The notes under the pieces were generated by a model, which was not told where the DNA came from, did no database searches, and saw only the letters and a program-made list of their open reading frames with translations. Both the position numbers and the translations under genes were made by a program. Below are positions 1 to 64,000 of a stretch of DNA of 64,000 bases, piece by piece; position 1 is the first letter of the stretch, and each line of letters opens with the position of its first letter. Location of the stretch: assembly GCA_951406725.2 (NCBI GenBank), contig OX597837.1, positions 43,648,001 through 43,712,000 of the forward strand, written 5' to 3'. The stretch comes from Octopus vulgaris (lineage: Eukaryota).

Positions 1-102
1 ACCACTATTAGGCAAATCAAACAATGAAAGACTTAAGCCAATACATATGATTAATTTATATTATTTAAATATGTAACAATTATTAAAAAATATAATTAAT
101 AT

Positions 103-165
103 CCACTACGATCGTTTCCTGTCTGCTGTCATCAATTTTTTGAGTCGCAGTCATTCATCAGGTGG
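103..165 (-). ncRNA. Type-I hammerhead ribozyme motif (Penelope-like-element type)
   Basis: Minus strand reads ccac-CUGAUGA-(a ugacugc...gcagaca g)-GAAA-cgaucg-UA-gugg. It has a 4-bp stem I, an intact core, a palindromic stem III (ACGAUCGU) and a GUA cleavage triplet; stem II is imperfect. Confidence 0.7.
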
Positions 166-653
166 TTTCAAAATCTAAAATATAATCAATATTTTTAAGA
201 TATAAATAATATATATAATCTAAAATAATAATTTACTTATAATAAACTCTATTATTAAATATGATTATATCGAAATCGACTATAATGTTAAATATTAACT
301 TTAATTTATAAGGTAGAAAACCCATATTCTAATATCAATATTAGTCTATATCTAATTACATAAATATTTAAAATGACTAATATATATAAATTATCAATGA
401 AAATATATATAAATATTATAATCAAGATCTAAAATAATCTCTATAAACAATTGTATATAATAAAAACCTAATATATTTAATTTTTCATAAACTAACTTAA
501 ACTGACTTTCGAAATCTTATGTAAAATACTTATAGAAATATTCAATTCTTAGTAATATAGTATTAAATAAATACTATAAGTACTATAAACATAATTATGA
601 ATTATATATATATACATACACACACACGCACGCACACACGCGCACACACACAC

Positions 654-723
<70 letters not shown>

Positions 724-1061
724 GTGTGTGCGTGTGTGCATGCGTGTGTGTGTATGTACATATATATATAATTATAATAAGGGCATAGAAAGAAACCAAT
801 GCTGAGAAAAAGGCGCTAAATCGTATCACCACTCAAGAAGTCACAAACACGTGTTGAATTCGAAACAACAAGCCAACGGTAATTACTGTTAAAACAGATA
901 GCCCTGTATCAGCTAACTTCCGGACCTGCCCAATAGTGTTTCTGCCTTCAGCAGGACATACATAGAGAATAAATGAAATATTTATACATACCCACAGGAA
1001 AGCAAAGTTCAAAGCCGCAAATACACGTAAATACCCCAGTTATCTTGGAAAAAATTTCGTA

Positions 1062-1718
1062 GCCGGCATTTCAATTCGAAAATTTTCCAGAAAATTGATC
1101 AATAATTAATAATAATATCAAAGGGTAATCAGAAATATTTGAAATTTCCATTACCAATGGCCTAGCGTGTAAACAGTTTAGTCAATAGACTATATGTTAT
1201 TCATATAAATACAGTGTACATTTAAACACATAAGAGGTATCAGTCATTGGATTCCTTGCACGCTAGAGAGAACAGTTAAATTCCAAACCACTATTAAAGA
1301 TAAAATTTCAGATATTTCTGATTATCCTTTGATATTATTAATTATTGATAAGTTTTCTGGAAAATTTTCGAATTGAAAAGCCGGCATTTTATTTATTGCC
1401 AACAAGGAGCTGCGCTTGCGCGGTGAATTTGAAAAATTACAATGTATAAGCACGAGGCATATACTGGATTGCCTAGTGTATATATATTTAATCTAAGGTG
1501 TACCTGCTGAAGAAAACTTCGCATAGCGAATTATTTTATTCGATAAAAAATATCTGAAACCATTGGTCCAGGAGTTAGATGGTAAATGATTTTATTTTTC
1601 AATCCTTTCGAAATTTTATCCCCAATAGTGGTTTGGAATTTAACTGTCCTCTCTAGCGTGCAAGGAATCATATGATGGATACCTCTTATGTGTTTAAATG
1701 TACATTGTATTTATATGA

Positions 1719-1721
<3 letters not shown>
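1062..1721. repeat. Two interleaved inverted-repeat pairs (A 1062-1147 / A' 1303-1385; B 1198-1295 / B' 1624-1721)
   Basis: Reverse-complement matches read directly, e.g. tcgaaaattttccagaaaa vs ttttctggaaaattttcga, and ttccttgcacgctagagag vs ctctctagcgtgcaaggaa. Confidence 0.9.
1503..1572 (+). ncRNA. Type-I hammerhead ribozyme motif
   Basis: ccug-CUGAAGA-(42-nt stem II region, poorly paired)-GAAA-ccauugg-UC-cagg. It has a 4-bp stem I, a near-palindromic stem III and a GUC triplet. Confidence 0.6.
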
Positions 1722-1786
<65 letters not shown>

Positions 1787-1917
1787 TCCGTATATATTCT
1801 ACCAACAGAATATGTACCATGTTTAAAACAAAATGTACTGGGGCCGATCAGTACGATCCCAAATTTTTAAAGACAGCGCTTCAATATGACTGCTGTCTAA
1901 ACAAGTGTGTGTGTATG

Positions 1918-2011
<94 letters not shown>

Positions 2012-2086
2012 TATGTATGAAATACACACATATATGGGATATACACATATTATCCATCTATGTATTCCTCTCTCTCTCGTTGTATG

Positions 2087-2130
<44 letters not shown>

Positions 2131-2688
2131 CATATGTATATACATAAGTACGTATATGTATATGTATATTAAGGAGCGTGCGCCCTTATGTAAACTTGTG
2201 CATATGGGTCTTGAGTTGTCCTCTTTGTGTTTCTACGTGAACTTTTATAGGCGATGATAATAAACCCATTTCAACTGTCATTCAAAAGTACAAAGAACCA
2301 GTCACGATGACATCGCGAGAATATAAGCTGTTATAACAACAGTCATTTTCAGCCTCATGAATATTCATAAGATATTTTGACTGTCTCCCATTGGTTGATT
2401 TGTTTCTAAAGAAACTTTATAGCAACAGTCACATCCTTGTATTTGCATGTGTCAAAGATATATAGATTTAAAGGTACGTGTGTGTGTGTGTGTAAGTATA
2501 TATATATACATCCAATTGTATATATAAAAAGCCTTTACTTTTTTGATTTACAATGTGCATTTTCACTTATTTTTCTTCATACATTCCCCTTACATTTCCA
2601 CGTGTAGTTTCAATGTTCTTTTTGCAATATATTTATATTATATGATATATATATATATATATATATATATACACTCACACACATACAT

Positions 2689-2845
2689 GACAGATTTCAA
2701 CACAGTTTCCGTCTAACGAATTCACTCATAGGACATTGGCCGGTCGGGAGCAGTAGAAAACCTTACTCGAAGCACTGGACAGTGGAACTGAACCCCAGAC
2801 CACATGGTTACAAAGCAAGCTTCTTATCCACTGTCATACCCTCGC
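2689..2845 (-). mobile_element. SINE family A, degraded 5' part
   Basis: Reverse-complement similarity to the head of the 5663 copy (cagtggaactgaaccc, accacatggtt). Confidence 0.7.
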
Positions 2846-3349
2846 TTTATGCATCAAAAGCCAAAAAAAAAAAGAAAGAAATGTATTTGTCTCCATGACA
2901 AAACACAATGAGTGGCATGTGTATGGGTTCGAACCTGCCACTCACATATTCAAACTAGTAATAACATTGCATTTATACATATCACGGCTTCGTGCTCTCA
3001 CCTCGCAAAAGTATTAATATTGATGTGACTGACAGACAGACAAACAGAAAAAGAGAAAGAAAACTTATGTGAATAAGATCGAGCGCGTACGTGTGTTTGT
3101 ACGTGTGTGTGTGTTCATGTGTGTGCTCCCCTGAATGAATGTATAAAAATATCTCGGAGAAATCGCAATTCTGCTAATGACTGTCCTTTTCCTAATATAG
3201 ATAATTAGAAAAAGTAATTCGAAGTTCTAACCGTACACAGAGACACACACACTATTACACATATAAACACACCTCAGCACAAAACACACACGCACACACA
3301 CTCGTGCACAGACACACCTACATACGCACGCACTGTATCAATCTGCGCT

Positions 3350-3580
3350 GGATATACTTGGAGATAACATCAAATGACATAGATATGTCGATAAAACGGT
3401 CCTTGGAATACTAATTTACAAGGTCACAGCGATCGGTAGTGAATCTGGGGAAAATCTGAAGAAAATGTAAAGACAAGATGCATGGTTTTAATAAGGTCTG
3501 GTATGGAATATTAACGTTATCCAATATATTGACTAATGGACGAATTTAACGTATTTTTTCGGTGTATTTAGGAATGTGAA
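3350..3580 (+). pseudogene. Decayed RTE-like reverse transcriptase fragment
   Basis: Translates with stops and frameshifts to GDNIK*HRYVDKTVL ... NVKTRCMV ... VYLG, resembling RTE GxNINNLRYADDTVL / KTKxMV / YLG. Confidence 0.5.
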
Positions 3581-3681
3581 AATCTAGAAGATAAATCGTT
3601 ACAAACGTAGATAGACAGACAAGAGACAGATGCAGAGACTGATTGGAAAATGGATGGATAATAGACAACAATCTATACAGC

Positions 3682-3760
<79 letters not shown>

Positions 3761-3807
3761 CACCTATATACCTATATGAATGCTTGTATGTATGTATGTA
3801 TATATAT

Positions 3808-3980
3808 ATAGTTAATCCAAACACGAACAAAGAGAAAACACAACAACACGAGGACGTGGAACAAGTATAGTGTTATTGAAGGCTCAGGAAAGGAAAGAAA
3901 GAAGGAGGATTTAACGTTTCGAGCGGAGCTCTTCATCAGAAATATAGAAAAAAGGAAAGGTCCAAGGAAGGGAAGACGGT
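3808..3980 (-). mobile_element. Short (TA)n-flanked repeat carrying a minimal hammerhead (putative non-autonomous Penelope-like element)
   Basis: Homologous by eye to 42950-43125 (opposite strand) and related to 5370-5565; contains the hammerhead at 3909-3943. Confidence 0.6.
3909..3943 (-). ncRNA. Minimal type-I hammerhead ribozyme motif
   Basis: auuu-CUGAUGA-A-gagc-ucc-gcuc-GAAA-cg-UU-aaau. Stems I and II are perfect, there is an extra A after A9, and stem III is the palindrome AACGUU. Confidence 0.8.
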
Positions 3981-4657
3981 TTGTATTTATATATATATAA
4001 TTAGAGAGAGGAAGTAAGGGAGAGAGAATGAGAGGAGAGGGAGAGTATTTTTTATGAAAGCTGAGCAGGGCGTTTATCTGAAGACTCAGGTTTCGCGCCA
4101 TATACATCCGTATTACAGGTGGAGTAGGTAAATATACATTTATGCTGCTGAACCCACATTGGTCATCTACGACAGATGAAGGGACCACAGTTTCTTGATG
4201 GAGGACATGCACCAACGTCTTGTTTAATTTAATAAAATGTTTCTGGTGTACATTAGCTTACTCCTTCCATCCTATCGACATTGCCTCAACAGGTGCACGG
4301 TATGCTACATATCAGATATCGAAACGAAGTGTTTTGCTGAAGGACAAAACGCCTCAACCGCTCCGAGAAACGAAACAAAGATCTTTCGAGCAACACCCGA
4401 ACAACTATGTCACGTGCTCTCACTGGCTACCTACCTCTCTCACTATCTCACTATATATATATATATATAATCAAAATAAGCAACAAGTACATTCAAGGTA
4501 GAGTAGTACAATGGTTTTCTGCTACTTCATTTTAATAAAATGAAGTGCTTATTATGATTATAATCACCCCATTTGATTTATATGGATAAAACCATACAAC
4601 ATTCTGGTGCCTTTAACTTAAGTACCACATTCATCTGAATCGAAATTTTGCTAAACT

Positions 4658-4706
<49 letters not shown>

Positions 4707-4715
4707 ATATATCTA

Positions 4716-4775
<60 letters not shown>

Positions 4776-4855
4776 TACATTCACATAGGTACGCACACAC
4801 ACATATATATATTTAGAGAGAGGGGAGAGAAAGCGGGATGGCTCGATAGACAGAA

Positions 4856-4892
<37 letters not shown>

Positions 4893-5467
4893 CATATATG
4901 TGTGTGTATGTGTATGAGAAACAGAGCAGCACTTACACACATCCGCGCGCGCATACACACACACACGCCATACATTTCAATATATTTGCCCTGCATCCTA
5001 TGTATACAGGTTCTTTGTCTTGAAATTTCTCGTCAACAAATCCTTCCTGCATGAATTCCTAACGTTTACATCGTTTCCATAAAGCAACAGAAACCATTTC
5101 AAACACATATCCTTATAAACAACACATACACAACCTTACATCGCAACCCTCATAGTATTTTTGTTTTTTGTTTTTTTGCTTTTCTGCACACTTTTAATTT
5201 AATTCTCAATCTGATTATATTCACGCGTGCATGCACGCTTTTACGTATACGAAATTAAAAAGACAAAAGAAAATGAAATTATGTTACGACCATCATTACC
5301 TTCTATGCTGTTTCTGTTGTGATCACCCTATAACTTCATAGGAACTTCAGTCATGAAGTGTTATATATATAGGGAGAATTCGCAAAATTCGAAAAAACAA
5401 AAGACGAAGACAGGTAGTTTAGACAACAAACAGATGTATTAGTATAACGCTCGGGAAGTGAAAAAGT

Positions 5468-5503
5468 CTTTAACGTTTCGAGCCTACGCTCTTCCACAGA
5501 AAG
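5468..5503 (-). ncRNA. Minimal hammerhead variant with CUGUGGA core, inside a short repeat (5370-5565)
   Basis: cuuu-CUGUGGA-A-gagc-guag-gcuc-GAAA-cg-UU-aaag. Same architecture as 3909-3943, with a compensatory change in stem I. Confidence 0.65.
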
Positions 5504-5662
5504 GAACACAGAAAGAAACAAGGAGAGAAAATAGAGAATGTGCAGTGGCTAGTGATCTATCATAGATATACATAATAGAAATATGCTTTAAAAAGAAAAT
5601 AGAAACTACACGTGGAAAAGATATGGGGAAAGTAAGAAGAAAAAGTGAAAATTCACATAATA

Positions 5663-5827
5663 GGCGCAGGAGTGGCGGTGTGGTAAGTAGCTTGCTAACC
5701 AACCACATGGTTCCGGGTTCAGTCCCACTGCATGGCATCTTGGGAAAGTGTCTTCTGCTATAGCCCCGGGCCGACCAAAGCCTTGTGAGTGGATTTGATA
5801 GACGGAAACTGAAAGAAACCTGTCGTA

Positions 5828-5872
<45 letters not shown>

Positions 5873-6083
5873 TTGTGTGTCTGTGTTTGTCCCCCTAGCA
5901 TTGCTTGACAACCGATGCTGGTGTGTTTACGTCCCCGTCACTTAGCGGTTCGGCAAAAGAGACCGATAGAATAAGTACTGTGCTTACAAAGAATAAGTCC
6001 CGGGGTCGATTTGCTCGACTAAAGGTGGTGCTGCAGCATGGCCACAGTCAAATGACTGAAACAAGTAAAAGAGTAAAAGAGTA
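5663..6083 (+). mobile_element. SINE family A, full length (tRNA-like head, internal TA/TG microsatellite, GTAAAAGA tail)
   Basis: A-box-like gtggcggtgtggt and B-box-like ggttcagtccc; near-identical to the copies at 11676, 20339 and 45035. Confidence 0.9.
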
Positions 6084-6264
6084 TAATATAAAAAAAAGGT
6101 TTTTTATGAAAAGTAACGATAAATAAATACAATTAGATAAACTGAGATAAAATTAAGAGGAATTAAAGTAATTATTTTGAATTGTTAAAGAGATTCAAAG
6201 TCAGATCGGTATCGTCATTGCTGTTCACTGGCTTTGGATGCGCACCCTTATATATATATATATA

Positions 6265-6530
6265 TGCAGGCACTCAATATCCTTCTAAAATTCGCGGGAG
6301 GCCTGCATGATGTGGCTGTGGGTGTCTTCATAACAAAACTGGACCCCCTCCTCTCAAGGGTTCTAGATGAGCCTACGTTACAGCAGGAAACACAGATGAG
6401 GGCGGCAGCATCAAACTCCATCATTCACAAAATGCCCCAAGTCAGAAGTTTCAAATAATGAAGGTGTAGCAAAGCGAACAGCAGGGCTCCAGCATGACCT
6501 CAGCTTTCAAACTGAAACTAGTTAAAGAGG
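6265..6530 (+). mobile_element. CR1/L2-like LINE 3' end (ORF2 C-terminus plus 3' UTR)
   Basis: LNILLK...VFITKLDPLLSRVLDEPT...RAAASNS resembles the FKxKLDxFLxxIPDEP C-terminus; the tail gctccagcatgacctcag...ctgaaactagttaaagag matches the SINE A tail. Confidence 0.7.
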
Positions 6531-6784
6531 TAACGAGTACATGTATGTACATGAATACATGGCTGTGTGTGAGCGTAAGAATTGTTGCTTGCATATAGAA
6601 CGAGAGAGAGAGAAAAATAGAGAGAGGGAGAGAATAAGGAATAAAGAGATACCTTCACCTGGTTTAATCTTATACAGCCATATATGCATATTTACTTTCA
6701 TAAATACATCAGCATAAACACCTACGCATATATCTGTATCAATATCAATATCAATATCTATATCTATATCTATCTATCTATCTG

Positions 6785-6906
<122 letters not shown>

Positions 6907-7276
6907 CATACATACATACATACATACATACATACAAACATACATACATATATGCAAACATACATAAATACATATATATATATATATACATTAATATATA
7001 TGTATGTATATGAACATACAAACATACATATATACACACACACATATATATATATACATAAATACATACATATGTACATTTATATGCGCGCACATACTCA
7101 CAGAGACAGGCCCATATACAAATGTATTCGCATGTAGAAGCATACCATTCTATTTGTATATTTATGCGTATTAAATATATTTATAACATATACGCGTGTA
7201 AATATATATGAGCATATATATACATACACGCATATATATATACCCACATACATTTACACATGTATATGCATGCGTG

Positions 7277-7320
<44 letters not shown>

Positions 7321-7479
7321 GTATGGATGTATGTATGTATGTACGTATGCCTGTATGTATGCATGTACGTTGTTAGGAAGTTAATTTTTTACGGATATAG
7401 ATTATCTTTCATTATCCAAACATGGCTCCTCTGTCTTCTTCGAAACCATTTCCTAAATAAAAAAAAGAAATGGCAAATA

Positions 7480-7515
7480 TAATAATAATAATAATAACAA
7501 TAATAATAATAATTC

Positions 7516-7557
<42 letters not shown>

Positions 7558-7593
7558 TAATAATAATAATTCTAATAATAATAATAATAATTC

Positions 7594-7647
<54 letters not shown>

Positions 7648-7662
7648 TAATAATAATAATTC

Positions 7663-7719
<57 letters not shown>

Positions 7720-7722
7720 TAA
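7480..7722. repeat. (AAT)n microsatellite
   Basis: Direct reading. Confidence 0.95.
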
Positions 7723-7879
7723 AATATGAGAAATGATGTCGTGAAAATAAGGAAGAAGAATGGCGTCGAAGGTCTTGACTATTTATTATTTTCTTTCAAC
7801 TTGTTTAAACAATTGAAAGTGAGAACCGCTCATTAACTTTCAGCATCACCATCTCCAAGGGCAAAGTTGTCTCTGACAC

Positions 7880-8435
7880 CAACGCCGTTGCCGCCACTGC
7901 TGCCGATGTTGGTGCCACCACCACTACTGCCACTACCACAACCAATGCTACTACCACCACCACCACTCCTGTCATCAATATTGTTATCGTTTTCGGCATC
8001 ATCGTCTCCACCGTGGTTGGTTTCAGGATCGTCGTTATGATCGTTGACATTATAATCCTCATCACCAGCATCAGCATCAGCATCAGCATCATCATCACCG
8101 TCACCATAAACGCCATCATTCATGTGCACCACCCTAATCGTCATTGTTATTATTGTCCTCCCTTTCCCCATCATCTCCCTCTTCCTCATGATCATCATCA
8201 TCAGCACCAGCACCACCACCATCACCACACCACCACCACTCTACCACCACTCTACCACCACTCCACCACCACTCCCCCACCACCATCACCACACCACCAT
8301 CACCACTGATACCACCACCACCACTCCACCGCTCCACCACCACTCTACCGCTGTTCCACCACTACTCCACTACCATTCCGCCACCACCCCACCACTCCAC
8401 CACTCTACCGTCGTTCCACCACCACTCCCCCACCG
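7880..8435. repeat. Degenerate (CAC/CAT)n low-complexity tract
   Basis: Direct reading. Confidence 0.9.
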
Positions 8436-9162
8436 TCAGGACTATCGCTAATAACTCTACAACTCTCTTCAAATCAAATCCGTCCATTTTCAACGACACT
8501 TCTACCTAACGCAACCATAATCACCAATACTTCACCCCCCGAAATACCACTGGTACCAATACTACTATCTGTACTGGCATCGTAACGACATTCTTGGGTA
8601 GAATCTCGGCGCCGACGAAACCTAATTCGCTAATCTACCCCGAACGATTTACCGATCGGAAACTACTTTGGATAAGTCCCAGATGCCCTTGGTCCTATAG
8701 AGCTACCAAGGGATGCTCCCAGTTTGCGACAAAATCTACAGCAACGGTTTTCAGTCAGGAGTCTTTATGACTACTGAGGCGTCCATATAAGATTTTGTTA
8801 TTAAAATAATGGCCTACAAAAAACGTGGTATGAAAAAAACTCAAGAAGGAGTCAGCGAGAATGAAGATAGCGAAATCCTGTTGGATGGAATGATTCAGAG
8901 CGATCTTCTGGATCAGATCGGAAACTGGTCATTGTGGTGGTGGGGAAAAAACAATACAACATGCATGATAATCGATATAGCATAACTAGACATACGAATA
9001 CTTTAGGAATCAATGAATATATTGCCCACTTGCAATATATATCGAGTACAGAGTACACGGTATAATCAATTGGAGGTGTTCCTCTGGGTTAAAATAGCAG
9101 TGTTCGCGGTTCTTAGGGAAAAACCGTGATTAGCTGGTGTTAAACATTACTTTATATATATC

Positions 9163-9243
<81 letters not shown>

Positions 9244-9284
9244 ATGTATGTATGTATGTATGTATGTATGTGTATATGTATATA

Positions 9285-9452
9285 CGAGGGGTTACCCAAA
9301 AGAAACCGAATTTTGCAATATTATTTTATTCACTTAGTCTTACATGTGTACGTTTTATCGCCTTCAAAGTATTCTCCATTCAAAGCAATGCATCGGTCCG
9401 GACGCGTTTTCCACTGTTCGAAGCAGTTAGCCAGTTGCAAGTTCAGCACCTG
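9285..9452 (-). mobile_element. Mariner transposon 3' end with terminal inverted repeat
   Basis: TA|CGAGGGGTTACCCAAAAG terminus; minus strand translates to NCFEQWKTRPDRCIALNGEYFEGDK, a mariner transposase C-terminal motif. Confidence 0.8.
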
Positions 9453-10642
9453 AGTACTGAGAACCTTTAGTAAGGGACAAACGCGATAATGCTGATGGCA
9501 CTACGCAAATCACCAGGTTTTGAATAGCAAATGGAAATATTGCAAAATGCATTCATTGAAGAATAAGCTTAATCGGAGGCTCTAACAATAGGAATGCTTC
9601 TGCACATTACGTCTCTACTTTTGAAGCCGACTTCAATGATGTACTATAACACATGTGGTATATTCCAAGAGTCTTATCTACATGGGCAGGGAACTTTGTC
9701 TCATGTGTATCAGGTTATAAATGGTCAACAGGACCACACATCTCTGCATTAAGCAAACTGTTCCTACAGACATCAATCGAAGCGGTCAAGTCTGTCCAAA
9801 TTCTTTAACCCACATTGTATCTTTTGTCTTTAACGACAAATATCGTTTTCCCGTCATGCATAAAGATAACTTCGCCATTGTCATTCATGGTGTAGTAAGT
9901 CTCAATACAGTACAGATCACTGATGAATCCTAATTTAGAAATGGAAGGATAAAGTTCGACAATATTGATTAAATTTATACTCACGTTACAAATAAAGAAA
10001 CTGATTAAGATTATTACGATTTAAAGAAACTAATTACGATTAAAACTATTGTTCCATCATCAATTTTGTATTTAGTGGGTCGGGTCTTGTAATTAAACAG
10101 ATCTTGCTCTTACCAACATTCATTAATCTACATTTTGGATTAGAGACGAATTACTTGGAGTAATCTTGAAGGGTGATGTACGACTTTCGTTTAGCTATAT
10201 ATTCTAATCTAATATAGTGTTTTAGCTGGCTATAACATATGCATCATTATTTATGTAATTAGATACATGTAAATTGGGTTTTATATGGATTCTGGCAGCG
10301 TTATTAGATGAAAATTAATTGCTTGTGCTTACTTCATATTTTTCGATTTCTCGGAGGATATGAATATCTTGTTATATTACTTAATATTCTTAATTGCAGG
10401 AATACTATCATCTTTACAAACGTTGTTGTACTTACGCAAAATTACCTTTCAGTTTATGATGTACAAAAGATAAAATTCGAAAGTTTTTAGGTTTCTTAAA
10501 TCGTTGGATCAAGCAACAGATTTTATACTGACAGTCATTTGTTCTTGAAAAATGGAAAAGTTTGACCATCTCATTCTATTTATAGAATTTGCATTTTTTT
10601 CAGGGATAACTTTACTGTAGTTCTTAGTTGATGATACAATAA

Positions 10643-10958
10643 AACGATAAACGTCGGCCTTTTCAAGCCTAGCCAGGCTCATGGGCCCGGTTTCCCGGTT
10701 TCTGTGGCGTATGTGTTCTCCCTAGCTGAACGGGACGCCAGTCCATCGCAGCGTTACTCAAGAAACAGGAAGAGAGAGTGAGAGAAAGTGTGGCGAAAAA
10801 GTACAACAGGGGTCGCCATCACCACCCTGCCGGAGCCTCGTGGAGCTTTTAGGTGTTTTCACTCAATAAACACACAACAACGCCCGGTCTGGGAATCGAA
10901 ACCGCAATCCTCCGACCGCGAGTCTGCTGCCCTAACCACTGGGCCATTGCGCCTCGAC
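10643..10958 (-). mobile_element. SINE family C (tRNA-Arg-like head; OR1/OR2-like), with TSD
   Basis: Head gaggcgcaatggcccagtggttagggcagc...ggtttcgattccc; 13-bp TSD tgatgatacaata at 10630 and 10959. Confidence 0.9.
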
Positions 10959-11675
10959 TGATGATACAATACTTTAATTAAATTTCTTTCTTCAGGAATT
11001 CAGAAAAATGGAGTGTTATTAAACTATACAATTATATTTGGATAATAAGGACAGCAAAATTAAATTCGATAAAGACAGGAAAACATCTTGAAAGATAAGC
11101 GGGACGAGAGCTTACCACTCCAGTAACACAGAAAATTCATTGTCTACATGTCAGATACTGAGATCCGAGATTTTCAAAAAATGCAGACGTTTCTGAAAAT
11201 ATTTTTAGAAAATTAGTAAAACACAAGGTTACCATATCAAAGTGATGTTGCCACGCAGTCACGTATTTAAAAAAAATATACGCACATCTATAAACATATC
11301 TGATTATAAAAAGCAGATTATAATAAAATCTTTCTAGGTATAAAATATAGACTTACATATCTTATTTTAGATAATTAATTGGCTTCTTAGAAACAAATTT
11401 CATATCCACTTATATTCTAAGCACATGAGAAACCATAAGTTGATATTATGAAACCATATTCTGTATTTTTCTTTGGTTTCAAATCCATCTGATAATTGTT
11501 TTACACAATGGATTTGATCTAGACAAGTGTGTATATTCCACTGCCGTTTATGTATACATATATATCTATTCTATACGTACATGTGAATGTGTGTATATTT
11601 TCACCCACGCGTCGAAAATGAAGCATCACCGAAATATTTTGCAGATTTTTATGTATATGTTGATGTATGTATCTA

Positions 11676-11844
11676 GGCGCAGGAGTGGCTGTGTGGTAAG
11701 TAGCTTGCTACCCAACCACATGGTTTCGGGTCTAGTCCCACTGCGTGGCATCTTGGGCAAGTGTCTTCTGCTATAGCCCCGGGCCGACCAATCCCTTGTG
11801 AGTGGATTTGGTAGATGGAAACTGAAAGAAGCCCTGTCGTATAT

Positions 11845-11908
<64 letters not shown>

Positions 11909-12130
11909 ATGTTTGTGTGTCTGTGTTTGTCCCCCTAGCATTGCTTGACAACCGATGCTGATGTGTTTACGTCCCCGTCACTTAGCGGTTCGGCAAAAAG
12001 AGACCGATAGAATAAGTACTGGGCTTACAAAAGAATAAGTCCCGGGGTCGAGTTGCTCGATTAAAGGCGGTGCTCCAGCATGGCCGCAGTCTGAAATGAC
12101 TGAAACAAGTAAAAGAGTAATGAGTAAAAG
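11676..12130 (+). mobile_element. SINE family A, full length
   Basis: Near-identical to the 5663 copy. Confidence 0.9.
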
Positions 12131-12580
12131 TGTATGGATGTATATCTTACTTCGATTTCATTTCAAAGCGGTGTTTCGCTGAGGAGTAAATGTGAAAGAG
12201 AAGAATGAAAGAAAATCTGACTGAACGAACGTCGGGTCATGACATTATGATGGAATTCTAAAAGTTAAGCAAATCGGTTGAGATAAGTAACTGAATTCAA
12301 GAGAGAGAAATACGTTAAAAAATCATGTAGATCCGAATCCGTACAAAGCGTTTTATAACAATGGGTTGTTGAAACGGTGTCGCTGAGAATATGGCTGAGG
12401 AAGGGAGGGAAGGGGGAAGGAAGAGGATCAGCGACAGCAATGGTAGCACAGAAAAAAGGATATAGCGGGGGGGGGAAGGCGGGAGAGAGGAAGAGAGATA
12501 AGGAAATAATGAGAGTGAAATGGAATCTCAGTAATATATGACAGACATCGTTTATGTGTGTGCGTAGATATATGTGTATG

Positions 12581-12611
<31 letters not shown>

Positions 12612-12712
12612 CGCATTCAAACGTGAGTGCGTTTGCGTTTGCATCTAAACTATATATATGTGTGTGTATGTTTATATGTGTATGTACATATATATATATA
12701 TATGCGTGTATG

Positions 12713-12719
<7 letters not shown>

Positions 12720-12758
<39 letters not shown>

Positions 12759-12798
12759 CAGAAGAAGAAGAAGGAGAAGAACATCAACAACAACAGCA

Positions 12799-12862
<64 letters not shown>

Positions 12863-12947
12863 CGACGACGATGATGATGATGATGATGATGATGACGATG
12901 ATGATGATGATGATGAAGATGATGATGATAATGATGACGATGATTAC

Positions 12948-12986
<39 letters not shown>

Positions 12987-13129
12987 GATGATGATGATGA
13001 TGATGATGATAAAGATGGTGATGCTGCTGCTGCTGCTGATGATGATAATGTTGATGATGATGATGATGGTGATGATGATGAAGATGATGATGATGATGAT
13101 GATGATGATAATAATAAAGATGGTGATGC

Positions 13130-13193
<64 letters not shown>

Positions 13194-13218
13194 AATGATG
13201 ATGATGATGATGATGATA
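12720..13218. repeat. Compound (AAT)n/(GAC)n/(GAT)n/(GCT)n microsatellite
   Basis: Direct reading; it explains the poly-D, poly-M, poly-H and poly-S ORFs. Confidence 0.95.
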
Positions 13219-13740
13219 TAGGACAGCAAAAACGTGAAATAATGCGCAAAAAAAAAAGGGATAAAAAGAGGTTAACATAAATATATAAAATGGACAAATG
13301 ACGAAGACAATGAGAGAGATATTAGAGATATTAAACTTTGAATAGTTTTCTAGTGCTTTCTATTGAAATAAATCGAACGAATCAATACCCCAACAATAGT
13401 TGCATTTTTCGTCCATAATTACATAATGCAACTTGCAATAATTGAGAGAATTAAATATGCATAAGAACTGTTGTTTAGTTGATATTATACAGTTTCTGAC
13501 GATCGCCGGTATTTATCGTTCTCTGTCGTGAATTTGGCGATACGAATGAACACAGCAACAATAATACGATATGCGAGGAATTAAGCTTATATTTTTTGCA
13601 GTTTTGCTTTTTGTTACGTATTTAGTGATCTAGCTACAAACTATATTAAAATCCCTTCTTTAGATATTTCTTTTAAATTCTTACATCAATCCACGCGGAG
13701 AAACATTTTGTTGCCCTGATTACGTGATATACCTAAATCA

Positions 13741-13838
13741 GGATATGAGACGTTTTGGCATTGCTGTTTTCGAGCGGTCAATATAGCGTCGCTGATTCGA
13801 CGCTGACTTATTTGACATCAGTCGTTTTTAATGTTTCT

Positions 13839-13906
<68 letters not shown>

Positions 13907-14140
13907 TTATGTGTGTAAGCATATTTCACTTTATGTGCATGAAGAGAATGAAAGCTTTTAGGTCAATAATGTTATATTAATGTATTCGAATATCCTTCTT
14001 TCGCTTTCTCTCGCCCTCTGAATATGTATGTTTCTTCACATGCATGCGTATATGTGTGTGTGTATGTTTGCCTCCAGCACCAAAACTTACTGTCACAATA
14101 ACAAGATGAATGTCTGCGTGTCAGTCTCAGCCACCTTTTC
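13741..14140 (+). mobile_element. Old MITE-like element, diverged homolog of 34318-34729
   Basis: Shares gcgtcgctgat(t/g)cgacgctgactta(t/c)ttgacat and aaaa..tactgtcac with the 34.3-kb copy. Confidence 0.6.
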
Positions 14141-14792
14141 AAACAGCCTCACCCATCTTTTTCATTCCCCCCTTACTCAGGTTCACCTCACTTACTCGAT
14201 TCTCTCCCCTCTTTTCAGACGTATTGTATAAAGGTTTCACACTACACTCACAGTCCTATCTACTCCCAATTTCTCTCTCTGGAGTTCTCCCTGTGCTCAT
14301 TTCCTGCAGGCGCAAATTTGCTGTTGTCCTGAGAGAACATCAACTGCGTTTATCAGTGGAATCGAACCTGGAAACACATTGTTATAAAACCAACTCCTAG
14401 AGTACACAACCATATATTTGAACACATCCGTACCCAGGTTGCTTGCTACTTTATGAATTTTTATATCCTACACTGTTTGATTAAATTTAATCTATGATTA
14501 CATGTAACGCAATTTGTATTGTGTTTTACTGTGTTCCTGGAAATTCTTTCATCAATTTTATGCTGGATATTAATTTGATTTTCCTAATAAGCTATGAATG
14601 AGTTTCATTAGTATTAGGAGAGAACGTGTTACATATATTCCCAGGATGAAAAGACGTGATTTTTCGCTACAACTTTCGAAACGAGTTCATTGTTACTCGG
14701 CTTTTGTTTCATACATGTCATTTCCTTTTAGGTAAAGTGTAAAGCCGGATAATATTACCTGCGCCCTTCCGAACGGAGACACAACATAACAT

Positions 14793-14848
<56 letters not shown>

Positions 14849-14926
14849 GTATATATATGTATATGTATGTACATGTATACATATATATATATATATATGT
14901 ATACGTATATGTATACATATACATAC

Positions 14927-14960
<34 letters not shown>

Positions 14961-15009
14961 GTACATGTATACATATATATGTATGTATACGTATATGTAT
15001 ACATATACG

Positions 15010-15046
<37 letters not shown>

Positions 15047-15153
15047 ATCTCTGTGTGTATGTATATGTTGTGTATACGTGTGTGTATAAATAAATATATA
15101 TATATTCATATATATATATAATTCATATATGTATATATATACATATATCATAC

Positions 15154-15195
<42 letters not shown>

Positions 15196-15233
15196 TATAT
15201 ATGTATGCATGTAGTATATATATATATGTGTGT

Positions 15234-15270
<37 letters not shown>

Positions 15271-15723
15271 CACACACACACATGCATAACGGCCAGTGCG
15301 CGCGGGCGTGTATTCGTGTCTGTGTGGTATTTATTGGTTTATGTGTGAAAACGTTAATGTGTTTATAGATACACAACAAAGCGGAGAGAGGTTGGTAGAT
15401 TTGCTTATTTATATTTAATAACTATTCCGTTAAACCGTATCATAGTTTCACGCCTGTGTTGGTGTATAGGGGTTGGCGATGGAGGGGTGGCTGGGCGAAT
15501 GTTAATCCGGATTGATGCGGAAGAGAAACTCGAGTAGATGTGTGAAGCTGGCATTGGTTTAGATTCTGTGAGAATACTCCGTATCCACCCGCATACCACG
15601 CTATGACAGCCATTGTGAGCTCTTCTCATCAGCGCTGAAAAACATAATATGCAAAAATATGTATGAATAACTGTGTGTACGACAGAGAAAGAGAGAAGAG
15701 GAGAGACAGAGGAAATGGCAGGG

Positions 15724-15757
<34 letters not shown>

Positions 15758-15985
15758 TGTATGTGCATGCTTGTACATGATTTTGCCAGCGCATATCTGT
15801 GCATGTAATGAATGAGTGAGTGTGTGTGTGTGCATGTGTGTGTATGTGTGTGTGTGCATGTACGAATTACATATATACATTTATGTAAGAAATACATATA
15901 TATAATCGTATATTTATATCTATATTATATATATGTTATACTGTATATGTATATATATATATATATATGTTATGTATATTAAAAT

Positions 15986-16025
<40 letters not shown>

Positions 16026-16106
16026 CTATAACATATTACATTTATATATATATATATATAATATAATATATTACATTTTTAAATACGGATACGTACATAT
16101 ATATGT

Positions 16107-16145
<39 letters not shown>

Positions 16146-16680
16146 CAAATAGACACATTTAAGTATTAGATTAGTTTTATGAGGCTGAATCGATAATGTT
16201 GATCAAAATTTTGGGTTGCCATGCAGGTATACACACATACATAGACGTGTTTAGATATATACATATACACAAACAGATGCAAACATGCATAAGTATATGT
16301 ATATATATATATATGCATGTATGCAGGTACGTATGTATGTATGCATGGATGCATGCATGTATGTATGCATATAAACATACAAGTATATACAGATTTCTGT
16401 GTATAGATACATATGCGTGTATATAAATGGTACGGTTGGATATGCATACGTATGTATATAATATTAAAAAGGTGTAAACAATTATTTCAAAAAATGGAAA
16501 TAATGGCCAAATCCCCTGAGGGCAATTTAAACACTTTACAGCAAATGTTCTCTCTTTAATCAAAGTTTATAATTACATGATGTTTAATATTTATATAATC
16601 TCCAATATATTATATAATAATAATGTTCATATAAATCTGCATACATGCGTGTATATATTATTGACATATATATGCACAGA

Positions 16681-16768
<88 letters not shown>

Positions 16769-17179
16769 CATACACATGTGTCGACATGTATGGATGGTTT
16801 CACATTTATATATATTCGTGGGGTAACTATTGGTATTTATGTGTGTCTGTATATTTTCACATATATATAGTCGTGGGGTAACTGCTGGTGTTACATATAC
16901 TGCTCGAAAGACAAAGCCATTTAATTGATGTAGCGTACATAGAGCTTGTATGTATGTCGTCTCATTCCAGCTGTCTCCCATAAAAACGAAATATCTATAT
17001 TAAAAACTGATTTTGTTATTTGCATCCAGTTATATAGCGTAATTACGAAAGCAGTAAATGGCAATGATTGTGCGTGTGTATATATACATATATATATATG
17101 TAGGTATATATATGTATATATATGTATATATAGAGATAGATAGATAGATAGATAGATAGACAGACAGATAGATAGATAA

Positions 17180-17239
<60 letters not shown>

Positions 17240-17247
17240 ATATTTTT

Positions 17248-17413
17248 GGCGCAGGCGTAGCTGTCTGGTTAGAAGTTTGCTTCCAAACCACGTGGTTCGA
17301 GTTCAGTCCCACTGCATGGCACCTGGGGAAAATATCTTGGACTATAATCTCGGTCCGCCCAAAGCCTTGTAAGTGGATTATTGTGGATGGAAGCCGAAAG
17401 AAGGCCGTCGTAT

Positions 17414-17477
<64 letters not shown>

Positions 17478-17692
17478 GTGCGTATGTCTGTGTTTGTCCT
17501 AAGCCGCTATCAACATTTGACAACAGTGGTTGATATGTTTTGATCCCCGTATTCTAGCGGTTCGGCAAAAAAGACAGATAGAATAAGTGCCAAGCTTAGT
17601 AAAATTAAGTTTTGGCGTCGATTCAGTATACTAAAATTTGGAGGCGTCGCTCCAGAATAGCCACTCTCTAATGACTGAAACAGGTAAAAGAA
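17248..17692 (+). mobile_element. SINE family A, diverged full-length copy
   Basis: Colinear with the 5663 copy, with many substitutions. Confidence 0.85.
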
Positions 17693-17726
17693 CAATATAT
17701 ACAACAATATATATATACATATATAC

Positions 17727-17810
<84 letters not shown>

Positions 17811-17853
17811 GAAAGAATGGAGTCGAACGAAGATGTTAACAAAATTCCTTTAA

Positions 17854-17934
17854 TGTTGACATATGTTTCGAAGACAGCATATTTTTATTCCGAAGGAATG
17901 ATGAGAACATTATGCAATCTTCTCATCGGGAAAG
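17854..17934 (-). ncRNA. Type-I hammerhead motif with long stem II and decayed stem I
   Basis: CCGAUGA-gaaga-uu-gcaua...uaugc-ug-ucuuc-GAAA-cauaug-UC. Palindromic stem III (ACAUAUGU), GUC triplet, U4C core change. Confidence 0.6.
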
Positions 17935-18884
17935 ATAAGGAGCCTCTCTCAACCCCAAGACGAATAAAAATTTCGATGATTGCCTACATATATATATGTA
18001 TATGCACATATATATCTCTACACATATATAGAGAGAGACAGACAGACAGACGTTATGAATTTGCACTCGGCGGAATTTGAACTCAGAGAGTAATGGTGGA
18101 CAAAATGCCGCTGAGATCGATTCTGCCAGCATGCCGACCTTACTTGGCAAGATATTTAAATTATGCATGTGGTGTGTGTGCGTGTGAATGTGTGTGAAGG
18201 TGTGTGTATGAATGTGTGCATGTGAGTGAGTGTGTGTGTGTGTGTGTATGTATGTGTGTGCATGACCTGTAATTTTAATAAGTTTTCGATTTAGACCTTT
18301 AGTGATATTCCATATAAAGCAACTTCATCGATTTCACGAGTTGAAAGCAATCAAAGCAAACTAAGTTCTGTTTTCTCGTTAAAGGTACATAACCCTTGAT
18401 GTTTATAATTTCATGGCAAAACTAAATACGTTCCTAAACCTCATACATGTAAACTTATCGTATATTCCCACATACTACATAAATATATCGGACTTCTATG
18501 TATTAATTAATGGTAGTATGATATTTGCTGTCAGAGAAGAAAATTCGCTGTCAAAACATATTTCGTTGTACCTGCATTAGAATATACTTGAAATATATAG
18601 AGATATAGCAACATAGAAAACAGTTAGTCCCGGCACGATTTTTTTCTCTCTTATTTTTGTTTAGAATAACTGAGCAGCCAAATAATTAGCTGCCGAGTAC
18701 TTAATGAAACCGTGATGTCGCAGCCCGAGGCTCATCACAGTTGAGCAGTTCACAACTTGACTAGATATATATAAAGTTGTTATTTCCAATCACAAAACTA
18801 TAGAATAATGTGCAAATTCCAAACCGTTTCATAGAAACTGATGTCACTTTGAAATTATTGGAAGAACAGAAGGTGGAGTAGCAG

Positions 18885-18885
<1 letters not shown>

Positions 18886-18923
<38 letters not shown>

Positions 18924-19025
18924 GGAGAAGAAGAAGAAGAAGAAGAAGAAGAAGAAGAAGAAGAAGAAGAAGAAGAAGAAGAAGAAGAAGAAGAAGAAGA
19001 AGAAGAAGAAGAAGAAGAAGAAGAA
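18886..19025. repeat. (AAT)n(GAA)n microsatellite
   Basis: Direct reading. Confidence 0.95.
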
Positions 19026-19610
19026 CATTCCATATCCATTAGAATAAAAATCAAAAACGTGGAAGAGTTTCTTAGAAAGTTCTGGTCTTCAATTAGTGAA
19101 AACTCTTCTTCAGTTGCCAAAACTATCTCCATCACTTTTGATTCAATTTTTAACACCATATTTTTGTAAATTAAGATTTTGTTACTGACCAACTTGAAAT
19201 GTCAGAAAAGAAAAATGCGAAATTAAGCAAAAAATTAAGAAAGAAATGTCAGTTTGCTTATCCGCCATACTTCACAAAAGTGGTGAGGAAAAAATCGATA
19301 GAAAAAAACACAGCAAATATTTTTCATATAAAAAACGAAAAGTAATCACTAAGTTTTGTATGTTATGTTAAAACTTTAACTTGAATGTAAATTTTGTTTA
19401 ACTTTCTTCGTGAAATTTAGAATTATTTTTTATATTTCATGTTTCATGTGTCACGGAGTGTAAAAAAATTAAAGCAACACTCTGAAGCAGTTAGATAGTT
19501 ATGTACATACATGCGCACGCACATATACTGAGACAAATGTATATCTGTGTGTAACTACATCTATTGTATCTATATCAATCTATAAGCATATCTATCAATA
19601 TATATGTATA

Positions 19611-19677
<67 letters not shown>

Positions 19678-19728
19678 GTATATATACATACATATATATA
19701 TATATAAATATATATATATATTTACATA

Positions 19729-19895
19729 TAGGGTTGACCAAAGCTCACGCACAAAATAATTTCAACACGCTCCAGAATTTTCAAAGACATGCTTCAATTT
19801 TTCTAAAATTGAATGAAATACTGATGAATACAAATGTACTTGCACATGACGCACAAAATGATAATAATAATGATAATGATAATGATAATAGCATC

Positions 19896-19987
<92 letters not shown>

Positions 19988-20041
19988 CGTAATATAAATA
20001 AAATGTCAAAAGTTGCTGTGCGTGACTTTTGGCACAGACTG
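19729..20041. mobile_element. Tc1/mariner-type MITE with imperfect TIRs and internal (AAC)n(AAT)n
   Basis: Left end ta|tagggttgaccaaagctcacgcaca vs right end (reverse complement) ta|cagtctgtgccaaaagtcacgcaca; TA on both flanks. Confidence 0.55.
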
Positions 20042-20338
20042 TATATGTATGTTTGTATATGTGTCTATAATCATATTAGAAGCAATGAACTAAGTCAGAA
20101 CTAAGTCGAAATGGCCAGTGGCATGTGTAGGAGAAGCATAGATATATACAGGTATATGAAATACCGTACAACATAAATACTGTATAAATGCTAAATAATA
20201 GGAGGAAAATCAGCCGCCTGTGAAGCAGAGACACACAAAAAGACAGACAAGCTCACAGGCAGACAGACAGCTGGATTGATTGAATAAGAAGAATGATAGA
20301 TGAGAAAAATGAAAGGCAAAATGAAACAAAACAAAGTA

Positions 20339-20760
20339 GGCGCAGGAGTGGCTGTGTGGTAAGTAGCTTGCTAACCAACCACATGGTTCCGGGTTCAGTC
20401 CCACTGCGTGGCATCTTGGGCAAGTGTCTTCTGCTATAGCCTCAGGCCGACCAATGCCTTGTGAGTGGATTTGGTAGATGGAAACTGAAAGAAGCCTGTC
20501 GTATATATGTATATATATATATAAGTGTATGTGTGTATATGTTTGTGTGTCTGTGTTTGTCCCCCTAGCATTGCTTGACAACCGATACTGGTGTGTTTAC
20601 GTCCCCGTCACCTAGCGGTTCGGCAACAGAGACCGATAGAATAAGTACTGGGCTTACCAAGAATAAGTCCCGGGGTCGAGTTGCTCGACTAAAGGCGGTG
20701 CTCCAGCATGGCCGCAGTCAAATGACTGAAACAAGTAAAAGAGAGAAAGAGTAAGAGTAA
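20339..20760 (+). mobile_element. SINE family A, full length
   Basis: Near-identical to the 5663 copy. Confidence 0.9.
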
Positions 20761-20929
20761 AACGGAACTATTTGTTTAGTGTGACATAATAGTCATTAGT
20801 CATTCTATCTTTGTTCACAGAACCTTGGTATGCTATATTTTCCTCAAAGCCAACGTACTTGTAGCATTCTTTGTGTGGAACAAGAGAAGCAGCGAGACCA
20901 TTGACGCACAGGGTTTGTGTCTGGGAGAC

Positions 20930-21272
20930 TTATTTCCCCCGTTCAGCAATCAAATAAGATCATTTCCTCTGGCCAAATTACACTCTTATGTCAACTGAAA
21001 ATGTTGTTATAAGTTCCAGTGGCTTCTTGACATTGACATATTTAGCATAAATCTTGAGATCATCCACAAAGAAATTATGAGTCGCATTAGTAACTCATGC
21101 AGTTGCAGACCCTAGCATGTTAGTCGTTTGATTTTGCTGCAGGAATGGTAATGGGTTTAACGCCAAAAGAAGCAGAAGTACAGAGAGACTATCTCTCTGG
21201 AATATTCCCGTTGAAATATTTATGGCATTGGAGACGGTAGTTCCACTTTCTGTTCTCAATGTGAGGACTGTG
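20930..21272 (-). pseudogene. Non-LTR retrotransposon RT fragment (R4/Dong-like)
   Basis: GIFQRDSLSVLLLLLALNPL followed by THNFFVDDLKIYAK...FSVDIRV*FGQRK, matching GIFQGDSLSPLLF / HLLFxDDLKLYA; contains stops and frameshifts. Confidence 0.85.
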
Positions 21273-21273
21273 A

Positions 21274-22037
21274 CTCGGCGGAATTTGAACTTAGAACGAA
21301 GCAACTAGAGAAATACCTATTTCTTTACTACCCACAAGGGGCTAAACACAGAGGGGACAAACAAGGACAGACATAGGTATTAAATCGATTACATAGACCC
21401 CAGTGCGTAACTGGTACTTAATTTATCGACCCCGAAAGGATGAAAGGTAAAGTCGACCTCGGCGGAATTTGAACTCAGAACGTAACGGCAGACGAATTAC
21501 CGCTAAGCATTTCACCCGGCGTGCTAACGTTTCTGCCAGCTCGCCGCCTTTCTAGCGAAATACCTATTTCTTTATTACCCACAAGGGGCTAAACACAGAT
21601 GGGACAAACAAGGACAGACTTAGGTATTAAGTCGATTACATCGATCCCAGTGTGTAACTGGTACTTAATTTATCGACCCAGAAAGGATGAAAGGCAAAGT
21701 CGACCTCGGCGGAATTTGAACTCACAGCGTAACGACAGACGAAATAACTATTTCTTTATTACCCACACTGGGCTAAACACAGAGGGGACAAACAAGGACA
21801 GACAAACGGATTAAATCGATTACATAGACCCCAGGTGCGTAACTGGTACTTAATTTATCGACCCCGAAAGGATGAAAGGTAAAGTCGACCTCGGCAGAAT
21901 TTGAACTCAGAACGTAACGGTAGACGAAATACGGCTACGCATTTCGCCCGGCGTGCTAACGTTTCTGCCAGCTCGCCGCCTAAAATACCGCTTAGCATTT
22001 CGTCCAGCTTGCCAACGACTCTGCCACCTCGCTGCCT
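21274..22037 (-). mobile_element. Nested/tandem cluster of SINE family B (MetaSINE-like)
   Basis: Three copies of the block gtcgactttgcctttcatcctttcggggtcgataaattaagtaccag (Meta-domain-like), lying inside a split older copy. Confidence 0.9.
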
Positions 22038-22253
22038 GAAATCGTGAACTTATGGAAGAACATAAATAAATTGTCTTAGAGTGCAAACGTGCTTCTAAAC
22101 GTCATTTTTATAGATATATATCTGTCAACATTTATATTTATTTATTTATCCATCGATCTGGCAATCTCCCAATCAGTCCATCACCCAGTCAGTTAATTAA
22201 TGTGTGTATGTGCATTTGAGTGTATGTATACCTAGATGTATGATCAATATATA

Positions 22254-22344
<91 letters not shown>

Positions 22345-22481
22345 TCATATATATATATATATGAATAAATATACATGCATATATATATATGTATGTATAT
22401 TCATATATATAAGTATATATATATATAAATATATATATATATATGTATGTATGTATATTCATATATATATATATATATAAT

Positions 22482-22525
<44 letters not shown>

Positions 22526-22664
22526 GTATGTATATATACATATATTCACATATGTATATGAATGTATATATATATTCACATATATATATATATGTATGTA
22601 TGTATATGTATGTATATATATATATATATTCAAATATATATATATATCTATATCTATATATCTA

Positions 22665-22715
<51 letters not shown>

Positions 22716-23039
22716 ATATATCTATCCATCTATATATATATACTCGCATATAAAATATCATCTGAAGTGTATACAAAAGCTGTATATAATTTTCTCCTCT
22801 GTTGAGTTTCAATCGGAAGCATTTCCTTCGTTTTTCTCCTTTTTGTTTCTTTTTACTCTTTCTTCTTCTCTGTAAACAGAAAAGGCAACAACACGATGGT
22901 CGCCGTCGATTATTAATATTTATGAGTGGGAGACACAAACACGTTTGTCCTTCATTCATTTTGAAAATTCTAACAACTGATTGCCCCAAATTCCTTGGAA
23001 TATTTAACATGTCTTGTCTACTTTTAATACCGAGTCGTC

Positions 23040-23560
23040 GTCATCATCATCATCATGATTATCTTCGACTTCTTTTTCTTCTTCTTCTTTTTCTTCTTCT
23101 TCTCCTTCTTTTTCTTCATCTTCTCCTTTTTCTTCTTCTTCTTCTTCTTCTTCTTCTTTTTCTTCTTTTTCTCCTTCTCCTTCTCCTTCTTCTTTTTCCT
23201 CTTCTTCTTCTTCTTCTTCTTCTTCTTCTTCTTCTTTTTCTTCTTCTCCTTCCTCCTCTCTCCTCCTGCTCCACATCTCTTTTCTTATTCTTATTCATCA
23301 TCTTCTTTTTCTCTCCTCCTCCTCCTCCTCCTCCTCACCTTTCTTCTTCTTCATCTGTTTTTCGCTCCTCATCCTCATCCTTCTTCACTCCATCACCACA
23401 ATCACCACCACTACAACCATCACCACCACAACCACCACCACTACAACCACTACCACCACCATCAACAATAGCAAGAACAACAACAGTAACAACACCACCT
23501 CCCTCTGCACCATCATCATCGCTATCGTTAACACCATCATCATCATCATCATCATCATTA
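23040..23560. repeat. (CTT)n/(CCT)n/(CAC)n/(CAT)n low-complexity tract
   Basis: Direct reading; it explains the 285-aa poly-Leu ORF. Confidence 0.9.
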
Positions 23561-23584
23561 TCTTTATCAACAACGGCAACATTT

Positions 23585-23708
23585 TTCGAGGTCGACTTTG
23601 CCTTTCGTCCTTTCGGGATTAATAAAACAAGTACCAGTCAAATACTGGGGTCGATGTAAACGTCTACACCTCCCCACAAATTTCAGGCCCTGTACTTATA
23701 GTAGAAAG
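23585..23708 (+). mobile_element. SINE family B 3' part, short-tail variant running into (TTA)n
   Basis: Meta-like block, then caaatttcaggccctgtacttatagtagaaag, then (att)n. Confidence 0.8.
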
Positions 23709-23755
<47 letters not shown>

Positions 23756-23756
23756 G

Positions 23757-23843
<87 letters not shown>

Positions 23844-23845
<2 letters not shown>

Positions 23846-24187
23846 TTTCCTTCTTTCTTCAAATTTTCTTCCGTTTCTCGCCGAGTGTTTTCCATACACC
23901 TAGGGCAGAGAAGCTCATTGTATGCATTCCCAGATTACACGTGCAAATTCACAGATAAAATATGTATTTAAACATTAATAAATAAATAAATTCATGGATG
24001 GATGTTATTTTCACAGCGATAATGCTCTTCTCAGTACATGAGCCGTTCCAGTTAATACGATTCTTTGCACTTCCTGTAGGGACGGTAAGCCTGGAATCAT
24101 TTTCAAATAGGTTTCAGTACCTTTTTTTATCATTCCTAGAGATCCTACAATCACTGGTACTGTAGTCGCCTTGAGATGCCACATTTT
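23844..24187 (-). mobile_element. R4/Dong-like LINE 3' end inserted in (TAA)n
   Basis: KMWHLKATTVPVIVGSLGMIKKGTETYLKMIPGLPSLQEVQRIVLTGTAHVLRRALSL* plus 3' UTR; (TAA)n on both sides. Confidence 0.85.
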
Positions 24188-24206
24188 ATTATTATTATCA
24201 TCATTA

Positions 24207-24285
<79 letters not shown>

Positions 24286-24917
24286 CATTATTATTATTAC
24301 TGTTATCATTTCACGTTTGGATCTTGCTTCGCTGTATCGTTTTGATTAATTTAGTTCTATTAAATATATTTCACGGTAACTCCCTCCTTATCGCATTTGT
24401 TCTTGAAAGGATATTAATATTTACTTCGTTTTTGTTGTCTCACCGCACCTTACAAATAATGGAAACTTCGGTCTTATATTACTTGAAATTTTTATTCTTC
24501 CTTTCTACCGTCAACTACTTTTTGATTCCGTTTTTTGTTTTCGTTCCTTACATTACGTCGTTTTCTCCGCTTGGTTCTTCATCTTTCTGTCGTTGGCGTC
24601 GACAATGTGTTTGTTATTTGCGGCTAAATTCGGCCAGAGTTGCTTCTTCGGTCCGATAGGAATTTCAACCGTGTTTCGTGGTCCGCTACCACAGCAGCTC
24701 CTTTATACAATCCAGTTAGCTCAAGACATCATCAGGAGGAACCACGTCCGGTATCGGCCCCTAATCCTCTACCGTTTTGACGTGCCCCCCCCACTTTCGG
24801 AGGGGTCTTTAGCTCTGGTTTTGGGTGCGTGTCTTCTTTCTTCATTCTTCTGTTTCCTGGCCTCTTCGATGTAGCGTCAACGAGTGTCAGCGGGCGACTG
24901 AGTGTCTTGTCAATATT

Positions 24918-25130
24918 TTAGTCCTGTGATCTTTTGGTTATGCCCCAAGCAGAAGGAGGAGATGTAGGAGGCAATAAAAAGGGTTCTGAACATTTTCCTT
25001 TCGAAGGACATCCATGGAGTCTTCGGGAAGTGGATGCATTGAACTCAGATGTTCCTACTTTGGAGGAGATTACAGTTTTGTATTTCTTTGAAAGGAATAA
25101 ATGCCGCGCCTGAAAATGTCTCAAAACTAT
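24918..25130 (+). mobile_element. Mariner transposase C-terminal relic
   Basis: SPVIFWLCPKQKE ... EAIKRVLNIF...HGVFGKW ... GGDY resembles SPDLAPCDFWLFPKLKE...KW...GGDYF. Confidence 0.6.
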
Positions 25131-26263
25131 ATATTGTGTATATGTATATCTGTGTGTGTGTGCGTGTATGTGTGCATGTGTTTGTGTCTTTGGGCATGCG
25201 TTTGCCTCTCGCTCCACCGATTCCTCGGTGGTTGTTTCGCTTTGTTTACTGCAATGTTCCTTAGGAGTTGATCCGAAGAAGTAATTTTCTTTCATAGTTT
25301 GTAAAGAAGAATAAATTTTCTGGTATTATTTCCAATCTTTGGGGACTGCAGCTACGCTAGGGCGCCGCCTTGAAGAGTATACATGTAATAGCAGAAGCCA
25401 GTACCTATTTTTTGCCCGATACTTGTTTTATTGGTCTGTTAGACCGAAACGCTACGTAATGGCCATGCGTGTCTTCAGGCTTGTGTTTATGCCCACCACC
25501 CCCACTGATTTTATTAAGTATAGCGCTGTGAGTAATCAACTTGCAATGTAAAATTTCGAGCAATACAAAGCTTTCGAAGCTACCTAACCCTTCTGTTTTT
25601 TACGCTACTCTGTTCGTGATATTATTTCAGCACTATATATATTTACTTTGATTGGTTATTGCCATTATGCGAATAAATATTTGAATATTTTCTCCCTTAG
25701 TTCCAAGTGTTGCTAGATTGTTACTGCAAAGTTTCCTCACCAATGGTACTACCGACATTATTTGTGCAGATGTAACTAACTTTGACGTTATGTTGTTCTT
25801 TTTTTAATTACATTTGATAATATAGTTCACAAGAGGGAGAAAACCCAGAAAGCGTAAATTCAATTGATTTAACCTACGTTTCAGATAAATGTTGTATTTA
25901 ATGTAACTAGGAGTTTCTTCACAGCCGGCAAAAATTGCAGCAGTACAAAGAAACTACTAATCATATGGTGATTGAAAATACAAAATAATAACTGGAATGT
26001 CTGACTTGAAAGAAAAGAAAATATTACCTCTGAATGTATTTAGATCGAATTGATAGTTTTTCATTATAAACTTAAATAAGGGGAGAAATAGCGTGTGAGG
26101 GAGTTAGAAGAGGATAAAGAGAACCAGTCAGGAACAGACATGTGGAGAGATAAAGGAGAAAGCGATAATGAGAAATTAGAAAAAAACATTCTATTTATCT
26201 CTCTCTCTCTCTCTCTCTCTGTATATGTATATATATATACGTGTGCGTGTATGAGTTGTCTGA

Positions 26264-26319
<56 letters not shown>

Positions 26320-26369
26320 ATATATATATATATATATATATAGATAGATAGATAGATAGATAGATAGAG

Positions 26370-26442
<73 letters not shown>

Positions 26443-26626
26443 TACAAACAAACACACTCACACAGACACGCACATACATATGTAAATAAATAAATATATA
26501 TATAGAGAGAGAGACTTACACCTAAATGTGTTTACTCGAACCAAACTATTGACATAAAAGATAAATATTCACATTTAGTGTATGTAATGAAGAATGTAGG
26601 CCCAAAGCCTTAGCAATGTACACACG

Positions 26627-26713
<87 letters not shown>

Positions 26714-27026
26714 TTCACAGATAACAATATACACGCTTACGTATATGTACATAACACACATATCTGTATATATATGTGTGTGTATATATTTATACCTGTA
26801 TTCATAGCAATATATAAGCATAGTATTGGTAAGTTTATAAAAGGCTATTTTCCTCCTTCTCACACTCACATACCAGCATAAACGCGTGACCGTCTCACAC
26901 CATCTCACTAACATATCAGAAGCACACATACACGGGCTCACACACGCCAACACACACGCACGCACAGTTGCATTGTACGATACACACACACACACAGATA
27001 CACACACACACACATATATATATATA

Positions 27027-27184
27027 TTCGTCTGTCTACGTTCTGAGTTCATATTCCGCCAAGGTCGACTCTGCTTTTAATGCTTTCGGGGTCGATAAAT
27101 TAAGTATCAGTTGCGTACTGGGGTCGATCTAATCGACTAGCTCCCTCTCCCAAAAATTCGGACCTTGTGCCTAGAGTAGAAAAA

Positions 27185-27185
<1 letters not shown>
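27027..27185 (+). mobile_element. SINE family B, 5'-truncated
   Basis: Meta-like block and short tail. Confidence 0.8.
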
Positions 27186-27277
<92 letters not shown>

Positions 27278-27317
27278 TGTATGTATGTATGTATGTATGT
27301 ATGTATGTATGTATGTA

Positions 27318-27350
<33 letters not shown>

Positions 27351-27591
27351 ATGTATGTATATGAGGCCGTAGCACGCAAAACCACTCTATCACTCACACA
27401 TATACATACAGTAATAGGGACATTCATACATACATAAGCCAATGTATATACATTTATCTACGCGTTTAAATCTGAATATATATAAGTGTATTAGTGAATG
27501 TGTGTTCTCAAATGTCTGTCAATCTGTCTCTGTGTATTTATATGTGTGTATAAATACGTATGTATGTATGTTTATATATACATATATATAC

Positions 27592-27629
<38 letters not shown>

Positions 27630-28354
27630 GCATACGTATATAAAAACACACACACAGTCACATATATATGTATATTTGCATGTGACTGTGTGTGTGTTTT
27701 TATATATGTATATATATTTATATGTCAATATATATATATGTATATATGTTTATTTATATATATGTGTGTATATTCAAATGTATCTATGTATATGAGAATG
27801 TATATGTGTGTATGTGTATGTGTGTGTGTGTGTGTGTGTGTAATTACGTAGATTTTTAGTGTATTGGACATTTCAATAGAAATCTCCCTCAAGTTTACCG
27901 ATCTATTAAAGCGGAACAAAAACAAGTCTACAACATTGAATACAACAATTTATTTCTGTCTATCTTCATTGTCAAAATGGAATTAGCAAAAATCACACAC
28001 ACACACACACACAAACGGACTCTCACTCACACACTCACTTTCATACAGGCGCACACATACAAAGCCGTGCGCATGACCTAGAACCTATACGTGGTAGATG
28101 GAGCTACTTGAGACATCAGTCAAATATCACTGAATCACATCATAACCCGTGGGTATTGTCACCTTCTTTGTTGGTTTGTTTACGTCCTCGTAACTTAATG
28201 GTTCGTCAGAAGAGAACCGATAGAATGAATACGTCGTGCCCCAGTATGGCCTCAGTCCATTCACTGAAACAAGCAAAAAAATAAAAGATACCTAAACATC
28301 TTTATTCGATAACAGATCCATTGTTTTATCATTGTAAATAAAATTAAAAAATAA

Positions 28355-28594
28355 ATGCGCCCTTTTAAAGCCTTGCCAGGCTCATGGGCCCGGTTTCAAT
28401 GGCGTATGTGTTCCCCAGCTGGATGGGAGACCAGTCCATCGCAGCGTTACTCATTTTTGCCAGCTGAGTGGACTGGAGCAACGTGAAATGAAGTGTTTTG
28501 CTCAAGAACACAATGCATCGCTCGGTCCAGGAATCGAAACCACAATCTTATGATCATGATTCTGACACCCTAACCACTAAGCCACGTGCTTCCA
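28355..28594 (-). mobile_element. SINE family C variant
   Basis: tRNA-like head gcacgtggcttagtggttaggg...ggtttcgattcc; tail shared with the 10643 copy. Confidence 0.85.
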
Positions 28595-28632
28595 CTTTTA
28601 TCATTATGGTGTATAATATTTCAATATGACTA

Positions 28633-28830
28633 GGCGGCAAGCTGGAGAATCTTTACTACACCGGACTAAAATCCGTTGCGGTATTTCGTCCGTCTTTATG
28701 ATCTGCGTTCAAATTTCGTGGAAATCGACATTGCCTTTTATATTTTTCGAGGGCGATAAAATAAGTACCAGTGGAGAACTGTGGTCGATGTAATCCCCAA
28801 ATTTTCTGGTATTGTGCCAAAATTAGAAAT
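28633..28830 (+). mobile_element. SINE family B, diverged
   Basis: ggcggcaagctggagaatc head and Meta-like block. Confidence 0.75.
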
Positions 28831-29370
28831 CAACGTTTTGCTATGACGTCAGAGATAATGATTTGCGTTATTGTTTTTGTTTTTTTCAGATGATCTATTA
28901 TGTGAGCACGAATTTCACTGAGTCCTCTACTGTGAGAGATCATTTCACAATCAGTAAATAAAGTATCGATGCAGATTAATAGATTGATGAAACTGTCAGG
29001 ACATTGAACCGGGTATTATGGTATATCTGTTTCGAAATTTTTTAAATGCTGAGTTCGAATCACGCTTCCTGCAACCGAAGAATAAAAGAAACGATCGCAA
29101 ATTTATCTGGAGATATGACAGACAAATAGTATCAGCGACGGAAGGCCAAGAGAGACATAGATTGATAGGAAGATCGGCGACAAACACAATCTCTACGATA
29201 CCCACATTATCAATAACATTTGAATCTACGTAGTACAGTCAAGCATTACGTAGAACTGAAATCGTTATACATTTAATACTAATAGAACCTAAGGTATTTG
29301 TGTCACTGGGAGTTAAACACAAACACATACATAACTACATACATACACACATTTATACATACATACATAC

Positions 29371-29585
29371 AGTGTAACCCACTGTACCAATCTTGAGAAA
29401 TTAAGCTTCACAAAACCAGACTGGAGAAAGCTGATTCGAAGCCTACAAATCCAAGTCATCAATGGAACTGTAATAATCTGTAAAACTCTCCAGAAGTTTA
29501 TCGTTTAAGTCCATATGTCTAGACATGCAGCCATATACATGAGAATATATACATTAGACAAAGCATACAAATTTACACATATACC
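29371..29585 (+). mobile_element. RLE-type LINE 3' end in (TACA)n context
   Basis: TNLEKLSFTKPDWRKLIRSLQIQVINGTVIICKTLQKFIV* resembles R4-group C-termini (GTxxIxK); preceded by (taca)n. Confidence 0.55.
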
Positions 29586-29611
29586 TACCTATTTTTTAAT
29601 TTTAATTTTTT

Positions 29612-29772
29612 TTCTTGCCCACAGAGGGCTGTATAACTGGTACTTATTTAATTGACCCCGAAGGGATGAAAGGCAAAGTTAACCACGGCGGAATTTGATC
29701 TCAGAACGTAACGGCAGACGAAGTACCGCTAAGCACTTCGCCCGGCGTGCTAACGTTTCTGCCAGTTCGCCT
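29612..29772 (-). mobile_element. SINE family B, internally deleted
   Basis: Head and Meta-like block on the minus strand. Confidence 0.85.
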
Positions 29773-29807
29773 TTTATTATGAATATATATATACATATAT
29801 ACACACC

Positions 29808-29901
<94 letters not shown>

Positions 29902-30254
29902 CACAAGCACACACATATGTATGTGTACACGCACACACACAAACATATTTATATATATATATATGTCCGTATATGTATGCTCAGATCTATTTGTAAATCT
30001 AAGTTTGTGTGACTAAAAATATGATTGAATTTGTCGTTGTCAGAAAAAATATCTAGTCGGTATTTATATATGTGTTTGTACGTATGTATGAAAATACGCA
30101 AGTATATATGTATGCATATATGTACGTATATATGTATATATGCATCTATGTAAGCATGTATGTGTCTATATATGTATGTATCGATCTATATCTATATTTA
30201 TAAGTATATATGTACATACAGACACATATACATATTCATCTGCACGTGTATATG

Positions 30255-30311
<57 letters not shown>

Positions 30312-30480
30312 GTGCGTGTGTGCGTATGTGTGTACGTGTGTGTGTCTGTCCCTATCCTGTATCTGCCAATGAGTGTCGTCTCCAGCTTCTCTTACCATAA
30401 ATAATATATATTTTATGGTCCATTTCAAACTTGGAAAGAATCGCAAGATGACGTCTTTTCAATTAATGCAGTATCTCACA

Positions 30481-30554
<74 letters not shown>

Positions 30555-30564
30555 TATTTGTATG

Positions 30565-30622
<58 letters not shown>

Positions 30623-30640
30623 TACATAGATAGATAGAAT

Positions 30641-30717
<77 letters not shown>

Positions 30718-30924
30718 AACAACACAACATTTCGAAATAAACCCTGATCTAAGATGACGTGTAGATGGATCAATTTCATTAGGCCAAGCTTATATATCTT
30801 TGTAGTTTGGTCTTAAATTTTTCAATGAAACGCGAGCAATGATATATTTTTAGAACTCTCTTCTCTTACATACATACATACATACATACACACTTGCATA
30901 CATACATGTGTACATACATACATG

Positions 30925-31422
30925 GTAGGCACTCCGTCGGTTACAACGCCGAGGGTTCCAGTTGATCCGATCAACAAATTAACGTGCAAGTGGCTGAGCA
31001 CTCCACAGACACGTGTAGCCTTAACGTAGTTCTCGAGGAGATTCAGTGTGAAATACAGGTACAACATAAATAGAAAGAGAGATTGAGAGAAAGCTGTGGT
31101 GAAATAATACAGCAAGGTTCGCCTCGTGGAACTTTAGGTGTTTCCGTTCAATAAACACTCATAATGCCCGGTCTGTGAATCGAAACCGCCTTCCTACGAC
31201 CTCGAGTTTGCTGCCCTAACCACACATCGCCCGGTCTGAGATTCGCACCTGTGATCCCCCGACCACGAGTCCGCTCAATAAACACTCATAATGCCCGGTC
31301 TGTGAATGGAAACCGCCATCCTACGACCTCGAGTCTGCTGCCCTAACCACACATCGCCCGGTATGAGATTCGAACCTGTGATCCCTCGACCACGAGTCCG
31401 CTGCTCTAACCACAAGCCTCCA
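30925..31422 (-). mobile_element. SINE family C with tandemly duplicated head region
   Basis: A unit of about 127 bp (caataaacactcataatgcccggtctgtgaat...) occurs twice; tail as in the 47227 copy. Confidence 0.85.
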
Positions 31423-31834
31423 CATTTCTTATATTACTTGTTGCTTTTCTTTAAAAGTCTACGACGTCTTATTGGTTTTAATGTATCGCTGAAGAACATT
31501 AGGCAGCCACCGTGTTATAAATACATGTTTGCAGTTTCAAATGATACGATACGATCATGTAACATGCAAAACCACTTAGAGACAAGAGCCAATAACGACA
31601 AGACAAATCACTGGTGTATCTTTGAAGAATTGCATGAAGATCTTTGAACAAGAAAAGCACAGAACCACTGGCTCAATAGCGTCTGGAGTGGAAAAACCAT
31701 TTATTTGCTTACTATGATATTTGAAAAACCATTCCTGTGCTTGGAAGTTCATTGATTTTCGAAAGTCTCTTTGCGTGCATTAAAACATTTTATGTTTTAG
31801 ATAAAAGCACACAAACACACACACACACACACAG

Positions 31835-31911
<77 letters not shown>

Positions 31912-31989
31912 AATATATATGTATAGATACACGCACATATAAGTTATGTATGCATATGTATGCATGTATGTACGTGTGTGTGTATGTAT

Positions 31990-32147
31990 GTGTGGCATCT
32001 TGTCTTCTACTATGGCCTCGAGACGAACAAGTAACGATCTTATGAGTGGACTTGATAGACGGAAACTGAAAGAAGCCCGTCGTGTATGTCTATATGTATA
32101 TATATATATATACTTATATGTATATATGGGTTTGTGTATGTATATAC

Positions 32148-32186
<39 letters not shown>

Positions 32187-32345
32187 CTTCACACCCAGTA
32201 TCGGTATGTTTACGTCTCCTTAACCAAGCGATTCGGCAAACAGAATCCGATAGAATAAGTATCAGTTTTTCAAAGTCATGAGATCTTATTTGTTCGACAT
32301 CAACCCGTCAAGGCCCCAGCTTGGCCACAGTCCAAGTAAAATATA
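31990..32345 (+). mobile_element. SINE family A, diverged and 5'-truncated
   Basis: gatagacggaaactgaaagaagcccgtcg, ccgatagaataagta. Confidence 0.8.
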
Positions 32346-32473
32346 AAGAATACAGAGAAATGAGGACAGTATGATTGTCATCGTTACTCCGTGACTCTCT
32401 GAGACAGTTTTATAGCGTTTTAAGTAGCTTAGTCAATGGCCGGTTGTTGCCAGGTTTGACATATTATGTCCTT

Positions 32474-32900
32474 GGATCTTTTCGGTTTGAACGGCAGTTT
32501 TTTCTAGCGTTGTCATATGAAATTGTCACCCATAATTATGACCCTAGTATCGATCTATTGCATTTCAATCTGTTTTAGGGTTAGGGTTAGTTAGTGTTAG
32601 GGTTAGGGTATCTTTTTTTCTTCACAAATGTAAATGAAACCCAATCTGTTTCTTAAACGAGGGACATATTCATACGGCACAGAATGTTTTTTTTTTTACC
32701 TCAATGGACGTCAGTGATTGGTTGAAATTGCAGAAATTGAAGAAAAACAACGACAAATATCTTACAAACAATCGAATTTTCTCAATAAAGCCAAGAGAAA
32801 AAGATGTTTTATAAATCACATTCTACCAATATACGAAGTTTAAAACTTTTTAGTTACCTAGAAATTATGTTAAAAACTGCCGTTCAAACCGAATAGATCC
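32474..32900. mobile_element. MITE with ~29-bp TIRs, 8-bp TSD and internal TTAGGG repeats
   Basis: ggatcttttcggtttgaacggcagttttt ... aaaaactgccgttcaaaccgaatagatcc; flanks atgtcctt / ctgtcctt; TTAGGG-like units at 32575-32608. Confidence 0.9.
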
Positions 32901-32904
32901 CTGT

Positions 32905-33625
32905 CCTTTAGAATTTGAAATATGTCACAATATTTTAACTAACATCAAGTCCATTTATTCCTTATCGCTGCTTAGTATTGATTCCATTGCCTTTATTCCG
33001 ACAAGGCCGTCCGCGGGCGGCGCAACTCTGACATTGATTTTGATTGTTCTAAGATAAAATTACAGCTTTCACATCTGCTCCAGTTATCTCTCTGCAACAT
33101 CTTCTCCCTAGGAAGACTAAAGAATCGTAAACGTGTCAGGGAGCCTGCTAGGAGGTAGATGCTGAGCAGATATCGTGTTTTACACCTTTCACCATAAGCG
33201 TGAATATTTTCGTCACAGTAACTTCACCGAATTTGCCTTTAGAAGTTGAAATATATAGCAGAAATACTTTATCTAACCTTAAAGTTTGTTTATTCCCCAT
33301 CGGTTGCTTAGCACTGTTGCTACTTTATTATTCCGATCGGACGGTCCGCGAGCGCAATTCTGTCACTCATATTGATTGTTCTAAGTTAAAGCAAAAGTTT
33401 TAGAATCTGCTCGCGTTATCTCTCATCGGTATCTCTGTCACCGAGAAATGCTAAAGAGCCGAAAATGCGTATGGAAATCCGCTCAGTGGACTTGATACTG
33501 AAGAGATATGGCGTTTTACACCTTTCCCCAGAAGCGAGAAATTTGTCACCATACTAACAGCAGCGAATTTGCCATCAGAAGCTTACCTGAAGTTCCTTTA
33601 TTCCTCATCACTGCTTAGCGTTGAC
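32905..33625. repeat. Diverged tandem repeat, period about 332 bp, about 2.2 units
   Basis: cctttagaa.ttgaaatat at 32905 and 33236; attgattgttctaag, gttatctctc and gttttacacctttc each occur twice; tttattcc..atc..tgcttag occurs three times. Confidence 0.8.
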
Positions 33626-33646
33626 GCTCTTCGTCTTTTAGACATT

Positions 33647-34151
33647 CTTTTAGTCTCTTATTCTTTCACTTGCTTCGGTCGTATTACTGCGGCCATGCTG
33701 GAGCACCGCTTTTAGAGGTTCCAGTCGAAGAAATCGAGCCCAGGACTTATTCCACGAAATAAGCCAAGCACTTATTGTAGCTGTCTCTTATATTTGAAAA
33801 TCTTTAATCTGTCGAACAGTGACAAGGATAAAACTCTAATTTAGCGCTGATGCTGCCATTGTATCTAGTGGAAAACTCAGGTTTTTCAGAAATAACACAG
33901 GATCTCCAGAGTTGGGGGCAGGATTTGGGTGGGGGACAAACACAGACACACAAACATATACACACACATACATATATATACATATATACGACGGGCTTCT
34001 TTCAGTTTCCGTCTACCAAATCCACTCACAAAGCTTTGGTTGGCCCGAGGCTATAATAGAAGACACTTGCCCAAAGTGCCACGCAGTGGGACTGAACCCA
34101 TAATCATGTGGTTGGTAAGCAAGCTACTTACCACACAGCCATTCCTACGCC
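33647..34151 (-). mobile_element. SINE family A, with an unrelated segment at about 33795-33930
   Basis: Head at 33930-34151 and tail at 33647-33790, both on the minus strand. Confidence 0.8.
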
Positions 34152-34317
34152 TACATCATTAGCAATTTACTAGAGAGAAGCTTCTAATAGAAGTTTATCT
34201 CTTGTACAATGTAGGTGAGATAATTGTACTCTAGTATCTTACTACAGATGAGCATTCCATGGTGGATAGCGGAACCATTTGTGGTAAATTCAGCTGACCG
34301 TGATCTTAACTTATATG

Positions 34318-34729
34318 GTATGGGATGTTTTGGCGTAGCAGTTTTGGTGCTGCTTATTTGGCGTCGCTGATGCGACGCTGACTTACTTGACATATGCTTT
34401 AATGCTTTTCTCGTCATTTCCCCTTTCTTATCTCTCTCTCTCACACACACACACACACTGAGTTTTCTCTCCCTCACTGGTTACGTGTGAAAACATATTT
34501 CTCTTTGCGTATGAGGGAATGTGGTTATATCAATGTTGTTTTGTTAATAATTAGCAATTTCTCACTCTCCATCCCTGTATCTATCTTTATGTGTATATCT
34601 ATGGTCGCGTACGTGTGTGCATCTGCTTGCATCCAGTGACAAAATCTACTGTCACCAAAACATGCTGAACATCCAGTCAGCCAAGTCAGATCGTCAGCGC
34701 CGAAACTGCTACACCTTAGTGTCTCATAC
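34318..34729. mobile_element. Old MITE-like element with degenerate TIRs
   Basis: gtatgggatgttttggcgtagcagttttggtgctg vs cagcgccgaaactgctacaccttagtgtctcatac; second copy at 13741. Confidence 0.6.
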
Positions 34730-35270
34730 TGTAACTTATAAAATGGCGACATTCCAGTCTCCAACGAATGAAACCACCACCACAAAATCCAAATATAATT
34801 TACAGTGAAAATAATGAAATTATTAGCAAACTTCTACTTTTCTCAAGGAAAGTAAATTTGTATTCACTGCTTTTTCTATATATTATCTAGTTTAATCTCG
34901 TTTTAGTATGGTAGCTTACCTACAATGAAAACTCGCAACTGCTTTGATATTGCAAGTAGAGATTATCTTTGAAAACACTGCTGACAGATACTGAAATTTT
35001 CGATAATTTTCTTCCACCCGCCTGAAGCCCTAGCAGAATACAATGCCAATCATATGAACATTTTGGCTAATGTTTAATATTTTCGAAAACTGCATTGTTG
35101 TTTCAAACATGAAATACAGATTATTAAAGGAATTTTTGCCTGTCACAAATTTTTCAATGAATATTAGCCTCGCTGTGAAACATAAAACTGGATTTATATC
35201 TTAAATATAAGAAAAAAAAATGATTATCCATCAACATCGGTCCATCATCAACCAATCTATCTTCTTCGAT

Positions 35271-35616
35271 ATTTGCAAAAAAAAAAAAAGAAATATAACA
35301 TGTGACTTCACTGACCGAGGTTACCGTGGTCTTTTCCGTAGGCTTTTCTTTCCACGGGTAAACCTCACCTGTCCTCCCCTTTACACTTCATATTGACATT
35401 TCTGTGATAACGATCCCTATTGATCCAATTTTTTTCCCTTTCCCTTCCCCGCTTTTTTTTTTGCTTTTATCCCCCCTTTTTTTTGTCCTCTTTCTTTCCA
35501 TTTATGATCCCTTTTGATCGAAAACCAAACTCCCTTCTTTTACCCCCAAAAGAAAAGCTCTACCTTGTAATTTTGTCCTGTCTGTGTGCAGCCCTGTGTG
35601 GCTAATAAAGAAACAC
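35271..35616 (+). mobile_element. 5'-truncated retroposed 3' UTR (L1/Tx1-like?) with 12-bp TSD
   Basis: TSD atcttcttcgat at 35259 and 35617; pyrimidine-rich body ending in AATAAAGAAA; last ~45 nt resemble the SINE B long tail. Confidence 0.75.
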
Positions 35617-36158
35617 ATCTTCTTCGATCACTATTCTTGCGACGGTCAGGGAGTAGAGTTCTCAGACACTTTCCCTAAAGAGTCCTATCAGAAGCAACAC
35701 TCATTACACTTTCCGGCTGAATTCACAAGCATGAATCATCTGTGATTACCGATATTATATAACCATTTCGTTTTTGGCCAACCTCTGTGTGTATATTCAA
35801 ATGTATCTCGACCTACAGAATCCGTCTTGCAATTCTTTCCTGTGACACGTTTTAATCGCTATTATTCAAATTAGACTGGCTGGTCGATCCTGCGGAGCCC
35901 TTGCTTACGCTGGCTATAAATTGCTTACAAGAAGTACATCGCAGTACGGAGACAGTTTTAGTATTTATGCTTGTTGGGTCCCAGAATAGAGATGAATCTA
36001 ATCAGATTAGTCTCAGATATTCTGCTCAAGGAGAGAAACAAGCATTTTCCAAGTATTTTTTATTTATGGATGGGGTTAAGGGTTTAATTACACTCTACAT
36101 GAAAAAAAACCCAAAATCATTCAAGCTTTAATTAACCTAAGTATGGTGTATCACTGAT

Positions 36159-36218
<60 letters not shown>

Positions 36219-36249
36219 TGCTTCATATTTATTAATGTTTTGTGAAAGT

Positions 36250-36790
36250 TTGTGGTTTAGTGGTAAGGTTTAGTGGTAAGGCGGCGAGCTGGCAGAAACG
36301 TTAGCAAACCGGGCGAAATGCGTAGCCGTATTTCGTCTGCCGTTACGTTGTGAGTTCAAATTCCGCCGAGGTCGATTTTGCCTTTCATCCTTTCGGGGTC
36401 GATAAATTAAGTACCAGTTACGAAGTGGGGTCGATATAATCGACTTAATACCTATGTCTGTCCTTGTTTGTCCTCTCTATGTTTAGCCCCTTGTGGGTAA
36501 TAAAGAAATAGGTAAGGTGTTGTGCACTCATGATTGCGAGATCGTGGGTTCGCTTCCAAGACCGGGCGTGGCCTTGTGTTCTTGAACAAAGCACTTCATT
36601 TCACGTTGCTCTGCAATCATTACGTCATCTGACATGTGGCACCCAGTTGCACCTGTACAGGTAATGTCAATTCGATGAAGGGACTGAACTTATCTCTACA
36701 CAAACGTTTGATAAACAAATCATCTGTGTGCTTATTCGGTAAGGAATTGTCGAACCCCCATACTTCATCTATCGACGAGAGAACCAATCA

Positions 36791-36792
<2 letters not shown>
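36250..36792 (+). mobile_element. SINE family C-like copy interrupted by a SINE B insertion (36280-36512)
   Basis: A-box gtggtttagtggtaagg is split and resumes at 36511 (ggtaaggtgttg...ggttcgcttcc); full SINE B lies between. Confidence 0.8.
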
Positions 36793-36826
<34 letters not shown>

Positions 36827-37115
36827 CAAATAGAACAATTACGCCTATATGGATGAGGTACAAACGTAAGGTAAATGCAAGCTCAAATGATTTTAATAGT
36901 ACACATATTGCTCTCATTGTAGAAAGTAGACACTGTGCCAAACCACTGATTTTTGTCTCCGTTATCAAAACAAAAACAAAAAAAAAGAGAGACGAATTTG
37001 ATTAGTTTCATAATTTATTAATGCTTCATATTCTGCTTGTAGATAGAAAAGCCTACAGTTTACCTACACTTAGATATACTTGCATCAATAAAGGCTCATA
37101 ATTATTTTTTTATAC

Positions 37116-37209
<94 letters not shown>

Positions 37210-37451
37210 GTGTGGACGCACGCACACACACATATGTACGTCATAACAGTGTGGAACGCATATATTCGCCATTCGAAAACACACAGAGCTGTTTACTTCA
37301 GTTAAACATTTATTCTTTGGTGTCAAAATTTCCGTCGCACTAACATCAAATAATTAATGTTTAAGTGAATTTAACAGTTTTTGTGCGCTTTTCAATGGCA
37401 AATATGTGTCTTCCACGCTGTAATTGCTTTAGGTTCAACACGCCGTCTAGA

Positions 37452-37751
<300 letters not shown>

Positions 37752-37844
37752 TGGAAGATCAAATTGTTTTATATATATATATATATATATTACATATATC
37801 TAAATATATATATTGCATACATCTAAATATATATGTGTGTGATT

Positions 37845-37877
<33 letters not shown>

Positions 37878-38649
37878 ATGTGTGTGTTTGTATGTGTATA
37901 TATATATATATATATACACACACATATGTTTATCTATCACTCTACATGTTTATTTCTCTTTCTCACTGTATATATATATATATATATGCATACATTCATA
38001 CATAAATAAATACATACATACATAAATACATACATACATGCATACATACATACATTCATAAATTATATAATGAGGCGCAGAAGTGAAAATCAAATTGTCG
38101 CCATGATATTAAAATATCCTTAGATGATGGAGACCAAATACATTTTAAAACATTTGAATAAATTAGACTCCTACTTTGTATCATATTAAAACGAATTCCA
38201 GAGGGAAGTATGGTATATTTTCAGTCTACGCCACTTACATTTCCTAAGAACTTTCTTTATCAAAAATCGAGTTTATGTTTCAAATTCCAAGCTCTACTCT
38301 GCGTAAGTTGTATGTCTGACGCAGCATAAAATACACGTTAACCGCCAAGAAAATTTCTCTGCTAGTCTAAGTAAAACTTTCTGTTACAGTTGTATTTGTA
38401 TCATTATTTTATAAATATTTTCCAAATTTTCATTGCATTACATACTCTTTTACTCTTTTACTTGTTTCAGTCACTTGATTGCCACCATGCTGGTGCACCG
38501 CCTTTAATCGAGTTGCCCATAGCGTTCCATTGGCAAAGTAATGCTTCACCCTGCCACCCAAAGACCCAGGTCACAAATTTGACAAATGCTGCACTTAGGG
38601 GAAGAATTCATGTTCGGGATTTCATTCGGAATACAAATTCTGATGTGGG

Positions 38650-38935
38650 CCCCGTTCACATGTGGTCCTCGTTCACACATAGTTCTCGTTCATACGTGGT
38701 TCTCGTTCACAAGTGGTCTCCTCGTTCACACATGGTTTTAGTTCACATGTGGTCCCCGTTCAAACGTTGTTCTCGTACACGTGCTCCTTGTTTACACGTA
38801 TTTCTCGTTCGCACGTAGTTCTCGTTCACGTGCAGTCCTCGTTCACGCGTGGTCCTCGTTCACACGTGGTTCACGTTTACATATGGTCCTCGTTCACATG
38901 TGGGTCTCTTTCACATGTGGTCTTGGTGCACATGC
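38650..38935. repeat. 17-bp minisatellite, consensus about CCTCGTTCACAYGTGGT, about 17 units
   Basis: Direct reading of degenerate tandem units. Confidence 0.9.
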
Positions 38936-38974
38936 ATACACATTTTGGAATAGCATGAACCACAGCACCTCACC

Positions 38975-39100
38975 TTGCCGTTAATTGACGACTGTCACAG
39001 AGGATTCGCTAACCTACTATCCGCTGATCATCCGAACATACATAACCTGCTCATAAAGTACCATCATGTCCACAATAATGCGGGAATTCAGGCCACAGCT
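38975..39100 (+). pseudogene. Possible MULE transposase relic
   Basis: IDDCHRGFANLLSADHPNIHNLL resembles the MULE C-terminal motif EGWHxxFxxLxxxxHPxIWKxI. Confidence 0.5.
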
Positions 39101-39190
39101 CTTATGAAGCGACAACATAATCCTTCCACCGTTTCAGTTCGGAAGGCTCTGATAAAATTCATGAGCGTTATTCTTCCACTTCTCGTTAAA

Positions 39191-39594
39191 TCTATATATA
39201 TATATAAAGCTGAAGTTGTCTGTGTGTGTGTGGCAGGTTTGGCAGCCTTCAACTAACACTATCTCCTCCGAGACCCTGCAGTTCAAGTTGACCAAAATTG
39301 AGAGTATGATAGAAGAAGACCTGCTCTTTATTACGTAGAAGAAAAATTCAAATCGGACCATTTTAACACCAAAAATTATTTACATCAAAAAGGTGATTTC
39401 TTTTCTTTGAAAATCCCAATTTTTTACGATTTTTTTGACTGGTGTGTCGCCATTTTTGGTGCATTTCAACCAGAAAAATGTTCACTTAAAGAGAATAACA
39501 AGCTACATAATGCAAAATTTTTACTTTTCGAAAATTCCAATTCTAAAGGGTCGAAAAGAAAACAAACCTGAGCAACGCTGGGCTATACTGCTAG
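39191..39594 (+). mobile_element. Non-autonomous Helitron
   Basis: 5' A|TCTATATATATATATAAAG; 3' subterminal imperfect hairpin cctgagcaacgctggg followed by CTAG|T; no TSD. Confidence 0.85.
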
Positions 39595-40213
39595 TGTTAA
39601 TATACTGTTAAAATAAATTTCCCGGAGAAGAAGACTAGATGTAAGTTACCAAGTTACCAAGTTACAAAGTTTTGGTGAAAAGTTTGAAGAGGCGAAATAA
39701 TTTCTTGGAATTGGTGTTCGTCATTCAGGATGGCTGATTTTTGTTTAGAAACCAAACATAAAACACCCTTTCCTTCACTAGATAACATCTATCTAAGGTT
39801 TACAAATATCAACTAAACATCCTCCAACATTGCGTTATTCCGCCTGACTGAACACGGAAACATTGCAAGCAAAAACCAATATAGCAACGAAATAATGAAC
39901 AGTTCGCGAATAAAAGAAACGAAACAAAGAAACAAAGAAAAGAAGGGAGAAAGGAAGGAAGGAAGGAAGATAGGAGTGAATGAATGAATGAATGAATGAG
40001 GGAAGGAAGGAAGAAAATAGAAATATAGAACAAAGGAACTGAGAGTGAAATAGGAGATGGGTATGATGTAATTATTATGTAAGAAAACTGGTGAAGTTTC
40101 CCCCAATTTTCACAAGAATTTTTCAGTTGCTTCTGTATATTTCGATAAAGTTCCCTTATAATGAACATGTCATGCGTACAGTACACCAACAGAAATCAAT
40201 CAGAGATCAATAC

Positions 40214-40251
<38 letters not shown>

Positions 40252-40557
40252 ATGTGTGTACATGTATATATATATTTATATATATATATATATGTATATA
40301 CATATATATATACATGCATATACGTATATATATATGTATGTATGTAGGTATGTGTGTATATATACGTACACATGCACACACATATACGTGTTGCTTAGAC
40401 ATATATAAACAAGCACAATATACATACGTTCACATATGTATTTACAAGGATGACGGCGCTCGCAAACACAGATGTATATATACACATATCTATCTCTCTA
40501 TTTACCTGTGTATCTATCTATCTACCTACCTACCTACCTACCTACCTACCTATTTAC

Positions 40558-40593
<36 letters not shown>

Positions 40594-40594
40594 G

Positions 40595-40626
<32 letters not shown>

Positions 40627-40649
40627 CCACACACACACACACACACACA

Positions 40650-40693
<44 letters not shown>

Positions 40694-40727
40694 TTTTACA
40701 TATATGTTTGTTTATATAGATAGATAT

Positions 40728-40786
<59 letters not shown>

Positions 40787-41669
40787 CATAGATAGATAGA
40801 TAGATAGATATACACACACAGAGAAAGTAATAGGTAGAGAAAGAGATGACTATATATACGTATACAAAATAATATATGCCTATGTATATTTGTGCATTCC
40901 GCTATTTGACTTACCGTGTTGAAAATCCCAGCTACGTCAGTAGTCTTCATCTCTTAGTCTGTTTCTTCTCTTCTCCCTTTATTCTCTGTCTTTCTTCCTC
41001 TCTCTCTCTCTCTCTCTCTCACTCCCTCTCTCTTTCTAAATCTATAAATTTCTGTCATTTTCCCTTGCAGTTAAACAGCATTCATTCACATGACATACAC
41101 CAAATACTTATCTGTAAACATACACACGCACTCACATATACACACATTCAGAAATACTCGCGTATGTGTATATGTTTATGCATATATATATGAATATATA
41201 TTTGAATATATATATATACATATATTAAACTGTATGTGTGTATCTGTATGTGTGCATAAACACACACACACACACACACACACACGCAAACACACATATG
41301 AACGAATATGTTCAACTTTATCTGTTTCAATTTAAATAAAATTCTACTGGTTTGGGATTGTAGAGTTTCCTAAATCCATATTCGACGTTTCTAGAACTAC
41401 ACAGTCGCACTATCAAGAATTTGAACTGAGTACACTAAGCCTACGTTATTACGTTTATACTTTTTAAATTCAGGTAAAATTCACGAACAAACGTTTTATT
41501 TTACCGTTGGCAATATGCTTCACCAGTTATGTGTTGATTTGTTTATCACGGATTTAAAATTTGACCACTATGTGTTTCTCATTTTATTTATTCGCGGCCA
41601 AATTTTGGCTGTTAAGCTTTTTTCGTTTTATTAATCCGTAGCCACATGTTATATTTTATTGTGTGTGAA

Positions 41670-42686
41670 GGTAGCGAGATGGAAGAAACGTTAGCACGCC
41701 GGGCAACAAACTTAGCGGCATTTTGTCCGGCTTTATGTTCAGAGTTCAAATGTTGCCGGAGTTGACTTGCCTTTCATCCTTTCTGGGTCAATAAAATAAG
41801 TACCAGTTGAGCCGTGGGGTCGATGTAATCGACTCGTACTCTCCCGCAAACTTTCTGGCTTTGTGCCAAAATTTGAAACCCATATTTTGATGTGCGTAAA
41901 GGCGGCGCGAATCGTTAGCACATCGGGCAAAGTGCTTAGCGGCACTTCACCCGTCTTTATTCCCTGAGTTCAAATGTCACTGGGATCGACTTTGCCTTTC
42001 CTCGCATCATGGTTGATAAAAGAAGTACCAGTTCAGATCTGGGGTCGATCTAATCGACCTACGCCTCCCACGAACTTGCTGGCCTCGTACTGAAGTTTCA
42101 TATTTCTTTATTGCCCATAAGGAGCTAAACATAGAACTGACAAACAAGGACAGACAAAGGGAGTAAGTCGATTACATCGACCCCAGTGCGTAACTGGTAC
42201 TTAATTTATCGACCTTGAAAGGATGAAAGGCAAAGTCGACCTTGGCGGACTTTGAACTCAGAACGTAACAGCAAACGAAATACCTATTTCTTTACTACCC
42301 GCACAGAGAGGACAAACAAGGACAGACAAACGGATTAAGTTGATTATATCGACCCAGTGCGTAACTGGTACTTATTTGATCGACCCCGAAACCATGAAGG
42401 TCAAATTCGACCTCGTGGAATTTGAAGTCAGAACGTGAAGATAAACGAAATACCTATTTCTTTATTGCCCACAAGGGGCTAAAAATAGAGGAGACAAACA
42501 AGGACAGACAAACGGATTAAGTCGATTATATCGACTCCAGTGTGTAACTGGTACTTATTTAATCGACCCCGAAAGGATGAAAGGCAAAGTCGACCTCGGT
42601 GGAATTTGAACTCAGAACGTAACGGCAGACGAAATACCGCAAAGCATCTCGCCCGGCGTGCCAACAATTCTCCAAGCTCACCTCCT
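41670..42686. mobile_element. SINE family B cluster: two + copies (41670-41880, 41901-42098) and a minus-strand trimer (42101-42686)
   Basis: Five Meta-like blocks; the trimer unit is about 180 bp. Confidence 0.9.
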
Positions 42687-42997
42687 TCGTTAATGAGTAA
42701 TAATAACTAAATTGTTAGATATTTGTTTTTCCTATTCTTCATGTTAGAGGATGTGTTCGGATGCGGTATAATGTCTTAGAACGATTCTGGTCTCGATTTT
42801 TAATGGGTGTATTTTTTATTTTAACTTGACCCGGTAGTTGTCCCGTTGAGTAACCGTCTGTGATGATTAGACGAATTTTTAGGGTGTCTATTTTGCTTAT
42901 TACTTCTAATTCGACCTATTTTAGATATGATGTGGATAACCACACACGTGCTTTTCCTGTATTTTTTCCCTTTTCTTCGGACCTTTCTTCCCTCCTC

Positions 42998-43030
42998 TTT
43001 CCGACAAAGAGCCATGCCCGAAACGTTAAA
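42998..43030 (+). ncRNA. Degenerate minimal hammerhead relic
   Basis: uuu-CCGACAA-A-gagc-cau-gccc-GAAA-cg-UU-aaa, within a homolog of the 3808-3980 repeat. Confidence 0.5.
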
Positions 43031-43184
43031 CACCTATTATTTTTGCCATCTTATACTGAGCACGAACTTAACACATTCCAAGTGTACACCTTTTTGACTT
43101 TTGTTGTTTTCTTATTTCTAATCGATTTTTGAAGGCACGCCTGCATAACGCTGCTCCTCTAAATGGAAAACTTACCTGTCATTT

Positions 43185-43470
43185 TCTTTTCAAGATTATC
43201 CTATCGATCAATTCCACTGAACTGCCAAGTTATGGGAACGTAAAAACACCAATACCGGTCAGCAAGCGGCAATGGGTGACAAGCACAGACACGAACGCAC
43301 GGATACACATATTCTTTCAGCTTTTGTCTACCAAATCCACTTGCAAGCTTTTGGTCTGGTCGCCTTGAGGTTATAATAGAAGACACTTGCCCGAGGTGCC
43401 GCGCAGCGGGAGTGAAATCAGAACCATGTCGTTGGGAAGCAAGCTTCTTACCACACAACCGCACCTGCGC
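43185..43470 (-). mobile_element. SINE family A, diverged
   Basis: Head gcgcaggtgcggttgtgtggtaagaagcttgc on the minus strand. Confidence 0.85.
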
Positions 43471-43479
43471 TAGTAATGT

Positions 43480-43546
43480 GGGGATGTTATTTGTAATATA
43501 GACGTTCCTTCTTTTATTAATTTAGTGTAGACGACTATGTTATATA

Positions 43547-43626
<80 letters not shown>

Positions 43627-44522
43627 GATTTTTATTTCTAGATTTGTTAGACTGATGTTAAATTGATTTTAGGGTGAGATGAATGAAGATTGTTTTGTTT
43701 TGTTTGGTTATCTATTATCAGAATAACAAGTCATTGAGTACTGGAATGTAAATAATATTAATAAATCCTGTTTTAATTTTGTTGGTATTAGGATTATGCC
43801 GTTATTAGGACATTGAAATTATGTATGTATTTGTTATTCTTGGCTTTTTGATATTTGTATAGTTTTTCTGGTGATTATGGTTATAACCAAGAAGGCCCAA
43901 ATTCCTTTTTGAAGTCGACTGCCGAAGATTGCAGCAGCGCAAATCCTCCATCCACTTTGGTACTTTCATTTGCTTTGTTTACGACTAAAGGTTTTGTTTT
44001 TACTAATTTCGTTTTATTATCCTTTAATTGAATTGGAATATTTTTGTAATTTTGTCATTTTTATTTCTATTATAACTCCTTTTATATCAGGGGTTTGTGC
44101 TGTTTATGAGTATGATTTGAAGAAGATTATTGTGTTATCTTCTATAAGACAATTAGGGATAATAATAATATCATGAGGAATTAGCTATCCTATATTGGCT
44201 TTATTTCATTTATATAAACACTCATTCTATAATCAAAGCTTTATTATTTTCATGCGACAGAAATATTATTCATTACTATAGTGGAGATCAGGATATTTGA
44301 GATATAATAATTGTTAGATATAATTTATCTTTTACTAGAATGGTGCTTAATAGTTTAGATATAGTGTTGTGTGGGTTTCCTATATTAGCAGGATTTTATT
44401 CAAAATATCGAATTAAGGTTTTGTTAAGTAAAGATGTAAATTTATTGAGAGGCTTAATTGGTATATTTGGGATATGTTTAACTCTATTATATTCGATGTG
44501 AACGTATATTTATATTGTGTGG
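43480..44522 (+). pseudogene. nad5: NUMT: decayed mitochondrial NADH dehydrogenase subunit 5
   Basis: In the invertebrate mitochondrial code it gives, in the correct order: LILGWD, LVIYYQNNKSL, TKKAQIPF, EYDLKKIIVLSS..QLG, LALFHL, GDQDI, LCGFP.LAGFYSK. It has stops, frameshifts and a (TG)n expansion at 43549-43625. Confidence 0.92.
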
Positions 44523-45034
44523 TGGATGTTGTTTCGAAGAATTCATCGAGCCACAATTTAGGCGTTGAAAGAAGCGCCTTATAGGTTGTTGGAGAGAGAC
44601 CTAGAAAGGTAAATAATCTGAAAGGGTTATATCGGAAGAATGGGTGTCGTAGAACTTCGCATCGAGCATTCGCATAGCATTTTCGGTCAAATTAGTGATG
44701 TGGGATCGAGCATTCTCGGGTTGAGGAATTACACTATGTCGCCGGGCTGGTCGTTTGGCCCTTAACTATCGAGTGAATATTATGGACGACGAAATCGTAA
44801 AAGCATCTCATCTAGTGGAGTAATTCCATAGTGGGTTGGCATGGGTCCTTGTGGACGCCCTCGATCAAATGATCCCCATTAAACTGAACAGGTTGGGCGG
44901 AACACAAAGAGTCTGTTAGATTGCATTTCTATTAATTGAAGCCAAAAATATATTGCAAATAAATAAATAAATAAAAAAAAACAAAATCTGAAACAATTTG
45001 AACATGGAACTTTATAAAAAAAATGTACAGAATA

Positions 45035-45199
45035 GGCGCAGGAGTGGCTGTGTGGTAAGTAGCTTGCTTACCAACCACATGGTTCCGGGTTCAGTCCCAC
45101 TGCGTGGCACCTTGGGCAAGTGTCTACTGCCATAGCCTCGGGCCGACCAACGCCTTGTGAGTGGATTTGGTAGATGGAAACTGAAAGAAGCCTGTCGTA

Positions 45200-45260
<61 letters not shown>

Positions 45261-45480
45261 TTGTGTATCTGTGTTTGTCCCCCTAGCATTGCTTGACAAC
45301 CGATGCTGGTGTGTTTACGTCCCCGTCACTTAGCGGTTCGGCAAAAAGAGACCGATAGAATAAGTACTGGGCTTTCAAAGAATAAGTCCCGGGGTCGATT
45401 TGCTCGACTAAAGGCGGTGCTCCAGCATGACCGCAGTCAAATGACTGAAAACAAGTAAAAGAGTAAAGATAGAAAGAGAG
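45035..45480 (+). mobile_element. SINE family A, full length
   Basis: Near-identical to the 5663 copy. Confidence 0.9.
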
Positions 45481-45808
45481 AATGAATTAGAAAAGGGGAT
45501 GGGGATAATCTGAATTAAGTTTTCAGATTTACAAATGGAGTGAAGGGCATTTTTCTTTTTTTTTTATCCTTTTCCATATTTCAGGGGTGCCTCCGGGTGA
45601 GATTTGCTCTGTTGTTAAAATAATAAGGATCTGTAAGAGAGAGAATAAACCTAGTACCAAGACGATATCCAGTGATAAAGATTTCTGGTGAAATTTTAAA
45701 TTGTGTTTTAGTTTTTTTTATATATATATCCTATTTATATATTTTTAAAGCTATATCCGCGCATTTCTTTCTGTGATAGTAGCTTCTTATGTATAGACAG
45801 ACAGACAG

Positions 45809-45867
<59 letters not shown>

Positions 45868-46124
45868 TGCATCATGTTGTATAATGTTATTTTTATTTTT
45901 ATTCTTTCCGATGTTATTTCAAAGAACACAGAAAATGATGTTATCATAGTTTTATGTTTTTCTTTTGAAGTTCTATTGTTCCTTTACAACTTTTGTTGTC
46001 ATTTTCGAATTTCAATTAATTTTACCTCTTTTCAGACATATTACGATGTAGCGCCAAACAGAAAAAAAAAAACAGAAAAAAAAACAGAACGGAATTATCT
46101 GACAACACAATGTTGTTATTGTTA

Positions 46125-46396
46125 GTTCTTTCTGGAGCCATGCCTGGCTCATAAGGGCCGGTTTCCCGATTTCAGTGACGTATAGGTTCCCCACAGGTGA
46201 GCTGCTAGTGCAGGAGGAAAGAGTGAGAGAAACTTGTTGCGAAAGACTCAGCAGAAGTTCGCCATTACCTTCTCCTGGCGCAGCGTGGGGCTTAGATGTT
46301 TCGCTCATAAACACACACATCGACTGGTCTGAGATTCGAACCTGCCATCGTTCGACCACGAGTGGGCTGCTCTAACCACTAGGCCATGTGCCTCCT
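46125..46396 (-). mobile_element. SINE family C variant
   Basis: Head gaggcacatggcctagtggttagagcagc...ggttcgaatctc. Confidence 0.85.
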
Positions 46397-46722
46397 CAAC
46401 AACACACTACTTACATACCATTATATATACGTTCATTTTTTTACATTAAAAAAAACTAGAATTACTCGGTTTCGTGGAGAAAAAGTAAGAGATAGTTAAG
46501 GGGATTCTGCAAATCCAATCTACTAGTGGCAAAATTAAGATCTGTAAGACATTCCCAATATTTCCTATCCGAGATTATGGCGTGAATTGATGGACATACT
46601 CGCTTAACACAAGAGGTTCTGTCGCATGTTACCGGCCGGCTTGAAATGTATCAAGAACTTAAATTAAACTCACACACAAAATCCACACACACACACATAC
46701 ACACGTACACACACACACACAT

Positions 46723-46770
<48 letters not shown>

Positions 46771-46854
46771 ACATACATGCATACATACTTGCATGCATAT
46801 ATGTGTAGATCACATTCATTGATATATATATATATATATATATACATATGTATG

Positions 46855-47159
46855 TCACGTCAAGTGACCGACCAAGCTATCAGATGTTGCTACATATGGC
46901 TGGTCACAATGCGCTTCGCATTGTTTTAGCATTCAGGCGACGCCACCCTACTGGCTAAGCGAGGAGGCCAACAGAAGAAAGTGTGAGAGAAAATTGTGGC
47001 GAAAGAGTACAGCAGGGATCGCCACTACCCCCTGCCAGAGACTCGTGGTGCTTTAGGTGTTTCCGCTCAATAAACACTCACAACGCCCGGTTTGGGTATC
47101 GAAATCGTGATCCTACGACGGCGAGTCCACTGCCCTAACCACTGGGCCATTGCGCCTCC
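46855..47159 (-). mobile_element. SINE family C, second tail type
   Basis: Same head and body as 10643; tail ...ctgatagcttggtcggtcacttgacgtg; flanked by atgtatgt. Confidence 0.9.
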
Positions 47160-47226
47160 ACATGTATGTACGTATTAGACAGAAAGAACGGACAAATAAA
47201 ACACGTGGAGTCACTTCAGAGCATGT

Positions 47227-47608
47227 GGAAGCACTCCGTCGGTTACGACGACGAGGGTTCCGGTTGATCCGAATCAACGGAACAGCCTGCTCGTGAAATT
47301 AACGTGCAAGTGGCTGAGCACTCCACAGACACGTGCACCCTTAACGTAGTTCTCGGGGATATTCAGCGTGACACAGAGAGTGACAAGGCCGGCCCTTTGA
47401 AATACAGGTACAACAGAAACAGGAAGTAAGAGTGAGAGAAAGTTGTGGTGAAAGAGTACAGCAGGGATCACCACCATCCCCTGCCGGAGCCTCGTGGAGC
47501 TTTTAGGTGTTTTCGCTCAATAAACACTCACAATGCCTGGTCTGGGAATCGAAACCGCGATCCTATGACCGCGAGTCCGCTGCCCTAACCACTGGGCCGT
47601 TGCGCCTC
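47227..47608 (-). mobile_element. SINE family C, third tail type, 15-bp TSD
   Basis: TSD cacttcagagcatgt at 47212 and 47609. Confidence 0.9.
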
Positions 47609-47831
47609 CACTTCAGAGCATGTAATTCATAAACCAATCATAACTGCAGAATTGTTAGAGTAAATCAGCGATTCAGAAATAACGCATCAAATCTCTTACA
47701 GCTATTATTTCTTAATCCTTTAATTACTTTAGCAGCATTACAATTATGATTGAATTAGAAATCACAAGCTCTAAAGTGATACGATGTGTTTTCTTGTCCA
47801 TTCTTTCTTTCTAATGTATTCGTACGTTCAA

Positions 47832-47988
47832 GGTGGTAAGCTGGCAGAATCGTTAGCAACGTGGGCAAAATGCTTGGAGAGATTTTGACCGTCTTTACAT
47901 CCTGAGTTCAAATTCCGTCGAAATTCTCTTTGTGTTTTGTCCTTTCAGAGCCGATTAAATAAGTACCAACGAAACACTGGGATCAAGG
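47832..47988 (+). mobile_element. SINE family B, diverged
   Basis: ggtggtaagctggcagaatcgttagc head. Confidence 0.75.
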
Positions 47989-48020
47989 TACCACGCATTG
48001 AGAGTGAACCCGGAACCATG

Positions 48021-48757
<737 letters not shown>

Positions 48758-49166
48758 TGGATGCATAAGATAAAATGTAGATATATTGTTGCAAGCTTCT
48801 ATTCACGCTTTCCCTATTCTAACGCATTCTTCTGACATAAAAGTTTCGTTGTAAACATAGACACGTCTATAAGGTTATGTATAAATGTAGCCACCTGGTC
48901 ATTCACATACAGTTTGTATTGCATGTATACAGACTTCTATGGTGAAATATATTTATGTTTCATTACATATGTATGCATACATGCATATGTGTGTATGTGT
49001 CTATGTGTGTTGTCTGTATGTTTGTATGTGTGTATGAGTATGTGCATGTGTATTTTATTGATTTTCTATGTAACTGTACAGCTTTTAATTTATTTCTCGC
49101 TTCCTCTCTATCCAGTTTTCTTTACATACATACAAACATAAATAGGTACGTATATACATACATATT

Positions 49167-49225
<59 letters not shown>

Positions 49226-49429
49226 GGAGAGGGAGAGAGAGAGACCTATAAATATAGATAGATAGATAGATAGACAGACAGATAGACAGTCAGACAGTCA
49301 GACAGACAGCCAGACAGATAGATAGATGTGCATGAAGAGAGGAAACAAGCAGATACAGACACAGGGAAAGAATTATGTGCGTATATACACAGGATATTAT
49401 TATCATCATCATTATTATTAAAATTATTA

Positions 49430-49484
<55 letters not shown>

Positions 49485-49669
49485 CATTATTATTATTATT
49501 ATTATTATTATTAGTATCATTATTATTATTATTATTATTATCATTATTATTATTATTATCATTATTATCATCATTATTATTATTATTATTATTATCATTA
49601 TAATTATTATTATTATCATTATAATCATCATTATTATTATTATTATTATTATTATCATTAATATTATCA

Positions 49670-49764
<95 letters not shown>

Positions 49765-49782
49765 GTTGTTATTATTATTATT

Positions 49783-50638
<856 letters not shown>

Positions 50639-50856
50639 GGCGACAGCTTGGCCGAATATTTAGCAGACCAGACAAAATGCTTAGCGGAATATTTCCGGTT
50701 TTACCTTCTGAGCTAAATATCCGCCCAGGTCCACTTGGTATTTTATCCTTTCGGAGTGGAGGAAAGATTCAATAAAATAAAATACCATTTGAACATTGGG
50801 GTGGACTAGGCCCCCCTCCCCACAATATTTCAAACCTTGTGCGCATTGCAGAAGGA
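50639..50856 (+). mobile_element. SINE family B, diverged
   Basis: Degenerate head and Meta-like block. Confidence 0.65.
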
Positions 50857-51186
50857 ACCATTGCAGAAAACCACAAATCAAAGTAAGGCAAAATCGATTC
50901 CGGATAAATTTGAAATAAGTACATGCATCGTGCTTATAAAACTCCGGTTTAGGCATTTTGCATAAACGGCGATTATTTTACCAACTTACAAATAAATTGA
51001 TAGAAATATATTTCCAATAACATCACACCCAAATCCTCTGTGGAAAGGAAAATAATTATATCGATCTGGTGATGTTTCGAATCAGATCAAGGAGGAACAG
51101 AATTAAATACAGTTCGGTATTTAATATGGCGAGCGACCTCCTGAGTCATTTCAAGACCATAAATCTGAATAAAATATTCAATAATA

Positions 51187-51246
<60 letters not shown>

Positions 51247-51431
51247 TATATGATATATATACATATATATATGTAATATATACATATATATATATATATT
51301 CAATATATATATAATATATATATATATATACACATACTTATATATGTGTATATACACATACTTATGTATATATATACACACACACACACACACAAATATA
51401 TACACACATATACTTATATATACATATATAC

Positions 51432-51476
<45 letters not shown>

Positions 51477-51631
51477 GATATATTTTAAATATATATATAT
51501 GCTTATATATATTCGTATATATGTATATATATGTATGTATATGTAAGTAACGTATGTAGAATGAGCATACACACAGTCACACATACAAGCGCGCATATAC
51601 ATATATAGCTACACACACACACACATATATA

Positions 51632-51674
<43 letters not shown>

Positions 51675-51887
51675 AACTTTTTTTATCTGTAGTATGTTGT
51701 GTTTTCCGTAAAGTAAATAACATTATTTTGATTGAATTAATTCTATTAAAATAACGAAAAATATCACTTTTTATGTATGTATGCATGCGTATATGTACAT
51801 GTGTGTGTGAATATATATATATTTATACATACATACATAAGGACCGGCACATACACACATATATATATCTATACATAAGTAGATAGC

Positions 51888-51925
<38 letters not shown>

Positions 51926-51979
51926 GTATATCACATTACGCTAATAGTATATTATTTGTATATGTACGTTTTGTGTGAT

Positions 51980-52084
<105 letters not shown>

Positions 52085-52499
52085 ATATATGCGTCAATGA
52101 TATACGAAGATACGTACATTATACACACAAACCAGTGATAAATTTAGTTTATTTTGTTAGAATTCTTACAAATTGCATTTAAAAAAATAACAGCAAACGT
52201 TAAAAAATGCTCTAACGTGTGTATATGAGTACATACATAGATAGATATACATACCTACGTACGTACATACATACAAACAACATACATATATATACTCACC
52301 CATACGTTTATGTACATGTCTATGTGTCGACTCACACGAACATAAAAACCAATACATGCCTAAAACCACTTTCTAAGGATAAAGCAGTGTTGTTATATTC
52401 TTATGCAGGCAATCAGTATGTTCTTGCTTATGGCGTACAAGTAGTTGGAATGTTAGTGACGGTTTCGCACTAGTTATTGAACCTATAATTAGTTTTAAG

Positions 52500-53030
52500 A
52501 TTTGGCACAAGGCCGGCAAAAATTTGGTGTAGTAGGTAAGTCCATTTCATCCACTCCAGTGCACAACTAGTTCTTATTTCATCGACTCCGAAAGGATAAA
52601 ATGAAAAAGTCGACGCCGTCAGAATTTGAACTCAGAACATAAAAACGAACGAAATGCCGCTGAGAATTTTGCCCGACGTACTAAAGATGTTTTTCAACTC
52701 TAAGCGCAAGGCCCGAACTTTTGGGGGAAGGGTACCAGTCGATTAGATCAATCCCAGTACGCAACTGGTACTTAATTTATCGACCTCGAACAGATGAAAG
52801 GCAAAGTCGACCTCGGCAGAATTTGAACTCAGAATGTTATGACACGAAATACCTATTTCTTTACTACCCACAAGGGGCTAAACACAGAGAGGACAAAGAA
52901 GGACAGACAAGCAGATTAAGTCAATTATGTCGACCCGAGTGCGTAACTGGTACTTATTTAATCGACCCCGAAAGGATGAAAGGCAAAGTCGACCTCGGCG
53001 GAATTCGAATTCAGAACGTAGCGACAGACG
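52500..53030 (-). mobile_element. SINE family B cluster (three Meta-like blocks)
   Basis: Repeated gaaaggcaaagtcgacctcggc.gaattt. Confidence 0.85.
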
Positions 53031-53741
53031 ACTACCTAAAACGCATACCATTGATTATCTAAAACACATACCATTGAAAGCAGTCTTCCGCATTCAGTAA
53101 GTTCTTTGTTATAATAATTGTATTAATAGTATATAGAGAAATAAGAAGACACAAATCGTTCATGCTTGAATTGTTAATATACATGTCAAGGAAAACGATT
53201 CTCTACTTGCAGAGTGTTTTCCGTATTATTGCAATGGTTATTATTAAAGCAAATAATAAAACATGAATGGATTCACTGAGTTGTGTTATTATTATTATAA
53301 ATCTGTTACTGACTATAATAATATCGTGTAATTATTATCGAGATGATATATTCCGTATACAATGCGCATGAATAGAAATAACTTCCCGTGATCAGTGAAT
53401 CAGCAAAGTATCGTGTATATTAAAATTATAATGGTTATCAAAGAAATTCCTGTTTTTCATTTATCTGCTTAGTTCTGGTTTTGAAACTCTCGCGTCATAA
53501 ATTAGGATTTGAGAGATAGAAAAAAGAAAGGAAGAAAGCATTCAAGAAGACCAAAAGTGATTTTCAGGTCAACAAACTTTAACAAGACCTTCTTGGCTTT
53601 CTTGGCCTTCTTCTTTCAGGTCAAGTGATTCCTATGTAGATCAACCTTCATTTCTTAGGTGTCATCTGCTCTCAGCTGTTTTAATATCAAGGAACTCTAT
53701 TCGGATATTTTTCCCTGCCATTCTAACATGTTCTGCATATT

Positions 53742-53976
53742 TTTATTTCTTTATTGCCCACAAGGAACTAAACATAGAGGGGACAAACAAGGACAGACAA
53801 AGGGATTAAGTCGATTACATCGACCCCAGTGCGAAACTGGCACTTTATTTATCGACCCCGAAAGGATGAAAGGCAAAGTCGACCTCGGCGGAATTTGAAC
53901 TCAGAACTTAACAGCAGACGAAATACTGCTAAGCATTTTTGCCCAGGGCGCTGACGCTTCTGCCAGCTCGCCGCCA
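53742..53976 (-). mobile_element. SINE family B, full length, 12-bp TSD
   Basis: TSD gttctgcatatt at 53730 and 53977. Confidence 0.9.
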
Positions 53977-54199
53977 GTTCTGCATATTGTTTAGCCAATC
54001 TCATCTCATCTTCTTCGTCCACTTATTCCAGTGGGGATGAATCGTCCAGCATGCTTTCCATCGGATCCAGTCAGAAGAAACCGTCTCTAATTGACCCAAC
54101 GGATATTTGCCCTCCTCTTGTTTGTTGTTAACACAACGTTTCGGTTGGAGGGTGTATCAGCCAAAACCCACCTTGTGTAGAATACTATGATTATGTCTA

Positions 54200-54410
54200 G
54201 GCGGTGAGCTGGCAGAATCGTTAGCGTGCCGGACGAAATGCTTAGCCGTTCTTCGCCCGCTGCTACATTCTGAGTTCAAATTCCACCAAGGTCAACTTTA
54301 CCTTTCATCCTTTCGGAGTCGATAAAATAAGGCCCAGTTAAACACTGGGGTCGATGTAATCGACTCATCCCCTCCCCCAAAATTGCTGCCCTTGTGGCAA
54401 AATTTGAAAC

Positions 54411-54455
<45 letters not shown>

Positions 54456-54706
54456 CATCATCACTATTATTATTTTTTTATTAAGATAGTGAGCTGTTAG
54501 AATCATAAGCACTCTGGACAAAAATGTGTAGCAGCAGTTTTTCCAGCTCTTTATGTTCTGAATTCAAATTCTGCCAAGGTCGATTTTGCCTTTTGTCTTT
54601 CTAGGGTCAATGAAAATATGTACCAGCTGAGCCCTGAGGCTGGGATCCATATAAATGACTACCCACTTCTCCAAAATTTCAGGCCTTGTGCCTAAAGTAG
54701 AAAGGA
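54200..54706 (+). mobile_element. Two SINE family B short-tail copies, each followed by (ATT)n
   Basis: Copies at 54200-54410 and 54485-54706. Confidence 0.85.
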
Positions 54707-54718
54707 TTATTATTATTA

Positions 54719-54800
<82 letters not shown>

Positions 54801-54895
54801 CATTATTATCATTATTATTATTATCATTATTATTATTATTATCATTATTATTATTATCATTATTATCATTATTATTATTATCATTATTATTATTA

Positions 54896-54926
<31 letters not shown>

Positions 54927-54967
54927 CATTATTATTATTATTATTATCATTATTATTATTATTATTA

Positions 54968-55013
<46 letters not shown>

Positions 55014-55127
55014 CATTATTATTATTATTATTATCATTATTATTATTCATTATTATCATTATTATTATTATTATCATTATTATTATTATCATTATTATCA
55101 TTATTATTATTATCATTATTACTATAA

Positions 55128-55163
<36 letters not shown>

Positions 55164-55183
55164 CATTATTATTATTATTATTA

Positions 55184-55214
<31 letters not shown>

Positions 55215-55237
55215 CATTATTATTATTATTATTATTA

Positions 55238-55280
<43 letters not shown>

Positions 55281-55321
55281 CATTATTATTATTATTATTA
55301 TCATTATTATTATTATTATTA

Positions 55322-55361
<40 letters not shown>

Positions 55362-55411
55362 CATTATTATTATTATTATTATCATTATTATCATTATTAT
55401 TATTATTATTA

Positions 55412-55484
<73 letters not shown>

Positions 55485-55537
55485 CATTATTATTATTATT
55501 ATTATCATTATTATCATTATTATTATTATCATTATTA

Positions 55538-55575
<38 letters not shown>

Positions 55576-55576
55576 G
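54706..55576. repeat. ~870-bp (ATT/ATC)n array
   Basis: Direct reading. Confidence 0.95.
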
Positions 55577-55974
55577 TCGTCAAGTAATTCAAGTAGGTCT
55601 AGTCTTTTGGTTATAGATTTTACTTGTTTCTCGCAGATAATGTAAAAGAAACAAAGGCAGTATTGAACAGAAGCCACAGAAATTTTACAATGAAGTCAAA
55701 GCAGTTGTACAGATGTCTGTTCAATATATGTGGTTGTTATTCGTAACAATGGAATAGTCTGAACAGAATTTCATAGATGGTTTACTGCAGGGTAAACCAG
55801 ATACGCTATTGTCAGCCAGAGATTAAAGTGTTAAGCCACTGTCAGCTTATATTTTTGGTTTACAAAAAGCAATACATGCCCTTGCTCAGCCAGGATTTAA
55901 CTCTGGAAACAATCCAAATGCCAGAAGAAACTAGAAGAACTGCCATTAAATGCCAGGGAATTTTTACAGCACTG

Positions 55975-56283
55975 GCCCTCCGTCGCTTACGACGATAAGG
56001 GTTCCAGTTGAGCTGATCAATGAATCAACATGCTCGTGAAATTAACGTGAAAGTGGCTGAGCACTCCAGAGACACGCGTAAACTTAGCGTGGTTCACAGG
56101 GAGAATCGGCCTGACACAGAATGCCTCAAGGCTGGTCCTTGACAGGTCCGACATATTATTGTCAGCCGAGTGGACTGGAGCAACATGAAATAAAGCGTGT
56201 TGCCCAAGGATAATAGCGCCTCGCCGGGAATTGAGCTCACAATCCTGAACCAAATACCCTAGCCACGAAGCCATGCGCCTTCA
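55975..56283 (-). mobile_element. SINE family C variant, diverged
   Basis: Tail as in 47227, body as in 28355. Confidence 0.8.
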
Positions 56284-56424
56284 TGAATTTTAATAGCAGA
56301 AAATGTAAAACAGACTATTTCTAGCAGACTTGGCAACCGATTTTAACTCGAAGTATATGTAGTATACAACACATGGATATCTGTATGTATGTGTGTATAT
56401 GTGTATATATATATGTGTGTGTGT

Positions 56425-56627
56425 GTACGTGTTTGTCCTCCCACCATCGCTTGATAACAGATGCTGGTATGTTTACGACCCCTTAACTTAGCGGTTCGGC
56501 AAAAGAACCGATAGAATAAGTTCTAGGCTTACAAAGAATAAGTCTTGGGGTCGATTTGTTTGACTAAAGGCGGTGCTCCAGCATGGCTGCAGTCAAATGA
56601 CTGAAACTAGTAAAAGAATAAAAGAAT
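56425..56627 (+). mobile_element. SINE family A 3' half
   Basis: cttagcggttcggcaaaag...gactgaaactagtaaaagaataaaaga. Confidence 0.85.
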
Positions 56628-56664
56628 ATGTACGCCTATATGTGTGCCTCTCTGTACGTACGTA

Positions 56665-57608
56665 CGTATGTATGTATGTATGTATGTATGTATGTATGTA
56701 TGTATGTATGTATGTATGTATGTATGTATGTATGTATGCATGGATGTATGTATGCATGCATGCATATATGTATGTATGTATGTATGTTTGTATGTATGTT
56801 TGTATGTATGTATGTATGTATGTATGTATGTATGTATGTATTTATGTATGTATGTATGTATGTATGTATGTATGTATTTATGTATGTATGTATGTATGTA
56901 TGTATGTATGTATGTATGTATGTATTTATGTATGTATGTATGTATTTATGTATGTATGTATGTATTTATGTATGTATGTATTTATGTATGTATGTATGTA
57001 TGTATTTATGTATGTATGTATGTATTTATGTATGTATGTATGTATGTATGCATGCGTGTATGTATGTATGTATGTATTTATGTATGTATGTATGTATTTA
57101 TGTATGTATGTATTTATGTATGTATGTATGTATTTATGTATGTATGTATTTATGTATGTATGTATGTATGTATTTATGTATGTATGTATTTATGTATGTA
57201 TGTATGTATGTATTTATGTATGTATGTATGTATTTATGTATGTATGTATTTATGTATGTATGTATGTATGTATTTATGTATGTATGTATTTATGTATGTA
57301 TGTATGTATGTATGTATTTATGTATGTATGTATTTATGTATGTATGTATGTATGTATTTATGTATGTATGTATGTATTTATGTATGTATGTATGTATGTA
57401 TGTATGCATGCATGTATGTATGTATGTATGTATGTATGTATGTATGTATGTATGTATGTATGCATGCATGTATGTATGTATGTATGTATGTATGTATGTA
57501 TGTATGCATGCATGCATGCATGCATGTATGTATGTGTGTATGTATGCATGCGTGTATGTATGTATGTATGTAAGTATGTATATATGTATGTACGTATGTA
57601 TGTATGTA
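56665..57608. repeat. ~940-bp (TATG)n array with TATT/CATG variants
   Basis: Direct reading; it explains the 369-, 327- and 309-aa ORFs. Confidence 0.95.
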
Positions 57609-59068
57609 TAAATGTACGCGGTGTATATGGCCTTTCACGTCAACAGTCGATTTGTTTGCAAGAATATAAACATCCACATTAATTTATTTTTTACCCACAT
57701 TTACGTCTTTTATTCGGAAATGTTCTGGATGGCAGAGTAAGCAAGGAATTCCAGACAATCATCATCATAACCATCATCATCATCATCATCATCGTACTCC
57801 TCTTCGCCGTTGTTGTTGTTGTTGTTATTGTTGCGATTGCTGTTGTTTTCTTTATGTTTGCAACTGTCTAGAGAACTTCATATTTGAGTTCAAATTAATG
57901 TCCACTTCTGGGCTATTTTATGTTTATTTGTTTCCACAAAGCAATTATAAACATTACTAAATTATAGACCGCTCTGGAAGTTGAAGGCCAACTGTTTCAG
58001 AATAAAAAAAAATAAGAGAGAGAGAGAGAATTATGTGTATTAATATAATAATCCTTGGCAATCAAACGAAAGAGAAATCAGACTCTCAATCACACAAGCA
58101 TCTGTATATGAAAAGGTATAGATATGTGTGTTTACGTATATACGTATACATACATGGATGTATATGAATGTGTGTTTATATATATATACATATGTGTGTG
58201 TGTGTGTGTGTGTGTGTCTGTGTGTGTTACATATATGTATATATGTATACATATGTACATGTATATGTGTGTGTGTATATATATAGATGTATGTATATAT
58301 ACATATATGTATATATTTGTATATATATATATGTATATGTATACATATATATATGTGTATATATATATAATATATAGATATATGTATGTATATATTTATA
58401 CGCACACACTTGTACATAAATTCTTGTCTGAGTGTATATAATAAATATTTACGTATATATATATATATATATATTCATATATGTATACATAGACACACGC
58501 ACACACATATATAAGTACTTGTATATGTATCTATGTATATGTATACGTCTGAACTCGGCGGTGCATTGTGTTCTTGAGCAAAACACTTCACTTCGCATGA
58601 CTCGAGTCCTCTCCTCTGCCAAAAATGAGGAATCCTGCGACGGACTGAGGTCGCATCCTGGGCTGGGCTGGGCTGGGCTGGTATATATACACCACTAAAT
58701 CGTGAAGAGCAGCCTTATAGGGCAGGAAGGACCAGCAATTGAACGAAAAATGTTGATTTGATGGAGGTAGAAATAATACTAAAATACTAAAATATCTTAT
58801 TTGCGAGGAATTCATCTAAAATATCTGAAATTTTGGAAAATAAAATGTGCTTAATGAAAAAGTAGAATATTATAAGACAATCGTGAAAAGAAAAAGTGAC
58901 TTGTGACAAAAAGGTGAAATGGCATACATTTCTTATTATAGCCATCTAAAACTTTCTGTAAAGATAAACACTTCCCAAAAAGTAAATATCAATACAGAAG
59001 AAATCTTATTTTCCTTCTAATTACGATGCTGATCAAAATAAAGGAAAATGGGAGAAATATAAACGATT

Positions 59069-59672
59069 GGCGAGCTGGCAGAAACGTTAGCACGCCGGGC
59101 GAAATGCTTAGCTGTATTTCGTCGGCCGCTTCGTTCTGAGTTCAAATTCCGCCGAGGTCGACTTTGCCTTTCATCCTTTCGGAGTCGATTAAATAAGTAC
59201 CAGTTACGCACTGGGGTCGATGCAATCGACTTAATCCGTTTATCTGTCCTTGTTTGTCCCCTCTGTGTTTAGCCCCTTGTGAGTAGTAAAGAAATAAGTA
59301 TTTTGTCCATCCTTACGTTCTGAGTTCAAATTCCGCCGAGGTCGACTTTGCCTTTCATCCTTTCGAGGTCGATAAATTAAGTACCAGTTACGCACTGGGG
59401 TCAATGTAATCGACTTAATCACTTTGTCTGTCTCCTCTATGTTTAGCCCCTTGTAAGCAATAAAGAAATAAGAATACTTACTACTGTTATCTCTTTTAGA
59501 GAGGATTTCTAAATAGCTACTTTGCTTGTAATATAATAAATGTTTCTATTATAGGTACAGGATTTGAAATTTGTGAGGAGGGGCGAGTCGATTACACTGA
59601 CCCCAGTACTCAACTGGTACTTTGAATCATAGACCTTAAAAAGATTAAAAGCAAAGTCGATCCCTGCGGAAT
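59069..59672. mobile_element. SINE family B dimer (+, 59069-59471) and a minus-strand fragment (59545-59672)
   Basis: One head followed by two units of about 180 bp. Confidence 0.9.
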
Positions 59673-61187
59673 TAGAAGAGTATTCCAACCGTGGCTGTCT
59701 AGTCCTTTATGTTTACTCTCTGTGGAGTTGATTTTGCCAAACTGTGTGGTTGGAGGTGAGGATATTTAATCGTTTATCTTTCAGGCTTCATTCGTTTCTC
59801 GGTAATTGTAAGTCTTCAGCCATTTTTGGATGGATATTTTACAACCTCCATAACCTCACATGGCGCAAAATGACCTTCATATAATTTTTGGTTTAATGGG
59901 TTTTTTTTCTTACTTTTACAAAATTTAATTTAACAAAAGTTAAGTTGCAGCTCAAAATTAATTTTCAATTTTTTAGAACAATGGTTTTAGAACAATGGTT
60001 TATCCGCTTGCTTTGTTTTTAAACGATCGACGTGACTTAAAATGACTAGAAGGTTTTAAATTTTCTTTCGAAAACTGATATTTTTCGTTGTTTTTATTTA
60101 TTTACTTATTCATTTTTGTGAGATGTCGTTCAGGAAAACCACAAGAGAAGTTTTCACCATATTATCAGCAACATTTTTTTTTTTCATTTCTCCACTTGAA
60201 CTTGCCATTGCTAAAGGGCATGGTGCATTATGTAATAACAATAAACATTTTGACAATGATAAAGTATCTTTAAAATACCGAAAACTTGAAAATTTGAAAA
60301 GTAACGCAAGAAAGGCTGTGAAATGGGTGTCAAAAAACTCAAATGCCAAAACCAAATTTTGTGCTTCTGACTTAATCTTCAAATCGAATTATCAAACTTC
60401 GAATAACAACTTTAAACAATTTTATTTCCAATTCTGTTCTGATTCTAGATATACGAGTTCCACGTCATCACAATTTGCGTATCATCAGGACTTTTGGTGA
60501 CAAAATAATTTAATGACATTAGTTTTCTAATTTAAAATGCACCAAAAGCGTTCTAATAATAATAATAATAATGTCCACAATATGGGTGAAATAAAAGTGA
60601 AAGATGCTTTTCCCTACTAAGAAACTGCAGGAGACACTCAGAGGTTTTGCAAGCTCTTTTAAATCTATTACAATGCTGGAAACCCTTCCGCATCGTCAGC
60701 GGATATCTCAGGTCACAAGTGTTCTGTCCCAAGAATTTGTATGCTTCATGTCTGTGGGTCAGTGAGTCCGCAGCTAGACTGCACATACGGAAGGGTTCCA
60801 CTTGCGGTCTTTTATCAACCGTAGCCAACTTAAACTAGTTTTAGCTGCCTATTTCCGTGATTGCTTTTTTCAGTTACCTGGGGTCAAGGACCATCTACAG
60901 CGATCGAGATGTAAAACGCTGCTGCAAATTACTTTAATAGGGAATTTGCCCGCTTGCCAAACTTTGATAAAAGCCTTATCGACAAAGTTCGAGTTATTTC
61001 AAGTTATTTTAAATTAAGATGGATCATTTTCCATTAATAGACCAATAGCGTTTCTTCTGTGTTTTATCTCGCTGTGTGTTTTCTTATCAAATAAGAAAGC
61101 AAACATTTGAAACTCTACTGTATAAGTTACCCACAACTTCGAGAGAGAGGAAATCATCGCCGATGAAAATATATGAATATATCAAAC

Positions 61188-61495
61188 AATTGCAGCGTAG
61201 AAGGTGTCTATAAGCAATTTAAGAAACACACAAAAACAGTTAGATTAGCTTCAACATTTAAATTCAATTTGCGAAAAATATCTTCGTCCCTTTGAGGCCG
61301 CGACAAAATTCCGTGCGGCACGGTCAGGGAGGACCCAGCTAAACTGCACATATGTGCAGCACGGAATTTTGTCAGTGAACAGGTCGCGGTCTCAAAGAGA
61401 AAATATTTTGACAAATTAAATTTAAATGTTGCAGTGAATCTAATGGTTTTTGTGTGTTTCTTAATTGGCTTATAAACACCTTTCACGCTGCAATT
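61188..61495. repeat. ~300-bp foldback (near-palindromic) element
   Basis: aattgcagcgtagaaggtgt...taagaaacacacaaaaac...gacaaaattccgtgc vs gcacggaattttgtc...gtttttgtgtgtttcttaa...acacctttcacgctgcaatt. Confidence 0.9.
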
Positions 61496-61890
61496 CTTTT
61501 CGTTCCAGCACACGATCTAAGATCAGGTCACTTGCTATGCAAGTAGATCTCCATAATATGTATATATTAGTTTTTTGCATTGTAGCATACATTCGTGTTG
61601 TACGATAAAACACACTTATTTTTTTCTTTTTAAATACAGAAAGGAATATAAAATAGACTAATTTACAGTTACATACAAGCGTTAATATACGATGTAATAA
61701 AAAAAAAAACATATTCATGACTGTATGTAGGCAGATATTTAAGATAATGGCTTATCTTTATTCTTGCATTAATACATTTACATGAACTTAAATGTCTTCG
61801 TTTACACCTTACCAATATTGCTCAAAGATTTTTCTTACACTTATCTCACTTACAGATAGAAACTGCTATGCTCAAACCAACGTTATACAT

Positions 61891-61951
<61 letters not shown>

Positions 61952-62432
61952 CATATTTAAATATAAATACATACATATATATACATATATATATGTATAC
62001 ATGTATGTATTTAAATATAAATATATACATATATATACATATATATATGTGTATACATGTATGTATTTAAATATAAAAATATACATATATATACATATGT
62101 ATAAACACAAACATAAGACATACATAATGTATAAATATAAAATATGCATGTATGTTCCTTTCTATTTTGCATAATTAAAAATAGACGACAAGATACCTAC
62201 ATATATATACATATATTATGATTAAATATATACATATATGTACACAGACATGCATTTATATAAGAATACGTGTATGTATATGATATATATATGTTTGTGT
62301 GTGTGTGTGTGTGTCTATGTGGATATGTATATGTACGCAGATACTTATGTATAGACAGATATGCATACGTATGCATATACATGCGTTTGTATATTCGTAT
62401 GCTTACAAACACATGCATAAATGCATGTGTGT

Positions 62433-62473
<41 letters not shown>

Positions 62474-62699
62474 TATGAATGTATGTATGCATATATGAGT
62501 GTACGTGCAGGTACCTATGCATAAAGAACGAAACTTAAGTACCTCATTGGATACAGAAAGTTCGTTCTTTTGCAAAATTTCAATTATGTCATACACGAAT
62601 ATGTCTGTCTATCTGCCTGTCTGTCTGCCTGTCTGTCTGTCTGTCTGTCTGTCTGCCTGTCTATCTATCTATCTATCTATCTATATATCTATCTATCTA

Positions 62700-62748
<49 letters not shown>

Positions 62749-62811
62749 ATATATATATATATCAGTATACGTGAATGTATATGTATATAGATAAATATGT
62801 ATATATCTATG

Positions 62812-62904
<93 letters not shown>

Positions 62905-63003
62905 ATATCCATATACATATATGCACATATATATATAACTGTTTATATATTTACTTGTATGTCTCTGCCTATCTATATATGTATTATATAAACATATATG
63001 AAC

Positions 63004-63060
<57 letters not shown>

Positions 63061-63079
63061 CGAGCGCATGTGTAGTGTG

Positions 63080-63113
<34 letters not shown>

Positions 63114-63441
63114 TTCGTGTGCTTGTATATGTGTGTAAGTATGCACTTTTTCAAATAAGTTATAATTATACATCTGCAGTAAGAAAAAAAATTCATTTTA
63201 ATTTGCAGCTAACGAACGATGCATCAAGTTCTGTTTCTTTAATTACATACAAAGACATATGCATATGTACCTTTTCCGTGTGTGTGTGTGTACTTGCGAC
63301 TCTCTGTGTGTATGCGTGTGTGTGTGCGTTTGTGTGTGTGTGTGTACTTGTGTCTAAGTGAGTCTGTCTCTGTTATATATGCGCAGTCACACACATACAC
63401 ATATGTGTGAATATATATCTGTGTGTGTTTGTGTGCGTGCA

Positions 63442-63544
<103 letters not shown>

Positions 63545-63593
63545 ATATAAATATATAAATATATATGTGTACAAACATATATATATATATACA

Positions 63594-63626
<33 letters not shown>

Positions 63627-63651
63627 CACACAGATATATATATATATATGC

Positions 63652-63682
<31 letters not shown>

Positions 63683-64000
63683 TACATTCACACATTACGC
63701 ATGTGCATATTCATATGCACAACACTCATTCTCCATGATTCTTATACCTGTATTATATATAATTTCCATTTCATCAAAATTTTACCTAATTAAGAAAATA
63801 GAATTTTTACTAAATGCTAATTAGCTATCTTTAAGAAGGGAATCTATGACTAGTTGCATGTGCTTATAAATGCAATACGCTGCTTCAGGAATTTTTTTAA
63901 AAATAGTTACCATAACACTGGCATTAGCTTAATTATATACGCGAATCGTTCGAAAAATTTTAGTAAAATTGGTGTTAACATACACAATGCTGACAGCTTG

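Follow-up and report, generated by a model that had tools for sequence, protein, structure and literature searches.

Hammerhead motifs in a stretch of Octopus vulgaris DNA as probable end-repeat elements of several Penelope-like families, one lineage with a changed core base

The hammerhead motifs in this part of the Octopus vulgaris genome are most probably (probability of about 0.8) hammerheads located in the 3' end repeats of several families of Penelope-like elements (PLEs), truncated at TA-rich microsatellites, and they are predicted to cut as dimers, likely slowly. PLE hammerheads with a palindromic stem III are already in print, one of them from an octopus Hydra element; the unusual feature here is a core in which A6 is replaced by U (A6U). 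The window, that is, the whole stretch of 64,000 nucleotides analysed, contains the following features.

1..600, minus strand: family A, read from its identity to locus L121 as the 5'-truncated 3' end (3' UTR + pLTR) of a Hydra-type PLE
103..165, minus strand: hammerhead A, by descriptor; stem I CCAC/GUGG, core CUGAUGA, palindrome ACGAUCGU
782..1075, minus strand: family E, a truncated copy of another hammerhead-bearing repeat (130 candidates, 72-84% identity)
903..955, minus strand: decayed hammerhead E (A9G, A15.1G), 82% identity to intact relatives
1061..1309, minus strand: 5' piece of the family C insertion in inverted orientation, covering positions 42-313 of the monomer
1303..1730, plus strand: family C, direct copy of a circularly permuted non-coding monomer of ~470-495 nt (1,398 candidates)
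1503..1572, plus strand: hammerhead C, by descriptor; CCUG/CAGG, CUGAAGA, ACCA-U-UGGU
3807..3978, minus strand: family B (3,086 candidates), the short 3' end of an older, likely Neptune-like PLE family
3909..3943, minus strand: hammerhead B, by descriptor; AUUU/AAAU, CUGAUGA, extra A, stem II GAGC/GCUC, AACGUU
5372..5560, minus strand: family B2, 5'-truncated 3' end of a Neptune-type PLE (1,622 candidates)
5468..5503, minus strand: hammerhead B2, by one-mismatch descriptor; A6U core (CUGUNGA), CUUU/AAAG, GAGC/GCUC, AACGUU
17810..17985, minus strand: family D, putative 3' end of another Hydra-type PLE (1,554 candidates)
~17853-17933, minus strand: decayed hammerhead of family D, read from sequence; CCGAUGA, stem I 3' strand lost
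42998..43030, plus strand: old hammerhead, decayed (core CCGACAA), of the B-like lineage with AACGUU, read directly from sequence

Detection of the motifs

The descriptor required a stem I of at least 4 Watson-Crick base pairs, CUGANGA, GAAA, a palindromic stem III and UH. With an exact core, its output in the window was exactly 103-165(-), 1503-1572(+) and 3909-3943(-); 5468-5503(-) was recovered once one core mismatch was permitted. The four type-I hammerheads claimed by the sequence-only reading are thus present, and the comparison with shuffled sequence that it proposed places them above background. In 60 dinucleotide and 60 4-mer shuffles of the window, the mean number of matches was 0.00 and 0.03, respectively, for the exact core and 0.15 and 0.30 with one mismatch, and the observed count was reached in 0/60 of each set for both. 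Separation was weaker with looser descriptors: 3/60 4-mer shuffles reached the observed count with a stem I of at least 3 pairs and one mismatch, and 10-26/60 shuffles did so with two mismatches. A strict descriptor, with stem II directly after A9 and no bulge, recovered 0/4 motifs in the window, so a bulged nucleotide must be permitted. The Rfam search of the window returned 0 hammerhead matches at the gathering threshold, and over 3800-4050 no hammerhead appeared at E<=10; in E-value mode, the 150 of 692 matches listed were solely microsatellite or miRNA noise. A general repeat search of the window was likewise dominated by microsatellites.

The palindromes ACGAUCGU, ACCAUUGGU, AACGUU and ACAUAUGU agree with their earlier description. 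Among matches collected without requiring a palindrome, stem III was palindromic in 12/16, versus 5% in shuffles. The type-I topology with the CUGANGA/GAAA/UH core is exact in A, B and C, and the motifs carry the extra nucleotide between 9 and 10.1 and the palindromic 15.2-16.2 of PLE minimal hammerheads (min-HHR). B and B2 have the G10.1-C11.1 pair (GAGC/GCUC), and in A and C stem II is closed by other pairs. Across at least 12 families the stem I strands differ yet stay complementary, and the palindromes differ too. Homology searching gave 86 matches, of which 34 were counted after subtraction of 46 from an AAT-microsatellite pseudo-family and 6 from a doubtful palindromic family. The two further copies reported at 17854(-) and 42998(+) both exist, but both are decayed: the former reads CCGAUGA and has lost the 3' strand of its stem I, and the latter reads CCGACAA.

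Hydra-type families A and D

Family A reaches its 3' end at (TA)n just beyond the left edge of the window. Positions 1-600 are 91% identical to L121; there a 484-aa RT/EN frame, a broken ORF in the same orientation, precedes the matching sequence by ~2 kb. Full-length Hydra-type units with a hammerhead on each side were found at four A-related loci (L137, 2,979 nt; L125, 6,838 nt; L138; L139), with long AT-rich UTRs. They are placed in the Hydra clade by eye, from the proteins P0001 and P0002, which have a DKT motif, a CxCX5C linker and a C-terminal EN without CCHH; the motif at the RWK position reads RIKWK, and insertion is at (TA)n, as in the Hydra clade. Family A, with 1,396 candidate copies and nested 5' truncations, is accordingly assigned from sequence as the 5'-truncated 3' end of an autonomous Hydra-type PLE. 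The predicted cut of its hammerhead is after GUA (107|106), and its active-dimer fold equals the cofold minimum free energy (MFE) within 0.2 kcal/mol.

Most relatives of family D carry CUGAUGA, and its long copies (L273, L277) extend into EN, 38-40% identical to P0001.

Neptune-type family B2 and likely Neptune-like family B

Long copies of B2 (L251, L236) extend into EN, 68-77% identical to P0003, and a B2-type hammerhead was found downstream in 27 of the best 30 EN matches. In a sister subfamily, full-length open frames lie between two such hammerheads (L358, L360, L361), with RVT_1 at E~1e-7 and a weak GIY-YIG. The protein P0004 contains the DKG motif, CX2-5CxxC linker and C-terminal GIY-YIG with CCHH of the Neptune clade; in Pfam, RVT_1 was above the cut-off and GIY-YIG below it. 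B2 is therefore assigned as the 5'-truncated 3' end of an autonomous Neptune-type PLE, the clade being read by eye and not from a tree.

The 3' end of family B lies 102 nt past the cut, at (TA)n. In its long copies the UTR is CA-rich and ~1 kb in length, and one of them extends to a 37-aa C-terminal piece of EN (57% identity). B is likely also the 5'-truncated 3' end of an autonomous PLE, the parent being assigned from this one 37-aa piece; the DNA upstream of the B copy at L024, used to look for the parent, gave matches mostly without B downstream. In hammerhead B a monomeric stem III is impossible.

Over the PLE families as a whole, 3' ends are fixed at TA-type repeats, 5' ends are variable and inverted 5' pieces occur. 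The suggested insertion at TA-type microsatellites is borne out by these 3' ends and by fixed cut-to-microsatellite distances. Comparison of the host repeats with PLE pLTRs, also proposed earlier, showed that full-length RT + GIY-YIG copies bear a hammerhead in both end repeats; such flanking of the ORF was observed for the B2 lineage and the A-related elements, and in part for B and D. In the window itself, tblastn with two PLE proteins found no PLE ORF, as had been noted.

Families C and E

Only family C looks non-autonomous and retrozyme-like from its sequence. The window copy spans the cut site, predicted after GUC (1568|1569), and terminates at (GATA)n; its stem II is decayed, where typical copies have AGACUU/AAGUCU. 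A complete unit between two cut sites was present in 5/29 distinct loci, giving a head-to-tail monomer, and no PLE protein match was found in any of 30 loci.

Family E, overlooked by the earlier reading, abuts the inverted part of C. Its relatives carry an intact CCUG-CUGANGA...GAAA-UUAGCUAA-UH-CAGG. The stretch 782-1075 was considered as the parent body of C and rejected, as it is a separate hammerhead family. The search for a parent RT-EN element found none for C or E.

The A6U core

Position 6 of the hammerhead core is normally a fixed letter. In exact genome copies of the B2 lineage, U6 occurs 15,730 times and A6 180 times (99% U6), in departure from the canonical A6, and U6 is present in 73/74 copies of the lineage gathered without using the core. 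The open-frame full-length elements carry A6U too. CUGUGGA is a lineage-fixed variant, not decay or a one-off. No report of A6U was found in a search of the hammerhead literature that excluded Lunse et al. 2017, which treats PLE hammerhead variants and may list it.

Among 27 long copies of the A6U lineage, 12 read through the upstream hammerhead, 1 begins 10 nt before the cut and 14 begin inside the unit. Since 0 begin at the cut site, no trace of a linear cleaved template is found in the DNA.

Proposed mechanism

The GIY-YIG endonuclease would nick (TA)n, and RT would prime in TA-rich sequence ~55-250 nt downstream from the hammerhead and copy back across the cut; if so, the template would be either a multimer that stayed uncut or a circle religated after cutting. 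Stem III would form by palindrome pairing between two hammerheads, supplied by tandem pLTRs or by separate RNAs. For the Hydra-type motifs the predicted active dimer coincides with the cofold MFE or comes close to it; for B, B2 and C another fold has lower energy. Family C may borrow this machinery in trans, as a non-coding unit of ~495 nt, and the A6U lineage would cut weakly but has retained the rest of the fold.

Alternative explanations

Five motifs in 5.4 kb have p ~0.001-0.003 per 64-kb window under uniform scatter, which could point to a selected host-functional array such as an RNA-processing locus. However, ~56,000 exact-core motifs are estimated genome-wide, in line with the expectation that they would be very numerous, so chance alone should yield tens of comparable clusters (38-146 windows under uniform scatter). 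The motifs lie on both strands and belong to five unrelated families, and two of the motifs are decayed; the (TA)n density of the window is twice the average, and one random 10-kb stretch contained three intact motifs. The local cluster is not special given the high genome-wide density and this (TA)n richness, and a host array is very improbable. The possibility that the motifs are chance matches in low-complexity DNA is practically negligible: loose descriptors do give such matches, as in the two-mismatch set, and one library family is an AAT-microsatellite artefact, but the shuffles, the genome-wide estimate and the palindrome excess rule this out, and the thousands of family copies, the covariation and the placement of the motifs at PLE ends also stand against it.

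The sequence-only reading was right about PLE-type minimal hammerheads in several distinct families; its view of most as short non-autonomous elements did not hold. Most copies are indeed short, B and B2 show favoured 5' boundaries, C is a true permuted monomer and a short non-autonomous subfamily may exist inside B. Nevertheless, PLE coding sequence on the same strand is reached by long copies in A, B2 and D and by a single long copy in B, and the favoured 5' ends fall at AT-rich words that may pair with the microsatellite. For A and B2 the non-autonomous reading is refuted by linkage to RT + GIY-YIG elements, and that it applies to every family is improbable. A subtler alternative accepts the PLE ends but supposes that the elements can do without cutting or have lost it, in the A6U lineage at least, and that the motif is a vestige or a structural or dimerisation signal. 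The lineage in which A6U is fixed has been very successful, U4C occurs in 13/67 B copies, RT reads across the cut with no copies beginning there, and Naiads without hammerheads proliferate well (Craig et al., PMC8557442). Against this, C3, U4, G5, G8 and A9 are kept in 71-73/74 copies of the A6U lineage while all four letters occur at the free position N7 and H17 switches between U and A; stem I covaries between sister lineages; and a circular template would yield read-through as well. Dispensable or lost cutting is possible but on the unlikely side. A further reading of this lineage, at less than even odds, sees in it a natural variant that still works but cuts slowly, with a rate tuned to leave some RNA uncut or religated to a circle copied by RT past unit length, and with every other core base, both stems and the palindrome kept across several subfamilies and several species.

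Comparison with known systems

Min-HHRs were described in metazoan PLE pLTRs by Cervera and de la Pena 2014 (PMC4209133). The motifs here resemble them in CUGANGA with an extra nucleotide, short stem I and palindromic 15.2-16.2, and in the many families per genome, mostly as solo truncated copies with few flanking RT-EN ORFs. They differ in the U6 of the B2 lineage, which is in none of the alignment rows inspected from part of its supplement. No octopus or other cephalopod was found in the searched parts of the main text and supplementary file 2.

The Hydra-type elements share with Hydra-clade PLEs (Craig et al. 2021, PMC8557442) the DKT, the CxCX5C, the CxxC + CxH around the E/N residues of EN, insertion targeted to (TA)n and a 3' hammerhead whose stem III is a 4-bp palindrome. 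Their units, of 2,979 to 6,838 nt with long AT-rich UTRs, contrast with the '<3 kb' given there. The acca-a-tggt of Hydra-1_Obim resembles the ACCA-U-UGGU of family C; it is a separate family, with hammerheads and flanks unlike those here, and is given as 'no pLTR', whereas the units here have clear pLTRs (PMC8557442). Neptune1_Ap (Craig et al.) is similar to the B2-type proteins in DKG, a C-X4-C-X2-C linker and, at the C terminus, a GIY-YIG with CxxC + two His, and the RT segments look alike by eye; the A6U core sets the elements here apart from Neptune-clade PLEs.

Family C resembles the metazoan non-LTR retrozymes (Cervera and de la Pena 2020, PMC7229834) and MRC1, a non-autonomous Chlamys PLE (PMC8557442), in its non-coding, head-to-tail, hammerhead-bounded monomer. 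It differs from retrozymes in monomer length (~495 nt versus 150-450 bp), in runs of at most ~2 units versus long arrays, in its PLE-type hammerhead and PLE-style inverted 5' pieces, and in being known from DNA alone.

Changes of A6 are reported to lower hammerhead activity; the natural A6C of phage Bcep176, at the same core position as in B2, cuts slowly (kobs < 0.1 per min), and U4C is a natural viroid core variant (Perreault et al. 2011, PMC3088659). Here, by contrast, the letter is U6, in a minimal dimer-type motif fixed in >15,000 genomic copies.

Implications

A search of the literature since 2021 found nothing joining PLE hammerheads, circular RNA and target priming, and the role of PLE hammerheads has been called 'still unclear' (PMC8557442). 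Descriptor searches confined to CUGANGA overlook at least 15,000 motifs in this genome. Because open-frame elements with twin A6U hammerheads coexist with sister lineages of canonical core, cleavage rate and retrotransposition become directly comparable; if the slow-cutting reading is true, the sister A6, U6 and C4 cores, together with the 495-nt non-autonomous unit, would form a natural series on cleavage versus PLE retrotransposition.

Hammerhead motifs in the window and their families

Four type-I hammerhead motifs had been claimed within 103..5503 by a sequence-only reading. In the window, a part of a 2.8-Gb animal genome that is rich in microsatellites, a descriptor permitting a bulged base after A9 recovered exactly the three exact-core motifs at their claimed places, and the fourth once one core mismatch was permitted. 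The observed counts were equalled in 0 of 60 dinucleotide and 0 of 60 4-mer shuffles; this significance disappears at looser descriptor settings. The two further copies claimed, at 17854(-) and 42998(+), are present in decayed form. A fifth motif, at 903-955(-), was overlooked; it has two core changes, and its relatives are intact. None of the window's hammerhead motifs was recognised in an Rfam search. Each is a member of a dispersed family.

Hammerhead families of the window: motif, first-look candidates in the genome search (lower bounds), distance from predicted cut to 3' end
103-165 (-), family A: at least 1,396; ~127 nt
903-955 (-), family E: at least 130
1503-1572 (+), family C: at least 1,398; ~145 or ~240 nt
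3909-3943 (-), family B: at least 3,086; 102 nt
5468-5503 (-), family B2: at least 1,622; ~95 nt
~17853-17933 (-), family D: at least 1,554; ~56 or ~213 nt

Measured from the predicted cut, the 3' ends lie at constant offsets, and they border on TA-type repeats, in agreement with the earlier claim of insertion in such contexts. The 5' ends are variable and inverted 5' pieces are frequent, so that the families share the insertion anatomy described in PMC8557442 for Penelope-like elements (PLEs): fixed 3' ends, variable 5' ends and inverted 5' pieces. At 782-1309, a truncated E copy directly adjoins an inverted piece of C, with stem I CCUG/CAGG in both. Either a single insertion in which the template switched between two different RNAs or the nesting of two insertions could explain this.

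Other repeats were observed nearby. Broken frames among (TAA)n repeats at 49809-50768(-), without a Pfam match, resemble the endonuclease (EN) end of a non-LTR element, presumably of R4/Dong type. Common dispersed SINE-like repeats occur at 5655-6000, 21500-22040 and elsewhere, and one SINE-like family has GAAACGTTAGC but no hammerhead core upstream. A flank contains a mariner-like transposase frame (L009:2097-2894; Transposase_1 E=3e-24).

Genome-wide density

Sixty 10-kb stretches, picked by round coordinates, contained 12 exact-core motifs, compared with 0 per dinucleotide shuffle (n=5) and 0-1 per 4-mer shuffle (n=5), which extrapolates to ~56,000 in the whole genome (29,000-98,000 as a rough, hand-calculated Poisson range). 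Counting by homology, with 52 artefact or doubtful matches left out, gave 34 motifs per 600 kb, or ~160,000 genome-wide; both estimates agree with the suggestion that the genome holds very many such motifs. A near-perfectly palindromic repeat (L030:191-290, L205, L226), in which either strand resembles a hammerhead with a CUGACAA core, is doubtful and was left out of the counts. The palindrome was present in 12 of 16 matches found without requiring one, versus 5% in shuffles, and in at least 12 families stem I and the palindrome differ with complementarity kept.

Under uniform scatter, the probability of such a cluster is 0.001-0.003 per window, and 38-146 such windows are expected genome-wide; (TA)5+ runs number 13.5 per 5.5 kb in the window and 6.6 in the sample. 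The cluster calls for no special explanation.

Parent elements

A search with an EN fragment from a flank returned 5,351 candidates; open frames of 820-860 aa are present in many of them. Full-length, A-related copies (L125, L137, L138, L139) have a hammerhead on each side, often with an inverted truncated copy upstream, and their protein contains DKT, a CxCX5C linker and CxxC/CxH around the EN end, matching the defining motifs of the Hydra clade. Family A is the 5'-truncated 3' end of a Hydra-type PLE, because window positions 1-600 match DNA ~2 kb downstream of such frames at 91% identity in L121 and 90% in L122. In family D, 2 of 25 loci continue into a Hydra-like EN. Among the closely related Hydra-type elements L125, L128, L133 and L137, the 3' UTR is made up of AT-rich internal duplications and ranges from ~0.2 kb to ~4 kb; the 3' end lies at one of two positions relative to the cut, roughly +105 or +211 nt.

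A second protein (P0003) returned 24,043 candidates, 119 of which were scored, at 94-96% identity. Among 30 returned loci, a B2-type hammerhead lies downstream in 27 and B2-like DNA in 29. Full-length B2-lineage copies match RVT_1 and, weakly, GIY-YIG, and contain DKG and a C-X4-C-X2-C linker; by these motifs alone they are assigned to the Neptune type. The window's own B2 subfamily extends to a Neptune-type EN in 2 of 25 loci. Several long copies of family B have a CA-rich upstream region in common and one extends to a 37-aa EN C-terminus, suggesting a weaker link to a PLE parent than for A and B2. A search for a parent of family E found none.

Family C was compared with a natural 495-nt cut-to-cut unit found in L040. 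The 30 loci, 29 of them distinct, all map within this monomer, the cut site is spanned by every central copy, the whole unit lies between two cut sites in 5 distinct loci, and the 3' ends group at two TA-rich positions. No match to PLE proteins was found in the 30 loci. Family C thus appears to be retrozyme-like and non-autonomous, although it inserts in the manner of a PLE. Several of the families had been read as non-autonomous, which fits this coding-free permuted unit and fails for A and B2, truncated ends of autonomous PLEs. Since the stem III of family C resembles that listed for Hydra-1_oBim, a Hydra-type enzyme is its likely helper.

Folding and insertion mechanism

In nearest-neighbour folding, the palindrome-paired dimer is at or near the optimum for Hydra-type motifs; for hammerhead A it reaches -28.2 kcal/mol, versus -28.4 for the cofold MFE and -22.0 for two monomers. 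It is not at the optimum for B, B2 and C, and stem III is impossible within a single B or B2 motif.

Beyond sequence, linkage and insertion anatomy, which are observed, we infer that EN would nick (TA)n, and that the reverse transcriptase, primed at a TA-rich site that lies downstream of the motif, would copy back across the hammerhead, mostly halting early. Of 27 long A6U-lineage copies (U for A at core position 6), 12 read through an upstream hammerhead, 1 begins 10 nt before the cut and 14 begin inside the unit, at mapped positions in 8 and outside the retrieved sequence in 6. That none of the 27 begins at the cut site argues against a linear cleaved template. These 5' ends would fit either a circular template, as proposed by Cervera and de la Pena (PMC4209133), or little cleavage, between which DNA does not distinguish.

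The A6U core of the B2 lineage

When B2-lineage copies were gathered by stem II alone, without using the core, position 6 was U in 73 of 74 and A in none; all four letters occurred at the free position N7, and the remaining bases of the core were kept in 71-73 of 74. The sister lineage B has A6 in 66 of 67 copies and U4C in 13 of 67. Exact patterns matched 15,730 U6 versus 180 A6 copies genome-wide (reversed controls, 0). Among the matches listed, the A6 copies are distributed across all N7 states, as expected if they arose by later point mutation, which is probably their origin. U6 occurs in both end repeats of open-frame full-length elements. Contigs from four runs, each carrying the label of a different organism, show every letter except U below 5% at position 6; N7 varies in three of these runs, the fourth being thinly covered.

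U4C (CCGANGA) cores are a recurrent subfamily trait in B and two other families (L041:583, L090:968, L225:8528, L110:2428, L302:1382). Near a chromosome end at G000:C1:1.4-4.9 Mb, exact A6U motifs are more closely spaced (~48 in 3.5 Mb among the matches listed) than in the genome as a whole, where the mean is one every ~180 kb; the window is likewise distal, on C24.

A natural A6C hammerhead is reported to cut slowly, and changes at position 6 to give low activity (Perreault et al., PMC3088659). No A6U hammerhead was found in the literature searched, which covered PLE hammerhead variants in part. Published minimal PLE hammerheads run into the thousands in a genome, spread over many families and usually as solo copies (PMC4209133). 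An octopus repeat annotation from 2026 reports 31 Penelope-like families with recent activity; the words 'hammerhead' and 'ribozyme' are absent from its main text (PMC13282606). Because PLE hammerheads, including that of an octopus Hydra element (PMC8557442), are already published, these findings represent known biology together with one variant, A6U, that deserves a bench test.
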